Shown piece after piece: positions 1 to 48,239 of a stretch of 48,239 bases of DNA; position 1 is the stretch's first letter; every line of letters starts with the position of its first letter. Origin of the DNA: Poseidonia sp. (GTDB lineage: Archaea; Thermoplasmatota; Poseidoniia; Poseidoniales; Poseidoniaceae). Location of the stretch: contig JAYOHN010000005.1 of NCBI GenBank assembly GCA_038118245.1, positions 1 to 48,239 on the forward strand, written 5' to 3'. The translations under genes were made by a program, and so were the position numbers. The notes under the pieces were generated by a model. That model saw nothing but the letters and a program-made list of their open reading frames with translations, searched no databases and had not been told where the DNA came from.

Positions 1-34
1 AAGAATATTTTCTATTAAATACGAAGTTTAATCT

Positions 35-82
35 AAAAAAGAAAAAATGTACACATGGGGCCCCCTCGTAACCATGTGTACA
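35..82 (-). terminator. Hairpin plus U-tract terminator candidate downstream of thiolase
   Basis: Perfect 11-bp inverted repeat TGTACACATGG (48-58) / CCATGTGTACA (72-82). On the minus strand it is followed immediately by T6-C-T6 (47-35), and it starts ~30 bp after the thiolase stop. Confidence 0.6.
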
Positions 83-114
83 ACTGTAACCATGTGGAGG
101 GAAACCAGCACGCT

Positions 115-1308
115 TCATTCAGATTTGACGTACATGGCAACGGCGTTTCCACCACCGAGGCAAAGGGTCACGATGCCCGAACTTGCCTTCAGTCGGCGCA
201 TGACCCCCAACATGGTGATGAGGCATCGCGTGCCGCTTGCACCGAGGGGGTGGCCAAGGCTGACCGCTCCTCCGTGGAGGTTGAACCGGTCATCAGGAAT
301 ACCGACTTCCTGCGCCACTGCACAGGAAGCTGAAGCAAAGGCCTCGTTGTGTTCGTAGACATCCACGTCCAACACCTCCAACCCGTTGCGTTCAAGCAAG
401 GTCTTCACGGCAGGGATGGGAGCGCTCATGACGCGAGCGGGTTCAACCCCAGAGGTGCAGTAGTCCTCGATGGTGGCGATGATGTCCCATCCCTGGGCAC
501 GAGCAAATTCGGCCTCGGCGATGAGAACGGCGCTTGCACCGTCGTTGAGGGTGCTTGCGTTGCCCGCCGTGACGGAGCCCTCACGGTCAAACACGGGCCG
601 CAGACCCGAAAGCGATTCGACCGTGGTTGAACCGCGCACCCCTTCGTCGCTGCTCAAGACGAGCGGATCGCCTCTTCGTTGGGGAACCTCAACGCTGAAG
701 GTTTCCCAGTCAAACCAACCGTTTTCCCAAGCCGCAGCGGCACGCTGCTGGCTACGGGCTGCGAAAGCGTCCATCGCTTCCCGGCCGATGTTGCACTCGT
801 TGGCGACCGTTTCCCCGGTCGTGCCCATGTGAACGTCGTTGTAAACGTCCCACAGCCCGTCGTGAATCATCGAATCGACGAGTTTGGAGTCGCCCATTTT
901 GGTCCCCGTGCGCTGCCCCATCAGCAGTTGGGGGGCGTTGCTCATGCTTTCCATTCCACCGGCAACGATGACCTTGTATTCGCCAGCTCGAATGCTGTTG
1001 GCGGCCATCATCGCCGCCTTGAGCGAGGAGCCGCAGACTTTGTTGATCGTCGCGCAGGGCGTGGAAACCGGCAAGCCCGCCCCAAGAGCGACTTGCCGGG
1101 CGGGGTTCTGACCGGCCCCAGCCTGCAGAACTTGGCCGAACACCACCTCGTCGACGACACCCGACGCCGGGTCAATTCCAGCACGGGAAAGAAGTTCTTT
1201 GACGGTTAACACACCCAAATCCACGGCTTTCATAGACGACAGAGTCCCCATGAATTTCCCTATGGGCGTTCGGGCAACGGCGCAAATCACGGCCTGAGGT
1301 TGGCTCAT
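115..1308 (-). CDS. Acetyl-CoA C-acetyltransferase (thiolase)
   Basis: ARTPIG, NKVCGS (catalytic Cys), NEAFA, GHPLGASG and CLGGG motifs. Start moved to ATG 1308 (MSQPQ) because the longer ORF overlaps the divergent rph. Confidence 0.95.
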   Translation of the reverse strand: MSQPQAVICAVARTPIGKFMGTLSSMKAVDLGVLTVKELLSRAGIDPASGVVDEVVFGQVLQAGAGQNPARQVALGAGLPVSTPCATINKVCGSSLKAAMMAANSIRAGEYKVIVAGGMESMSNAPQLLMGQRTGTKMGDSKLVDSMIHDGLWDVYNDVHMGTTGETVANECNIGREAMDAFAARSQQRAAAAWENGWFDWETFSVEVPQRRGDPLVLSSDEGVRGSTTVESLSGLRPVFDREGSVTAGNASTLNDGASAVLIAEAEFARAQGWDIIATIEDYCTSGVEPARVMSAPIPAVKTLLERNGLEVLDVDVYEHNEAFASASCAVAQEVGIPDDRFNLHGGAVSLGHPLGASGTRCLITMLGVMRRLKASSGIVTLCLGGGNAVAMYVKSE

Positions 1309-1399
1309 GCAACGCCCATCCCAAGGCATGTCTTGAACATGCCCACGAGTCTGCAAAGCGGTTGAGAAGCCTTGATGAGGGCCACGCGCTGGGCGGTGC

Positions 1400-2224
1400 A
1401 TGGCGAAATTCAAAACCGAACTGAACCTCACTCGAGCCCCCGACGAAATGCGAACACCAGAGGTCACGCTGGATTTTACACCCAACGCCCTCGCCTCCGT
1501 GCTCTACAAGCAAGGCGATACGGTCGTCCTCGCATGCTGCACCAAAGAAGCCTCGTTGCCTCGCTGGTTCCCCCGAGACGCCACGAAAGGATGGGTCCAC
1601 GCAGAGTATTCTCTCCTCCCTGGCTCAACGGATTCTCGTTTTCGCCGAGAGCGAAACGGGGCCAAAGGCCGAACGCAGGAAATTGAACGCCTCATCGCCC
1701 GCTCGCTTCGTGCGGCCGTTGATTTGGAAGCCCTCGGGCCCGTGGCTTTGAACGTGGACTGCGACGTGTTGAACGCCGACGGCGGGACGCGGTGCGCCTC
1801 GATAACAGCGGCCAACATCGCTCTGCGCTTGGCCGTCCGTCGCCTCATCGCCCGAGGCGATTGCCTTCCTGTGGACCTCCGGCCCACGTTTGAACAGCGA
1901 AAAGAGGGCTGGACGCCCCCTCAACTCAGTGCGGTTGAACAGGCCAACCATGAGGCGGCCGTGCTGCCCCATGACCTCGCAGCGGTCTCCGTGGGGCTCT
2001 TGGACGGCAACGTGTATCTGGATCTGGACTACGTCCTCGATTCCAACGCCGACGTGGACATGAACGTCATCAAAACCAGCGACGGGCGCTATGTCGAAGT
2101 CCAAGGAACGGGTGAGGAATCCACCTTCTCTGCCGATGAGCTCCACAACCTCCTGAAGGGGGCCGATGCAGGTTTGGACCGCTTGTTCGCCTTCCAAGCC
2201 GCCACGCTCGACGGTGCACAGTGA
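1400..2224 (+). CDS. rph: Ribonuclease PH, bacterial type
   Basis: GWVHAEYSLLPGST, GRTQEIERLIARSLRA, DCDVLNADGGTRCASIT, LDLDYxxDSNADVDMNV, EVQGTGE. Confidence 0.92.
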   Translation: MAKFKTELNLTRAPDEMRTPEVTLDFTPNALASVLYKQGDTVVLACCTKEASLPRWFPRDATKGWVHAEYSLLPGSTDSRFRRERNGAKGRTQEIERLIARSLRAAVDLEALGPVALNVDCDVLNADGGTRCASITAANIALRLAVRRLIARGDCLPVDLRPTFEQRKEGWTPPQLSAVEQANHEAAVLPHDLAAVSVGLLDGNVYLDLDYVLDSNADVDMNVIKTSDGRYVEVQGTGEESTFSADELHNLLKGADAGLDRLFAFQAATLDGAQ

Positions 2225-2300
2225 CGGCCAAGTCCCCGGGAGAAGAAGTCCCCTCCCATCGGAAGGCTTGATATGGCGAGGGCATTCGCCAACCTTGCAC

Positions 2301-2376
2301 GGGTTAGTAGCTTAGTTGGGAGAGCGCGGCACTGAAGATGCCGAGGTCGCTGGTTCAAGTCCGGCCTAACCCACCA
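2301..2376 (+). tRNA. tRNA-Phe (GAA), intron-less, CCA encoded
   Basis: Acceptor stem GGGTTAG/CTAACCC + A + CCA. Anticodon arm CGGCA-CTGAAGA-TGCCG. T-loop GGTTCAAGTCC. TTGATAT box ~30 bp upstream. Confidence 0.97.
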
Positions 2377-2496
2377 ACACGAGGTGAGCAAAGCGTTTCC
2401 ACGCTGGCTTGAGAGTTCTATAGAACGGGCCCCCTTCCATGAAAAACGAAGGGGAATTGGAAAAGGATTCTTGAACCGGAGAGAGCATGGGCCACC

Positions 2497-4620
2497 ATGG
2501 CGAAGGAGAGCACCGTTGATTCCTCCGCCAACGAGAGCCATGACGACCACGGTCGTTCAAAAGATAAAGAGGCCAAGGAACTGCAAGAAATACGCCAACG
2601 TCGCATGGGCGGTGGGCGAATGTTTCTCTCGAAAATTGAAGATTTTGTCCTCTTGGGCGGTCTTGCGTACGGCGCCCTGTTTGCACTGCTGCTGTTTTCA
2701 ATGTCGTCGGGAGCGTTGGGGGACTCCACCGCTTTGGATCACACGGCCTCAACCACCTTTCTCGACATTGGAGACGAATGCGAGCAAATCACCGATGAAC
2801 CGTGGCTGAACATTTTTCCCGATCCGGACAGTGAATTGTTTTCCATTGCGGGGCACAACTTGCCCAACGGCGTGGCGTTTCTGAACTATTCGTTTTACGA
2901 AGTCATCAACGACCAAACCTTGTCCATCGTGGACGAACCCTACGGGTCAAACGGCACCACCAGGGTCATCAACAAAGCCGACCAAAGCCACGGTCGCGCC
3001 TACTTTTCAGCCCCCTATTCCGAACTTTCCGAAGGCCATTTTGAACTGAGGTTCGAAGTGACCGTGCGGGAAAACAAATCCATCGACTCGGGCATTGTTG
3101 TTGGCCCACTGACCTCAACGGTGGCATTCGAGCACACGCTTTCAACCGAGGCCCTGGCCTTCCTCCCGTTTGTTGACGATGCCGAGCATTCCGATGTTCG
3201 CATTGAGGACGCTGGCCCTCGATCGTGTTGGTCCGTTCAGGACCTCGGCGATTGGGGCTACCTCCTGATGGGGGCCGAAATCGGTGGAGGCCGCGAGACG
3301 GCGATGCTCACGGGCGGGGCAGCCGGCATCCCTGCATGGTGGATGGCGTTCATCTCGCTCTCGCTCTCCATCATCTCGTTGCTCATCATCTACCCGCTGA
3401 TGTACAAGGTCTACCACCAAGACACCGACGACATCCTCTCACGCGCTCACATCCAACGGTTGGTGGAGGACACCGTCTACACGGTTGCCGAACAATTGGG
3501 CATTGACGTTGACGATGAGTTGTTCAAAATCGAAATACGGGATTTGTCCATTGACATCATGGTCGCCTACCAAAACACCGAGAACACGCTTTCCGATTCC
3601 AAAGAAGTGCGTGCAGAACTCCTGCGCAACCTGCTCGAAGAATTCGCCATCTTCAGGGTGTTCAAGCCCGTCCAACTGAACGTCCGGGTCATTGGCGCCG
3701 GCCAGAACGTCGATTTTGATTCCGGGGTCGGCATCGGCAGCCGAACCTCGGACACCGAAGATGCGTTGAACGAACGTCAAGACTACTCCTCCTTCTTTTC
3801 AGAACTCCATTCCCTTTCACGCATCGAAGACGACGTTCGGGACAGCCTGGACCTCTTTTTCACGCGGCGCAACGATGTGGAGATGAAAGGCGCCGTCGTG
3901 ACCAGCGACGACCGTGTGGTGTTCGTCTCCGTGATTTACCGGCCCACTCAACGCTTCGCCTTCTTCCGCTTCAGGAAAACCTCCACCCAAATGAAAGATG
4001 AATTGTACCGTTTCATTCACCAACGGAACGAAGACTTGCTCGGCTCGCAGGAACTCATCGTCAAAACACGCAACGAGGTGTCGACCCTAGCGGACCGTTC
4101 CGGTGCTGGGCGGGTCGAGCGCCAGTCAGAAACCGACGACGACCGTATCGTCGCTGTGGCCCGGCAAGACGGTTTGGGCGGCCGAATGTTGCAAACCAAA
4201 TTCCTCGGGGACACCCTGTCCACGGTGGAGTACATGGCGAACGAGAAGCGAGAAATGATCAACAAATGGGGCTTTTGGGGGCTCATTTTCTTCGTTTGGA
4301 TTCCCTTCATGGCCTCCGGGGTTTTGGTGGGGGCCATGCTCGGCCTGCTCTCCCGGATGCAGTTCATGCGCGTGCTTATCGCCACGCTCATTGGAGGCTC
4401 CATCGCCTCGATCACGTGGGCGTACACAGCGGAAGGGATTGTCAAATTCATGCACCAGTACAAACTTGAGGTCTTCATCCCCCTGGTCATTGGCGTGTTT
4501 ATCCTGATGGCCGTGCTTCACATTCGCTCCACGAAGATGCGACGTCAAACCGAGTTGTTCGAGGACACCCTTCTCGACAACTTCCACGCCGACATCGTCG
4601 CGAAGTACGGTGACCAGTAG
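2497..4620 (+). CDS. Multi-pass membrane protein with COG2426 / small multidrug export-like domain, extracellular region and large cytoplasmic insert
   Basis: N-terminal TM, then an Asn-rich loop, then a GGGRETA + TM segment. C-terminal GLIFFVWIPFMASGVLVGAMLGLL...IGGSIAS resembles COG2426/PF06695. Confidence 0.6.
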   Translation: MAKESTVDSSANESHDDHGRSKDKEAKELQEIRQRRMGGGRMFLSKIEDFVLLGGLAYGALFALLLFSMSSGALGDSTALDHTASTTFLDIGDECEQITDEPWLNIFPDPDSELFSIAGHNLPNGVAFLNYSFYEVINDQTLSIVDEPYGSNGTTRVINKADQSHGRAYFSAPYSELSEGHFELRFEVTVRENKSIDSGIVVGPLTSTVAFEHTLSTEALAFLPFVDDAEHSDVRIEDAGPRSCWSVQDLGDWGYLLMGAEIGGGRETAMLTGGAAGIPAWWMAFISLSLSIISLLIIYPLMYKVYHQDTDDILSRAHIQRLVEDTVYTVAEQLGIDVDDELFKIEIRDLSIDIMVAYQNTENTLSDSKEVRAELLRNLLEEFAIFRVFKPVQLNVRVIGAGQNVDFDSGVGIGSRTSDTEDALNERQDYSSFFSELHSLSRIEDDVRDSLDLFFTRRNDVEMKGAVVTSDDRVVFVSVIYRPTQRFAFFRFRKTSTQMKDELYRFIHQRNEDLLGSQELIVKTRNEVSTLADRSGAGRVERQSETDDDRIVAVARQDGLGGRMLQTKFLGDTLSTVEYMANEKREMINKWGFWGLIFFVWIPFMASGVLVGAMLGLLSRMQFMRVLIATLIGGSIASITWAYTAEGIVKFMHQYKLEVFIPLVIGVFILMAVLHIRSTKMRRQTELFEDTLLDNFHADIVAKYGDQ

Positions 4621-4628
4621 GTGGGGGC

Positions 4629-5213
4629 ATGGAACGCACCACCAAAGGCCCAGACACCAAGAAGCACGTCGGCGACCCCGTCGAGTTGGGCGTGGTCACG
4701 GTGAGCGACCGGGCGAGCCGAGGCGAATACGAAGACGAGGGCGGCCCCGCCATCCTCTCGTTTTTCGAGGAAGCCATCAAAAGCCCTTGGACGGCGCACT
4801 ATCGCTGCGTTCCCGACGAACAAGAAGCCGTGGAATCGGCCCTGACCGAACTTTGCGATGAGGTCGGATGCAGCGTGGTGGTCACGACCGGTGGTACAGG
4901 TCCCGCAGCACGCGACATCACCCCTGAAGCAACCGAGGCGGTTTGCGACCGCATGATGCCCGGATTTGGCGAACAAATGCGGAGCATCTCACTCGCCTAC
5001 GTTCCCACCGCCATCCTCTCTCGACAGGTGGGTGGCTTGCGCGGCTCGAGCCTCATTTTCAACCTCCCCGGTCGCCCGAAAGCCATCCGAGAAACCATTG
5101 ACGAGGTATGGAGAGCCGTTCCCTACTGCGTTGACTTGATGGGCGGACCTTACATGGACATGGACGAAGAGGTTTGCAACGCTTTTCGGCCAAAATCCGC
5201 ACGCCGATGGTAG
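4629..5213 (+). CDS. mog: Molybdopterin adenylyltransferase (MogA)
   Basis: TVSDRASRGEYED, TTGGTGPAARDITPEAT, PGFGEQMR, PTAILSRQ, NLPGRPKAIRE. Confidence 0.93.
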   Translation: MERTTKGPDTKKHVGDPVELGVVTVSDRASRGEYEDEGGPAILSFFEEAIKSPWTAHYRCVPDEQEAVESALTELCDEVGCSVVVTTGGTGPAARDITPEATEAVCDRMMPGFGEQMRSISLAYVPTAILSRQVGGLRGSSLIFNLPGRPKAIRETIDEVWRAVPYCVDLMGGPYMDMDEEVCNAFRPKSARRW

Positions 5214-5271
5214 CCGAGACCTGCATCATGTTGATGTGCCGAAACCGAGTGGTCTGAACCGGAGACCTTCC

Positions 5272-6681
5272 ATGACCGGCAACCTTCTCATCCACGGCGC
5301 AACGATGGTGCTTCCAGACACAACCGGCGTGGGGGACCTTCGCATACGGGACGGTCAAATCGAAACCGTCGCGCTGGGCAAATCCCTGGCACCGTTGGAG
5401 GACGAGTTGTTCATCGATGGGCGCGGCCTGCACCTTTTGCCCGGAATGATCGACCCCCAGTGCCACTTCCGAGACCCTGGGCAACCCGAGAAAGAAGACT
5501 TGGGCTCCGGTTCGGCTGCTGCCGTCAGCGGCGGAGTCACCTCTTTCCTCGACATGCCGAACAACAAACCGTCCATCACCACCCTTGAAGGGATGCAAAG
5601 CAAGCTGGCAACGGCCGCCAAAAAATGCGTGAACAATTACGGATTTTTTATCGGCGCAACACCGGACAACGTCTCGGATTTGCAAGACGCCGTCGGGACT
5701 CCAGAAACCCCTGTTAGCATCCCCGGAATTTGTGGCATCAAGGTGTTCATGGGTTCCTCAACCGGCACACTGCTCGTGAACGAACGAGAAGCGCTCGAAC
5801 AGATTTTCTCGCAAACCGGAGGTCTCATCGCCGTCCATGCCGAAGACGAACAGCGCCTCATCGAACGGTTTGAGGCGGTCAAAGGGCGGACCGATATGGC
5901 GGCTCACGCCGAATGGAGGGACGATGTGACGGCGCTCCTCGCTACCCAACTGGCCGTTGAACTGGCTCAAGCGTCCGGACACCGCCTCCATGTTCTTCAC
6001 CTCACCAGCGGTCTGGAAGCCGACTGGCTGGAAGGCATCACCGCTCTTCCCGCCGAGGTTGACGATGAACGAGCGATCATCACCACGGAAACCCTTCCAC
6101 AACACCTCACCTTTGACGAAACCGACGTTGCTCGCGAGGGGACACGGTTGAAGATGAACCCCCCGATTCGCTACGCTGCGGACCGGGACACCCTCTGGGA
6201 GCAGTTGAGAAAAGGCACGATTCAATGCATCGCCACCGACCATGCCCCCCACACGTTGGAAGCCAAAGCTGCGGGCTTCCCCGATGCTCCCAGCGGCATG
6301 CCCGGCGTGGAAACTTCGTTGGCCGTGATGCTGACCCATGCACGCGACGGGGCTTGCAGCGTGGAGGATGTTGTTCGCTGGATGTCAACAAACGTCGCCG
6401 ACTGCTACAACATGGTGGGCAAAGGCCGTCTGGAAGAAGGCGCTGACGGCGATGTCGTGCTCGTTGACATGAACAACGCCCACACCGTTGACGACGCCTT
6501 GGTGTGGAGTCGTGTGGGATGGAGCCCGTTCCGTGGCCGCGAACTGGTGGGCTGGTCTCAAGTCACCGTCGTCGCGGGTGTTCCGGTCTTTGAGCGAACC
6601 GAAGCCACCGGTCAGAAAGGACGGTTGCTGGTTGAACCTGGCGAAGCCGGAGCCCCGCTGGTCATGATGCCGTGGCGTTAG
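5272..6681 (+). CDS. pyrC: Dihydroorotase (amidohydrolase superfamily)
   Basis: PGMIDPQCHFRDPG, GGVTSFLDMPN, KVFMGSSTG, HAED, KMNPPIR, ATDHAPH, PSGMPGVET. ATG 5272 preferred over GTG 5236. Confidence 0.85.
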   Translation: MTGNLLIHGATMVLPDTTGVGDLRIRDGQIETVALGKSLAPLEDELFIDGRGLHLLPGMIDPQCHFRDPGQPEKEDLGSGSAAAVSGGVTSFLDMPNNKPSITTLEGMQSKLATAAKKCVNNYGFFIGATPDNVSDLQDAVGTPETPVSIPGICGIKVFMGSSTGTLLVNEREALEQIFSQTGGLIAVHAEDEQRLIERFEAVKGRTDMAAHAEWRDDVTALLATQLAVELAQASGHRLHVLHLTSGLEADWLEGITALPAEVDDERAIITTETLPQHLTFDETDVAREGTRLKMNPPIRYAADRDTLWEQLRKGTIQCIATDHAPHTLEAKAAGFPDAPSGMPGVETSLAVMLTHARDGACSVEDVVRWMSTNVADCYNMVGKGRLEEGADGDVVLVDMNNAHTVDDALVWSRVGWSPFRGRELVGWSQVTVVAGVPVFERTEATGQKGRLLVEPGEAGAPLVMMPWR

Positions 6682-8174
6682 ACCAAGTTGTACAGCGCAC
6701 CGTATTTTTGCTCAACGTAGCGCAAAAACGGTTCAGGCGTCGGCGGTTGTCCCGTGGCCTCTTCGATGAGTTGTGCCGGCGTGACTTGACTTCCTCGACG
6801 ATGAATTCGAGGACGCAGCCAGTTCAACATCGGCTCCCAGTCGCCGGAGGCAACACGCGCATCGATGTCACCGAGGTCTTCACCCATCGCTTCCAAAAGT
6901 TGAGCTGCGTAGAGGTTGCCCAAGGTGTAGGTTGGGAAGTAGCCAAAGGCACCCATGGACCAGTGAATGTCCTGGAGGCACCCCAAACGGTCTTCGGGAA
7001 CATCAAGGTCAAACCAATCTTTGAACATCCCGTTCCAGACCTTGGGCAAATCGTCCACGGCCAGGTCACCGTTGAACAATTGCTTCTCGATTTCGTACCG
7101 AATCATGACGTGCAGGTTGTACGTGACTTCGTCGGCTTCAACCCGGATGAAACCCCGCTCCACACGGTTGGCGAGTTGGTTCAGCGCATCTTCGTCCCAT
7201 GCCGGTGCATCGGGGAAGGCGTCCTTGAACCAAGGCAAGGCTGCTTTCCAAAAGGCTGCAGTTCGGCCGATTTGGTTTTCCCAAAAGCGGCTTTGTGATT
7301 CGTGAACGCCCAGCGAAACCGCTCCGCCGCGAGGGGTAAACCGATGGTCGTGGTCCAGACCTTGCTCGTAAAGCGCGTGCCCGGTTTCGTGCATCACGGC
7401 GTACAAACATGAAAACGGATCGCTTTCGTCAAAACGGGTCGTGAAGCGCGTGTCCCCCGGCCAGAGCCCTGCGGAAAACGGGTGGGTGGAGGCGTCCATA
7501 CGCCCAGCCTCAAAATCAAAGCCCATGTTGGCGGAGACCGCTTTGCAGAAGGCCTTCTGAGCTTCAACGGAAAAACGAACACCTTCGGGGAGCGAGGCGT
7601 CGGGAGCAGCTGCTTGGGCCGTCGTGATGGCTTGCAAAAGCGGGACAAGGCGGGCTTTCAATCCTGCAAACAACGGGTCGTAATCCTCCACCGTCATCCC
7701 CACTTCGTACTCATCCAGCAAGACATCGTACGGCGTGGTGGTCACGCCGAGCAGGTCGATTTTTTCCCGTGTGAGCGAAATCAAGCGCTCAAGCGAGGGT
7801 TTGAAGGCGTCAAAATCGGAAGCCGCCCGAGCCTCCTGCCAGGCCACCAAGGCCTCAGAGCGGGCTTGTGCAAAGGTTTCGACGAAGCTTTGAGGCAAGC
7901 ACGCAGCTTGGTCGTGCATGCGGCGCATCTCGCGGACGTTGGCCGCCTGGTCCGCATCAAGCGAGGTTTGTTCCAAGGCGTTCAACAGTTCAGCCATCCG
8001 GCCATCGGTCAGTTGTTGATGCCGTTGACCGGCCAGCCAAGCCATCATTTCTCCACGAGCCTGGGCGCCTTTCGCCGGCATCAAGACTTCTTGGTCCCAA
8101 CCAAGATGGCCTTGCAACGCTCCGAGTCGGTGGATGTCTTGAACGCGCTTCAGAAACTCATCGTAAAGGTCCAT
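6678..8174 (-). CDS. Carboxypeptidase, family M32 (Taq type)
   Basis: WDQEVLMP, HPF, HETGHALYEQG (HExxH), HESQSRFWEN, IRVEADE, GCLQDIHW, GYFPTYTLGN. Start moved to ATG 8174 (MDLYDE). Confidence 0.95.
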   Translation of the reverse strand: MDLYDEFLKRVQDIHRLGALQGHLGWDQEVLMPAKGAQARGEMMAWLAGQRHQQLTDGRMAELLNALEQTSLDADQAANVREMRRMHDQAACLPQSFVETFAQARSEALVAWQEARAASDFDAFKPSLERLISLTREKIDLLGVTTTPYDVLLDEYEVGMTVEDYDPLFAGLKARLVPLLQAITTAQAAAPDASLPEGVRFSVEAQKAFCKAVSANMGFDFEAGRMDASTHPFSAGLWPGDTRFTTRFDESDPFSCLYAVMHETGHALYEQGLDHDHRFTPRGGAVSLGVHESQSRFWENQIGRTAAFWKAALPWFKDAFPDAPAWDEDALNQLANRVERGFIRVEADEVTYNLHVMIRYEIEKQLFNGDLAVDDLPKVWNGMFKDWFDLDVPEDRLGCLQDIHWSMGAFGYFPTYTLGNLYAAQLLEAMGEDLGDIDARVASGDWEPMLNWLRPRIHRRGSQVTPAQLIEEATGQPPTPEPFLRYVEQKYGALYNLV

Positions 8175-8291
8175 GGGCGATTGAACCCTCCCTGCTTCTT
8201 CAACGCTCCCATCCCGTTCATTGCGTAAGAAGTGAACATATTTCTCCTCAAAAAAGCACACATTGAAGAACGGTTGAACTCTACACTGAAC

Positions 8292-9440
8292 ATGGCCCTC
8301 CCTTTTCGCCGCAACGGCTCCGAGGGAAAGGAAGCGCAAGACATTGACAGCGATATTGAGGAAATCCTGGACCTCGCCGAAGGGCAGCCTGAGGCTGTGC
8401 TGGCGGACCTCGAGCCGGCCGTGGATACCGGGGCTGATGACGAGGGCGTCGGTCACGATGAGCGGATGGCGAAAAGCGCCCTCACCGTCATCGACACCTG
8501 CATGGACCTTCGACGAGGCGAGAACATCCTCATCGTCTGCGACCCGACCACCACCGAAATAGGGCAGGCTTTGCACGACGCAGCGAGCCTTCGCTCCGAC
8601 CGAGTCCTGCTGATCGTGATGCCCAAGGGTCGCCATCATGGCGACGAACCACCTTCCCCTGTGGCGAACTTAATGCGGCAACAACAGGTGGTTATCGCAC
8701 CCACAAAATACTCCCTCACGCACACCCGGGCCGTCCGTCAAGCCATCAAAGACGGTGCGAGGGTGGCGACCATGCCGGGCATGACCCTTGACATGTTCAC
8801 CGAAGGTGGCATGGCGGCGGATTTCAACATCATCAAGAAAAACATCGGCGAGATGAACGGCTTGCTCCGACGGAAACGCATTATCAATGTCAAATCCGAA
8901 ACGGGGACCAACGTGACCTTTGAGGTCAACTGGCGTGAATGGAAATTGGACGACAACGGGGTGTGCAACCGGCCACGGATGTTGACGAACCTGCCCGCTG
9001 GAAAGATCTTCACCCTTCCAAGAGAAGGGACCATGAACGGCACGATCGTGATTGATGGCTCGTGGGATTCCGCCCTTGTCGACGAACCCGTCATCCTGCA
9101 AGTCGAAAACGGCCTGGTCGTGGATGTGAAAGGGGGAACGGCCGCAGCTCAAATCCGACAAACCTTTGGTGAAGCGGCCAAACGATTGAAGGCCAAGGAA
9201 CAGGAAAACGTCTGGACGATCGCTGAATTCGGCTTTGGCATGAACCCCAATGCTCGCCTCCTGGGCAACGTGCTGGAAGATGAAAAAAGGCTTGGAACAG
9301 CTTACTTTTCCATCGGCGACAACACCACGCTGGGTGGGACGGCCGCCGTTGGAATTCAAATCTCAGGCGTTCTTGCTGCACCGAGCATTTGGCTCGATGG
9401 GGCTCCGCTTCTTGAGAACGGCTCCTTTGTCTTGAACTGA
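8292..9440 (+). CDS. M29 / aminopeptidase-T-like protein, probably catalytically degenerate
   Basis: SLTHT, RVATMPG, NLPAG.IF, GTIVIDG, AEFGFGMNP, EDEK.LGT..FSIGDN...GG pattern of archaeal leucyl-aminopeptidase-like proteins. Acidic N-terminal extension. Start ATG 8292. Confidence 0.8.
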   Translation: MALPFRRNGSEGKEAQDIDSDIEEILDLAEGQPEAVLADLEPAVDTGADDEGVGHDERMAKSALTVIDTCMDLRRGENILIVCDPTTTEIGQALHDAASLRSDRVLLIVMPKGRHHGDEPPSPVANLMRQQQVVIAPTKYSLTHTRAVRQAIKDGARVATMPGMTLDMFTEGGMAADFNIIKKNIGEMNGLLRRKRIINVKSETGTNVTFEVNWREWKLDDNGVCNRPRMLTNLPAGKIFTLPREGTMNGTIVIDGSWDSALVDEPVILQVENGLVVDVKGGTAAAQIRQTFGEAAKRLKAKEQENVWTIAEFGFGMNPNARLLGNVLEDEKRLGTAYFSIGDNTTLGGTAAVGIQISGVLAAPSIWLDGAPLLENGSFVLN

Positions 9441-9441
9441 T

Positions 9442-10953
9442 TCAATAGCCCAGGTTTTGTTGACCACAAACCGGACAGAATCGCCAGTAAGGGTCCAAAC
9501 CCACGCCGCATCCACGGCAGTGAACACCCGAACGGATGGTGGGTTGGACGAGAGGACGCTGAGGGGGTTGCTGCCAGCCTTGCTGCTGGGGTGGAGGTTG
9601 CTGCCAACCTTGCTGCTGGGGCGGAGGTTGCTGCCAGCCCTGCTGGTTGGGCATGGGTTGTTGAACAGGAGGTTGAGCCAGCGGTGGAGGACGTTGCTGG
9701 ACGGGTTGAGCCTGAGGTTGACTGTTTGCACCGAGCGGGCGACGGACTGGAGCAACCGGTTTGGGCAGGGAGGCTGTTTTCTCCGCTGCGGGTGAGGAGA
9801 TGAATTCGGAGAGGGTCACCACGCCGTCGCCGTCGGTGTCGGCTTCTGCATGCAAGGCGGCGGCTTCCTCCACGCTCGTCCCGGTCGCTCGGGCCAGTTC
9901 CTCAACGTCCAAGGCGCCGCTGCCGTCCTCGTCTGCAGCGATAAAGTGCTCAGCGGCGCTCACGAACTCCTCTTCTTGCGGCTCCATCGCTTGGCCATTC
10001 AAATCGGATTCGGGGACAGAGGTCTCAATCGCCGCAGGCGCTGGTTCGTGTTCAAGCTGGGAACTGAAGGCTCCCGCAAAAGCGTCCTGAGTAACCCGAG
10101 CCACTTCACGTTCGTTTTCGACGTTCACGGGTGCTTCTTCCTCCTGCACCTGCTCCACTTCGGGCAGGGCGACGGTGGTGGAGGGCGAAGGGACGGGCTT
10201 TTCGACTTCCGGAGCGGAAACGGTGGATGCTGCACCTGGCAGCGGGACGCTCTCGCTGGCAGGAGCGGTGGCCGGTTCGGGGGCCGGGCTTGGAGCTGGC
10301 GGGGCGACCGTTGGCTCAGGCGCTTGTGGCAGTTCAAGGCCTTCGGGAATTTCCACCGTCGCCGCAGCGGCAGAGCCGCTAGCGAGCGATGCGATGGGGA
10401 CCACATGCCCTGCAACATCCAAGGCCGCATCGAGTTCTTTGTTGACGGTCACCAGCGCATCAACGGAGCCTGCGACGTTGGCCAACAAGCCGTCAAGGCT
10501 AGTGAGGTACGTGAGGACTTCCTCGCCGGCGCCGGTTTGGTGAGCCACGGCGAACAATTTCATCATCCGCATCGGGTCGGCCAAGGCCTCCAAGTGGGTT
10601 TTTTGTTCACCGGCAAGCGAAGGGAGGGCCCCTCCGCCTTCCGAACCGCTCGAATCCGGCATACCGAGGCTTTGCAACAGCGGGTCGGGCATGCTCATCA
10701 AACCGAGGTGCCCGGCGACGAGGTAGTAGATCTCACCGCCTTCGCACTGCATCCGCTCGCTGGCGGCCTCAAAATCAAAATCGCCTGGTCGCAAAACAAT
10801 GTCCGAAAGCAGTTCAAAAAACTGAACCATGGCCTGCTCCCTGGGCATCGCCATCATGGCGTGGAGGACATCGGAGGATTCCGTGACACCGAAGTACGCC
10901 GCAGCCTCATCCACCTCAATGACGGTTGAGTTTCCACCGGCCTCGTCGCTCAC
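9442..10953 (-). CDS. EF-hand pair protein with Pro/Gln-rich linker and C-terminal zinc ribbon
   Basis: EF loops DEDGSGALDVEE and DTDGDGVVTLSE, QQQGWQQPPP repeats, CRGC-x10-CPVCG. GTG start preceded by GGAGG. Confidence 0.8.
   Translation of the reverse strand: MSDEAGGNSTVIEVDEAAAYFGVTESSDVLHAMMAMPREQAMVQFFELLSDIVLRPGDFDFEAASERMQCEGGEIYYLVAGHLGLMSMPDPLLQSLGMPDSSGSEGGGALPSLAGEQKTHLEALADPMRMMKLFAVAHQTGAGEEVLTYLTSLDGLLANVAGSVDALVTVNKELDAALDVAGHVVPIASLASGSAAAATVEIPEGLELPQAPEPTVAPPAPSPAPEPATAPASESVPLPGAASTVSAPEVEKPVPSPSTTVALPEVEQVQEEEAPVNVENEREVARVTQDAFAGAFSSQLEHEPAPAAIETSVPESDLNGQAMEPQEEEFVSAAEHFIAADEDGSGALDVEELARATGTSVEEAAALHAEADTDGDGVVTLSEFISSPAAEKTASLPKPVAPVRRPLGANSQPQAQPVQQRPPPLAQPPVQQPMPNQQGWQQPPPQQQGWQQPPPQQQGWQQPPQRPLVQPTIRSGVHCRGCGVGLDPYWRFCPVCGQQNLGY
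9566..9645 (-). repeat. 30-bp tandem repeat (~3 copies) encoding QQQGWQQPPP
   Basis: GGTTGCTGCCARCCYTGCTG recurs at 9566, 9596 and 9626. Confidence 0.9.
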
Positions 10954-11011
10954 GTTCTATCCTCCCTTCTTCGTCCAAACCTGACCCTCATTTAAGCCCT
11001 CATGACGGATG

Positions 11012-14000
11012 TCAAGCGGCCTTGTTTTTTGCAAGGTTGCAAATGGCTCTTGATTGCTCGGCCGTCCAACCTGTTTCTTGCAGTTGCATCAGCACGTTGC
11101 GTTCTTGTTCGCCGTCTGCAAAGGCGCCCACCACCCAATCAACCGCAGAGGCTCTGTCTTCGCTCTGCCAGTCTTCAAAGATGCTCAGGTCAACCTGAAT
11201 CCGTGCTTTTCGAACCTTGGTTGAGGACGGTTCCTCCGGGGCAGCGACGGATTTCTTCTTGGCGACTTTTTGCACCGGTGCGGCCGACTCGGATTTCCCC
11301 GGTGGTGAACGCCCTTTCGGCGGTCCGCCAGGACCTCGCTTCGGAGGACCACCTTTGGCCTTGGGTGGACCTCCCGGGCCCGTCCGTGAAGAGGGTGAGG
11401 ACCCGCCGGTTGGCCCTCGACGGCCCGTTGTTGCTTCCGTGGAAGAAGGCCTTGAGCGAGCGGGCGCAGCACGTTTTGTGTCCAAGGCATCGAGGAAACT
11501 GACTTCTTCCTCGTCGTCGTCAAAGAAATCATCGTACTCGTCGTCCTCGTCACCGTCGTCGCGTCCACCACGGAGCACCACGACCAAGCCCAAAAGGGCG
11601 AGCAGGCCGACGACACCTCCGATCACCATCAGGGTCCCAGCATCCAAGCCAAAGGCGCCTGCTTCACCGTCACCGGAGACCGCCACGTACGGGCAACCGT
11701 CGTCGTAACCGTCAACGCCCTTGGGGTCGTTGGGGCACTGGTCTTCGGCATCGACCACCCCGTCCAAATCCGAATCCTTCTCGGAGGGGTGGCATCCTTC
11801 GTCGTCCACAGCAAGGCCCACGGTCGTTTTCGGGCACCGGTCAGCACCGATGGCGCCTTCGACAAATTCGCCGGGCCACGAGGGGTCGCGAAGCGCCGTC
11901 CAGGTCGAATCGCCCCAGTTATCGCCGTAGCCGTCAAAGTCGGAATCCCTCCATTGGGTGGGGTTCTCTCTCGTGGATTCTGGCTCGTTGGCGTCTCGCC
12001 AACCGTCACCGTCGTCGTAGCATCCCAGGAAATCAATGTACGAGGTCCCGTTCTCCAAGGGGCATTCGTCAGCGTTGTTCCCCTCGGGGTTGTCGCCGTA
12101 CCCGTCCCCGTCCTGGTCAAACCACTGGGTTGGGTCGGATGGGAAGGCATCACCGGCTTGGTTGATTCGTAAACCGGTCTCGTTGTCCACATCGTACGTG
12201 TAGACGCCCGCATAACCGTCGCCGTCCAAATCCACCGTAAGCGCACTCTCATCGGTGCAACCGTTGGCGAGGATGGGGAATCCCGGAGGCGTGTCATCGC
12301 AGGCATCTTCCAAGTCGGACAGACCGTCGCCGTCGCTGTCACGCTGCCCCTGTGAACATCCGAACGCATCGACGTTTTGTCCGGCCTCCGTGTTGGGGCA
12401 TCGGTCCTCTGGGTCGTTCAGCCCGTCACCGTCGGAATCCGATGTTCGTTGCTCTTCGCTGCAACCGTCCACGTCCACGCTGACGCCCGTTGGCGTGTCT
12501 GCGCAGAGGTCGAGGTTGTTCTTCACGCCGTCGTCGTCGTCGTCGAGTTCAGATTGAGCACAACCCTCCTCGTTGACGCTTTCGCCCGGTGGAGAGTTTG
12601 GACAGAGGATGTCAAGGTCGTTGATGAGGCCGTCACCGTCGCTGTCTTGGAGGTCGATCAGGCGACAACCCACGCCGTTCGTTCCGTTGGCCACACCGAA
12701 CTCAAACGGACACTCGTCCGCTCGTTCACCGTTCGGGTTGTCACCAAATCCATCACCGTCGGTGTCGGAGGATTGGGTTTTCTCGTAGGGGAAGGCGTCC
12801 CCCGCTTGGTTTTCTCGAAGGCCGCTGGTTTCGTTTTCGTCGTACCCGTACTGGTCGGTGAACCCGTCCCCGTCCGAATCAAGACATCCGTACACCGGGA
12901 AGGTGGAGTTGCCCCAGATTTCGGGGCACAGGTCCAATTCAAGGCCTTCTTTGTACGATGTTCGGGGGAAACTGAGGTTGGCTGCTTGTTCTTCGTCGCA
13001 TCCGTCGGCGCCAACGACGAGCGAGGTGTCTGAGTTCACGCAACGGTCGTCGAGGTTGATGACCCCGTCTTCGTCATCGTCCATCAAGGCAAAGGCCGTC
13101 CAGTTATCGGCATAACCGTCGCCGTCGGTGTCGTTTGCTGCCACGATACGAAGGGGGAAACGGTCGGGACGGGTGGCGTTTTCGGATTGATTGTCTCCAA
13201 AACCATCGCCATCGGTGTCCGCCCACTGGGTCGCATCGAAGGGCCACACATCGGCGCCGAGTTCAATGTTCCACTCAAAGAAGGTGCCCTCATCGGAGGG
13301 GTCGCTGGCACCGTCACCGTCGGAGTCCAAACAACCGTTTCGGTCACGCCATGAGGCGCCCCAATCCCACGGACAGAAATCACCGTACACCGTATCGGTA
13401 TCGTTGTCGCCAAATCCATCACCGTCATAATCAGCGTATTGCGATGCCAAGTAAGGGAACAAGTCGCCCGGGCCGGCGTTTGGGTCAAGTACGGTTGCAC
13501 AGCAATCCACGCCGTGGTTGTCGCCGAACCCATCGCCATCAGTGTCCAGCGCTTGCTTCCAGTTGCCTTTGTAGACATCACCATCGTAGTACGTGGCGCT
13601 GTTGTCCGACCAGCCGTCTTGGTCAAGGTCCTCGCATCCGTAGCGGTCAATCCAAGAGGTCCCACCGGATGAATCGCAACCGTCGATGGTGTCGGTAAAG
13701 CCGTCCGTATCAAAGTCGGAGCATCCAAACACGACGAAGGAAGAGGTGCCTGCTGTCGCTGGGCACTGGTCGGGAAGCGGTCCGAAGGGGTTGTCACCAA
13801 AACCGTCACCGTCGCCGTCAGACCACTGGTTTCCAACGGCAGGCATTCCGTCAACGAGGTCAAACACAAGGTCGCGGTCTCGATCGGCGTAGAGTCGCAA
13901 AAGCACAACATCGTCGTCAACTTCGTCCCAGTACGCAAGGTGAACGGTTCCGTTGGCGTCCAGCACCGCATCCACCGGGTGGTTGGTGACGACATCGCCA

Positions 14001-17000
14001 AAGCGAACCGACATCCACGGGGCAAAGCCCGCATGCACGCCGTTGAGTTCAACGGTGTTCACGACCAAATGGTTGCTTACAGGGTCGCTGGTCAAGAGGA
14101 GGAGGTGGTCGCCCAAGTGAAGAACATCCCATGCACCGTCCACCGCTGCGGCCGGGCGTTCGGCGATGGTCACCCAGTCACCGGTGCTGTTCGGAGCGAG
14201 GAGGGAGGAGACGGCGTTGGCTCTGACGGCGAGCACCGGCCGGTCTCCACCCTGAAGGTCGAGGCGGTACTCGTTCGCCGTGCCGCTTGGTTGGAGGACG
14301 GTGTGGGTCTGCCAGACGCTGTCGCCCGGCCAACGTTCGTAGAGCGCCAACGCTCCGGTGGTGCTCAGCGAGGCCAAAAGAAGCGAGCCGTTGGTGAGCG
14401 TGGTCAATGCAAGTTGCGTGTTCAAGTCGGAGGTGTTGCTGATGTCCTCTTTGGTCAACGTCGAACCGTCGTGCATCCAGAGCGCAAGGTTCGTCCCCGA
14501 ACCGTTGGAGGTGATCAAAGCCACAGCAAGCGTATCGTTGGCGAGCATCACGGCGGGGTGGTGCGTGGAAAGCGCTTCGTCCTGTGAACCGAGCGTTGTG
14601 AGGCTCCAACTGCCTCCACCGACGGCGCGCTCAAGCTGCCCGGTGGGGTCGTGGCGGTAGACGAGGTGAGGCACATCGTTGCTGTCAACCAGCACTTCAA
14701 TGCCGTTTGCGAGTTGGGCACCGGTCCTCACCAGGTCGGTGGACCAGCCCGAGGCTGTTTGCTCAGTAGCGTAGATTTGTTGGCCGGAGCCAGAAGTGTA
14801 AGCAAGAACTTGTTCGTTGTTCTGGTTGACGGTGGAGCCCAGATACTGGCCCATGGTACCCGTCGTAGCGACGTCTTGTTCCACGGCGGTCATGCCCACG
14901 GTCGTATGGAGATGGACGGCATCATCGTCTTCGGTGAGGAGGAGGGGCAGGCCGGAGGATTGGACGTCAAAGCGGACGGAGAGGTTGCTCGCCGTGGACC
15001 GAGCCACGGTTTGCTCCACCCACTGGCCACCAGGCGTCCCGTCGTTCATGTGCTCCAATTTGGCCACATAAGACCGAAGGCTGTCGTTGTAGACGTAGGC
15101 GAGACTCGTTTCGCCCCGGGCGGCCGTGGCCAACTCAAGGTCGTTCAGTTGGCCCGTGGATTCAAAGGAAATGGATTCCCAATCTCGCTCGGACAGGACG
15201 ACGTACTCGAGCGCAAACGCCGTCCCCCGGTCTTCGGTCCGCTTGGAATAGACCACTTCACCCAACCCGTCGCCGTCGAGGTCACCCCCCGCTGCGATGC
15301 GGTACGCAAGGCGCTCGCTCGTGTTGCCCTCGGCAAGCACTTGTTTGTCCGAGCGAAGCCCGTCAGCGGAACCCAAGAAAATTTCCAAACGGCCGGCGTT
15401 TGAGCCCAACCTGCTGGTGATGTAAACGTCGTCGTAACCGTCTTCGTTGATGTCCCCTGCCGGTGCAATGGCTTCTCCAATTTTGGCGTTGCCGACCGTG
15501 GGGAAATACTGCCAGTCAGGATCTGCGGGGAAGGTGGTATTGGTGCCGTCAAACAACCACAGCACGCCGGTGCCGAACACGCCGCTGCTCGAGTTGAAGG
15601 GTTCGGTGATGATGTGCTCGTTGTAGCCATCACCGTTAACGTCTCCCAGACAAACGATGCCGTGGCCCAAGAGCCGACCCTGAGAGAGCGAAGCGACCGT
15701 GTGGTCCGGCGTGCCCAGATAACCCGCACCGGTTCCGTAGAAGTATTCGATGGACGAATAGGACAGCGAGTCGGTGTACGAACCCGTGTTTCCTACGATG
15801 AGTTCATCCAAACCGTCACCGTTCACATCGCAACCCTCGAGCGTGCGCCCAAACATCGAGCCGTCGGCGGTTTGGGTGAGGTTCCGTACCAGCGAAGCCC
15901 CGGTCTCTCCGCCTTCGTACACGTTGACTTTCCCCGTGTGGGTCACCGAACTGCTGACCTCAATGGAATACCCGTGAGCAGCGCCCGCAAACCCGTCAGC
16001 CGCTGACCCTTGATGGAGCGTCGTGACCTGCGACCCCAACGATTCGTTTTCCGTCCCGTTGACCGTCCATGAAGGCAAAGAGGGCAAGCCAGCCGGAGAT
16101 CCCAAGTGCACAACGAGACGACCATCGTTGCGGTCGCTTGAGCCGTTCATGTCCCATCCCGGAGCGCCAACAAGGAGGTCGTGGATGCCGTCGTTGTTGA
16201 AATCTCCAACATCGGCTCCTTGGCCGAAACGCTCGGCATCGCCGCCACCTGCAAGAATGGTGCTCGGGACAGCCTCCAAGCCCAACGAGGAGCCGTAATA
16301 CACCTCGACACGGCCGTTGTCCGTCAACCCAAGCATGTCGGCGCCGGGGGTGCTCACGAGGAGGTCGTCAAACCCGTCGTCGTTGAAATCCGCCATCGCA
16401 AGGCTGCCTTCGTCCTCGTCGGCCACGCCTTCACGATGGTCATGGGGGACAGGGTCAACGCGGCCGGTGTCCTGACCTGCGAGCGAACGGATGAGGTTGA
16501 TGGTGAAGGTGGGGCCGACCTGCGTTGCCGTAGCGATTTGTTCAATGGCGTTGGCGTCCAAATCCATCCCAAGGGCATCCACGAGGGCACCGTTACGAGC
16601 CAAGATGCGACGGTCCTGTTGACCGTCGTCAACCCTCAACAAGACCACTTCGTTGGTCGCCTGCCGGGTGTAGAGGATGTGAGCGGTCCCGTTGTCGTCC
16701 AGTTCCAGTTCGAAATCCTCGCCGACAGGTCCAGCGTCAAGGACGGCGTTGGTCCAATATGCGCCGCTGAAGTTGACTTGGTGGAGCACGCCGTCCGCCG
16801 TTCGGACAAGCCCCCATTCCACGCCGTCGGGGGAAATTTCCAACTCGAGGTGGGTGGGAGAGATGTCCTCCAGAACGGTGCGTGTGTGCCAGCGGGCGCC
16901 GTCGTAGTAGGTTGCGCTTTCCCGCGCATACCGGCCCATTTTGAGGTCGTCGCCGTCGGCGTAGAGCACCCGAGGCAATTCGTTGACGGTCACGGCAATG

Positions 17001-17455
17001 GCGCAGTCAACCAGCGAAGAGGTGTTGGCGGCCGCAACCGTGTCAACGAGGGTGCTGGTCCAAACGCCGTTTGGCCGGTGAACCGCGGTTCGCACCGCCC
17101 CCTCCTCGGTTGACCAGCAGTAGTGTTCTCGGTCGTAGCGAGTCAGCTTCATGTCGGGTGTGCCGTGGTGCTCCGTGGTGGAATTGTTGAGTTCGGTTGA
17201 AATCCAATAGTCAAACATGGATTCTTCCCGAACGACGGCGTTCTGCAAGCCGTCAACGCTGATCGAGGTGCCTGCAAAATCGTGGCTTGAGCCCTCAGTG
17301 GCTGAAAACGCGGTGTTCAGACGAACGTCTTGGATGTCCTCGAGGACCTCAACGGAAGGGGCGCTGGGCGACAGCGGCGCAGCGAGAGAGCAAAGAAAGA
17401 GGAGGGCCAAGAAGACGCTTTTGAGGTGTGAAATTTGATTCCCGGCGTCCGACAT
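11012..17455 (-). CDS. Giant cell-surface protein: FG-GAP (integrin-alpha-like) propeller, TSP3-like Ca-binding repeats, TM anchor, cytoplasmic tail
   Basis: Signal peptide. DFNDDGFDDLLV, GDFNNDGIHDLLVGAP and GDINEDGYDD repeats. Many DxDGDGxGDN / D.CP repeats. TM LMVIGGVVGLLALLGLVVVL. Start ATG 17455 has a GAGGAG upstream. Confidence 0.88.
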   Translation of the reverse strand: MSDAGNQISHLKSVFLALLFLCSLAAPLSPSAPSVEVLEDIQDVRLNTAFSATEGSSHDFAGTSISVDGLQNAVVREESMFDYWISTELNNSTTEHHGTPDMKLTRYDREHYCWSTEEGAVRTAVHRPNGVWTSTLVDTVAAANTSSLVDCAIAVTVNELPRVLYADGDDLKMGRYARESATYYDGARWHTRTVLEDISPTHLELEISPDGVEWGLVRTADGVLHQVNFSGAYWTNAVLDAGPVGEDFELELDDNGTAHILYTRQATNEVVLLRVDDGQQDRRILARNGALVDALGMDLDANAIEQIATATQVGPTFTINLIRSLAGQDTGRVDPVPHDHREGVADEDEGSLAMADFNDDGFDDLLVSTPGADMLGLTDNGRVEVYYGSSLGLEAVPSTILAGGGDAERFGQGADVGDFNNDGIHDLLVGAPGWDMNGSSDRNDGRLVVHLGSPAGLPSLPSWTVNGTENESLGSQVTTLHQGSAADGFAGAAHGYSIEVSSSVTHTGKVNVYEGGETGASLVRNLTQTADGSMFGRTLEGCDVNGDGLDELIVGNTGSYTDSLSYSSIEYFYGTGAGYLGTPDHTVASLSQGRLLGHGIVCLGDVNGDGYNEHIITEPFNSSSGVFGTGVLWLFDGTNTTFPADPDWQYFPTVGNAKIGEAIAPAGDINEDGYDDVYITSRLGSNAGRLEIFLGSADGLRSDKQVLAEGNTSERLAYRIAAGGDLDGDGLGEVVYSKRTEDRGTAFALEYVVLSERDWESISFESTGQLNDLELATAARGETSLAYVYNDSLRSYVAKLEHMNDGTPGGQWVEQTVARSTASNLSVRFDVQSSGLPLLLTEDDDAVHLHTTVGMTAVEQDVATTGTMGQYLGSTVNQNNEQVLAYTSGSGQQIYATEQTASGWSTDLVRTGAQLANGIEVLVDSNDVPHLVYRHDPTGQLERAVGGGSWSLTTLGSQDEALSTHHPAVMLANDTLAVALITSNGSGTNLALWMHDGSTLTKEDISNTSDLNTQLALTTLTNGSLLLASLSTTGALALYERWPGDSVWQTHTVLQPSGTANEYRLDLQGGDRPVLAVRANAVSSLLAPNSTGDWVTIAERPAAAVDGAWDVLHLGDHLLLLTSDPVSNHLVVNTVELNGVHAGFAPWMSVRFGDVVTNHPVDAVLDANGTVHLAYWDEVDDDVVLLRLYADRDRDLVFDLVDGMPAVGNQWSDGDGDGFGDNPFGPLPDQCPATAGTSSFVVFGCSDFDTDGFTDTIDGCDSSGGTSWIDRYGCEDLDQDGWSDNSATYYDGDVYKGNWKQALDTDGDGFGDNHGVDCCATVLDPNAGPGDLFPYLASQYADYDGDGFGDNDTDTVYGDFCPWDWGASWRDRNGCLDSDGDGASDPSDEGTFFEWNIELGADVWPFDATQWADTDGDGFGDNQSENATRPDRFPLRIVAANDTDGDGYADNWTAFALMDDDEDGVINLDDRCVNSDTSLVVGADGCDEEQAANLSFPRTSYKEGLELDLCPEIWGNSTFPVYGCLDSDGDGFTDQYGYDENETSGLRENQAGDAFPYEKTQSSDTDGDGFGDNPNGERADECPFEFGVANGTNGVGCRLIDLQDSDGDGLINDLDILCPNSPPGESVNEEGCAQSELDDDDDGVKNNLDLCADTPTGVSVDVDGCSEEQRTSDSDGDGLNDPEDRCPNTEAGQNVDAFGCSQGQRDSDGDGLSDLEDACDDTPPGFPILANGCTDESALTVDLDGDGYAGVYTYDVDNETGLRINQAGDAFPSDPTQWFDQDGDGYGDNPEGNNADECPLENGTSYIDFLGCYDDGDGWRDANEPESTRENPTQWRDSDFDGYGDNWGDSTWTALRDPSWPGEFVEGAIGADRCPKTTVGLAVDDEGCHPSEKDSDLDGVVDAEDQCPNDPKGVDGYDDGCPYVAVSGDGEAGAFGLDAGTLMVIGGVVGLLALLGLVVVLRGGRDDGDEDDEYDDFFDDDEEEVSFLDALDTKRAAPARSRPSSTEATTGRRGPTGGSSPSSRTGPGGPPKAKGGPPKRGPGGPPKGRSPPGKSESAAPVQKVAKKKSVAAPEEPSSTKVRKARIQVDLSIFEDWQSEDRASAVDWVVGAFADGEQERNVLMQLQETGWTAEQSRAICNLAKNKAA

Positions 17456-17503
17456 GTTCTCCTCACATCCTCCGACCTTGAAAATCATTGTTCACTTTGG
17501 TCT

Positions 17504-17522
17504 TGACCCCCGTAGGGGGTCA
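17504..17522. promoter_or_regulatory. Perfect inverted repeat in divergent intergenic region
   Basis: TGACCCCC-GTA-GGGGGTCA between the adhesin and thiamine pyrophosphokinase starts. Function unknown. Confidence 0.4.
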
Positions 17523-17577
17523 GCCATCCGTTGGGATTCACCGCTGATTTGAGAAGGAAAGGAACCGAGGAGACCGC

Positions 17578-18246
17578 ATGGCGGAGCGGACCTGGGTGAT
17601 TCTCGCCGCCGGCGAATGGTGCCACCTCCACCGAATCGAGTCGTGGCTTCGTTCCGCTGAATGCGTCGTTGCATGCGACGGAGCGCTTGACGCCGCCCAC
17701 GCCAACAACGTCCATGTGGACTTGGTGATCGGTGACATGGACAGCGTGGCTGAGGCCACCCTCCAAGTGCACGAGGAGACGGGGGGCAAGGTTCGAAGGG
17801 TATCGGGCCAAGACAACAACGACCTCGCCAAGGCTTTCGCTCACGCATCGGCGGGCGACGTGGATCGCTGCGTGGTGGTTGGCGCCACCGGGGGCGACCT
17901 TCACCATGCTTGGGCCAATCTCTTGGAATCCAGTCGTACTTCCACGGAGATCGTCTGCCTAACGCCTGAGCATGTTTATCGATTTTTGAAGCCTCAACGG
18001 AAGTCCTCTATAGAACTTGGCGCTGGGGCGGATTTTTCAGTTTTTTCAACCCATGAAGCCCGCGGGGTTTCGGTGCGTGGAGCAGAATGGGAACTCAAGG
18101 AGGCAGTCCTCACAGCAGGTTCCCAAGGCCTGCACAACAAAGCCACCGAAGCAACCGTCGAAATCGAGTTCAAATCGGGCGGTTTGTTTGTCCTTCACGG
18201 TTATCGGGGGGATGAAGGCAAGAACGAACGGAGCATCTCAGAATAA
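17578..18246 (+). CDS. Thiamine pyrophosphokinase (TPK type)
   Basis: ACDGA, IGDMDS, QDNNDLAKA, GATGG..H..ANL, and C-terminal GAEWEL...GLHN. Confidence 0.85.
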   Translation: MAERTWVILAAGEWCHLHRIESWLRSAECVVACDGALDAAHANNVHVDLVIGDMDSVAEATLQVHEETGGKVRRVSGQDNNDLAKAFAHASAGDVDRCVVVGATGGDLHHAWANLLESSRTSTEIVCLTPEHVYRFLKPQRKSSIELGAGADFSVFSTHEARGVSVRGAEWELKEAVLTAGSQGLHNKATEATVEIEFKSGGLFVLHGYRGDEGKNERSISE

Positions 18247-19064
18247 TCGCTTTCTCCGTCCCACGCCTGTGCGCGCTCGTCGATGCGGGCGGCCTCAAGC
18301 GTTTGCTCAAACCCGCCCCAATCTTCAATCAACTTCAGTCGATATGCCGCTTTCGGCGTGTAGCCGGGAAGGAAATTCCGCCAAAGGAACGGGATGCGCC
18401 CCGGTGTGACTTGATTGACCACCCGGACGATGGAAGTGTTGCAGGTTGTCAACAAGGAGTGGTACCACTCCGGTTGTTCAGCAAGCTGGTTGAGTTTTGC
18501 AATCAAACCGAGCAACAAGGCCTTGTCTTTGCCGGGTGGAGTGATGGCACGGAACATGTAATCCTTGTTTTTCCGAGCGTGGGTGCGCAACCCCGTGACG
18601 TCTCGTTCAAAGCCGACGAGGAGGTAAAGTTCGTACGCACGCCACAGGCCATCCCATGGATGGTAGCGTTCCCCCTGTTCTCGTCGCGTCTCAAAGGAAA
18701 AAGAAAGGCAGGTGCCGTCTTCAAACTCAAAGGTGAGGTAGGTGTGAGCCAAGCCTTTGAGGGAATGAAAATGATCGACCATGAACCACACGTCCTTGAG
18801 TTCGTTGAGCTTGACCTTCACCTCGGGCTCCCAACGCTCGTCCCGGTCGCGAGTCGTGCGCCATTTGAAATCACGGACCATGCGAAACGTGATGTCGTTT
18901 CCTTCCACAATGGCCGTTGTCAGGTGCTCGCAGTCGGCTGCCCATGTCAACTCCAAGGATGGCTGCAAGGGACGAATGCGCGTGCGCCACACGAAAAACA
19001 GGCGAAGGGCGACCAGGCCGCCTACCGTTGCGAGGACCAGGGCGGTGATTTGCAAGGGCGTCAT
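18201..19064 (-). CDS. DUF4105 / Lnb-N-like membrane-anchored protein
   Basis: N-terminal TM, VRDFKWRT, AHTYLTFEF, SFETRRE.GE.Y, YEL....ERD, WYHSLLTTCNT, LPGY. ATG 19064 overlaps the upstream TGA (ATGA). Confidence 0.8.
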   Translation of the reverse strand: MTPLQITALVLATVGGLVALRLFFVWRTRIRPLQPSLELTWAADCEHLTTAIVEGNDITFRMVRDFKWRTTRDRDERWEPEVKVKLNELKDVWFMVDHFHSLKGLAHTYLTFEFEDGTCLSFSFETRREQGERYHPWDGLWRAYELYLLVGFERDVTGLRTHARKNKDYMFRAITPPGKDKALLLGLIAKLNQLAEQPEWYHSLLTTCNTSIVRVVNQVTPGRIPFLWRNFLPGYTPKAAYRLKLIEDWGGFEQTLEAARIDERAQAWDGESDYSEMLRSFLPSSPR

Positions 19065-20365
19065 TGATCCCACCCGTGCCAGACGCGCCACTCTGCATCC
19101 CACCAGTCGAGCGAACCGTCGGGGTGTTGTCGCCACAAAACGCCTTGGTCATCGGTGACCACGGGCAAGCCCATGGCGTCCGGACGTCCGTCTGCCAACA
19201 CCTGCGGTGCAGGACCCAGGGAAGGCAGGTCAAGCGGTTCAACCGTCCGTTCCCGGACAAAGGCCAAGAACACCACAAACGTGACGAGCAAGGCCAGGAT
19301 GCCGATGGAAAGCCACCCTACGGATTCCGTTGGGGTGTCGTCCCCGAGCGAGGTCGAGGGGGCAAGCGTTTCCTCGTCACCTCCATCCGTCGAAGAGGGA
19401 AGCCGAATCAAGTTCACGCCTTGCTTGGAGGAAATCATCATATCGTTGGTCACTTCAAGCGTGATGAGGTAGGCCCCGGGAGGCAGTTGAGAACAATCCA
19501 GCGTGGTTGAGTTTGCACCCTCCACCGGTGCCCCCTTGATGCTCCAAAGCTTGGACCAAGCCGAGGTGTCGACGATCCCCTCAACGGACATGATCGCGCT
19601 GCACGGCAGGTCGGTGGTGTTTTGATGGCCGACAAGGGAAAGCGAAAATTGCGGTGCAGGACGGTTGGTGATGGTGAAATTCAGGGTGGCCTCGGTTGTT
19701 TGCCCCAAACCGTTGCGGTAGGTTTCCCGTAGGGTGTAGTCTCCAGCGGGCCACGATGAGCAATCAAGGGTCCCGTGGGCATCCAGGACGCTGAACGGTG
19801 CCCCGGAAAAGGTGCGGACGCCCGATTCACCGTACCTCGGGCCGGTTTCGTCATGGAACACACGTTCCACCTCGCATGCCTCTCCGGTTTGAACCGTCGC
19901 AGCCGCATGGAGCGTTAATTCGACCGAAGGAACACGGAGAGCGGGGGTGAGAACAAAGGTGGGCAGCGGGTTTGAAGCGATGAATTCGCCGTCTTCGTCA
20001 AAGAAATCCAAGCGAAGGCGGTGTTCGCCTTTGGACCACGCATCGTACACCAGCGAGAGGTTGGTCTGTCCAGAAAAAGATACCTCGACGACCTCAAGCA
20101 CCTCGCGCTCCTTGTGCAACCCCCTCAGTTTGACAATGAGATCGTTTTGGGCAGAGGTCGAGTTGAGGACCACGACGACACGAACAGCATCGATGTCGCC
20201 GTCCTGGTTGGTGTCTATGGTGTCGTTTCGCAGGGCGAGAACGGTCAACCCTTCCTCCATGAGGCGCTCTTCTGTGGTTTGCTCGCCTGCGACGGTTGAG
20301 AGCGGGGTGCAAATGGTCAGCAGGAACAGAAAGAAAGTTCCCCACGCCAAGCTTCGTTCACGCAT
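19061..20365 (-). CDS. Secreted/membrane-anchored hypothetical protein with Ig/PKD-like beta domains and Trp-rich cytoplasmic tail
   Basis: Signal peptide, DTNQDGDID loop, repeated LDCS..P.G.Y..... module, TM, tail WRQHPDGSLDWWDAEWRVW. Start ATG 20365. Confidence 0.7.
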   Translation of the reverse strand: MRERSLAWGTFFLFLLTICTPLSTVAGEQTTEERLMEEGLTVLALRNDTIDTNQDGDIDAVRVVVVLNSTSAQNDLIVKLRGLHKEREVLEVVEVSFSGQTNLSLVYDAWSKGEHRLRLDFFDEDGEFIASNPLPTFVLTPALRVPSVELTLHAAATVQTGEACEVERVFHDETGPRYGESGVRTFSGAPFSVLDAHGTLDCSSWPAGDYTLRETYRNGLGQTTEATLNFTITNRPAPQFSLSLVGHQNTTDLPCSAIMSVEGIVDTSAWSKLWSIKGAPVEGANSTTLDCSQLPPGAYLITLEVTNDMMISSKQGVNLIRLPSSTDGGDEETLAPSTSLGDDTPTESVGWLSIGILALLVTFVVFLAFVRERTVEPLDLPSLGPAPQVLADGRPDAMGLPVVTDDQGVLWRQHPDGSLDWWDAEWRVWHGWDQ

Positions 20366-22880
20366 CGTCTTCACCTCCTGGGGCTGAAACGAGCGGTAAC
20401 GGCGGCAACTGATCGAGGGGAATCAGTTGTGGAGCGAGTTGACGCTCGTCCTCGGCCATCATCAAGTCAAGGTCTTTTCCAGCCACGAGTTGTTCCATAT
20501 ATGCAGCGCGCCGACGAGAGGTGCGAACGATGAGGGCAGCGAACGCTCCAAGCAAGAACCCGGTCCCGATGACAGCGTACGTGAGCCACGATGCGGCGGG
20601 GTCCTCACCCATGATGGCGATGGCGGCGGCAAGTTCGCCGTAATCGTTTGACCAACCGTCACCGTTGTCGTCGGGACACCCCTGAACATCCCGTTTCGAC
20701 CTGCCTGCTTCGTCAGGGCAATCGTCACGGAACGCACCGAGGGGGAGGTCACCGAACCCATCTTGGTCGGAGTCTCGCCACTGCAAGGCTTCCGTTGGAA
20801 AAGCGTCCCCGTTTCCAAAGGGGTGCGCGGGCCAGGAAGGTGTGGGGTCGGACCAACCATCGCCGTCGGTGTCTCGACAACCCAGCCGGTCGAGAAGCGA
20901 TGTTCCCCGGGTCTCCGGACAGGCATCGCCTTGATGCCCCGTCAGACGGTCGCCGTACCCGTCGCCGTCGGAATCTCGCCATTGCGTCGGCTCATGGAGG
21001 AAGGCGTCGCCAAGGTCGGACCAGCCGTCACCGTCGGTGTCTTTGCATCCCCAGCGGTCCCCTCCAGAGGACGGTCCCACCGAAGTGCCAGCAACATCCG
21101 GGCAGACATCGGCGGTCGTACCGCGTGGGTTATCGCCCCGACCATCGCCGTCAGCGTCGTGCCATTGGGTGGGGTCCTGCGGCCATGCATCGCCCGAACC
21201 GCCGGGGCTCGCCAACCACGAGGCGGTCGGGTCCGACCAACCATCGCCGTCACCGTCCGGGCACCCCCAACGGTCAAAGGTGGAATTTCCAAGCGTGGTG
21301 CGGCAGCCGTCGGGGCGGTAGGAAGCCCGCCATGTGTTTCCGTCGAAGTATTCGGTGTTATCACCAAACCCGTCATCATCGGTGTCATGCCACTGCGAGG
21401 CGTCCTCAGGGAAGGCATCGGCAAAACCCGCCGGGTGCGATGTCCACAAGTCGGTTGGGTCGGAATACCCGTCGCTGTCCATGTCGCGACAACCAAAGCG
21501 GTCGAAGCGGCTGATCCATCCCGAATCAACTTCCTCGGGAGTGGAATCGGGACACACGTCCCCTTCAAAGCCGGTTAAATTGTCACCGTATCCGTCCCCG
21601 TCGGCATCCCTGAACTGCGAGGGGATGAAAGGGAAATCGTCGATTTGGGTGGCCCCGTAGGTTTGGTTATCGCCCCAACCGTCCCCGTCGGTGTCGCGCC
21701 ACTGCGTTGGGTTGAACGGAAAGTCGTCGACACGCTGTGCTCCGAAGGATTGGTTGTCACCCCATCCGTCCCGGTCGGTGTCCAACCACTGGGTTGGTTC
21801 GAGGGGAAAAGCGTCCGACCCGTTGTCCTGGGTCCAATTTTCATCGCCATCGGAGTAGGCGTCGCCATCGGTGTCAGGGCAACCAAAACGGTCGGCAAAA
21901 GAAGCACCACGAACAAAGGGGCATGCATCGGGCTGGGTGGCGTTGTCGACAAACATCCCGAGCCCCCATAGATGCCGAGTCGCGTTGAGTCGGGAATCGG
22001 CCCAGTTGTCACCGTACCCATCTTCGTCGGTGTCGTTCCATTGCGTTGAATCGTTGGGAAAAGCGTCCGCCTCGCCAACGGGGTGAGCAAACCAAGGAAC
22101 GAACCCGTTCAATCCCCCTGGGTCAGGGTCGGAATGCCCGTCGCCGTCGGAATCAACGCACCCAAAGCGGTCGACTGAAGAGTACCCACGGCTGTACGTG
22201 CAATGGTCGCCTTGGAACCCCTCGATGTTGTCGCCGTAACCGTCGTTGTCGGAATCCAACCACTGCGTTGCATCGTCGGCAAAGGCGTCCGCACCGTTCT
22301 GCACACCCCAACCGCTGTCTGGGTCCGACCAACCGTCGCCGTCGTTGTCCAAACACCCGCTTCGGTCGTTCGTGGACGTGCCCACGAGGTTGACACAATC
22401 GTCTTCGGTGTCGATGAAACCGTCTTCGTCGGTGTCTCGGTTGGTTTTGTCGATGCTTGGGGTCAGCGTGTAATCAAAACCGTCGTTGCACCACGAGTCC
22501 CCGCCTTCCACCTTGAGCAGGATTTCTCCCGCAGTTGCAAGGGTTGTTGAAAGCGACGCCGAGGGGTTGGTGTCGTCCACGTTCGACGTCACCGAACCCA
22601 TCGTGAACGTTCCAATCCAACCGTCTCCCGGGCACCACCAGGCTGCATTGTTCATGCTTCCGGAGAACGAAACCCGAACAATATCGCCCTTCTTCCCTTG
22701 TATTTTCCAATAGTCGGTTTTGTCGGTTGGAGAACACCCGTCGGGGTCGCACACATAACCGCTTGATGAAACGCCGTCCGTGAGCCCGTTGGCGCTGGTC
22801 GGCGAGTTGTCGGCCGCCGCGGATGGAAGAGCATGGAAAAAAAGCGCCGCCAGAAGGACCACCACGACGGTGCGACGCAT
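20358..22880 (-). CDS. Membrane-anchored TSP3-like Ca-binding repeat surface protein
   Basis: Signal peptide and ~7 modules of GCxDxDGDGWSD...DAFPxxxTQWxDxDGDGxGDN...D.C, then TM + RRR. Confidence 0.85.
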   Translation of the reverse strand: MRRTVVVVLLAALFFHALPSAAADNSPTSANGLTDGVSSSGYVCDPDGCSPTDKTDYWKIQGKKGDIVRVSFSGSMNNAAWWCPGDGWIGTFTMGSVTSNVDDTNPSASLSTTLATAGEILLKVEGGDSWCNDGFDYTLTPSIDKTNRDTDEDGFIDTEDDCVNLVGTSTNDRSGCLDNDGDGWSDPDSGWGVQNGADAFADDATQWLDSDNDGYGDNIEGFQGDHCTYSRGYSSVDRFGCVDSDGDGHSDPDPGGLNGFVPWFAHPVGEADAFPNDSTQWNDTDEDGYGDNWADSRLNATRHLWGLGMFVDNATQPDACPFVRGASFADRFGCPDTDGDAYSDGDENWTQDNGSDAFPLEPTQWLDTDRDGWGDNQSFGAQRVDDFPFNPTQWRDTDGDGWGDNQTYGATQIDDFPFIPSQFRDADGDGYGDNLTGFEGDVCPDSTPEEVDSGWISRFDRFGCRDMDSDGYSDPTDLWTSHPAGFADAFPEDASQWHDTDDDGFGDNTEYFDGNTWRASYRPDGCRTTLGNSTFDRWGCPDGDGDGWSDPTASWLASPGGSGDAWPQDPTQWHDADGDGRGDNPRGTTADVCPDVAGTSVGPSSGGDRWGCKDTDGDGWSDLGDAFLHEPTQWRDSDGDGYGDRLTGHQGDACPETRGTSLLDRLGCRDTDGDGWSDPTPSWPAHPFGNGDAFPTEALQWRDSDQDGFGDLPLGAFRDDCPDEAGRSKRDVQGCPDDNGDGWSNDYGELAAAIAIMGEDPAASWLTYAVIGTGFLLGAFAALIVRTSRRRAAYMEQLVAGKDLDLMMAEDERQLAPQLIPLDQLPPLPLVSAPGGEDDA

Positions 22881-22941
22881 GTGGGCTGATGGTGAAACGG
22901 ATTATCAAAACCACCCCTGCGAGGGCTGGTGAACGGAAGGG

Positions 22942-24333
22942 TCACTTTTGCCGACCAAGGCAGTGACGCAAACAGGATTCGAGGTCGGGATGCTCAAAGG
23001 CGTAACCGCTCTCCAGCAGACGTTCGGGCAACACACGTTGCCCGTCGAGCACCAATGCCTGGGCCATCTCCCCGAGCAAGAGACGAAGGGCAAACCCTGG
23101 AGCGGGCGCAAAGGCAGGACGTCGGAGAACACGGCCCAAGACCTTCGCATATGATTTCTGGGTCACGGGTTCCGGTGCCGTCAGGTTGTACACACCTTCG
23201 CACGAGGCCGTCATCATCAGGTGGTGAATGGCGTAAATCTGGTCGGCAAGGGAAATCCAAGAGTAATACTGGCGTCCCCCGCCCGCTGGCCCTCCGCCGC
23301 CCATTTTCGTTGGGAGAAGGAGCTTTTGCAGCGCACCCCCCATGGGGGTGGTGACAATGCCGGTGCGAAGAAAAACCGTCCGAATGCCGGCATCCAGCGC
23401 CGGCTGAGCAGCTCGCTCCCAAGCCACGCACGTCTCGGCGAGGAAATTGTCGCCCGGCGACGAAGTTTCGTTGAGTTTCTCGTCGCCCCGGTTGCCGTAA
23501 AACCCGATGGCTGAACCGCACAAAAACGCAGCCGGCGGCCGTTCCAACGCGGCTAACGTTTGGGCAAGATGGGCGGTCGGAACGGTGCGGCTGCTCACGA
23601 TCAGTTCCTTTCGTTTGGGGTTCCAGCGCTTGTCGCCAATGCCTGCTCCAGCAAGGTGAATCACGGTATCAAACCCGTTCAAGTCGCCTTCCAACACCTC
23701 GCCCGTGCGGTCGTCCCACACGACCACCGCGTCGTTTTTCGCATCGTCCGGAAGAACGGTTGATGGGCGCACGAGACGCGTGACACTGTGGCCTGCGGCA
23801 GCCAAAAAGGCGCACAACTGCGAGCCGATAAGACCGGTTGAACCGCTAACGAGGACGTTTTGTCGGGGCAGGTCAGCGAAGGCTTTGATGCGGCGAAGGT
23901 CGCTTTGCACCCGGTCGGTGCGGTAAGCAAACATCTGATCGAGGCGACCTTTCACGGTAAAGGGAGCGGTCCAAAACGTGAGCGGGTGGAAAGGCAAGCG
24001 CCACTGCACGGTGTCGCACAATTCGCTGGTCTCGGCGTCGAGCGAAAGGAAGCGATGTTCGTGGTCCCATGCCCCGAACGGCCCTTTTTCCATCACGTCG
24101 TTGAACACCTCTCCCGGTTTGACGCCGTGGTGCCGCGCCACCCACATCGGACGCAAGGGGCCGAGGCGGATGCGGAATCGGGTGCGAGCGTCGTCAACCA
24201 AAGCCCCTGCTTCAACCGGCTGGATGCCTTCCCATTCGGGCATGATGCGGCGAAAGGCCCCTGGGCTGTCGTACCATGCCCAAAGGTCTTCGACAGGAAC
24301 CTCAAACCGAGCGGTGTGTTGGTAAACGGGCAC
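22942..24333 (-). CDS. TIGR01777-family NAD-dependent epimerase/oxidoreductase fused to N-terminal SRPBCC (START-like) domain
   Basis: GPFGAWDHEHRF and QMFAYR (SRPBCC). VSGSTGLIG, IHLAGAGI, SAIGFYG, CVAWE, RTGIV, SWISLAD, YNLTAP. Confidence 0.9.
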   Translation of the reverse strand: MPVYQHTARFEVPVEDLWAWYDSPGAFRRIMPEWEGIQPVEAGALVDDARTRFRIRLGPLRPMWVARHHGVKPGEVFNDVMEKGPFGAWDHEHRFLSLDAETSELCDTVQWRLPFHPLTFWTAPFTVKGRLDQMFAYRTDRVQSDLRRIKAFADLPRQNVLVSGSTGLIGSQLCAFLAAAGHSVTRLVRPSTVLPDDAKNDAVVVWDDRTGEVLEGDLNGFDTVIHLAGAGIGDKRWNPKRKELIVSSRTVPTAHLAQTLAALERPPAAFLCGSAIGFYGNRGDEKLNETSSPGDNFLAETCVAWERAAQPALDAGIRTVFLRTGIVTTPMGGALQKLLLPTKMGGGGPAGGGRQYYSWISLADQIYAIHHLMMTASCEGVYNLTAPEPVTQKSYAKVLGRVLRRPAFAPAPGFALRLLLGEMAQALVLDGQRVLPERLLESGYAFEHPDLESCLRHCLGRQK

Positions 24334-24342
24334 GGCAATTCC

Positions 24343-25887
24343 TCATTGGTGGGTGGAGTAGAAGCCCGGACCTGAGCCAAGCAGGGTGCTTTGCCGGGCA
24401 TCTCCGTTGTATTTTTCGACATAGGCCTTTGTTTTGTATTTACGTGCCGTAGAGGCGCTGGTCATGCACCGAATCTTGCCGTAAACCGCTCGTTCAGTCC
24501 AGCCTCGGTCAAATTTGCCGAGCACCCAACCGATGCCCGTGTATGAATTGGGGTCGCGACCGTCCAAAGCCCATCGGTCGTTGAGGGCGATCATTCGTTC
24601 CATGGCCTCTTGAGGCGTGGGTGACCATTCCAAGATTTTCTTTCCCCAAAGCATGCGCAAGTAGTTGTGAATGATGCCTTCTTGGCGGAGTTGGTTTTGG
24701 GCAGCGTTCCAAAGTGGGTCGTGGGTGGACGCTGTTTCCAATTCTTCAAGCGTGTAAAGGTAAGGACGCTCATCGGTCTCGTGCTCTTCGAGGGTGGTTT
24801 GGGCCCATTGAGGCAACGAATCGTAGTCGGTGTGGTTCTCGACCATGGCACAATGAATGAAACCGATGTCCCTCCAGGTAATGATTTGGTCCAAGAAGGC
24901 CTCAACGGGTTCTGAAAGCCCCCACCAACCGCTGCGGCGACCGTCGTTGGGAGGGTTCACCAAACTCACGTCCCATTGATGGTGGGTGAAGATGTCGTGC
25001 AACACGGCATGGACGCTGATGTGGCCGAAGTGCAACCAGGGAGACAACCCGCTCGCACCGCGTTCTTGGGGATGGTTTCGCCGTTCGTGGTAGGCGGCTA
25101 AACGGCTGGAGAAGAACTCCTTCCAGCGTCGCTTCCCCTCAAGGTGACCGCCTCGCTTTCCAACGACCGGCTGGACATCGTGGTCAATGCTGAGCGTAGA
25201 GAGCGCTTGGCGCCCCACATCGCCGCCTTCGGCGACGCGCCAGAGAAACTCGTAGGGCGTTGGTGGCGTGTTGGTTTGCGAGAAGACCTCCTCCACCGTG
25301 CCCTTTGGGAGTCGGGGAAGGTCGTCGGTGGACCGCAGAGGCTTGGCCTCGGGGAACTCGTGCATGTGCTCCCGAATGGTTTTGTGGAGATGACGGCGCA
25401 GGGAATAGGCGGTGGAGAAATCACGGCCTTGAGCACGCATCGCCATGAAGCCGTTGGAATCCACGACATGGACTTCACAGGGTTGCACCGAGATGGCCGT
25501 GTCGAGCACGTGCTTGGGATAATAGGTTGGGTAATCGTCAATGACGCACGCTCGTGCTCGGTGCAACCACCCCTTGAGCAAACCCGAGGCCTCCTTGCGT
25601 TTGGTTTCGACGTACGGAACGTAGGTGACGCTCGACTGACTGAAACTGTCTCGGTTGTCAATCATGCCTTGGAGCACGAAGGTGGAGATGCGATCGTTGG
25701 CCCAACGGTGTTGGAGGGCCAAGCATTCCACCACCACCAGCGGGAGGCCGTGGTCCCGTGCAAGGTCAAGAGCGTGGTCGAGGGCGTGGTTCCAGTGCGG
25801 GCGGCGTGCGGCCGTCATCCAGTAAACGATGAGGTCACCCTCAGGGTTGGGCTCGCCGTGGATTTGGAGGCGAGTGGATGGAATCAT
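24343..25887 (-). CDS. phr: Class II CPD DNA photolyase
   Basis: YWM..ARR..WNHAL, SGLSPWLHFGHIS, THDPLWNAAQ, HNYLRMLWGKKILEW, NDRWALDGRDPNSY, DRGW.ER.VYGKIRCM. Alternative start is GTG 25896, overlapping the NUDIX stop. Confidence 0.93.
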   Translation of the reverse strand: MIPSTRLQIHGEPNPEGDLIVYWMTAARRPHWNHALDHALDLARDHGLPLVVVECLALQHRWANDRISTFVLQGMIDNRDSFSQSSVTYVPYVETKRKEASGLLKGWLHRARACVIDDYPTYYPKHVLDTAISVQPCEVHVVDSNGFMAMRAQGRDFSTAYSLRRHLHKTIREHMHEFPEAKPLRSTDDLPRLPKGTVEEVFSQTNTPPTPYEFLWRVAEGGDVGRQALSTLSIDHDVQPVVGKRGGHLEGKRRWKEFFSSRLAAYHERRNHPQERGASGLSPWLHFGHISVHAVLHDIFTHHQWDVSLVNPPNDGRRSGWWGLSEPVEAFLDQIITWRDIGFIHCAMVENHTDYDSLPQWAQTTLEEHETDERPYLYTLEELETASTHDPLWNAAQNQLRQEGIIHNYLRMLWGKKILEWSPTPQEAMERMIALNDRWALDGRDPNSYTGIGWVLGKFDRGWTERAVYGKIRCMTSASTARKYKTKAYVEKYNGDARQSTLLGSGPGFYSTHQ

Positions 25888-25892
25888 GGTGT

Positions 25893-26396
25893 TCACCGTT
25901 TCCCCCGAAATCGTGAACGTCCCGCCCGGTAGACGGCGTAGGGCCCGCTTCGCGGCGTCAATCCGTCCTGGTGGAGGGTGACCGCCGGCTGGGTAAGACC
26001 GTCGATGGCGAGTTGGTGCATGGTTTCGGAAACCCATTGAAGGTTGGTGAGTTCTGCGAGGGTGAACCAAGCGACCGATGAGATTTCGTCGCTGGCGTGG
26101 TCAGCCGCCGCTTCGCCCACCTGCATTTCGTAACAGAGGAAGACGGCTGGCCCGTCGTTACGAAGCGCCGTGCGAACGCCAGAAAGACCGATGACGGTGC
26201 CTGCAAACCCCGTTTCTTCATGCAGTTCACGAACGGCTGCCGCCTCTGGACTTTCGTTGGCTTCGACGTGGCCTTTGGGCAGGCCCCACCGACCAGCATG
26301 GCGACCAGCGGCTTCTTGGACCAAGAGGACGCGCCCATCTCGTACGGCCAGAGAGGCAACGCCGAGGTCACAAAGCAACTTAGCCATGTTCTCCAT
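25893..26396 (-). CDS. NUDIX hydrolase
   Basis: WGLPKGHVEANESPEAAAVRELHEETG Nudix box. Start at 26396 or 26387. Confidence 0.9.
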   Translation of the reverse strand: MENMAKLLCDLGVASLAVRDGRVLLVQEAAGRHAGRWGLPKGHVEANESPEAAAVRELHEETGFAGTVIGLSGVRTALRNDGPAVFLCYEMQVGEAAADHASDEISSVAWFTLAELTNLQWVSETMHQLAIDGLTQPAVTLHQDGLTPRSGPYAVYRAGRSRFRGKR

Positions 26397-26484
26397 TTTG
26401 TTGCATACTGTATATGAAGAACGGTTTCCTTCCAGCAGAGGAAAAAGACGATATTTTATATACAAATTGAACCGATTTTCTAAC
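26397..26484. promoter_or_regulatory. Back-to-back TATA promoters of the NUDIX-phr and ribA arms
   Basis: AT-rich spacer. TTCATATA on the minus strand (26418-26411) and TTTTATATA on the plus strand (26454-26462), each a short distance upstream of its start codon. Confidence 0.7.
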
Positions 26485-27093
26485 ATGCTGGGGGCGCCAC
26501 AACCATTAACGACACAACCCGAAGCGGAAGCCTTGCTCCCCACCAAACACGGCGAGTTCAAAATCCGAGCCTTTCGCGACCCGAGCGACGGTAAAGAACA
26601 CTGCATCCTCTTCGTTGGCGATCTGTCCGAAGGCACCCCGTTTGTCCGCATCCATTCCGAATGCCTGACCGGTGACGCCTTTGGGTCCCAGCGCTGCGAT
26701 TGCGGCCCCCAACTCGAAGCGTCCATGAAGGCCGTCCAAGAAGCCGGTCACGGCGCCATTGTCTACCTCCGCCAAGAAGGAAGAGGGATCGGCCTCTACG
26801 CCAAAATGCAAGCCTACGCTTTGCAAGACATCGGCTACGACACGCTTGATGCCAACCTCGCCCTCGGTTTGCCTGCCGATGCCCGACGGTACGACTTCGC
26901 AGCAGAGATGTTGTATTCCATGGGCGTCACGGACATTGAGCTTGCGACCAACAACCCCGACAAGCGGAAACAGCTGCTCGACAACGGCATCAACGTGGCG
27001 AACCGTGTCCCCATCGTGGTCGGACAGTGCGCCCACAACCGCTCCTACCTCTCGACCAAAGCCAAGCGAATGGGCCACATTCTTCCCATTTGA
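26485..27093 (+). CDS. ribA: GTP cyclohydrolase II
   Basis: VRIHSECLTGDAFGSQRCDCGPQL, YLRQEGRGIGL, DARRY, TNNPDK, YLSTK..RMGH. Start ATG 26485. Confidence 0.95.
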   Translation: MLGAPQPLTTQPEAEALLPTKHGEFKIRAFRDPSDGKEHCILFVGDLSEGTPFVRIHSECLTGDAFGSQRCDCGPQLEASMKAVQEAGHGAIVYLRQEGRGIGLYAKMQAYALQDIGYDTLDANLALGLPADARRYDFAAEMLYSMGVTDIELATNNPDKRKQLLDNGINVANRVPIVVGQCAHNRSYLSTKAKRMGHILPI

Positions 27094-27103
27094 GGTCGTT
27101 GAG

Positions 27104-27571
27104 ATGAAAGCAACGTTGGTGGGTCAAAAAGCACCCGAATTTGTTCTCGAAGACGACCAAGGCAACTCGTTCAACAGCGAGTCCCTCAGCGGCACTTGGC
27201 GAATCGTGTTTTTCTACTCAAGGCACAATTCACCCACGTGCAAGCGAGGATGTTTGACGTTCAAAGAACAGCACGACCTGTTTGCTTCTGCGGGCTGTTC
27301 CATCGTCGGCATTGGACCGGGGTCCGTGGAAGGTCTCGCATCGTTCAAAGCCGAATTAGGCGACCTTCCGTTCCCTCTCCTAGCTGACCCTGAACGGGAG
27401 GTCGGAAAGCGATTCAATGTCCCCCTCCACGTGGGCCAGTTTCCTGCCAAATCCTCCTTTTTGATTGGGCCCGACAACACGATTCACTACGTCTATGACT
27501 GGTTGTTCCGCCCCCGACGCCACGTCGCCAAGATTCTTGCAGACATTTCCAACGTCACGGGGGACAGTTGA
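27104..27571 (+). CDS. Peroxiredoxin-like (BCP/AhpC-TSA fold) protein with atypical active site
   Basis: VGQKAPEFVL.D..G, FFY...SPTC, LPFPLLADP, SFLIGPD. GAGGT RBS before ATG 27104. Confidence 0.8.
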   Translation: MKATLVGQKAPEFVLEDDQGNSFNSESLSGTWRIVFFYSRHNSPTCKRGCLTFKEQHDLFASAGCSIVGIGPGSVEGLASFKAELGDLPFPLLADPEREVGKRFNVPLHVGQFPAKSSFLIGPDNTIHYVYDWLFRPRRHVAKILADISNVTGDS

Positions 27572-28972
27572 ATGTGGGACGAGTTGTTGCTCGAGGCCGG
27601 ATTGAACGAACGAGAAGTCCGCTCGATCATGATCCTTGGCTCTCGGCCGAAAATGAAGGCCTCGGAACTTGCGAAAGAACTGAACACCACTCGGCTTGAC
27701 GCCTACAACAGCCTCTCCAGGCTCCAAGAAATGGGCATCGTCACCGCCACAGCGGACCGCCCCATGCTTTTCTCAAGCCTCCGAATCAACGAGGCCATGG
27801 AACACATCATCCAATCGAGAAAACAACAACTTGACCGATTGGTCGAGGGGTTTGAAGACCTCTCGAAAGGCATCACGGAAACCGATGCGTCTTACGAGAA
27901 GCAACGCCGAGACATCGACGACCCTCGTTTTGCCGTGCTCAAGGAGCGCAACCACATTTACAACCGTCTGCAAAAAATGGCCAACGATGCAGAAGAACGC
28001 CTCATCCTCTTGCTTGGGCAATTCGGCATCCTGCACTTGTGCCGTAACCCCGAAGCGCTGGAAGCGGTCAACACCGCCGCCGTTCGCGGCGTGGTCGTTC
28101 AGGTCATCACCCATCTTGACGGCCGGACGCTACGATTCTTCGACCAGCTGAACCCGACCATTGAAGTGCGGCATTCCGATGAATTGGACTCGCTTGGATT
28201 CGTGCAAGATCAGTCCGAGGTCATCCAATACCTCAACATCGAAGACAACCCGGTGGGACGAGGAAAAGAAGACGCAGCCCTCATCATCGAATCCGGGCCC
28301 TTTTCGCAAGCCCACCTCCACCTCATCGACGCTATCTGGGAGGGGGCAGTCTCGTTGGACACGGCACGCGCCCGATTTACGGAGAACCAAATCAACGACC
28401 CGCTTCGGTTGACCATTGGAGAGGGGTCGTTTCTCAAGAACGTCTCTGTCGCCCTCGGGTTTGACGGAGAGTTGCCCGAAGAAGACACCCCGTTTGACCC
28501 CGATGCGTTCTTTGCTGCCGGCAACGAAGTGAACGAAGCGCGCATGCGACTGACGGAGGGCAAACTGTCCAACCTCAAAGTGCTCGGCATTGATATTGGC
28601 CGGATGTTGCGCCAAATCGGGAACCGGGTTGGACAAGAAATTGCGTTTTCCCTCCGTTCCATTGAGAACGACATTGAATTCTTGGACGAGATGATGGATT
28701 GGTGGGAGCATGCCGGCCTGGGCTTGCTCCATTACGACGTCGACCCTCAATTCCATGTTGTGGTCGGATTGAACCACCCCCCACTCGACGACCCTGATGC
28801 GCTCCCCATGTGGCAGATGGACGACGGCATCATCGAAGGAGCTCTGTCCACCCGGTTTGCAAAAGATGCGAACGTGGTCATCCAGCGAGTGGATGGAAGC
28901 GGCTCAAAAGGCGACCTCTGGCGCTACCTCATCCACCGTCACGAATTGAACACCATTGAACTGGGCGATTGA
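27572..28972 (+). CDS. TrmB-family transcriptional regulator with effector domain and V4R-like C-terminus
   Basis: GLNEREVR...KASELAKELNTTRLDAYNSLSRLQEMGIV..TADRP (TrmB wHTH). Middle AAVRGVVVQVI PLD-like effector region. C-terminal LRQIGNRVG...WWEHAGLG...GIIEGAL. Confidence 0.85.
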   Translation: MWDELLLEAGLNEREVRSIMILGSRPKMKASELAKELNTTRLDAYNSLSRLQEMGIVTATADRPMLFSSLRINEAMEHIIQSRKQQLDRLVEGFEDLSKGITETDASYEKQRRDIDDPRFAVLKERNHIYNRLQKMANDAEERLILLLGQFGILHLCRNPEALEAVNTAAVRGVVVQVITHLDGRTLRFFDQLNPTIEVRHSDELDSLGFVQDQSEVIQYLNIEDNPVGRGKEDAALIIESGPFSQAHLHLIDAIWEGAVSLDTARARFTENQINDPLRLTIGEGSFLKNVSVALGFDGELPEEDTPFDPDAFFAAGNEVNEARMRLTEGKLSNLKVLGIDIGRMLRQIGNRVGQEIAFSLRSIENDIEFLDEMMDWWEHAGLGLLHYDVDPQFHVVVGLNHPPLDDPDALPMWQMDDGIIEGALSTRFAKDANVVIQRVDGSGSKGDLWRYLIHRHELNTIELGD

Positions 28973-28984
28973 GGTCGTTGCGAA

Positions 28985-30223
28985 ATGAAACTCTTGACGT
29001 TCATCCGTTTTTTCCGTCAACTCAAGGGCAAGAAGCCGGTTGACATCGAGCGGATTCAATCAATGGGGCTTCTCGCGGTCAAACTCGGGCAAATTTTTGC
29101 CCTTCGCCCGGACCTCATCGAGCCCGAACGCTGCATCGAACTGCAACGGCTTTACAGCCGAGCCGCCACCATACCTGAGGAAGACTCACAAGCACTCCTC
29201 GCCAAATTTGCACCGCCCGGATTCAAGGACCACTTCCAACACATCGAACCCAAACCCTTCGCTGCCGCCAGCATCGGCCAAATCCACAGAGCCGTCCTCA
29301 ACGACGGAACCAAGGTTGTGGTCAAAATCATCAAAGCCGATTTTGAAGCCTCTTTCCGGAGAGATGTTCGCCGCATGAAACGCTGGATTCGGCTCGGGTT
29401 GTTCTTCAACCCCCGCCTGCGGAAGGTCGGCAACCCCATCGGCTTGCTGGCCCACATTGAAGACTACACGCTGCGGGAGCTTGACCTTACCAACGAAATC
29501 CTCGGCCGAGATGACCTGTTGGCCAAAGCCGCCGAAGTGGAGGAGCACTTTCCCATGCCCCGACTCAAGTTTCCGACCATGTGGCAGAACCTCTCGAACC
29601 GCCGCGTCCTTGTGATGGAGGAAATCACCGCCCCGACGCTTGAGGACCATCTGAAACAGGGGACGATGGCCTGGGAGAACTTGCTCGAACTCTTTCGAAT
29701 TCACGGGGCCTTCATGTTTGGTCTGGGCACCTTCCATGGGGATTTGCACCCCGGGAACGCCATGATGGACGAGAACGGGGATTTCTTCTTCATCGATACG
29801 GGGGCCATTTGCCATGCTCCCGAGCATGTGCGAAACGCTCTGTTTGGATTCTTCTATTTCCTCGCCAAAGGCGAGTTGACGAACGCTTTTGACGCCATGC
29901 TGACCATGGCGGCGGTGCGCCCGACCGGCAGCACCCTCGAGACGTATTACCGTTCGATGGGTGAACTCTACGAAGGCTTCGTGGGCACCTCCGTGAGCGA
30001 AGTTTCGCTGACCGAGCAGATGATGAAGACGGTGAAAGCTGCCGTCCTTGCCGGTTGTGCGTTCGGAGAGGAAGCCTTTCCCATCATTCGTTCCCTGATG
30101 TACATGGACGGCATGGTGCTCAAGGGTCACCCTGAAGTGGATTTGATCAGTTCCATGGGGCCGTATCTGGACGAGTTCTCGGTCTTGATTGACCCCCACG
30201 GCATCATCAACACCGAGCCATAA
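28985..30223 (+). CDS. ABC1 / UbiB (AarF) atypical kinase
   Basis: KLGQ (KxGQ), RPDL, AAASIGQIHRA, VVKI, ELDL.NE, FHGDLHPGN, FIDTG. Confidence 0.92.
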   Translation: MKLLTFIRFFRQLKGKKPVDIERIQSMGLLAVKLGQIFALRPDLIEPERCIELQRLYSRAATIPEEDSQALLAKFAPPGFKDHFQHIEPKPFAAASIGQIHRAVLNDGTKVVVKIIKADFEASFRRDVRRMKRWIRLGLFFNPRLRKVGNPIGLLAHIEDYTLRELDLTNEILGRDDLLAKAAEVEEHFPMPRLKFPTMWQNLSNRRVLVMEEITAPTLEDHLKQGTMAWENLLELFRIHGAFMFGLGTFHGDLHPGNAMMDENGDFFFIDTGAICHAPEHVRNALFGFFYFLAKGELTNAFDAMLTMAAVRPTGSTLETYYRSMGELYEGFVGTSVSEVSLTEQMMKTVKAAVLAGCAFGEEAFPIIRSLMYMDGMVLKGHPEVDLISSMGPYLDEFSVLIDPHGIINTEP

Positions 30224-30255
30224 AGTGTTATTTTCGGCTAATTTTTTACGAACAA

Positions 30256-30291
30256 AAACCCGCCTTTATATGCATACACCTCTGGTGGAGG
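30256..30291 (+). promoter_or_regulatory. crtI-crtB promoter and RBS
   Basis: A-rich BRE-like stretch, TTTATAT at 30265-30271, GGAGG at 30287-30291 before ATG 30295. Confidence 0.65.
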
Positions 30292-30294
30292 ACC

Positions 30295-31908
30295 ATGTCA
30301 GCCACCGCTACGCCGACCGTCGCCATCATCGGGGCAGGACCAGGAGGTCTTGCTTCTGCGCTTCTCCTCGCCAAAGCGGGGGTTGACGTGACCGTTTTTG
30401 AGCGGTCGTCAGCGGTTGGTGGCCGAAACAAGGTGTTTGACCGGGATGGGTTCAAGTTTGACCTCGGCCCCACCTTTTTCCACTACCCCGAAGTTATCGA
30501 GGACATTTTCAAAGCCATCGGCAAGGACGCTCACAAAGAACTCAACCTCCACAAACTGGATTTGAACTACCGCCTGATTTTCGGCCAAGGAGGTCAACTT
30601 GACTGCACGAGCGACTTGGACGAAATGACCGAGCGAATCCGGGAGCTTTCCGGCGACAAGAACGCCTCGGCCTTCCAACGCTACGTCACCGACAACCGGA
30701 CAAAACTGGAGAAGTCCAAAGCCTGCCTGCAGGAGCCCTGGTACGGGCCAACCGATCTGCTTTCAAAACGGGCCATGCGGGTGGCGGGGGTTCTTCGGCC
30801 TCAACGCTCCGTGGCTCGAGATTTGATGAAACTCTTTGACGACGACCGCTTGATGCTGGCGATGTCGTTCCAAACCAAGTACCTTGGAATGTCGCCGTTC
30901 AATTGCCCAAGCCTGTTCACGATGCTGGCTTTCCTCGAATACGAATACGGCATCTTCCATCCGCTGGGTGGACTCGGCAGCGTGAGCGAACGGATGGCGA
31001 GCATTGCAAAGGACCTCGGCGTCACCTTCCGGATGAACGAAGCCGTGGAATCGGTCATCATGAACGGGAAAACCATCACCGGCGTTCGCACGGCAAAGGG
31101 CGAATTCATGGCCGACCGCGTGGTCATGAACGCCGACTTTGCCAACGGCATGACCCAACTCTTCCCCGACACCGTCCGAAAGAAATGGTCGAACAAAAAA
31201 CTGGACGGAAAGAAATACTCCTGTTCGACGTTCATGCTTTACCTCGGGGTTGACCGGACCTACAACGACCTCCCACACCACCAAATCTACGCCTCCGCCA
31301 CCTACGAGAGCAACCTCGAAGACATCGAAAAACACCACCGAATCACCTGGGACGATCCCTCTGTTTACGTCCAAAACGCCTCCGTCACCGACCCGAACCT
31401 CGCTCCTGAGGGATGCTCAACCGTTTATGCGCTCGTTCCCGTCTCGCACGTCCACGAGAACATTGACTGGGCCAAGGAAAAGGACGCCTACCGTGACCGC
31501 ATACTAGCGCAAATTGAAGAAAAATTGGGCTTTGAGAACATCAAGGACCACATCGTCACGGAGATGGTCATCACCCCCGAAGACTGGGGAGACCACTGCT
31601 ACCGAGGCGCCGTCTTCAACCTCGCTCACGGTCTCGACCAGATGCTCTGGCGACGGCCAAAGAACCAGTTTGACGAAATCAACAACCTCTACTTGGTCGG
31701 TGGTGGAACGCACCCCGGCAGCGGCCTTCCGGTGATTTACGAGTCGGCCCGCATCAGCAGCAAATTGCTGCTGGACAGTTTGGGCATCATTCCGGACTGG
31801 AACGGCGTTGACACGTGGTTCGAAAGCCGGAAGCGGTCCAAGCAAGGACGTGCGGCGGCCAACAAAACCTCAAAAGAGCCGTCCACGGGAACCCCAACAT
31901 CTGCTTGA
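30295..31908 (+). CDS. crtI: Phytoene desaturase family protein (CrtI/CrtN)
   Basis: IIGAGPGGL, GGRN, GFKFDLGPT, SFQTKYLGMSP, YSCSTFMLYLG, NLYLVGGGTHPGSGLPVIYESARI. Confidence 0.9.
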   Translation: MSATATPTVAIIGAGPGGLASALLLAKAGVDVTVFERSSAVGGRNKVFDRDGFKFDLGPTFFHYPEVIEDIFKAIGKDAHKELNLHKLDLNYRLIFGQGGQLDCTSDLDEMTERIRELSGDKNASAFQRYVTDNRTKLEKSKACLQEPWYGPTDLLSKRAMRVAGVLRPQRSVARDLMKLFDDDRLMLAMSFQTKYLGMSPFNCPSLFTMLAFLEYEYGIFHPLGGLGSVSERMASIAKDLGVTFRMNEAVESVIMNGKTITGVRTAKGEFMADRVVMNADFANGMTQLFPDTVRKKWSNKKLDGKKYSCSTFMLYLGVDRTYNDLPHHQIYASATYESNLEDIEKHHRITWDDPSVYVQNASVTDPNLAPEGCSTVYALVPVSHVHENIDWAKEKDAYRDRILAQIEEKLGFENIKDHIVTEMVITPEDWGDHCYRGAVFNLAHGLDQMLWRRPKNQFDEINNLYLVGGGTHPGSGLPVIYESARISSKLLLDSLGIIPDWNGVDTWFESRKRSKQGRAAANKTSKEPSTGTPTSA

Positions 31909-31917
31909 GGTGATACC

Positions 31918-32910
31918 ATGAAGGCCTTGCTGCTCAACAACGCTTACGCCTATTGCGAAGCGGTTTGCCGCGAAGCCTCCACCACCTTCTACTCCTCGTT
32001 CAGCGCCCTCCAATTCGAAAAGCGAAGAGCCGTGCATGCGGTGTATGCGCTGTGCCGCTGGGTGGACGACATCGTCGATGGAGATGAAGAACCGAACGTG
32101 TTCCACACGCCGCAACTTGAGGCAGCGACCGATGAACGGCAGGCTCTGGTCAGCGAAATCCACGCTGGGAAAACCCCTGTGCTGCCGGCTGAGGAACACC
32201 GACAACGGATGATGGCCTTGACCGAGATTCGGATGAAACTCAACCAGGTCTACGCCCAAACCATCACGGCTAACGACCACCCCATCTTCATCGCTCTGCA
32301 GGACGTGGTCGCTCGGTACCCCATCAAGCTCAACGATTTCGAAACCGTCATTGAAGGAATGGAAGACGACCTTTACCCGGTTCAGAACCAGACGTGGGAC
32401 GAACTTCGTTCCTATTGTTACAAGGTGGCTTCGGCCGTGGGCCTCATCCTGATCGAAATTTACGGCTACGAAGACCGGGCCGCCCGACTCCACGCCATTG
32501 ACCTCGGCATCCAAATGCAACTGATCAACGTCCTGCGCGACATCAACGAAGACATGGAGCGGGGGCGCATCTACCTCCCCGAGGAGGTGTTGGCCTCGCA
32601 CAACATCAGTTTGGAAATGCTGCGAAAGGAAAACGTCGCCCAGTCATTGGCCTGGCGCGGCTTCATCATGGAATACATGGATGTGGTGAAGCGCCACCAG
32701 GCGTCGGCATCCCACCTGTTTGCGTACCTTGACGCCCGTGCTCGCGTTCAACCCGAAATCATGGCCGACGCCTATGCCTCGATTTTCAACGAAATTGTGC
32801 GCCGCTCGGGGGATGTGTTCAGTCAGCCGGTGAAGTTGTCCTCATGGCGAAAATTGCTCTTTGGCGTGCGGCTCAGCCTGCGGAAGTTGAAGGCTCGCTA
32901 TTTCGCTTGA
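31918..32910 (+). CDS. crtB: Phytoene/squalene synthase
   Basis: AYAYC, TFY, AVYALCRWVDDIVD, YCYKVASAVG, LGIQMQLINVLRDINED..RGRIYLP. GAGGTGA RBS. Confidence 0.92.
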   Translation: MKALLLNNAYAYCEAVCREASTTFYSSFSALQFEKRRAVHAVYALCRWVDDIVDGDEEPNVFHTPQLEAATDERQALVSEIHAGKTPVLPAEEHRQRMMALTEIRMKLNQVYAQTITANDHPIFIALQDVVARYPIKLNDFETVIEGMEDDLYPVQNQTWDELRSYCYKVASAVGLILIEIYGYEDRAARLHAIDLGIQMQLINVLRDINEDMERGRIYLPEEVLASHNISLEMLRKENVAQSLAWRGFIMEYMDVVKRHQASASHLFAYLDARARVQPEIMADAYASIFNEIVRRSGDVFSQPVKLSSWRKLLFGVRLSLRKLKARYFA

Positions 32911-32976
32911 GAACCGAATCACAGGGTGCCCTTTGACGCGACGGGTAGGCAGAGGGTACCCTATGATGCCCTGCCC

Positions 32977-33453
32977 TCAAAGCGACGCCGAAAGACCGTA
33001 CTTTTCACCCAGGTCTGCGCAGATGGTTTCCAAGAGGTCCACGTCGTCTTTTGAGAACGCGGCGGGAAGGTCTGAATCCACGTCCAAAACGGCAACGACT
33101 TCACCGTTGGGCGCCACGACCGGCACCACGACTTCGCTGTTCGTGCTGCTGCTGCAAGCGATGTGTTCGGGCCGAACATGGACGTCAGGAACGTCTTGGG
33201 TTTGGGCCGTCCGGGCCGCAGCACCGCAGATGCCTCGGTCAAACGGGATGTCAAGGCAACCGTGGCCGCCTTGGTACGGGCCGATCTTCAGGTGTTGAGG
33301 GCGCACCGTTCGGTAAAAACCCGTCCAGTGAAAGTGGTCGAAGGCGTGGTGCAGCTCGCACACGACGGTCGCCATGGCAGCGACCCAATCGTCCTCGTCG
33401 CTCAACAAGCCGCCGATGCGGGCCTGCACCTCTTTGTGGTGTTCGCTGACCAT
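32977..33453 (-). CDS. msrC: GAF-domain free methionine-R-sulfoxide reductase
   Basis: WTGFY, GPYQG..GC..I...RGICGAAA, HIACSS..NSEVVVP, LDVDS. Start ATG 33453. Confidence 0.85.
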   Translation of the reverse strand: MVSEHHKEVQARIGGLLSDEDDWVAAMATVVCELHHAFDHFHWTGFYRTVRPQHLKIGPYQGGHGCLDIPFDRGICGAAARTAQTQDVPDVHVRPEHIACSSSTNSEVVVPVVAPNGEVVAVLDVDSDLPAAFSKDDVDLLETICADLGEKYGLSASL

Positions 33454-33505
33454 GAGTGAACTTTTGACATGTGATTTTTCAGCCTTTGCTTGCCTGTTTG
33501 CAGCC

Positions 33506-34987
33506 TTAGTCATCAAGCAGCGGAATCAGCGTTCCAAAGTCTTCGTAGAGGCTTGGGCCGCTGGCCAAGTAGTACACCGACCCGCGCCCGTCTCGCGAAT
33601 CTTGAGCCGTGGCGTTCTCGTTGGTGGCGCATTCACCGGTGCATCCGTCGGCAAAAGCGACGTAGACACGCCCCTCGCGGTCGATGTGCAGGTCGTTGAA
33701 GTCGAGCAGGTTTCGGTTGGACCCGCCGATGTCTCGGCAGTCGCCGGAGTTGAGGCAGATGGAGCCCACCTGCACGGGGTCATCGGTCACTCGGTAGGTG
33801 TGGAAGACGGGGTTCTCGTCCAAGGCGTTCAGGGAGTAGGTGATGTAGAGGTGGTAGGTGGCGTTGTTTGGAGCGTAGTGTGCGTTGCCGTTCCACGGAT
33901 TGCCGTCAATGTCGGATTGATTGAGCATCTCGTCGTTTTCGCTTCCCAAGTAGGTCACAGCGATGCGCCCGGCGTCCCCAGCATCGGTCTGAGGGAAGAC
34001 CGAAGAGATGACGTTGACCGGCGAAATGCGGATGCTCTCTTGCTCCCAGGATTCACCAGAATCGAACGAACGGGCCATGTAGACGCCCTCGTCACCGCCC
34101 GTCCAAACGTGGTAGGCGTTGGAATCCGAGTCGGCCGAGACCTCCGAATTCTTGCGAGGGTTCGGTGTACCGGTGTCTTCGCCCATGGTTCGTTCAAACC
34201 ACGAAAAGCCGTTGTCCTTCGAGACGATGACCGTGGGGGTGGCGACACGAGGCGTCACGTAGACCGTACCGTCGGGAGCGGTGGAAATCGCTCCGTGAAG
34301 GCCACCGTTGGTGGTGGCGAGCCCGATGATTTGACCGCCCAATTCAAAGGTCGCTCCGCCGTCAACGCTTGTGAAGCAAAAGATTCCAGCGAGTTTGTTG
34401 TAGCAGTAGTACACCGCCGTTTCGTAAAAGTTGCTCGTGATTTGACCCAAGGCGCCGTAACCGCTGCTCGTCCACGGTCCGCTGGCGAGTTTGATGTGGT
34501 CGTTGATGGGCGTGGTTCCCGAGTCGTGCGGGTTGCCCATCCAGGTTTCGCCGTCGTCGTCGCTCCAGCAAATCCAAGACGTTTCCAATCCGATCATCTG
34601 CACCCCAAAGACACGGTCCGTGATGGGGTCCACCCAACCGTAGGGGTCGCTGGTGGTCGGGGAACAAGCCACGGGGTCTTGGCTCTCTTCCCATGATGCC
34701 CCGTAGTCGCACGAACGCATGACCTTCTCCATCGCGATGAAGAAAATGCAGCCGCTCGAGGTGATGCCGATGCTGGGCTCTTTGCCCGTCTCACCGACAT
34801 CGCTGAACTGGAAGGTCATCGGTTCAACCTCAACATCGATGAGTTGACCGGTTTTGTCCGTCACGAACACACGCCGTTCCTCGCTGTCCTCCATCGGTGG
34901 CGTCACCACGGCTTCCTCCTCACCGAAGCAACCCGAGAGGGACATCATGACCACCATCAAGGAAAGAAGGACAGCGTTGGATTTCAT
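33506..34987 (-). CDS. Lipoprotein with BNR/Asp-box (sialidase-like) beta-propeller
   Basis: Lipobox LSGC. Asp-boxes SCDYGASW, SDDDGETW, SVDGGATF, SKDNGFSW, SFDSGESW. Confidence 0.8.
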   Translation of the reverse strand: MKSNAVLLSLMVVMMSLSGCFGEEEAVVTPPMEDSEERRVFVTDKTGQLIDVEVEPMTFQFSDVGETGKEPSIGITSSGCIFFIAMEKVMRSCDYGASWEESQDPVACSPTTSDPYGWVDPITDRVFGVQMIGLETSWICWSDDDGETWMGNPHDSGTTPINDHIKLASGPWTSSGYGALGQITSNFYETAVYYCYNKLAGIFCFTSVDGGATFELGGQIIGLATTNGGLHGAISTAPDGTVYVTPRVATPTVIVSKDNGFSWFERTMGEDTGTPNPRKNSEVSADSDSNAYHVWTGGDEGVYMARSFDSGESWEQESIRISPVNVISSVFPQTDAGDAGRIAVTYLGSENDEMLNQSDIDGNPWNGNAHYAPNNATYHLYITYSLNALDENPVFHTYRVTDDPVQVGSICLNSGDCRDIGGSNRNLLDFNDLHIDREGRVYVAFADGCTGECATNENATAQDSRDGRGSVYYLASGPSLYEDFGTLIPLLDD

Positions 34988-35037
34988 GCTCCGCCGAGCG
35001 GCCGGTCAAATAATGACCTTCCGATGGGAAGGTCTGC

Positions 35038-36300
35038 TCAGGAAAGCAGGCTTTCGTAAATCGTCTCATAGGCCTCAGCGTTGTGCTCGTAGGTGAAGCG
35101 GTCAAGCACCCGTTGCCGTCCGCGCACCATCTGCTGAATTCGCTCATCAGGCCGGTCAAGGCAACGGTTCACGGCTCGAGCCAAATCTTCGTGGTCGCCG
35201 CACGCAAAGAGTTCGCCCACATCAGCATCGATCATTTCGGTCAATGGAGCCTGGTCAACGGTCACCACAGGGGTTCCGCTGGCGAGGGCCTCCAAAGGAA
35301 TCAATCCTTGACCCTCGTAATACGAAGGGTACACCACCACGTCGGCGGCACGAAAGTGCAACGCCAGCCGGTCAAAACTCATGCCTGGTTGAATGTGAAC
35401 GGCGTGGGCGATGCCCAAACGCTTGGCTTGCCGCATCAAGGTCCGCCGCATGTGGCCTCGCCCGATGACCACCAACCGAGCACCGGGGTGCTGCTTGAGC
35501 ACTTCGGGCATCGCTCGAAGCAAGGTCCGGTGCCCTTTTCGGGCCACTAAGCGGCCAACAGCGAGAAGAAGCGGCGTCTTGGTGCTCGCCTCGCCGGTCA
35601 GGGCTGCTTCATCCGCTGCGTCGTAGGACTTGCGAAGTTCTTCGTAAGCAAGTTGCTCTTCCTCGTGGTCGTGGTTCATCGGGCGAAACACCTTGTGGTC
35701 CACGCCGTAGAGCACCGTTTCGCACCACCAGTCGTCAGGAGGGCGGTACCAGCGTTCAAACTCGGTTTTGGTGGATTCGGAAATCGCAACGCACGCGGTT
35801 GAACCTTCAATCCCCGCCTGTTCGTAGCGAGCGTAGTGTTTGCCCGTGAGCAAAATGGCGAGGTCGTTGGGGTTCTTCCACGTGGCCGCTTCCTTGTGCC
35901 GAGCGGCCAATTTCATGCCCTCTCGCTCCCCAATCCAGCTGCCGTTCAAGGCCGAGAGCACCGGGGCAATGTTCTCTTCCACCCATCGGTATTCCTTGAG
36001 CGTCCAGCTCACCAGCGGCAGCAAGGTGTGAACCACGTCCACCGGTTTGACTTGATGGAGACGGCGCAATTCAACGAGGGCGTGCTTGCCGTAGGAGCGA
36101 GTGAACATCATCGGTGCCTTCAACCAGGGGACATGAAGCACGCTTACGCCGGGTTGTTGAGGGGTGGTTTGCGGGTGGGTGCGGGTGATAACGGTCACGT
36201 CGTGACCGCGAGCGGCCAAGTGGCCGGCGAGGTGGTACACGACCGACCCAATACCGCCCCATCGGGGTGGATACTCGCCCGAGACCATGGCGATGTGCAT
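35038..36300 (-). CDS. Glycosyltransferase family 4 (GT-B)
   Basis: EYPPRWGGIG, GHDVTVIT, VGRLVARKG, PSYYEGQGLIPLEALASGTPVV. Start ATG 36300. Confidence 0.92.
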   Translation of the reverse strand: MHIAMVSGEYPPRWGGIGSVVYHLAGHLAARGHDVTVITRTHPQTTPQQPGVSVLHVPWLKAPMMFTRSYGKHALVELRRLHQVKPVDVVHTLLPLVSWTLKEYRWVEENIAPVLSALNGSWIGEREGMKLAARHKEAATWKNPNDLAILLTGKHYARYEQAGIEGSTACVAISESTKTEFERWYRPPDDWWCETVLYGVDHKVFRPMNHDHEEEQLAYEELRKSYDAADEAALTGEASTKTPLLLAVGRLVARKGHRTLLRAMPEVLKQHPGARLVVIGRGHMRRTLMRQAKRLGIAHAVHIQPGMSFDRLALHFRAADVVVYPSYYEGQGLIPLEALASGTPVVTVDQAPLTEMIDADVGELFACGDHEDLARAVNRCLDRPDERIQQMVRGRQRVLDRFTYEHNAEAYETIYESLLS

Positions 36301-36407
36301 CAAGCACACCACTCGGTGTTGACATTTGAAGGTCATTGAAGCGGGAAGGTCGGAGACGCCATGCTTGAACCCAAACCTTTGAAGCAACACCTCCGGCTCG
36401 GTTGTTC

Positions 36408-37181
36408 ATGGGCGAAGTGCTTCCCGTGTCCGTCACGGTGATTTTGCCAACGCGAAACGAAGAGGAGGCTTTGGGCCCCACCATCGACGCCATCCCCCGC
36501 GGATGGTGCAAGGACCTCGAAATCATGATCGTAGACGGCAACTCGTCGGACCGAACCCGTGAAATCGCCCTTGAGAAGGGCATCCGAGTGCACCTGGAGC
36601 CTCGCAAGGGCTACGGGCGGGCATACCGAACAGGATTTGAGGTGGCCAGCAACGAGATCATCGTGACCATGGACGCTGACTGCACCTATCCCGCCGAACT
36701 CGTTCCGGAACTGGTCAAACGATTGCTTGACGACGATTTGGAATTCATCACCTGCGACCGCCTCTCCCTTGCGGAAGACGGTTCCATGTCGGGCCTGCAC
36801 GGTTTTGGCAATTGGGTGCTCTCGTTCACCGCCAGGATGCTGTTTTGGTACGGCATCAAAGACTCGCAAACAGGCATGTGGGTGTTCAAGAAGTCCATGT
36901 TTGACAACGAAAAGATGCGCCCGACCAACGACGGCATGCCGTTGAGCGAGGAAATCAAAATCCTCGCCCGCCGACATCTGGGCAAAAAGAAAGCCGTTGA
37001 GATTTCCGTGCCCTACCGTCCCCGGGTTGGCGAGGCCGAAATCCACACCTGGGGCGACGGTTGGAAGAACCTCAGGTTCCTGTTCCTCAAGCGTTTCGGA
37101 CTTCATCGTACCCGAACGCCTTGGGGCGGGCTGCCCACTAACCCCGATTCCTTGAACGGTGATTTGCCCGAACAAGGATGA
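36408..37181 (+). CDS. Glycosyltransferase family 2 (polyprenol-phosphate glycosyltransferase-like)
   Basis: ILPTRNEE, VDGNSSDRT, GYGRA, MDADCTY, DSQTG, YRPRVGE. Confidence 0.92.
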   Translation: MGEVLPVSVTVILPTRNEEEALGPTIDAIPRGWCKDLEIMIVDGNSSDRTREIALEKGIRVHLEPRKGYGRAYRTGFEVASNEIIVTMDADCTYPAELVPELVKRLLDDDLEFITCDRLSLAEDGSMSGLHGFGNWVLSFTARMLFWYGIKDSQTGMWVFKKSMFDNEKMRPTNDGMPLSEEIKILARRHLGKKKAVEISVPYRPRVGEAEIHTWGDGWKNLRFLFLKRFGLHRTRTPWGGLPTNPDSLNGDLPEQG

Positions 37182-37222
37182 AACGTTGACTCGTCCAGCG
37201 CGAGTCCTGATGGTCTACGCCT

Positions 37223-38089
37223 TCAACCTCGTGCTTCTTCCTCGATGACGGTTTTTGCAATTTGACGAAGGTCAGCATCGTAATTGGGGTTTGCAGGCAT
37301 CGCCATCGGGTCAACACCGTGAACGGCATGGAGCCACATGTAGGTGCCCGTTTCGATGGTGATTTCGCCTGCATGCCCTTTTGCATCGGTGAAAATGGAG
37401 GTCGCTTTGGCTCCAGAAAGTTGTTTCACATCGCTGTCAAGGTCACCGGCTTCGTACATCGCCCGCAATTCGTACACCACCGCTCCGTGATGGAACGTGA
37501 AAACCTCGGTGCTTGGGTAATCGGCAGCCAGATCGGTTGAGAGGTTGACCCATCCATCATAGGCTTCGTCCGTACCGTTTCGATGTTCCTCGACGTTGGC
37601 GTAGTCAGCCGGGTAGTCCTTCCAGGGCATGGACAAACCGATACGAATGTTGGGGTTGGTCTTGACCGCATAGTCCGTGAAATTCCACACGGCCTCGTCC
37701 GATTGGCCGCCCGTCTCGATGAATTCAATCGAGCAACAAATCATGATCAGAACATCGATTTCGCCGGTGTCAAGAAAATCTTTGATCAACCTTCGGTCGT
37801 TGTTGTCCGCCCACAATTGGTCAGGAGCACCCGAGGCCCCACCGCTGAACACGATGTAGGTCGCATGGTTGGTTTCCTCCGCCGTATGTGCGTAGGTTTC
37901 CAAAGATTCAGCGAACGTTCGGCCAAAACTGTGACCGATGTAGAGCACGTTGTGGTCGTCTTTGTTCACGTCCTCCGGCGAACGACCCATGATGCCGTCT
38001 CCCTCCCCCTTACCGCCCATGCCGAGGCAACCGGAAAGGGACACGAGAATCACCAAAATGACCATGGTGTAGGCTTTCTGCTGATGCAT
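37223..38089 (-). CDS. Putative lipoprotein, SGNH-hydrolase-like
   Basis: LSGC lipobox, VLYIGHSF (block I-like Ser), DAKGH (Asp/His block V-like). Confidence 0.55.
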   Translation of the reverse strand: MHQQKAYTMVILVILVSLSGCLGMGGKGEGDGIMGRSPEDVNKDDHNVLYIGHSFGRTFAESLETYAHTAEETNHATYIVFSGGASGAPDQLWADNNDRRLIKDFLDTGEIDVLIMICCSIEFIETGGQSDEAVWNFTDYAVKTNPNIRIGLSMPWKDYPADYANVEEHRNGTDEAYDGWVNLSTDLAADYPSTEVFTFHHGAVVYELRAMYEAGDLDSDVKQLSGAKATSIFTDAKGHAGEITIETGTYMWLHAVHGVDPMAMPANPNYDADLRQIAKTVIEEEARG

Positions 38090-38163
38090 GCCTCGCCATC
38101 AAACCCGTTGTTTAACTTCTTTTGCCCAATATTAGCAGACCACGGAACAAAGCGAGGTTGACC

Positions 38164-41100
38164 TCACAAGAGGTCGTCCAGCGCAGCTTGCACTTCCTCC
38201 GTCCCGTCCATGACGTTGGATTCCAGCGCTGGCACGTTTTTTGGTCCGGGCTCGTTTGATGCGGGTGCTTTGAACGCTTCCCATGAGGTCAACAAATCGA
38301 GTTCTTCGGCCGAACGGCGCCGGCGCTGAACAACGAAGCCGACGGCCAAGGACAAACCGAGCAAAGCGACAGCAACACCCGCAAAGGCAGCAACCCGTCC
38401 ATCGGCTTGGGCTTCCTCCACAACCAAGTTTCTCGAAACAAAGTCAATGTTGGCGTTCTCGCCCACTCCGTCACGGGCGATGACCTTCAGCAGGGGCCGC
38501 CCGGTGGTTTCTGGCCGCCACTCAACGACGCCTTCCCAAACCCCGTCACCGTCGTCGTCCGAGAGGTTGACCTCCCACTGCTGGATGTTCAAGGTGATGT
38601 TGACACGAACATCTTGCGTCGTTCCGTCGGGGTCGCTCAGGGCGATACGCACGGTCAACAACGCCAGTTCGTTTTGCGTAAACTTCTCGCTGCTCAGCGT
38701 TAAGGAATCCCGGTCAAGCTCAGGAAGGCTGGACTGCAAGGTGACGTTCACGTGTTCTTCCACCCAGTTTCCACGCGCATCTTCAATGTACAGAGAGAGG
38801 TGGTATTCGCCGGGAGGAAACCCGGTCACTTCGTCCTTGGAAGCCCTCGAAATCACTTCTGGATTGCTCTTTTCTGGCGACCACCAACGCCATTCTCGAA
38901 CGGTCAAGTCGTTGTCGGCGTCGTAAGAGGCCTCTTCCAAAAGGAGCGCAGCACCCGCTTCGAAGGATTGTCGGTTGGCGGGAGATGTCAGCACCAACAC
39001 AGGGCCTGATTCCGTCACCGTGAGCGTGAAACGCTCGTCCCTTGACATGCCCGTTTCGTCGGTGAGCGTGACGGTCATGAGGTGTTCACCGGCTTGCAGT
39101 GCAAACGGGTGACGCAGGGAGGGATCAGCATCCACCACCAACGGCTCGGCCTGAAGGGAGGAGCGGAGCGTGACGGTGAAAGCATCGCCGTCGTAATCCA
39201 CGCTTTCCGAGGCGTCAAAACTCAGGTTGGCCGATGATGGATGGACGGTGTTGGCCTCGGGCGACACCAACCCCAGAACGGGCGCTGATGCAACGATGGT
39301 CACCGTTGTGCTGGCCGTGACAGGCTCGTGAATACCGTCGTCCACGCTGAGGGTAATGGTGTGGGTGCCGGCGCTGAGCCGACCCTCAAAATACAACCAA
39401 TCTTGGCCCTCGGGGGTCAGGCGTCCGTCAAGGTCGCTCGTCCAGGTCACCACGAGGTATTCCGTGCCGGCCGATGGCTCAAAGGGAGCACAGACCCATT
39501 CGCCTTCGGTGGGGAACGAATCGCAGGCTGCGTCAAAGTCGCCCGAACCGTTGGCCGAGAACCAAATCAATTCCGAACTCTCGAAGGTTTGGGTCGCTGG
39601 CGAATCGATCGCCGCTTTGGGCACGGAGTTCTCAACGGTCAACAGCATGCTGGTTGTCTTGGATTGATTGACGTGTTCGGCTCGGTCGTCCGTGACCTCC
39701 ATCGTCAGGGTGTGAACACCGCGTGAAAGGTAACCTTCCCAGGTGGATGAACCAACCGAGAGCACCCCGTCAATTGAGGAGGTGTAGGTCACGGTGAGGG
39801 CGTCACCTTCGGGGTCGACCACCTGGCTGCCGTCGAGCAGCACCGAGGCCTCGCTGAAATTGCTGTCCCGAGCGACGGTGAACGCTGGATCGGGAATTTC
39901 GTTGTAGAGCATGACGGGGACGCTGTAGGTGGCGTTGTTGCCGACCTCGTCCCAAGCCAACACGGTCATGGTAAACGAGGCGGGAGGGTCGTCATCCACG
40001 TGGTCAAAGGTGTAGGTGAGTTCCTCGGGACACCCCCACTGGTTGCCCCAGCCGGAGCCCTGACGGTTGTAGCCGCTGAAGGTGATGAGGCAAGCGAAGT
40101 TATCGCCTTCGGGGTCGTAGGTGCCGGTGGTGTTGATGGTGACCGTGCCCGTTTGAGGCATGATCAGCTCGCTCCACGGGTTCAGCGCAGGGTCGAAACT
40201 GACGGTGAGAACGGGGGCGAGGTTAACGAGTTCAACGGTTCGACTTTCTGACACGCAATGGTTTGCCGTGTCGCAAATTTCCAAGGTGATGACATGGATG
40301 CCGTCCGAAAGCGAACACAGGAACGCATCGTTGCCGTTGGCGATGAACGGAGCGCCGTGGTCCGGTCCGTTCAGCCCGCTCCACGAACCCGCACAACCGG
40401 CCAGCAGGTCACCGTCAAGGTCGCTGGTCCACGAAAACGACAGCACGTCGTTGTCCAAATCCCATGAGTCGCTGGCGTTGAACTCCACCTCACCTCGGGA
40501 CGGGAAGACCGAGGCGTCATCCGGTGAAGTCCAGCGCAGGAAGGGGGCTTGGTTGGAAAGCGGCAGCAGGCAGGAAACGATTCGGTCCTGGTCAAGCGTT
40601 GCAGAGGTGCTGTTGGCGGTGCTGTCGTAGCCGCAGGAAATCGAGGCGCTGTTGAACGCACTGCTCCCCGAGGCGGTCCAACGTTGACCGATAAAATCGG
40701 GGAGGTCCACATAGCCCAGATCGTTGGTTCCGAGTTGAACCGAAGGCTCAAAGTCCGTGAACGTAACGTTCACGTTGGCGTTGGGCACACCGTTGGATTG
40801 GTTGTTGACGACCCATATTTTGAGGTCCCAAGCGAGGTCGATGACCGCCCCGTTCGCCAACACGGCGCTGACGACGCTCACGTTGACCGGGCGGTGAAGG
40901 TGCAGAGACGAAGTCGCGTCCAACTGAAGGACGTGAGGCAGAGCCGTTGAGCCGTCCTGGTCGGTGAAGCCCGACCAGTTCACCGCACTGTTTTGCAGTT
41001 CAACGGTACCGGTGCAGGAGGAGGCGACGACGTTGTTGGTACCACTCAAACCGAGGTGGTTCGAAAAGGTCGCACACGCTGAACCGGAGAGCACGCTGTT

Positions 41101-42957
41101 GGAAAGGGAGGAGGGGAAGTTGCCGTTGTTGCTTCCGTCCCAGACCAGACCGGAATGGTTTCCGGGCATGGACAACCCGTCCACGTCCGCTGCAACGCGA
41201 TCAAAACGAACAGCGGGGACCAACGGGCTTTCGGCCGACACCGAAGCGTCGTTGACCGTCACACGACCCGAAGAACCTGCGGGCAAAGGGTCGTTGTTGT
41301 CAATTTCCAAAGCAGGCCGGCTCGGGTTGTTGCCCACCAGGGTGAGCCCGTCGAGCCAAAGGTCAACGGAATTGACGGCAAGAAGCCCCGCCCCGGTGGA
41401 CCCGGAGACCGTGCAATTGGTGCAGCGAACATCGCCCGAAGCCGACTCAATGTCGTTGGAATCCTCATAATACAGCCCCGCTTGGTCACGTTCGAGAGGG
41501 TTTGCAGCGGCGTCCCCTCCGTTGTTTAGCGCCGTGAGGTTCTCGAAAACGACGTTGCGGGCGTCCCACACTTGAGCGCCCGAGCGCCCGTTGTCGTCCA
41601 ACTTGAGGCCGTTGACGTGGAGGGTGGCGCGGTTCACGTACAGTCCGTGGTCGGTGTTGTTGTGCAGGTTCCAATCAAAGCCCTGCATCGCACCACCGGA
41701 CGAAGAATACACGCCCGGACCCACCGAACCGCTCACCTCGAGCCCCTCAAACCGCGGTGCGAAAAACGAGGAGCGGACGGCGACGCCCGCTTCGTGAGGT
41801 CCTTGACCGGGGTCGCCTGAATCCCGAACGGTCAGGTTTCTGAAGGTCGTCGAACTGTCGACGAAATACAACCGAACGCCGACGGTGGTTGAATCCTCAA
41901 CCAGGGTATCTTCGAACCATGCGCCGGTGGCGTTGACTTCGATGGCGGCGTAGCCGATGTTGGGTGTTTTTGCGTCCGATCCACCCGTGCCGAGCACGGT
42001 CAGATTGGTGAAATCTGCCGTTTCATAATTCGTGTAGTTGGTGTGGTTGTTCTTGTCGACGTAAACACCACGGTACATCGAATTGGAAATCACAGCGTTG
42101 CGAACCACACCGTGTGTGTAGCCGCCGTCGTCGATGTGCCGAATCACCATCCCGGTGTCCGAGCGGTCAATGCTGATGTTGGTGAGCAGCGGTTGGCTGT
42201 CCTCGACCCAAACGCCAGCAGCGGTCACCCACGAGGACCCGCTGCAATTGTCCACGGTGATGCCGTCGATGAGCCCGCCCGAACCGCCCCAGATATTGAC
42301 GGCCCTCGTGAGGACGTCGGAAAAGACCGCCCGCTTCACGACGGGCGTCGATCCGGAGCCGACCGACAGGCCAAGGCCGTACCGCCAATCGCCCTGGAAC
42401 GGCACGTTTCGTCCGGCTTGGTCGACGTAAAGGTCAGTGATGCGCGGTGCGGCGGAACTGAACAGGTCCACCGCCACTCGGTCGGGGTTCACCACAGTCA
42501 GGTTCTCGAGCACCGGGTTCGACCCGTACACCGTCACCCCGTAAACGGCGTCTTCAATCGTAAGGTTCTGAACAAACGACCCCCGTCCCGAAGAGGTGCT
42601 GTTGAAGGTGATGCCTTCATGGTCGCTCACGCCGCTCGCCTGCAACGTGACGGGGCAGGTTTCGGTCCCGAGCACCGTGAGACGTCCGTCAACAACGATG
42701 CGCTCGCCAGCTTCCAGTTGAATGACCGTGCAGGGTTGAACGATGACTTCGTCGGCCACGCCCACGGTGTAGGTTCCCGAGAGGCTCTGCGTGCCCGACC
42801 AGGTGGTCTGGGCGCGAGCCGAGACGCTCTTTGGCTCGGGGGTTGCATCCGAGATGGAGGACCAGGTTTCAGGCTCCACCAGCGAGGACGCCATCGGCGC
42901 CACCAGAAGAGACAGCGTCAAAAGCACCAGCCAACGAGACGATGCCCTTCCCTCCAT
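38164..42957 (-). CDS. Giant surface protein: right-handed beta-helix repeats, tandem PKD/Ig-like domains, TM anchor
   Basis: Signal peptide and parallel beta-helix pattern. Repeated S.D.D.D.L...W.SDLDG.L...LS.G.H.ITL.V.D domains, then TM + RRRR. Start ATG 42957. Confidence 0.85.
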   Translation of the reverse strand: MEGRASSRWLVLLTLSLLVAPMASSLVEPETWSSISDATPEPKSVSARAQTTWSGTQSLSGTYTVGVADEVIVQPCTVIQLEAGERIVVDGRLTVLGTETCPVTLQASGVSDHEGITFNSTSSGRGSFVQNLTIEDAVYGVTVYGSNPVLENLTVVNPDRVAVDLFSSAAPRITDLYVDQAGRNVPFQGDWRYGLGLSVGSGSTPVVKRAVFSDVLTRAVNIWGGSGGLIDGITVDNCSGSSWVTAAGVWVEDSQPLLTNISIDRSDTGMVIRHIDDGGYTHGVVRNAVISNSMYRGVYVDKNNHTNYTNYETADFTNLTVLGTGGSDAKTPNIGYAAIEVNATGAWFEDTLVEDSTTVGVRLYFVDSSTTFRNLTVRDSGDPGQGPHEAGVAVRSSFFAPRFEGLEVSGSVGPGVYSSSGGAMQGFDWNLHNNTDHGLYVNRATLHVNGLKLDDNGRSGAQVWDARNVVFENLTALNNGGDAAANPLERDQAGLYYEDSNDIESASGDVRCTNCTVSGSTGAGLLAVNSVDLWLDGLTLVGNNPSRPALEIDNNDPLPAGSSGRVTVNDASVSAESPLVPAVRFDRVAADVDGLSMPGNHSGLVWDGSNNGNFPSSLSNSVLSGSACATFSNHLGLSGTNNVVASSCTGTVELQNSAVNWSGFTDQDGSTALPHVLQLDATSSLHLHRPVNVSVVSAVLANGAVIDLAWDLKIWVVNNQSNGVPNANVNVTFTDFEPSVQLGTNDLGYVDLPDFIGQRWTASGSSAFNSASISCGYDSTANSTSATLDQDRIVSCLLPLSNQAPFLRWTSPDDASVFPSRGEVEFNASDSWDLDNDVLSFSWTSDLDGDLLAGCAGSWSGLNGPDHGAPFIANGNDAFLCSLSDGIHVITLEICDTANHCVSESRTVELVNLAPVLTVSFDPALNPWSELIMPQTGTVTINTTGTYDPEGDNFACLITFSGYNRQGSGWGNQWGCPEELTYTFDHVDDDPPASFTMTVLAWDEVGNNATYSVPVMLYNEIPDPAFTVARDSNFSEASVLLDGSQVVDPEGDALTVTYTSSIDGVLSVGSSTWEGYLSRGVHTLTMEVTDDRAEHVNQSKTTSMLLTVENSVPKAAIDSPATQTFESSELIWFSANGSGDFDAACDSFPTEGEWVCAPFEPSAGTEYLVVTWTSDLDGRLTPEGQDWLYFEGRLSAGTHTITLSVDDGIHEPVTASTTVTIVASAPVLGLVSPEANTVHPSSANLSFDASESVDYDGDAFTVTLRSSLQAEPLVVDADPSLRHPFALQAGEHLMTVTLTDETGMSRDERFTLTVTESGPVLVLTSPANRQSFEAGAALLLEEASYDADNDLTVREWRWWSPEKSNPEVISRASKDEVTGFPPGEYHLSLYIEDARGNWVEEHVNVTLQSSLPELDRDSLTLSSEKFTQNELALLTVRIALSDPDGTTQDVRVNITLNIQQWEVNLSDDDGDGVWEGVVEWRPETTGRPLLKVIARDGVGENANIDFVSRNLVVEEAQADGRVAAFAGVAVALLGLSLAVGFVVQRRRRSAEELDLLTSWEAFKAPASNEPGPKNVPALESNVMDGTEEVQAALDDLL

Positions 42958-43060
42958 CGTTTGGAACCTGTTGCAATCCCTCTTCAAAGGTTCCCTCCGC
43001 TGTGAAGACCCTATGGCGGAGGGAGGAAGCCATAAATCCCGATTTCAAGTGGTGGGAGTC

Positions 43061-43294
43061 ATGCCCGAAGCCTTCGTGCTGTTCAAAACTGAGCCCACGC
43101 ACGAGCGCGAGGTGTACCTCGCTCTCTCGAACCACGAAGGGGTGTCCGAAGTTCACGCCCTCTACGGCGAATTTGACCTCTTGGTCCGCATCAGTTCGCC
43201 CAACTCAAAGGAACTGTCGGCCTTGCTCATGAGCACGTTTCGCCAAATCGAGGGCGTCAAAGAAACACAAACGCTGATTGCGGTGGAGGGGTGA
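43061..43294 (+). CDS. Stand-alone Lrp/AsnC ligand-binding (RAM) domain protein 1
   Basis: AFVLFKTEP...V.EVHALYGEFDLLVRI...IEGVKETQTLI. No HTH. Start ATG 43061. Confidence 0.88.
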   Translation: MPEAFVLFKTEPTHEREVYLALSNHEGVSEVHALYGEFDLLVRISSPNSKELSALLMSTFRQIEGVKETQTLIAVEG

Positions 43295-43530
43295 AGATGG
43301 CGATTGGATTTGTCTTGATGACCACCAAGCCCGGGCAAGAAGCAAAGGTACGGGATGCGCTTGAGGAAATCGATCTCGTCACCAACCACTGGATGCTCTT
43401 CGGGCAGTACGACCTCATCGCTCGGGTACAAGCTGACGAAGAGTACGAACTGACTCGGTGCATCGTTGAAGAAATTCGCCAATTGCCAGGTATCCAGGAA
43501 ACGAAAACCCTCATCGGCGCCGAACTTTGA
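43291..43530 (+). CDS. Stand-alone Lrp/AsnC ligand-binding (RAM) domain protein 2
   Basis: IGFVLMTTKPG...LFGQYDLIARV...IRQLPGIQETKTLI. GTG overlaps the previous TGA; ATG 43297 is an alternative start. Confidence 0.88.
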   Translation: MKMAIGFVLMTTKPGQEAKVRDALEEIDLVTNHWMLFGQYDLIARVQADEEYELTRCIVEEIRQLPGIQETKTLIGAEL

Positions 43531-45726
43531 TCAAAGCACCCGGTGAAGGCGACGGGTCACGGCTTTTGCCGCCCCTAAACAACCGGCTTGTCGGAACCAC
43601 CGCGCCGCTTCGCGAAGCGCCATCGCTGCAGGACGAACACCGGTACGTCCTGCGAGGTACCACCACCGGGCAGCATAGCGCCATGAAGGTGGGCCAGCGC
43701 CCTCGAGTTGGTCGGGGGGGACCAGGGTGCTGAGAAAGGCCGCTGCTTGTTCGGAGGATTCCTTGGCGAGGTGTTCGGCGTAGGTCATGCCAACCGCAGC
43801 ACGGTGCAACGCAGAAGGTTGGGCGCCCATCACGGCGTCAACCTCCGTGCGCAGGTCGGACACGCTCGCGCCGGAGCGCCCACGAAGATGGAGTTGCGTT
43901 TTGAGGTTCATTTGCTGCACAAGCGGGTCGTCTCGCCTGCTCAACCCTTCGAGCTGGTCTGCAAGCGCCAAAGCGCGCGTTTCGTCACCTTCCTGAAGAG
44001 CCAGCGCATGGCGAATTAAACTCAGACTCACGGTGACGGTTGCACGCACCGTTCCGTGTTCGGGAAGTTCCACCGCATTGAGCAACTCATGCACCGTTGC
44101 AGCATCGGTGGTGGACGCCTCATCGTACAACCGGTCGTCCAACCGTTGAACCGCCGTGCGCAACACCAAACGGGTGCGCTCGACCGAAGCGGCCCGCTCA
44201 AGTTGACGCTCAAGCAAGCGTTGAGCGTTCGCCTCATCGCCCTCGAGCAACGCCATCGCATGCGCCAAGTCATCGCAGAGGGCTTCGTCTTGGACCTGCT
44301 CAAGGTGGCTGCGAGCGCGCTCAAGTTCGTTGCGCTGAACGGCGATGCGCCCAGCCCAGTAGTGAAGACGCTCGTTCTCGGGATGCTGTTGAGTGGCTCG
44401 GTGAAAGAGCACGGCGAGCGCTCCTGCATCGGTGGCCGCAAGCCGATCAAAATCCTCGTCAATCCAAGCATCAAGACGGTCGCTGTTGAGCGCCATGGCG
44501 TGATAGAGACGAAGAAGGCCGGCCTCCGGCCGGTCGGCGTGTGCATGCCAGTGGTCCAACGAGTCGGTGTGGAGACGGTGCAAATCCTCCTCGTCCAGCA
44601 TGGCTCGTCGGACGTTTCGCACCAGATGCTGGACCTCAACCCGACCGGAACCCGACGCCCATCGCAAAAGCGCACGGTCGTCCAAGGCATCGACGGCCTC
44701 CCCGCCCGGTGAATCCCCCGGAACCAAGGGACGCGGGTAGAGCACCATCAAGTCAAGACCCGAACGCTCCTCTTCGCTGAGCGAATTGAGCATGGTGTGT
44801 TCAACAAAGGCCTGAACATCAGCCCCTGCTTCGGGAAGGGGGTCGCCCTCCTGATGTAATTGCAAGGCCATCGGATGACCGCCTAGGGCTTTGGCGATGG
44901 CGAGACGCTCGGAGGCTTCGAGATGGTCGCCCAGCAAGGTGGCGGCCGTTTCCGGTTCGAGCGCCCCGACGCGAAGCACCGGCCAGGCCAACCCTTCGGC
45001 CAACGGTAGGCGCCCCGCGAGCAGGACGGTGCAGCCTGCATCATGAGCGGCGTGGAGCAGACCCCACACACCCTCACGGTGACGTTCGTTCAACCGGTCG
45101 ACATCGTCCAACATGAAGACCGCCGTTGGACCCTCTTCACCCATGCGTTCGGCCATCGAGGCCGTCTCCCGCGGAGCGGGTCCCTCCTCGACGTACCACG
45201 ATTCAAAAACGGATTGAGCGTCCGAAAAATCGTCCACATTTGTGCAACGAACCCTTCGTTTCTCGGCTTCCAAGCCATCGGCGTAAGCGTCCAACAGCGC
45301 GGTTTTCCCGACACCCGAAAGCCCACCGAGCACCAATTTTCCTTCGGCTTCCAAGCGTTCATGCATGTCCTTCAGGGTCTCCTCTCGGCCGACGAGGAAC
45401 GGAGCCGGAGGCGATGGGTTGACCGAGGACACAAGCGGGGGCTCATTGGTTTCGGGGTGTTCTTCCAACCACGCTCGGCCCGTTTTCGTGATGTGGTACA
45501 CCTGACGGCGGCGTGAACCGCCTCCGAGCACGTGCGCCACGCGGACGGTGATGAAGCCATGTTCGCTCAACACATTGAGCGGCTGGTTCAACCCGGAACG
45601 GACCACGCCCATGGCGTCGGCAAGTCCGGGCAGGGAGAGAGCACGTGGAACATCCCAAGCCCCCTCAAGGTCCGTGGGAAAGGTGCCCAGGAACCGCAGC
45701 AATTTCTCTTGAGAACGGCTGAGCAT
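43531..45726 (-). CDS. wHTH - STAND-type P-loop ATPase - helical (TPR-like) protein
   Basis: N-terminal wHTH (RRRQVYHITKTG), LVGRE, Walker A GLSGVGKT, Walker B VFMLDD, GGHPMAL, C-terminal helical repeats. Start uncertain (45726 or 45768). Confidence 0.75.
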   Translation of the reverse strand: MLSRSQEKLLRFLGTFPTDLEGAWDVPRALSLPGLADAMGVVRSGLNQPLNVLSEHGFITVRVAHVLGGGSRRRQVYHITKTGRAWLEEHPETNEPPLVSSVNPSPPAPFLVGREETLKDMHERLEAEGKLVLGGLSGVGKTALLDAYADGLEAEKRRVRCTNVDDFSDAQSVFESWYVEEGPAPRETASMAERMGEEGPTAVFMLDDVDRLNERHREGVWGLLHAAHDAGCTVLLAGRLPLAEGLAWPVLRVGALEPETAATLLGDHLEASERLAIAKALGGHPMALQLHQEGDPLPEAGADVQAFVEHTMLNSLSEEERSGLDLMVLYPRPLVPGDSPGGEAVDALDDRALLRWASGSGRVEVQHLVRNVRRAMLDEEDLHRLHTDSLDHWHAHADRPEAGLLRLYHAMALNSDRLDAWIDEDFDRLAATDAGALAVLFHRATQQHPENERLHYWAGRIAVQRNELERARSHLEQVQDEALCDDLAHAMALLEGDEANAQRLLERQLERAASVERTRLVLRTAVQRLDDRLYDEASTTDAATVHELLNAVELPEHGTVRATVTVSLSLIRHALALQEGDETRALALADQLEGLSRRDDPLVQQMNLKTQLHLRGRSGASVSDLRTEVDAVMGAQPSALHRAAVGMTYAEHLAKESSEQAAAFLSTLVPPDQLEGAGPPSWRYAARWWYLAGRTGVRPAAMALREAARWFRQAGCLGAAKAVTRRLHRVL

Positions 45727-45834
45727 GAGGACCCACCCTGAAGGTCGGGCGCCTCCTTCATCAAACATCCCCACGGCTGATTCTGCTCCTGCGATTGGGT
45801 TGCCCTTTTGACCCACGGCCCCCGTGGTCCCAGC

Positions 45835-47559
45835 ATGCCCGTTGACCTCGCCTCGGCCAATTTGCCGAGCGAACCAGGGGTGTACCTCTTCAAAACCTCA
45901 CAGGGTCGGGTCTTGTACGTCGGCAAAGCCACGAGACTCAACGAACGCATTCGGTCTTATTTCGCTTCCAACCCTGACCGGGTGATGATCCCCGAACTGG
46001 TGGAGCGAGCCGATGACATTGAGTGCATCGTCACCCAAACGCCCCAAGCCGCTTTGGTGCTGGAACGGCAGTTGATTCGAGAACACATGCCTCGCTTCAA
46101 CTCAATGCTGAAAGACGGGAAGTCCTTTCCGTACTTGGCGATGACCAACGAGGCCTACCCCCGCATCATGTACACCCGTCATCCACCCAAGTCGAGTGAA
46201 CAATGGGGGCCGTTTCCAAACGCCGGGGCCGCCAAACAGGTGATGCAGCTGCTGCGCCGTCAATTCGGCATTCGGGACTGCAAGGAATTGCTTCCCCAAG
46301 GGTGCCTTTCCATGCACATCGGCCTGTGCGCCGGGCCGTGCATCAACGGTGAAGGCTACGACGACCGCGTCAAGGCCGTGCGCCGGGTTCTCAACGGAGA
46401 TGCGGCGCCGCTGCTGGAGGAATTGGTGGCGAGCATGGAGGCGGCCTCCGAAGAAGAGGCGTACGAAACCGCCGCTCAACATCGCGACATGATTCGCGCC
46501 GTGCGAGCCACCACAAGCCAGCACGTGGTGTCAAGCAAAGTCTACCGGGATTGCGACGCCATCGGCTTTGATGCGGTGGGCGATTTGGCTGCCTTGGTCG
46601 TCTTGCATGCCGACGACGGCATGGTGCAGGGCCAAGAGGCGTGGCCTGCCGTTCACCGCGGGGACATCGGAGAAACGGTTTCCATGTTCATCGCCGAACA
46701 CTACGCTCACCGAACACCGCCTCGCTTGTTGCTCTCGCCCGTACCGATTTTCGACGGCCTCCAATCCTGGCTTGACGAGCGGCGCGGCGCCGCTGTTGAG
46801 GTGAGGGTCCCCCAACGGGGGGACCTCGAGAACCTCGCCACGCTCGCCCGCCAAAACGCTTCCATCCAACTCCAACGCCTGGTCAACAAGTCCAGCGGTT
46901 CGCTTGAACAACGGGCGGCTGATGAAGGCGCCAAAGCCCTGGGAATGCCCTCCTTGGACCACATCGTGTGTTTTGACATGGCTCAACTGCTCGGGGACGA
47001 ACGGGTTGGAGCCAGCGTGGTGATGCGCAACGGCAGGCCGGCAAAGGACGAGTATCGCAAATACATCGTCAAAGGCGAGGCGATGGACGACCTGCGGATG
47101 ATGAAAGAAGTCGTCGTTCGCTGGGCGAAACGGCAAGAGGAGTGGCCGGATTTGTTGCTCATCGACGGAGGCGAAACCCACCTGAGCACCATCCGACAGG
47201 CGCTGGAAGAACACGGATGGGAGGACCGCTTCCCACTGGCAGCGCTTGCCAAGCGGGAGGAGACCATCTTCCGGACCGACAAAGAACCGCTTGTGCTGGA
47301 CCGCACCGGACGCGTGCTGGTGCACGCCAGGGACGAGGCCCATCGCTTCGTGAACACCTTCCATCGTCGCCGAAGAAGCCGTTCTCGCCTTGCTGACCCT
47401 CTTGAGGAGGTTGAAGGCTTGGGGGCAAAAAAATTGCAAACCCTGCTGCGCCACTTTGGTGGGCGAAAGGGCATTGAGCACGCCTCGGAGAGCGAACTCA
47501 CCACGGTGCCCGGCATCGGCCCGGCTCTGGCGAGCCGGATATATTCAGCCCTTCACTAA
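45835..47559 (+). CDS. uvrC: Excinuclease ABC subunit C
   Basis: PGVYLF..VLYVGKA..L..RIRSYF (GIY-YIG), Cys cluster, YETAAQHRD, FDMA, PDLLLIDGG, RDEAHRF, two HhH motifs. Start ATG 45835. Confidence 0.95.
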   Translation: MPVDLASANLPSEPGVYLFKTSQGRVLYVGKATRLNERIRSYFASNPDRVMIPELVERADDIECIVTQTPQAALVLERQLIREHMPRFNSMLKDGKSFPYLAMTNEAYPRIMYTRHPPKSSEQWGPFPNAGAAKQVMQLLRRQFGIRDCKELLPQGCLSMHIGLCAGPCINGEGYDDRVKAVRRVLNGDAAPLLEELVASMEAASEEEAYETAAQHRDMIRAVRATTSQHVVSSKVYRDCDAIGFDAVGDLAALVVLHADDGMVQGQEAWPAVHRGDIGETVSMFIAEHYAHRTPPRLLLSPVPIFDGLQSWLDERRGAAVEVRVPQRGDLENLATLARQNASIQLQRLVNKSSGSLEQRAADEGAKALGMPSLDHIVCFDMAQLLGDERVGASVVMRNGRPAKDEYRKYIVKGEAMDDLRMMKEVVVRWAKRQEEWPDLLLIDGGETHLSTIRQALEEHGWEDRFPLAALAKREETIFRTDKEPLVLDRTGRVLVHARDEAHRFVNTFHRRRRSRSRLADPLEEVEGLGAKKLQTLLRHFGGRKGIEHASESELTTVPGIGPALASRIYSALH

Positions 47560-48239
47560 CGGGAAAGTTCGTCGATGAACGCCATGTCTTCAATGGTCTC
47601 ACCGTGACGCAAAGCCGGGCTCGAGAAACCCGCCAAATCAGCAAACTCGCTGTCACCGAGTTGCGCCTTGTTGATGCTGGATTCTCGGTTTGCCAGCGCC
47701 GCCTTCTTGGCCCGCTTCTTGCGTCGGCGGCGACGAATGAACAACACCAGCAAGATGAGGACGATGGTCGGGTAGACCCAGAATTGGATGAGGAAGTAGA
47801 TCCAACCGACCTCAACGCGGTAGGAGATCTCGTCAGAGAATTCACCGGGCGGCACCACGTAGGTGACCACTTGACGTCCGTCGTCTTCGCTCAGAACAAG
47901 GTTGCCCGAGGTGGAAGAGACGTCGACCAGTTGGATGCCTCGAGGAAGGGTAAACGAAACAGGACCGGTGTAGGCCAGGCCGTTTTCCTCGAGAACCGTG
48001 GTGTTGACGGTCCCGGTTTCAACCCGAATGGTCTCTTGCTCTTGGGGCGGGTACATGACGCCGCTGCCGCTGACGATGGAGGATTGGAGGCCGGTGGTGA
48101 AGGCATCAGCCGCCATTTTCAACGGTTGATTGAAGACCGACTGGATGGCGCTGGTGACCACGCTCAACTTGATGTCGTTGGGGTCGGTTTCGGCCAGTTC
48201 AAACCACCCAAGACCCGTTCCGATGGTGAACGTCACCTC
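47556..48239 (-). CDS. C-terminal part of a membrane-anchored protein (5' end outside window)
   Basis: Open frame to the window edge, beta-rich region, TM FWVYPTIVLILLVLFI, then RRRRRKKRAKK. Confidence 0.7.
   Translation of the reverse strand, partial: EVTFTIGTGLGWFELAETDPNDIKLSVVTSAIQSVFNQPLKMAADAFTTGLQSSIVSGSGVMYPPQEQETIRVETGTVNTTVLEENGLAYTGPVSFTLPRGIQLVDVSSTSGNLVLSEDDGRQVVTYVVPPGEFSDEISYRVEVGWIYFLIQFWVYPTIVLILLVLFIRRRRRKKRAKKAALANRESSINKAQLGDSEFADLAGFSSPALRHGETIEDMAFIDELSR

Follow-up and report, generated by a model that had tools for sequence, protein, structure and literature searches.

Genes for carotenoid synthesis, photolyase and accessory oxidoreductases are combined in the bacterial CarH/LitR and RpoE-ChrR regulons, where they answer to one stress or light signal; the LitR/LdrP case of Thermus is said to place such genes under one stress or light signal as well. 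Among archaeal regulators, TrmB and TrmBL2 of the Thermococcales are built of a winged helix, a coiled coil and a PLD-like domain, and the TGM of TrmB is a site of the TACT-N3-AGTA type. The methanogen protein MsvR joins a winged helix to a C-terminal V4R-type domain, and the part of its description drawn on here places its gene at the presumed target locus, with a promoter inverted repeat near antioxidant genes (PMC3729527). In Corynebacterium glutamicum, the MarR-type repressor CrtR, a winged-helix protein without a photoreceptor domain, binds a divergent intergenic region and crt control is light-dependent without a B12 photoreceptor, as stated in sections of one report (PMC6739363), while an excerpt of another has CrtR responding to isoprenoid pyrophosphates (PMC5401885). 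Within the Thermoplasmatota, carotenoid and photolyase genes are clustered in the heliorhodopsin-carotenoid-PhrB-UvsE cluster of Thermoprofundales subgroup E, which excerpts of the source interpret as protecting against light-induced oxidative stress and which has a set of its own consisting of crtZ, crtD, cruA, crtU, uvsE and a heliorhodopsin as the proposed sensor (PMC9585477).

The locus described here, which we call the island, shares features with each of these systems. It lies in a 48,239-nucleotide stretch of DNA (the window) from a Poseidonia (MGIIa) genome that is 78% complete. ORF reading together with Pfam and NCBIfam matches confirmed the two packed arms diverging from a short AT-rich spacer that a preliminary description had reported, including the gene families and the length and base composition of the spacer:

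22942..24333, minus strand: SRPBCC-like plus TIGR01777/SDR39U1-type NAD-binding oxidoreductase with a C-terminal DUF1731, last gene of the left arm (TIGR01777 313 bits, DUF1731 79.6 bits)
24343..25887, minus strand: phr, class II CPD photolyase (TIGR00591 348 bits)
25893..26396, minus strand: NUDIX hydrolase, which opens the left arm (PF00293 76 bits)
26397..26484, no strand: AT-rich divergent promoter spacer of exactly 88 bp, 33% GC against 57% across the cluster
26485..27093, plus strand: ribA, GTP cyclohydrolase II (PF00925 205 bits, NF001591 258 bits)
27104..27571, plus strand: peroxiredoxin-like (BCP/PrxQ-like) thiol protein, Prx (AhpC-TSA 85.7 bits)
27572..28972, plus strand: TrmB-type regulator, whose start codon abuts the Prx stop codon (PF01978 33 bits)
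28985..30223, plus strand: ABC1/UbiB-family atypical kinase (PF03109 129 bits)
30224..30294, plus strand: crtI-crtB internal promoter, AAACCCG-CC-TTTATAT
30295..31908, plus strand: crtI, CrtI-family carotenoid (phytoene-type) desaturase of the "island type" (TIGR02734 491 bits)
31918..32910, plus strand: crtB, phytoene/squalene-synthase family, read as CrtB (PF00494, SQS_PSY, 219 bits)
32977..33516, minus strand, convergent: GAF-domain free methionine-R-sulfoxide reductase, MsrC/fRMsr-like (PDB 3mmh E 8e-28, 1vhm E 1e-25)

The intergenic gaps are 5 and 9 bp in the left arm and 10, 0, 12, 71 and 9 bp in the right arm. The right arm has the gene order described earlier, with the correction that the 71-bp gap between the ABC1 kinase gene and crtI carries its own conserved TATA promoter. 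The SRPBCC-like N-terminal domain is matched weakly by Polyketide_cyc (E 0.0011, residues 1-155), and the same two-domain build is found in PDB 3oh8, which matches residues 12-462. The nearest solved structures to the photolyase are PDB 8oet and 2xry (E 1e-69), and the protein is the single match to the photolyase/cryptochrome family genome-wide (PF03441, at 24646-24882 of the window only). The suggested supply of an 8-HDF antenna to this enzyme found no backing, the sole cofH-like matches of 291 and 270 bits lying under the 374-bit cut-off. Every NCBIfam equivalog is also under its cut-off for the NUDIX protein, and the same applies to the BCP equivalog for the Prx-like protein (56.9 bits against 140) and to TIGR01982 for the ABC1/UbiB protein (164 bits against 488). 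In 103-104 of 104 loci, the Prx-like protein has the invariant motif SPTCKRGC (S43-P-T-C46-K-R-G-C50).

Unlike the CarH/LitR and RpoE-ChrR regulons, the island has archaeal TATA/BRE promoters, and Pfam detected no B12-binding, MerR, LOV/PAS, BLUF, sigma or anti-sigma component in the scanned ORFs of the window (12 named ones within the locus and, beyond it, a selection of ORFs that do not overlap and are 110 aa or longer), as the preliminary description had noted for B12-binding, LOV, BLUF and sigma factors. In the part of the source used here, ribA, Prx and a TrmB-V4R protein are not reported for the Thermoprofundales cluster (PMC9585477), and the host genome of the island has two rhodopsin genes, both on contigs other than that of the island.

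Of 80 Poseidoniaceae loci, 63 have all nine genes from the SRPBCC-SDR gene to crtB with neither order nor strand altered, and the arrangement is not due to chance. Sixteen of the other 17 loci lack only genes at locus or contig ends, and the remaining one (L046) additionally lacks ribA, between NUDIX and Prx. Synteny across Poseidoniales, the order to which the preliminary description had rightly pointed and on which it had made its reading depend, was found in both families: the core SRPBCC-SDR <- phr | ribA -> Prx -> regulator is also kept in Thalassarchaeaceae, and in an order-level set of 24 orthologue loci, which represents 20 genera and the two families, the ribA-Prx-regulator run and the divergent phr-SRPBCC pair are each kept in 22. 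The ABC1 gene adjoins the regulator gene in 19 of these loci, and it and the crtI-crtB module are usually attached to the core. The NUDIX gene is the least conserved member (11/24 order-level loci; median identity 58% over 76 loci), and the regulator is the most conserved island gene (median identity 91%). None of the island genes is present at the six paralogue loci. The convergent msrC is indeed there, but it is not a conserved member; it stands beside crtB in only 1 of 80 loci (L082) and is therefore a lineage-specific neighbour, and in loci other than L082 crtB is directly followed by a BNR-like gene. The island is a real, order-specific accessory block with a fixed core, in which NUDIX is less constant.

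Among 201 Poseidoniales genomes, rhodopsin was found in 120 of the 136 that have a regulator orthologue and in 2 of the 65 that do not, and at least two ribA copies in 129/136 and 3/65, respectively, counts that overstate independence given the relatedness of the genomes and the many incomplete MAGs among them. Sixteen regulator-positive genomes show no rhodopsin. In keeping with the light-related role proposed earlier, lineages without rhodopsin do not have the locus to the same extent. A second, stand-alone ribA (G000:C56:1657-2262) is 57.5% identical to the island gene, and the island ribA is the accessory one of the two, moving together with the rest of the block. Loss of the whole block is seen in G023 (97% complete), where the conserved island flanks are 1.2 kb apart, compared to 7.6 kb in its congener G027. 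These distributions show gain or loss of the island as one unit, in step with rhodopsin and the second ribA copy. Outside the order, no orthologue or paralogue of the regulator was found in 301 genomes of the phylum (0/8 in the sister family of the class). Sections of two published studies state that photolyase tracks rhodopsin across Poseidoniales genera (PMC6461757; PMC10480650). Since the unit travels in the sunlit-ocean Marine Group II (MGII) and is missing from pump-less relatives, it is a good candidate for coping with sunlight, and thereby a candidate account of sunlight tolerance in uncultured MGII archaea.

We therefore favor, with a probability of about one half, the reading that this order-specific accessory island equips photic-zone Poseidoniales lineages against sunlight damage, common TrmB-V4R control included. 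The photolyase would repair UV dimers, the Prx-like protein would remove peroxides, and the product of CrtB and CrtI would be an acyclic carotenoid serving as a quencher of singlet oxygen. The extra RibA may boost the flavin supply to photolyase and CrtI, both of them FAD enzymes; an alternative role would presumably be hydrolysis of oxidised guanine nucleotides alongside the NUDIX protein.

The regulator contains a TrmB-type winged helix, a coiled coil and a PLD-like domain (residues 1-264), followed by a C-terminal V4R-like sensor domain (~330-456). Residues 1-264 adopt the TrmBL2/TrmB fold in structural comparison (TrmBL2 5bpd, Z 16.8; TrmB 3qph, Z 14.6; 2f5t, Z 15.6), with an identity of 14-18% to TrmB/TrmBL2, from which the regulator differs in that the V4R-like domain replaces the sugar-binding C-terminal subdomain. 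The model of the C-terminal domain (pLDDT 84.8) falls in the V4R/PoxR/Bet3/H-NOX likeness group (PoxR Z 8.8, DmpR Z 8.3, MJ1460 V4R Z 7.2, H-NOX Z 6.6), and the MsvR model NF053755 matches residues 335-438 (E 9e-7; 28.8 bits against a 220-bit equivalog cut-off). This match would suit a thiol redox switch of the MsvR kind, in which V4R cysteines sense oxidants and antioxidant genes are de-repressed; MsvR itself relies on V4R cysteines, and the DNA to which it binds is an inverted repeat in the region of its own promoter, as far as the source was available (PMC3729527), and a paralogue of the island regulator (Pfam V4R 43.8 bits) keeps the four cysteines and adjoins Fe-S assembly, FMN-reductase and SOD genes. 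However, all four cysteine columns are replaced by P/W/V/W in the 27 island orthologues among 34 aligned sequences; these orthologues mostly have 1-2 cysteines per sequence (4 in L095), none of them conserved in the V4R part. The loss of the V4R cysteines already contradicts a redox switch, which we consider highly improbable.

The island regulator thus resembles MsvR in its archaeal winged helix, its V4R-type domain and its placement, and differs in the TrmB/TrmBL2-like N-terminal half with a PLD-like domain, in lacking the V4R cysteines that MsvR needs, and in its host, an aerobic marine heterotroph instead of a methanogen. We regard the likeness to CrtR as a functional analogy and not as kinship, as CrtR is bacterial, belongs to another family, has no V4R domain and acts on the crt operon alone and not on photolyase, ribA or Prx genes. 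No photoreceptor domain is present in the island regulator, which has as its sensor a V4R-like fold for ligand binding that is devoid of cysteines; if it responds to light at all, it would do so indirectly. Under the sunlight-protection reading, the signal would probably be a small hydrophobic or aromatic ligand in this domain, neither light itself nor thiol oxidation.

In the spacer, we observed two back-to-back TATA boxes (left arm, ~26410-26417 on the minus strand; right arm, 26455-26462) and, between them, the inner elements AAACCG (minus strand, 26422-26427) and AGACGA (26446-26451), which form an imperfect dyad. Across 76 aligned spacers, the conserved columns read gTATaT..A...C.GTTT....CC and aaa..ACgaG..tTTATA, and the order-wide pattern is TATA-N4-6-[C/G]YGTTT-N17-20-AAACR-N3-5-TATA. 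The strict dyad occurs in 14 of 21 order-level spacers, compared to a shuffle mean of 0.4 and a maximum of 3. Within the genus of the window, AGACGA on the right mirrors AAACCG on the left poorly, and inspection by eye showed no conspicuous TGM-type site (TACT-N3-AGTA) in the spacer. An nhmmer search of the genome gave no significant second copy of the spacer, the next best match (E 0.12) being within coding sequence. The element AAAC[A/G/C]-N3-6-TATA recurs before crtI/crtB even where the crt genes are unlinked (5/5 unlinked promoters). Within the internal promoter the crtI ATG is 23 nt downstream of the TATA match, and the block AAAACC...TTTATAT / TTTAATAA before crtI is conserved across the Poseidoniaceae loci compared. 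A cis-element common to the phr/ribA spacer and the crt promoters, unlinked ones included, fits the common control of both arms that the preliminary description had claimed. From its position, its conservation and the dyad element, we infer that the TrmB-type protein controls the locus, and the proposed regulatory circuit is plausible: the protein, probably as a dimer, would bind the dyad YGTTT-N17-20-AAACR just inside the divergent TATA boxes and set both arms simultaneously, and the single AAAC[A/G/C]-N3-6-TATA module may act likewise at the crtI/crtB promoter, linked or not.

The same elements could belong to a neighbourhood without common control, kept by descent and operon economy, in which the spacer holds strong basal BRE and TATA elements and the TrmB-like protein regulates elsewhere or is a chromatin protein. 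The inner dyad halves sit at the expected archaeal BRE positions, so that two divergent promoters alone would yield an inverted repeat with no repressor needed; the structure matched best by residues 1-262 is that of the abundant chromatin protein TrmBL2; the island ribA did not respond to 24 h of darkness (see below); and in the host genome the relaxed motif also precedes cupredoxin, nitroreductase, Lhr-like helicase and TFB genes, and hence may be typical of a class of promoters and not an operator. Yet in 236 kb of Thalassarchaeaceae loci the motif has 22 matches (shuffle mean 7.7), 16 of them at island or crt promoters (12 in main spacers and 4 before crt genes), and the ~15 other genes per locus are mostly without it, while in a survey of generic TATA boxes in the host genome RRACR was upstream in only 2 of 16 TATA-plus-gene sites, a sample too small to be decisive. 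Moreover, the regulator has an added ligand-sensor domain, is more conserved than any other island gene and has orthologues only together with the island, and the block-wise gain and loss with rhodopsin and the second ribA argues for one functional unit. We thus consider a neighbourhood without common control unlikely.

The carotenoid genes raise a further alternative, namely that CrtB and CrtI feed retinal, via lycopene and beta-carotene, to proteorhodopsin and that the rest of the island aids phototrophy instead of protection. The island crtI is the sole crtI match in the host genome. For crtB, all NCBIfam equivalogs are under cut-off (best HpnD, 206 against 279; cyanobacterial CrtB 141), and we read the product as a putative CrtB at the family level, compatible with C30 or C40 chemistry. 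The two rhodopsin genes of the host and the co-occurrence of the island with rhodopsin would suit a retinal supply; passages of one paper cite MGII as having rhodopsin without blh and propose an unknown retinal route for another organism (PMC7734400), and in excerpts of another the depletion of the crtD transcript in the dark is taken as light control of retinal synthesis (PMC9723583). However, the crtD that is significantly lowered there is gene 41, a CrtI-family gene different from that of the island. Neither blh nor a lycopene cyclase was found in the 78% complete host genome, and blh exceeds its cut-off in no more than 21 of the 201 genomes, none of them among the 99 Thalassarchaeaceae. 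The blh genomes carry the island-type CrtI (~472-487 bits) and a second CrtI (~628-646 bits) beside crtB-crtY-blh; this separate crtI|crtB-crtY-blh cassette indicates that the island crtBI is not the canonical retinal branch. The invariant core (phr, second ribA, Prx, regulator) also persists where the crt genes are unlinked. Chromophore supply is therefore a doubtful account of the island.

Published dark-incubation data on the island genes are weak and mixed. After 24 h in the dark, the island ribA (ribA_2) of a genus O1 MAG was unchanged (log2FC +0.33, padj 0.85), and the crtI and crtB orthologues showed a nominal decrease (-2.4 and -2.1) that did not hold up after multiple-test correction (padj 0.21 and 0.30), in a list of tested genes that does not include phr, Prx or the regulator (PMC9723583 Table S6 sheet 1). 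In an RNA library, which was poly(A)-selected, is in contig form and thus indicates presence only, 25 of the 30 bins into which the locus was divided have contig coverage, and a single RNA contig of 1192 nt extends from 26497 across ribA and Prx to within the regulator gene.

The locus comprises two tightly packed arms that diverge from one AT-rich spacer, and the gene layout in the preliminary description proved exact to the base when checked by six-frame ORFs, start-codon mapping and Pfam/NCBIfam scans.

22942-24333, minus strand, left arm: 463-aa protein in which an SRPBCC-like domain is fused to a TIGR01777/DUF1731 oxidoreductase; PDB 3oh8 has the same two-domain build
24343-25887, minus strand, left arm: class II photolyase (phr)
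25893-26396, minus strand, left arm: NUDIX protein
26485-27093, plus strand, right arm: ribA
27104-27571, plus strand, right arm: Prx/BCP-like protein
27572-28972, plus strand, right arm: TrmB-type regulator
28985-30223, plus strand, right arm: ABC1/UbiB protein
30295-31908, plus strand, right arm: crtI
31918-32910, plus strand, right arm: crtB

The spacer (26397-26484) is 88 bp long with 33% GC, compared to 57% in the cluster, and the gaps within the arms are 0-12 bp, the sole exception being 71 bp ahead of crtI. The photolyase scores 348 bits over residues 19-493 against TIGR00591, a superfamily-type model whose cut-off of 550 it does not attain, and is a full-length class II match to the solved enzymes 8oet, 2xry and 3umv, which we take to be class II photolyases (E 1e-69 to 2e-55). 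It is the sole superfamily member detected by a genome-wide search of G000, the genome that holds the window. The 8-HDF antenna suggested for it found no support, as a cofH search of G000 gave two sub-threshold matches, probably other radical-SAM relatives. The island RibA lies over the curated cut-offs (NF001591, 258 versus 148; TIGR00505, 235 versus 206). In E. coli, ribA is a member of the soxRS regulon, and 8-oxo-dGTP can serve as a substrate for hydrolysis by GTP cyclohydrolase II. The Prx-like protein passes the AhpC-TSA Pfam cut-off (85.7 versus 26) and scores 56.9 against the BCP equivalog cut-off of 140 (NF006960); its invariant SPTCKRGC motif, i.e. CxxxC, differs in spacing from the textbook PxxxTxxC, the canonical peroxidatic motif of BCP/PrxQ. 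The ABC1 domain is clear (PF03109, 129 bits versus a cut-off of 22.9) and the UbiB equivalog is missed (164 versus 488); the roles of plastid ABC1 kinases serve as background here.

A regulator scan of species-representative genomes yielded 147 relatives, and the best 80 loci, at 71-98% identity, carry labels that are nearly all Poseidonia, Poseidoniaceae or Poseidoniales. According to local tblastn with the window proteins, 63 of the 80 loci contain all nine genes, which had been proposed to form one light-inducible regulon, with order and strands unchanged; among the remaining 17, 16 miss only genes at the locus or contig end, and L046 is additionally without ribA between NUDIX and Prx. The regulator has the highest median identity over the loci (91%), followed by CrtI (87%) and then by values of 83, 78, 76, 74, 74, 72 and 58%, the last for NUDIX. 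The msrC gene, which had been counted with the island, does not belong to it: the GAF protein convergent on crtB in the window is an fRMsr (MsrC) by its matches to solved enzymes (3mmh, E 8e-28; 1vhm, E 1e-25; 1f5m, E 9e-25) and adjoins crtB in one of the 80 loci (L082), the other loci having a BNR-like gene straight after crtB.

Full-length regulator orthologues (at least 49% identity) are present in both Poseidoniales families among the 201 genomes sampled, and so is a ~35%-identical paralogue. We compiled an order-level set of 24 orthologue loci from 20 genera and six paralogue loci. The ribA-Prx-regulator run is contiguous in 22 of the 24 orthologue loci, the exceptions being one contig end and G145, which has no ribA, and the divergent phr-SRPBCC pair is likewise found in 22. 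NUDIX is present in 11/24 and ABC1 in 19/24. The crtI and crtB genes vary, being attached in some loci and moved or absent in others; when gone from the locus, they were found elsewhere, still as a pair. None of the island genes was found at the six paralogue loci. Outside Poseidoniales, a 301-genome sample of the phylum contained neither the orthologue nor the paralogue (0/8 in the sister family of the class), and matches in other lineages of the phylum reach only 24-28% and cover the N-terminal half only. Signs of decay or assembly error were seen in single genomes: the missing ribA of L046, the lack of any ribA match in G145 (L105), an in-frame TAG within the crtI match of G027 (G027:C1:160146-161678) and an in-frame TGA within the island ribA match of G049 (G049:C10:27201-27767).

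Rhodopsin (PF01036) is encoded in 122 of the 201 Poseidoniales genomes. The light-inducible reading implied that the island would be unequally spread across lineages, and this is what we observed: rhodopsin occurs in 120 of the 136 genomes with a regulator orthologue versus 2 of the 65 others, where matches were classed by hand (G019 counted as a split orthologue; G176 left unclassed and counted negative). As the genomes are related and often incomplete, these figures and the ribA copy numbers that follow describe a pattern and are not meant as a statistical test. The number of ribA copies follows the same division, with at least two in 129, one in five and none in two of the 136 orthologue-positive genomes, and at least two in three, one in 61 and none in one of the 65 others. 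The locus shows that a second RibA belongs to the equipment for photic life. The regulator orthologue together with the second ribA also provides a simple genomic marker for photic versus aphotic ecotypes within a genus. In G000, the second ribA is a stand-alone gene on a different contig, 57.5% identical to the island copy. At the gene level, the distribution agrees with the available portions of two published surveys, according to which photolyase is encoded in all rhodopsin-bearing Poseidoniales genera and one deep family is without both (PMC6461757, PMC10480650). G000 itself has two rhodopsin genes on separate contigs (G000:C11:23610-24317 and G000:C2:36558-37226), and most relatives show one match.

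The difference can be seen within one genus. G027 has the island, and its congener G023 (97% complete) is without the orthologue, without rhodopsin and with one ribA; the island flanks are 1.2 kb apart in G023 versus 7.6 kb in G027. An MscS-type channel gene bordering the G027 island (L099:8324-9205) is 100% identical over 1036 bases to G023:C5:490734-491769, a stretch on another contig of a different species, with the G027 and G023 flanks only ~73% identical. The identical stretch suggests that the piece was transferred recently, is mobile and shared, or was binned wrongly.

The island crtI product satisfies the CrtI family model (TIGR02734, 490.8 versus a cut-off of 238.1). The CrtB protein scores under the CrtB equivalog cut-offs (NF045686, 141 versus 550; NF042419, 96 versus 480), and only the family-level SQS_PSY model was passed, with 219 bits. 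Since it is under every equivalog cut-off and its best equivalog score is against HpnD (206 versus 279), C30 chemistry is also possible. Neither blh nor a lycopene cyclase was detected in G000, which is 78% complete (no match to PF15461, TIGR03753 or PF18916; PF05834 gave weak generic FAD-protein matches only). Among the 201 genomes, blh is over the cut-off in 21, all of them Poseidoniaceae, and in 0/99 Thalassarchaeaceae, though 42/99 have rhodopsin. In each of five blh genomes examined, the full-length CrtI-family genes above the cut-off number two, or three in the case of G178. Two annotated blh genomes contain, besides an island-type crtI near the regulator, a self-contained divergent cassette, crtI / crtB-crtY-blh. 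Because blh genomes hold this separate cassette, the island crtBI is, judged by gene content, not the canonical retinal branch. The simplest reading is that it would make an acyclic, protective carotenoid; it is also possible that it provides a precursor step of another retinal route. Setting a protective branch apart from the canonical cassette bears on the retinal source of blh-less Marine Group II (MGII), a group cited among the blh-less rhodopsin carriers in the accessible part of PMC7734400. The retinal cassettes, at L127 (G144:C40:34000-46000) and L128 (G146:C11:1-12000), belong to a minority of Poseidoniaceae. At G000:C54 (L123:3098-5480), immediately downstream of a weak SQS_PSY-like stretch, lies another SQS_PSY-family gene (247 bits); the two form an HpnC/HpnD-like pair that suggests squalene or C30 chemistry apart from the island crtB.

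Photoreceptor domains of the B12, LOV or BLUF type are missing, as had been noted, from the window ORFs scanned with Pfam; the scan covered the 12 named ORFs in and at the edges of the locus and, elsewhere in the window, a non-overlapping selection of ORFs no shorter than 110 aa. The regulator consists of winged-helix, PLD-like and V4R-like domains and has no photoreceptor domain of the kind found in CarH/LitR-type light regulons. Its N-terminus is a TrmB-type winged helix (PF01978, 33.0 bits versus a cut-off of 25.6, residues 8-68). In an AlphaFold model made from a 34-sequence alignment (mean pLDDT 78), residues 1-264, comprising the coiled-coil arm and the PLD-like N-subdomain, match TrmBL2 (5bpd, Z 16.8), 2f5t (Z 15.6) and TrmB (3qph, Z 14.6), along with PLD-like folds. 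The sugar-binding C-terminal subdomain of TrmB proper is absent, in that the 3qph and 2f5t alignments end at about residue 264 and residues 300-466 have a V4R-like fold.

The full 466-residue model retrieved N-terminal domains only in Foldseek and VIA, and the C-domain was therefore folded alone. The C-terminal 160 residues (pLDDT 84.8) match ligand-binding sensor folds best: BcsD (Z 9.4), the phenol-sensing domains of PoxR (Z 8.8, 121 residues aligned, rmsd 3.7) and DmpR (Z 8.3), a TRAPP Bet3-like protein (Z 8.3), the V4R protein MJ1460 (Z 7.2) and H-NOX (Z 6.6), all Z values being only modestly above the background stated for the tool. The modeled domain thus has a V4R/Bet3/H-NOX-like fold; V4R and Bet3 are related. 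The sequences point the same way, with an MsvR model matching regulator residues 335-438 (E 9e-7) and Pfam V4R (PF02830) matching the 34%-identical full-length paralogue of L109 with 43.8 bits versus a cut-off of 31. Pfam V4R does not match the window regulator even at E 5; a profile search of the C-domain against the PDB gave a weak match only (2osd, E 1.2).

The four V4R cysteines (alignment columns 412, 423, 449 and 459) are kept in 5-6 paralogues. In the island orthologues (n = 27), columns 412, 423 and 449 are without Cys (P/W/V and others), and column 459 is mostly W, with Cys in 4/27. The redox-sensitive DNA binding of MsvR depends on its V4R cysteines, according to the available part of PMC3729527. 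We considered an MsvR-type cysteine redox switch for the island regulator and rejected it, as the conserved cysteines are not there. The cysteine-keeping paralogues (L109:9215-10585, L110:9237-10607 and L113:9164-10549) are directly beside an IscA-like Fe-S assembly gene and near FdhD, a molybdopterin oxidoreductase and an FMN reductase, with superoxide dismutase nearby in L110; the paralogue is also present in rhodopsin-less genera and is a candidate for regulating Fe-S or redox functions in Poseidoniales. Given the V4R matches, the cysteines kept in the paralogue and lost here, the cysteine requirement of MsvR and the redox neighbors of the paralogue, the island regulator looks like a derivative of a redox-sensing family with a changed signal.

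The known spacing of archaeal BRE and TATA elements and the occurrence of leaderless transcripts are the background to our reading of the promoters. The alignment of 76 Poseidoniaceae spacers shows conservation at two TATA boxes and, inside them, at C.GTTT....CC and aaa..ACgaG, with 16-20 varying bases in between. The order-wide spacers could not be aligned, and read by eye they show the same plan: TATA-N4-6-[C/G]YGTTT-N17-20-AAACR-N3-5-TATA, for example CTGTTT...AAACAG in one Poseidoniaceae genus and GTGTTT...AAACAC in one Thalassarchaeaceae genus. These genus-level half-sites are by-eye readings, as the automatic finder was noisy and at times picked sites downstream of TATA. The fixed pattern YGTTY-N15-24-RAACR occurs in 14/21 order-level spacers (shuffle mean 0.4, maximum 3) and in 21/74 Poseidoniaceae spacers (mean 1.3, maximum 6), and a relaxed form of the dyad in 51/74 of the latter (mean 2.7, maximum 8). 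An unconstrained search for 6-mer inverted repeats showed no convincing gain over shuffles, 1-2 mismatches being common by chance, and the fixed patterns were preferred.

The half-module AAAC[A/G/C]-N3-6-TATA also lies ahead of the window crtI at 30256, with the ATG 23 nt past the TATA match, and is conserved there across Poseidoniaceae. In four Thalassarchaeaceae genomes, it precedes the unlinked crtB/crtI in 5/5 upstream regions that are not merely the end of a preceding gene. A search of 236 kb of Thalassarchaeaceae loci gave 22 copies of the module, compared to a mean of 7.7 and a maximum of 14 in shuffles: 12 sites are in the main spacers (10/13 loci) and four before crt genes, one lies before a cupredoxin gene beside the island, and another occupies the corresponding position in a second locus. 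G000 contains 14 copies of the relaxed module, three of these being the island promoters and the others including sites before genes for a cupredoxin, a nitroreductase, an Lhr-like helicase and TFB. A plastocyanin/azurin-family cupredoxin gene preceded by AAACAG-N3-4-TATA is found both in Poseidoniaceae (G000:C23:19298-19774, L136, ATG 22 nt downstream) and, beside the island, in Thalassarchaeaceae (L099:14873-15358), and may share the promoter class of the island genes. In G000, the spacer elements of Poseidonia are nearly unique when written as strict IUPAC patterns, and a whole-spacer nhmmer profile found only the locus there, the next matches (E 0.12-0.14) being inside coding sequence.

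The dyad would fit a dimeric regulator, and it would also resemble two divergent BRE elements. Surveying G000 for generic TATA-plus-gene sites yielded 16, two of them with RRACR, too few for a BRE consensus. That the module is scarce at the remaining promoters of the compiled loci favors a specific element over a generic promoter part, short of proof.

Marine Group II is among the most abundant surface-ocean archaea, and we know of no cultured member, so its regulation is known from sequence alone. One of the three closest working analogues of the island is the group of bacterial CarH/LitR and RpoE-ChrR regulons, for which the LitR/LdrP regulon of Thermus serves as background. The other two are MsvR, an archaeal regulator with a V4R domain that is found at an antioxidant locus, and CrtR of Corynebacterium, a winged-helix repressor that, in the available part of PMC6739363, gives light-dependent carotenogenesis without a photoreceptor. 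A carotenoid-photolyase-heliorhodopsin cluster of Thermoprofundales has been described and read in a similar spirit (PMC9585477, seen in part); our literature searches found no description of the Poseidoniales island, regulator or motif. One reading, to which we give a chance of about one in five, is that the cysteine-less V4R domain binds a small molecule derived from light or oxidation and switches on a dispersed regulon through the AAACR-TATA dyad. The ligand might be a flavin photoproduct, a carotenoid or apocarotenoid, or an oxidized prenyl lipid, and the regulon would comprise photolyase, the dedicated RibA, Prx, CrtBI and possibly the cupredoxin. If true, this would be a new photoreceptor-free way of sensing sunlight stress in archaea and would explain MGII ecotype shifts between surface and deep water by gain or loss of one cassette. 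The locus is a testable unit, with a regulator containing a defined sensor domain, a candidate operator, a gene set and an ecological correlate, being present with rhodopsin and absent without it.

The island was matched in one public RNA run by contigs of 90-99% identity covering 25/30 bins of the locus; the library, a marine metatranscriptome that was poly(A)-selected and is available as contigs, shows presence only. A 1192-nt contig extends from 26497, 12 nt inside ribA and flush with the adapter, across Prx and into the regulator gene. A leaderless polycistronic ribA-Prx-regulator message with its 5' end at or near the ATG, ~23 nt past the TATA box, would be consistent with this contig. 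In a MAG of genus O1, the SRPBCC-phr / ribA_2 core corresponds to genes 715-717, as far as the available part of the source shows (PMC9723583). After 24 h of dark, ribA_2 was unchanged (log2FC +0.33, padj 0.85) and the crtI and crtB orthologues (genes 661 and 660) were down by 2.4 and 2.1 log2 units (padj 0.21 and 0.30), in the Table S6 sheet for Bin 19-2, whose tested list is without phr, Prx and the regulator (genes 715, 716, 718 and 719 not listed); the significantly dark-depleted crtD is a different gene, number 41 (PMC9723583).

The island is flanked by very large predicted surface proteins, namely an 840-aa Asp/Gly-rich repeat protein (window:20358-22880), which has no Pfam match and numerous paralogues on other contigs, a 2158-aa FG-GAP protein (window:11015-17488) and a 1607-aa beta-helix/PKD protein (window:38167-42987). 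About 12 kb downstream of the island, and not contiguous with it, a UvrC excinuclease gene (window:45808-47556) adds a further UV-repair function.
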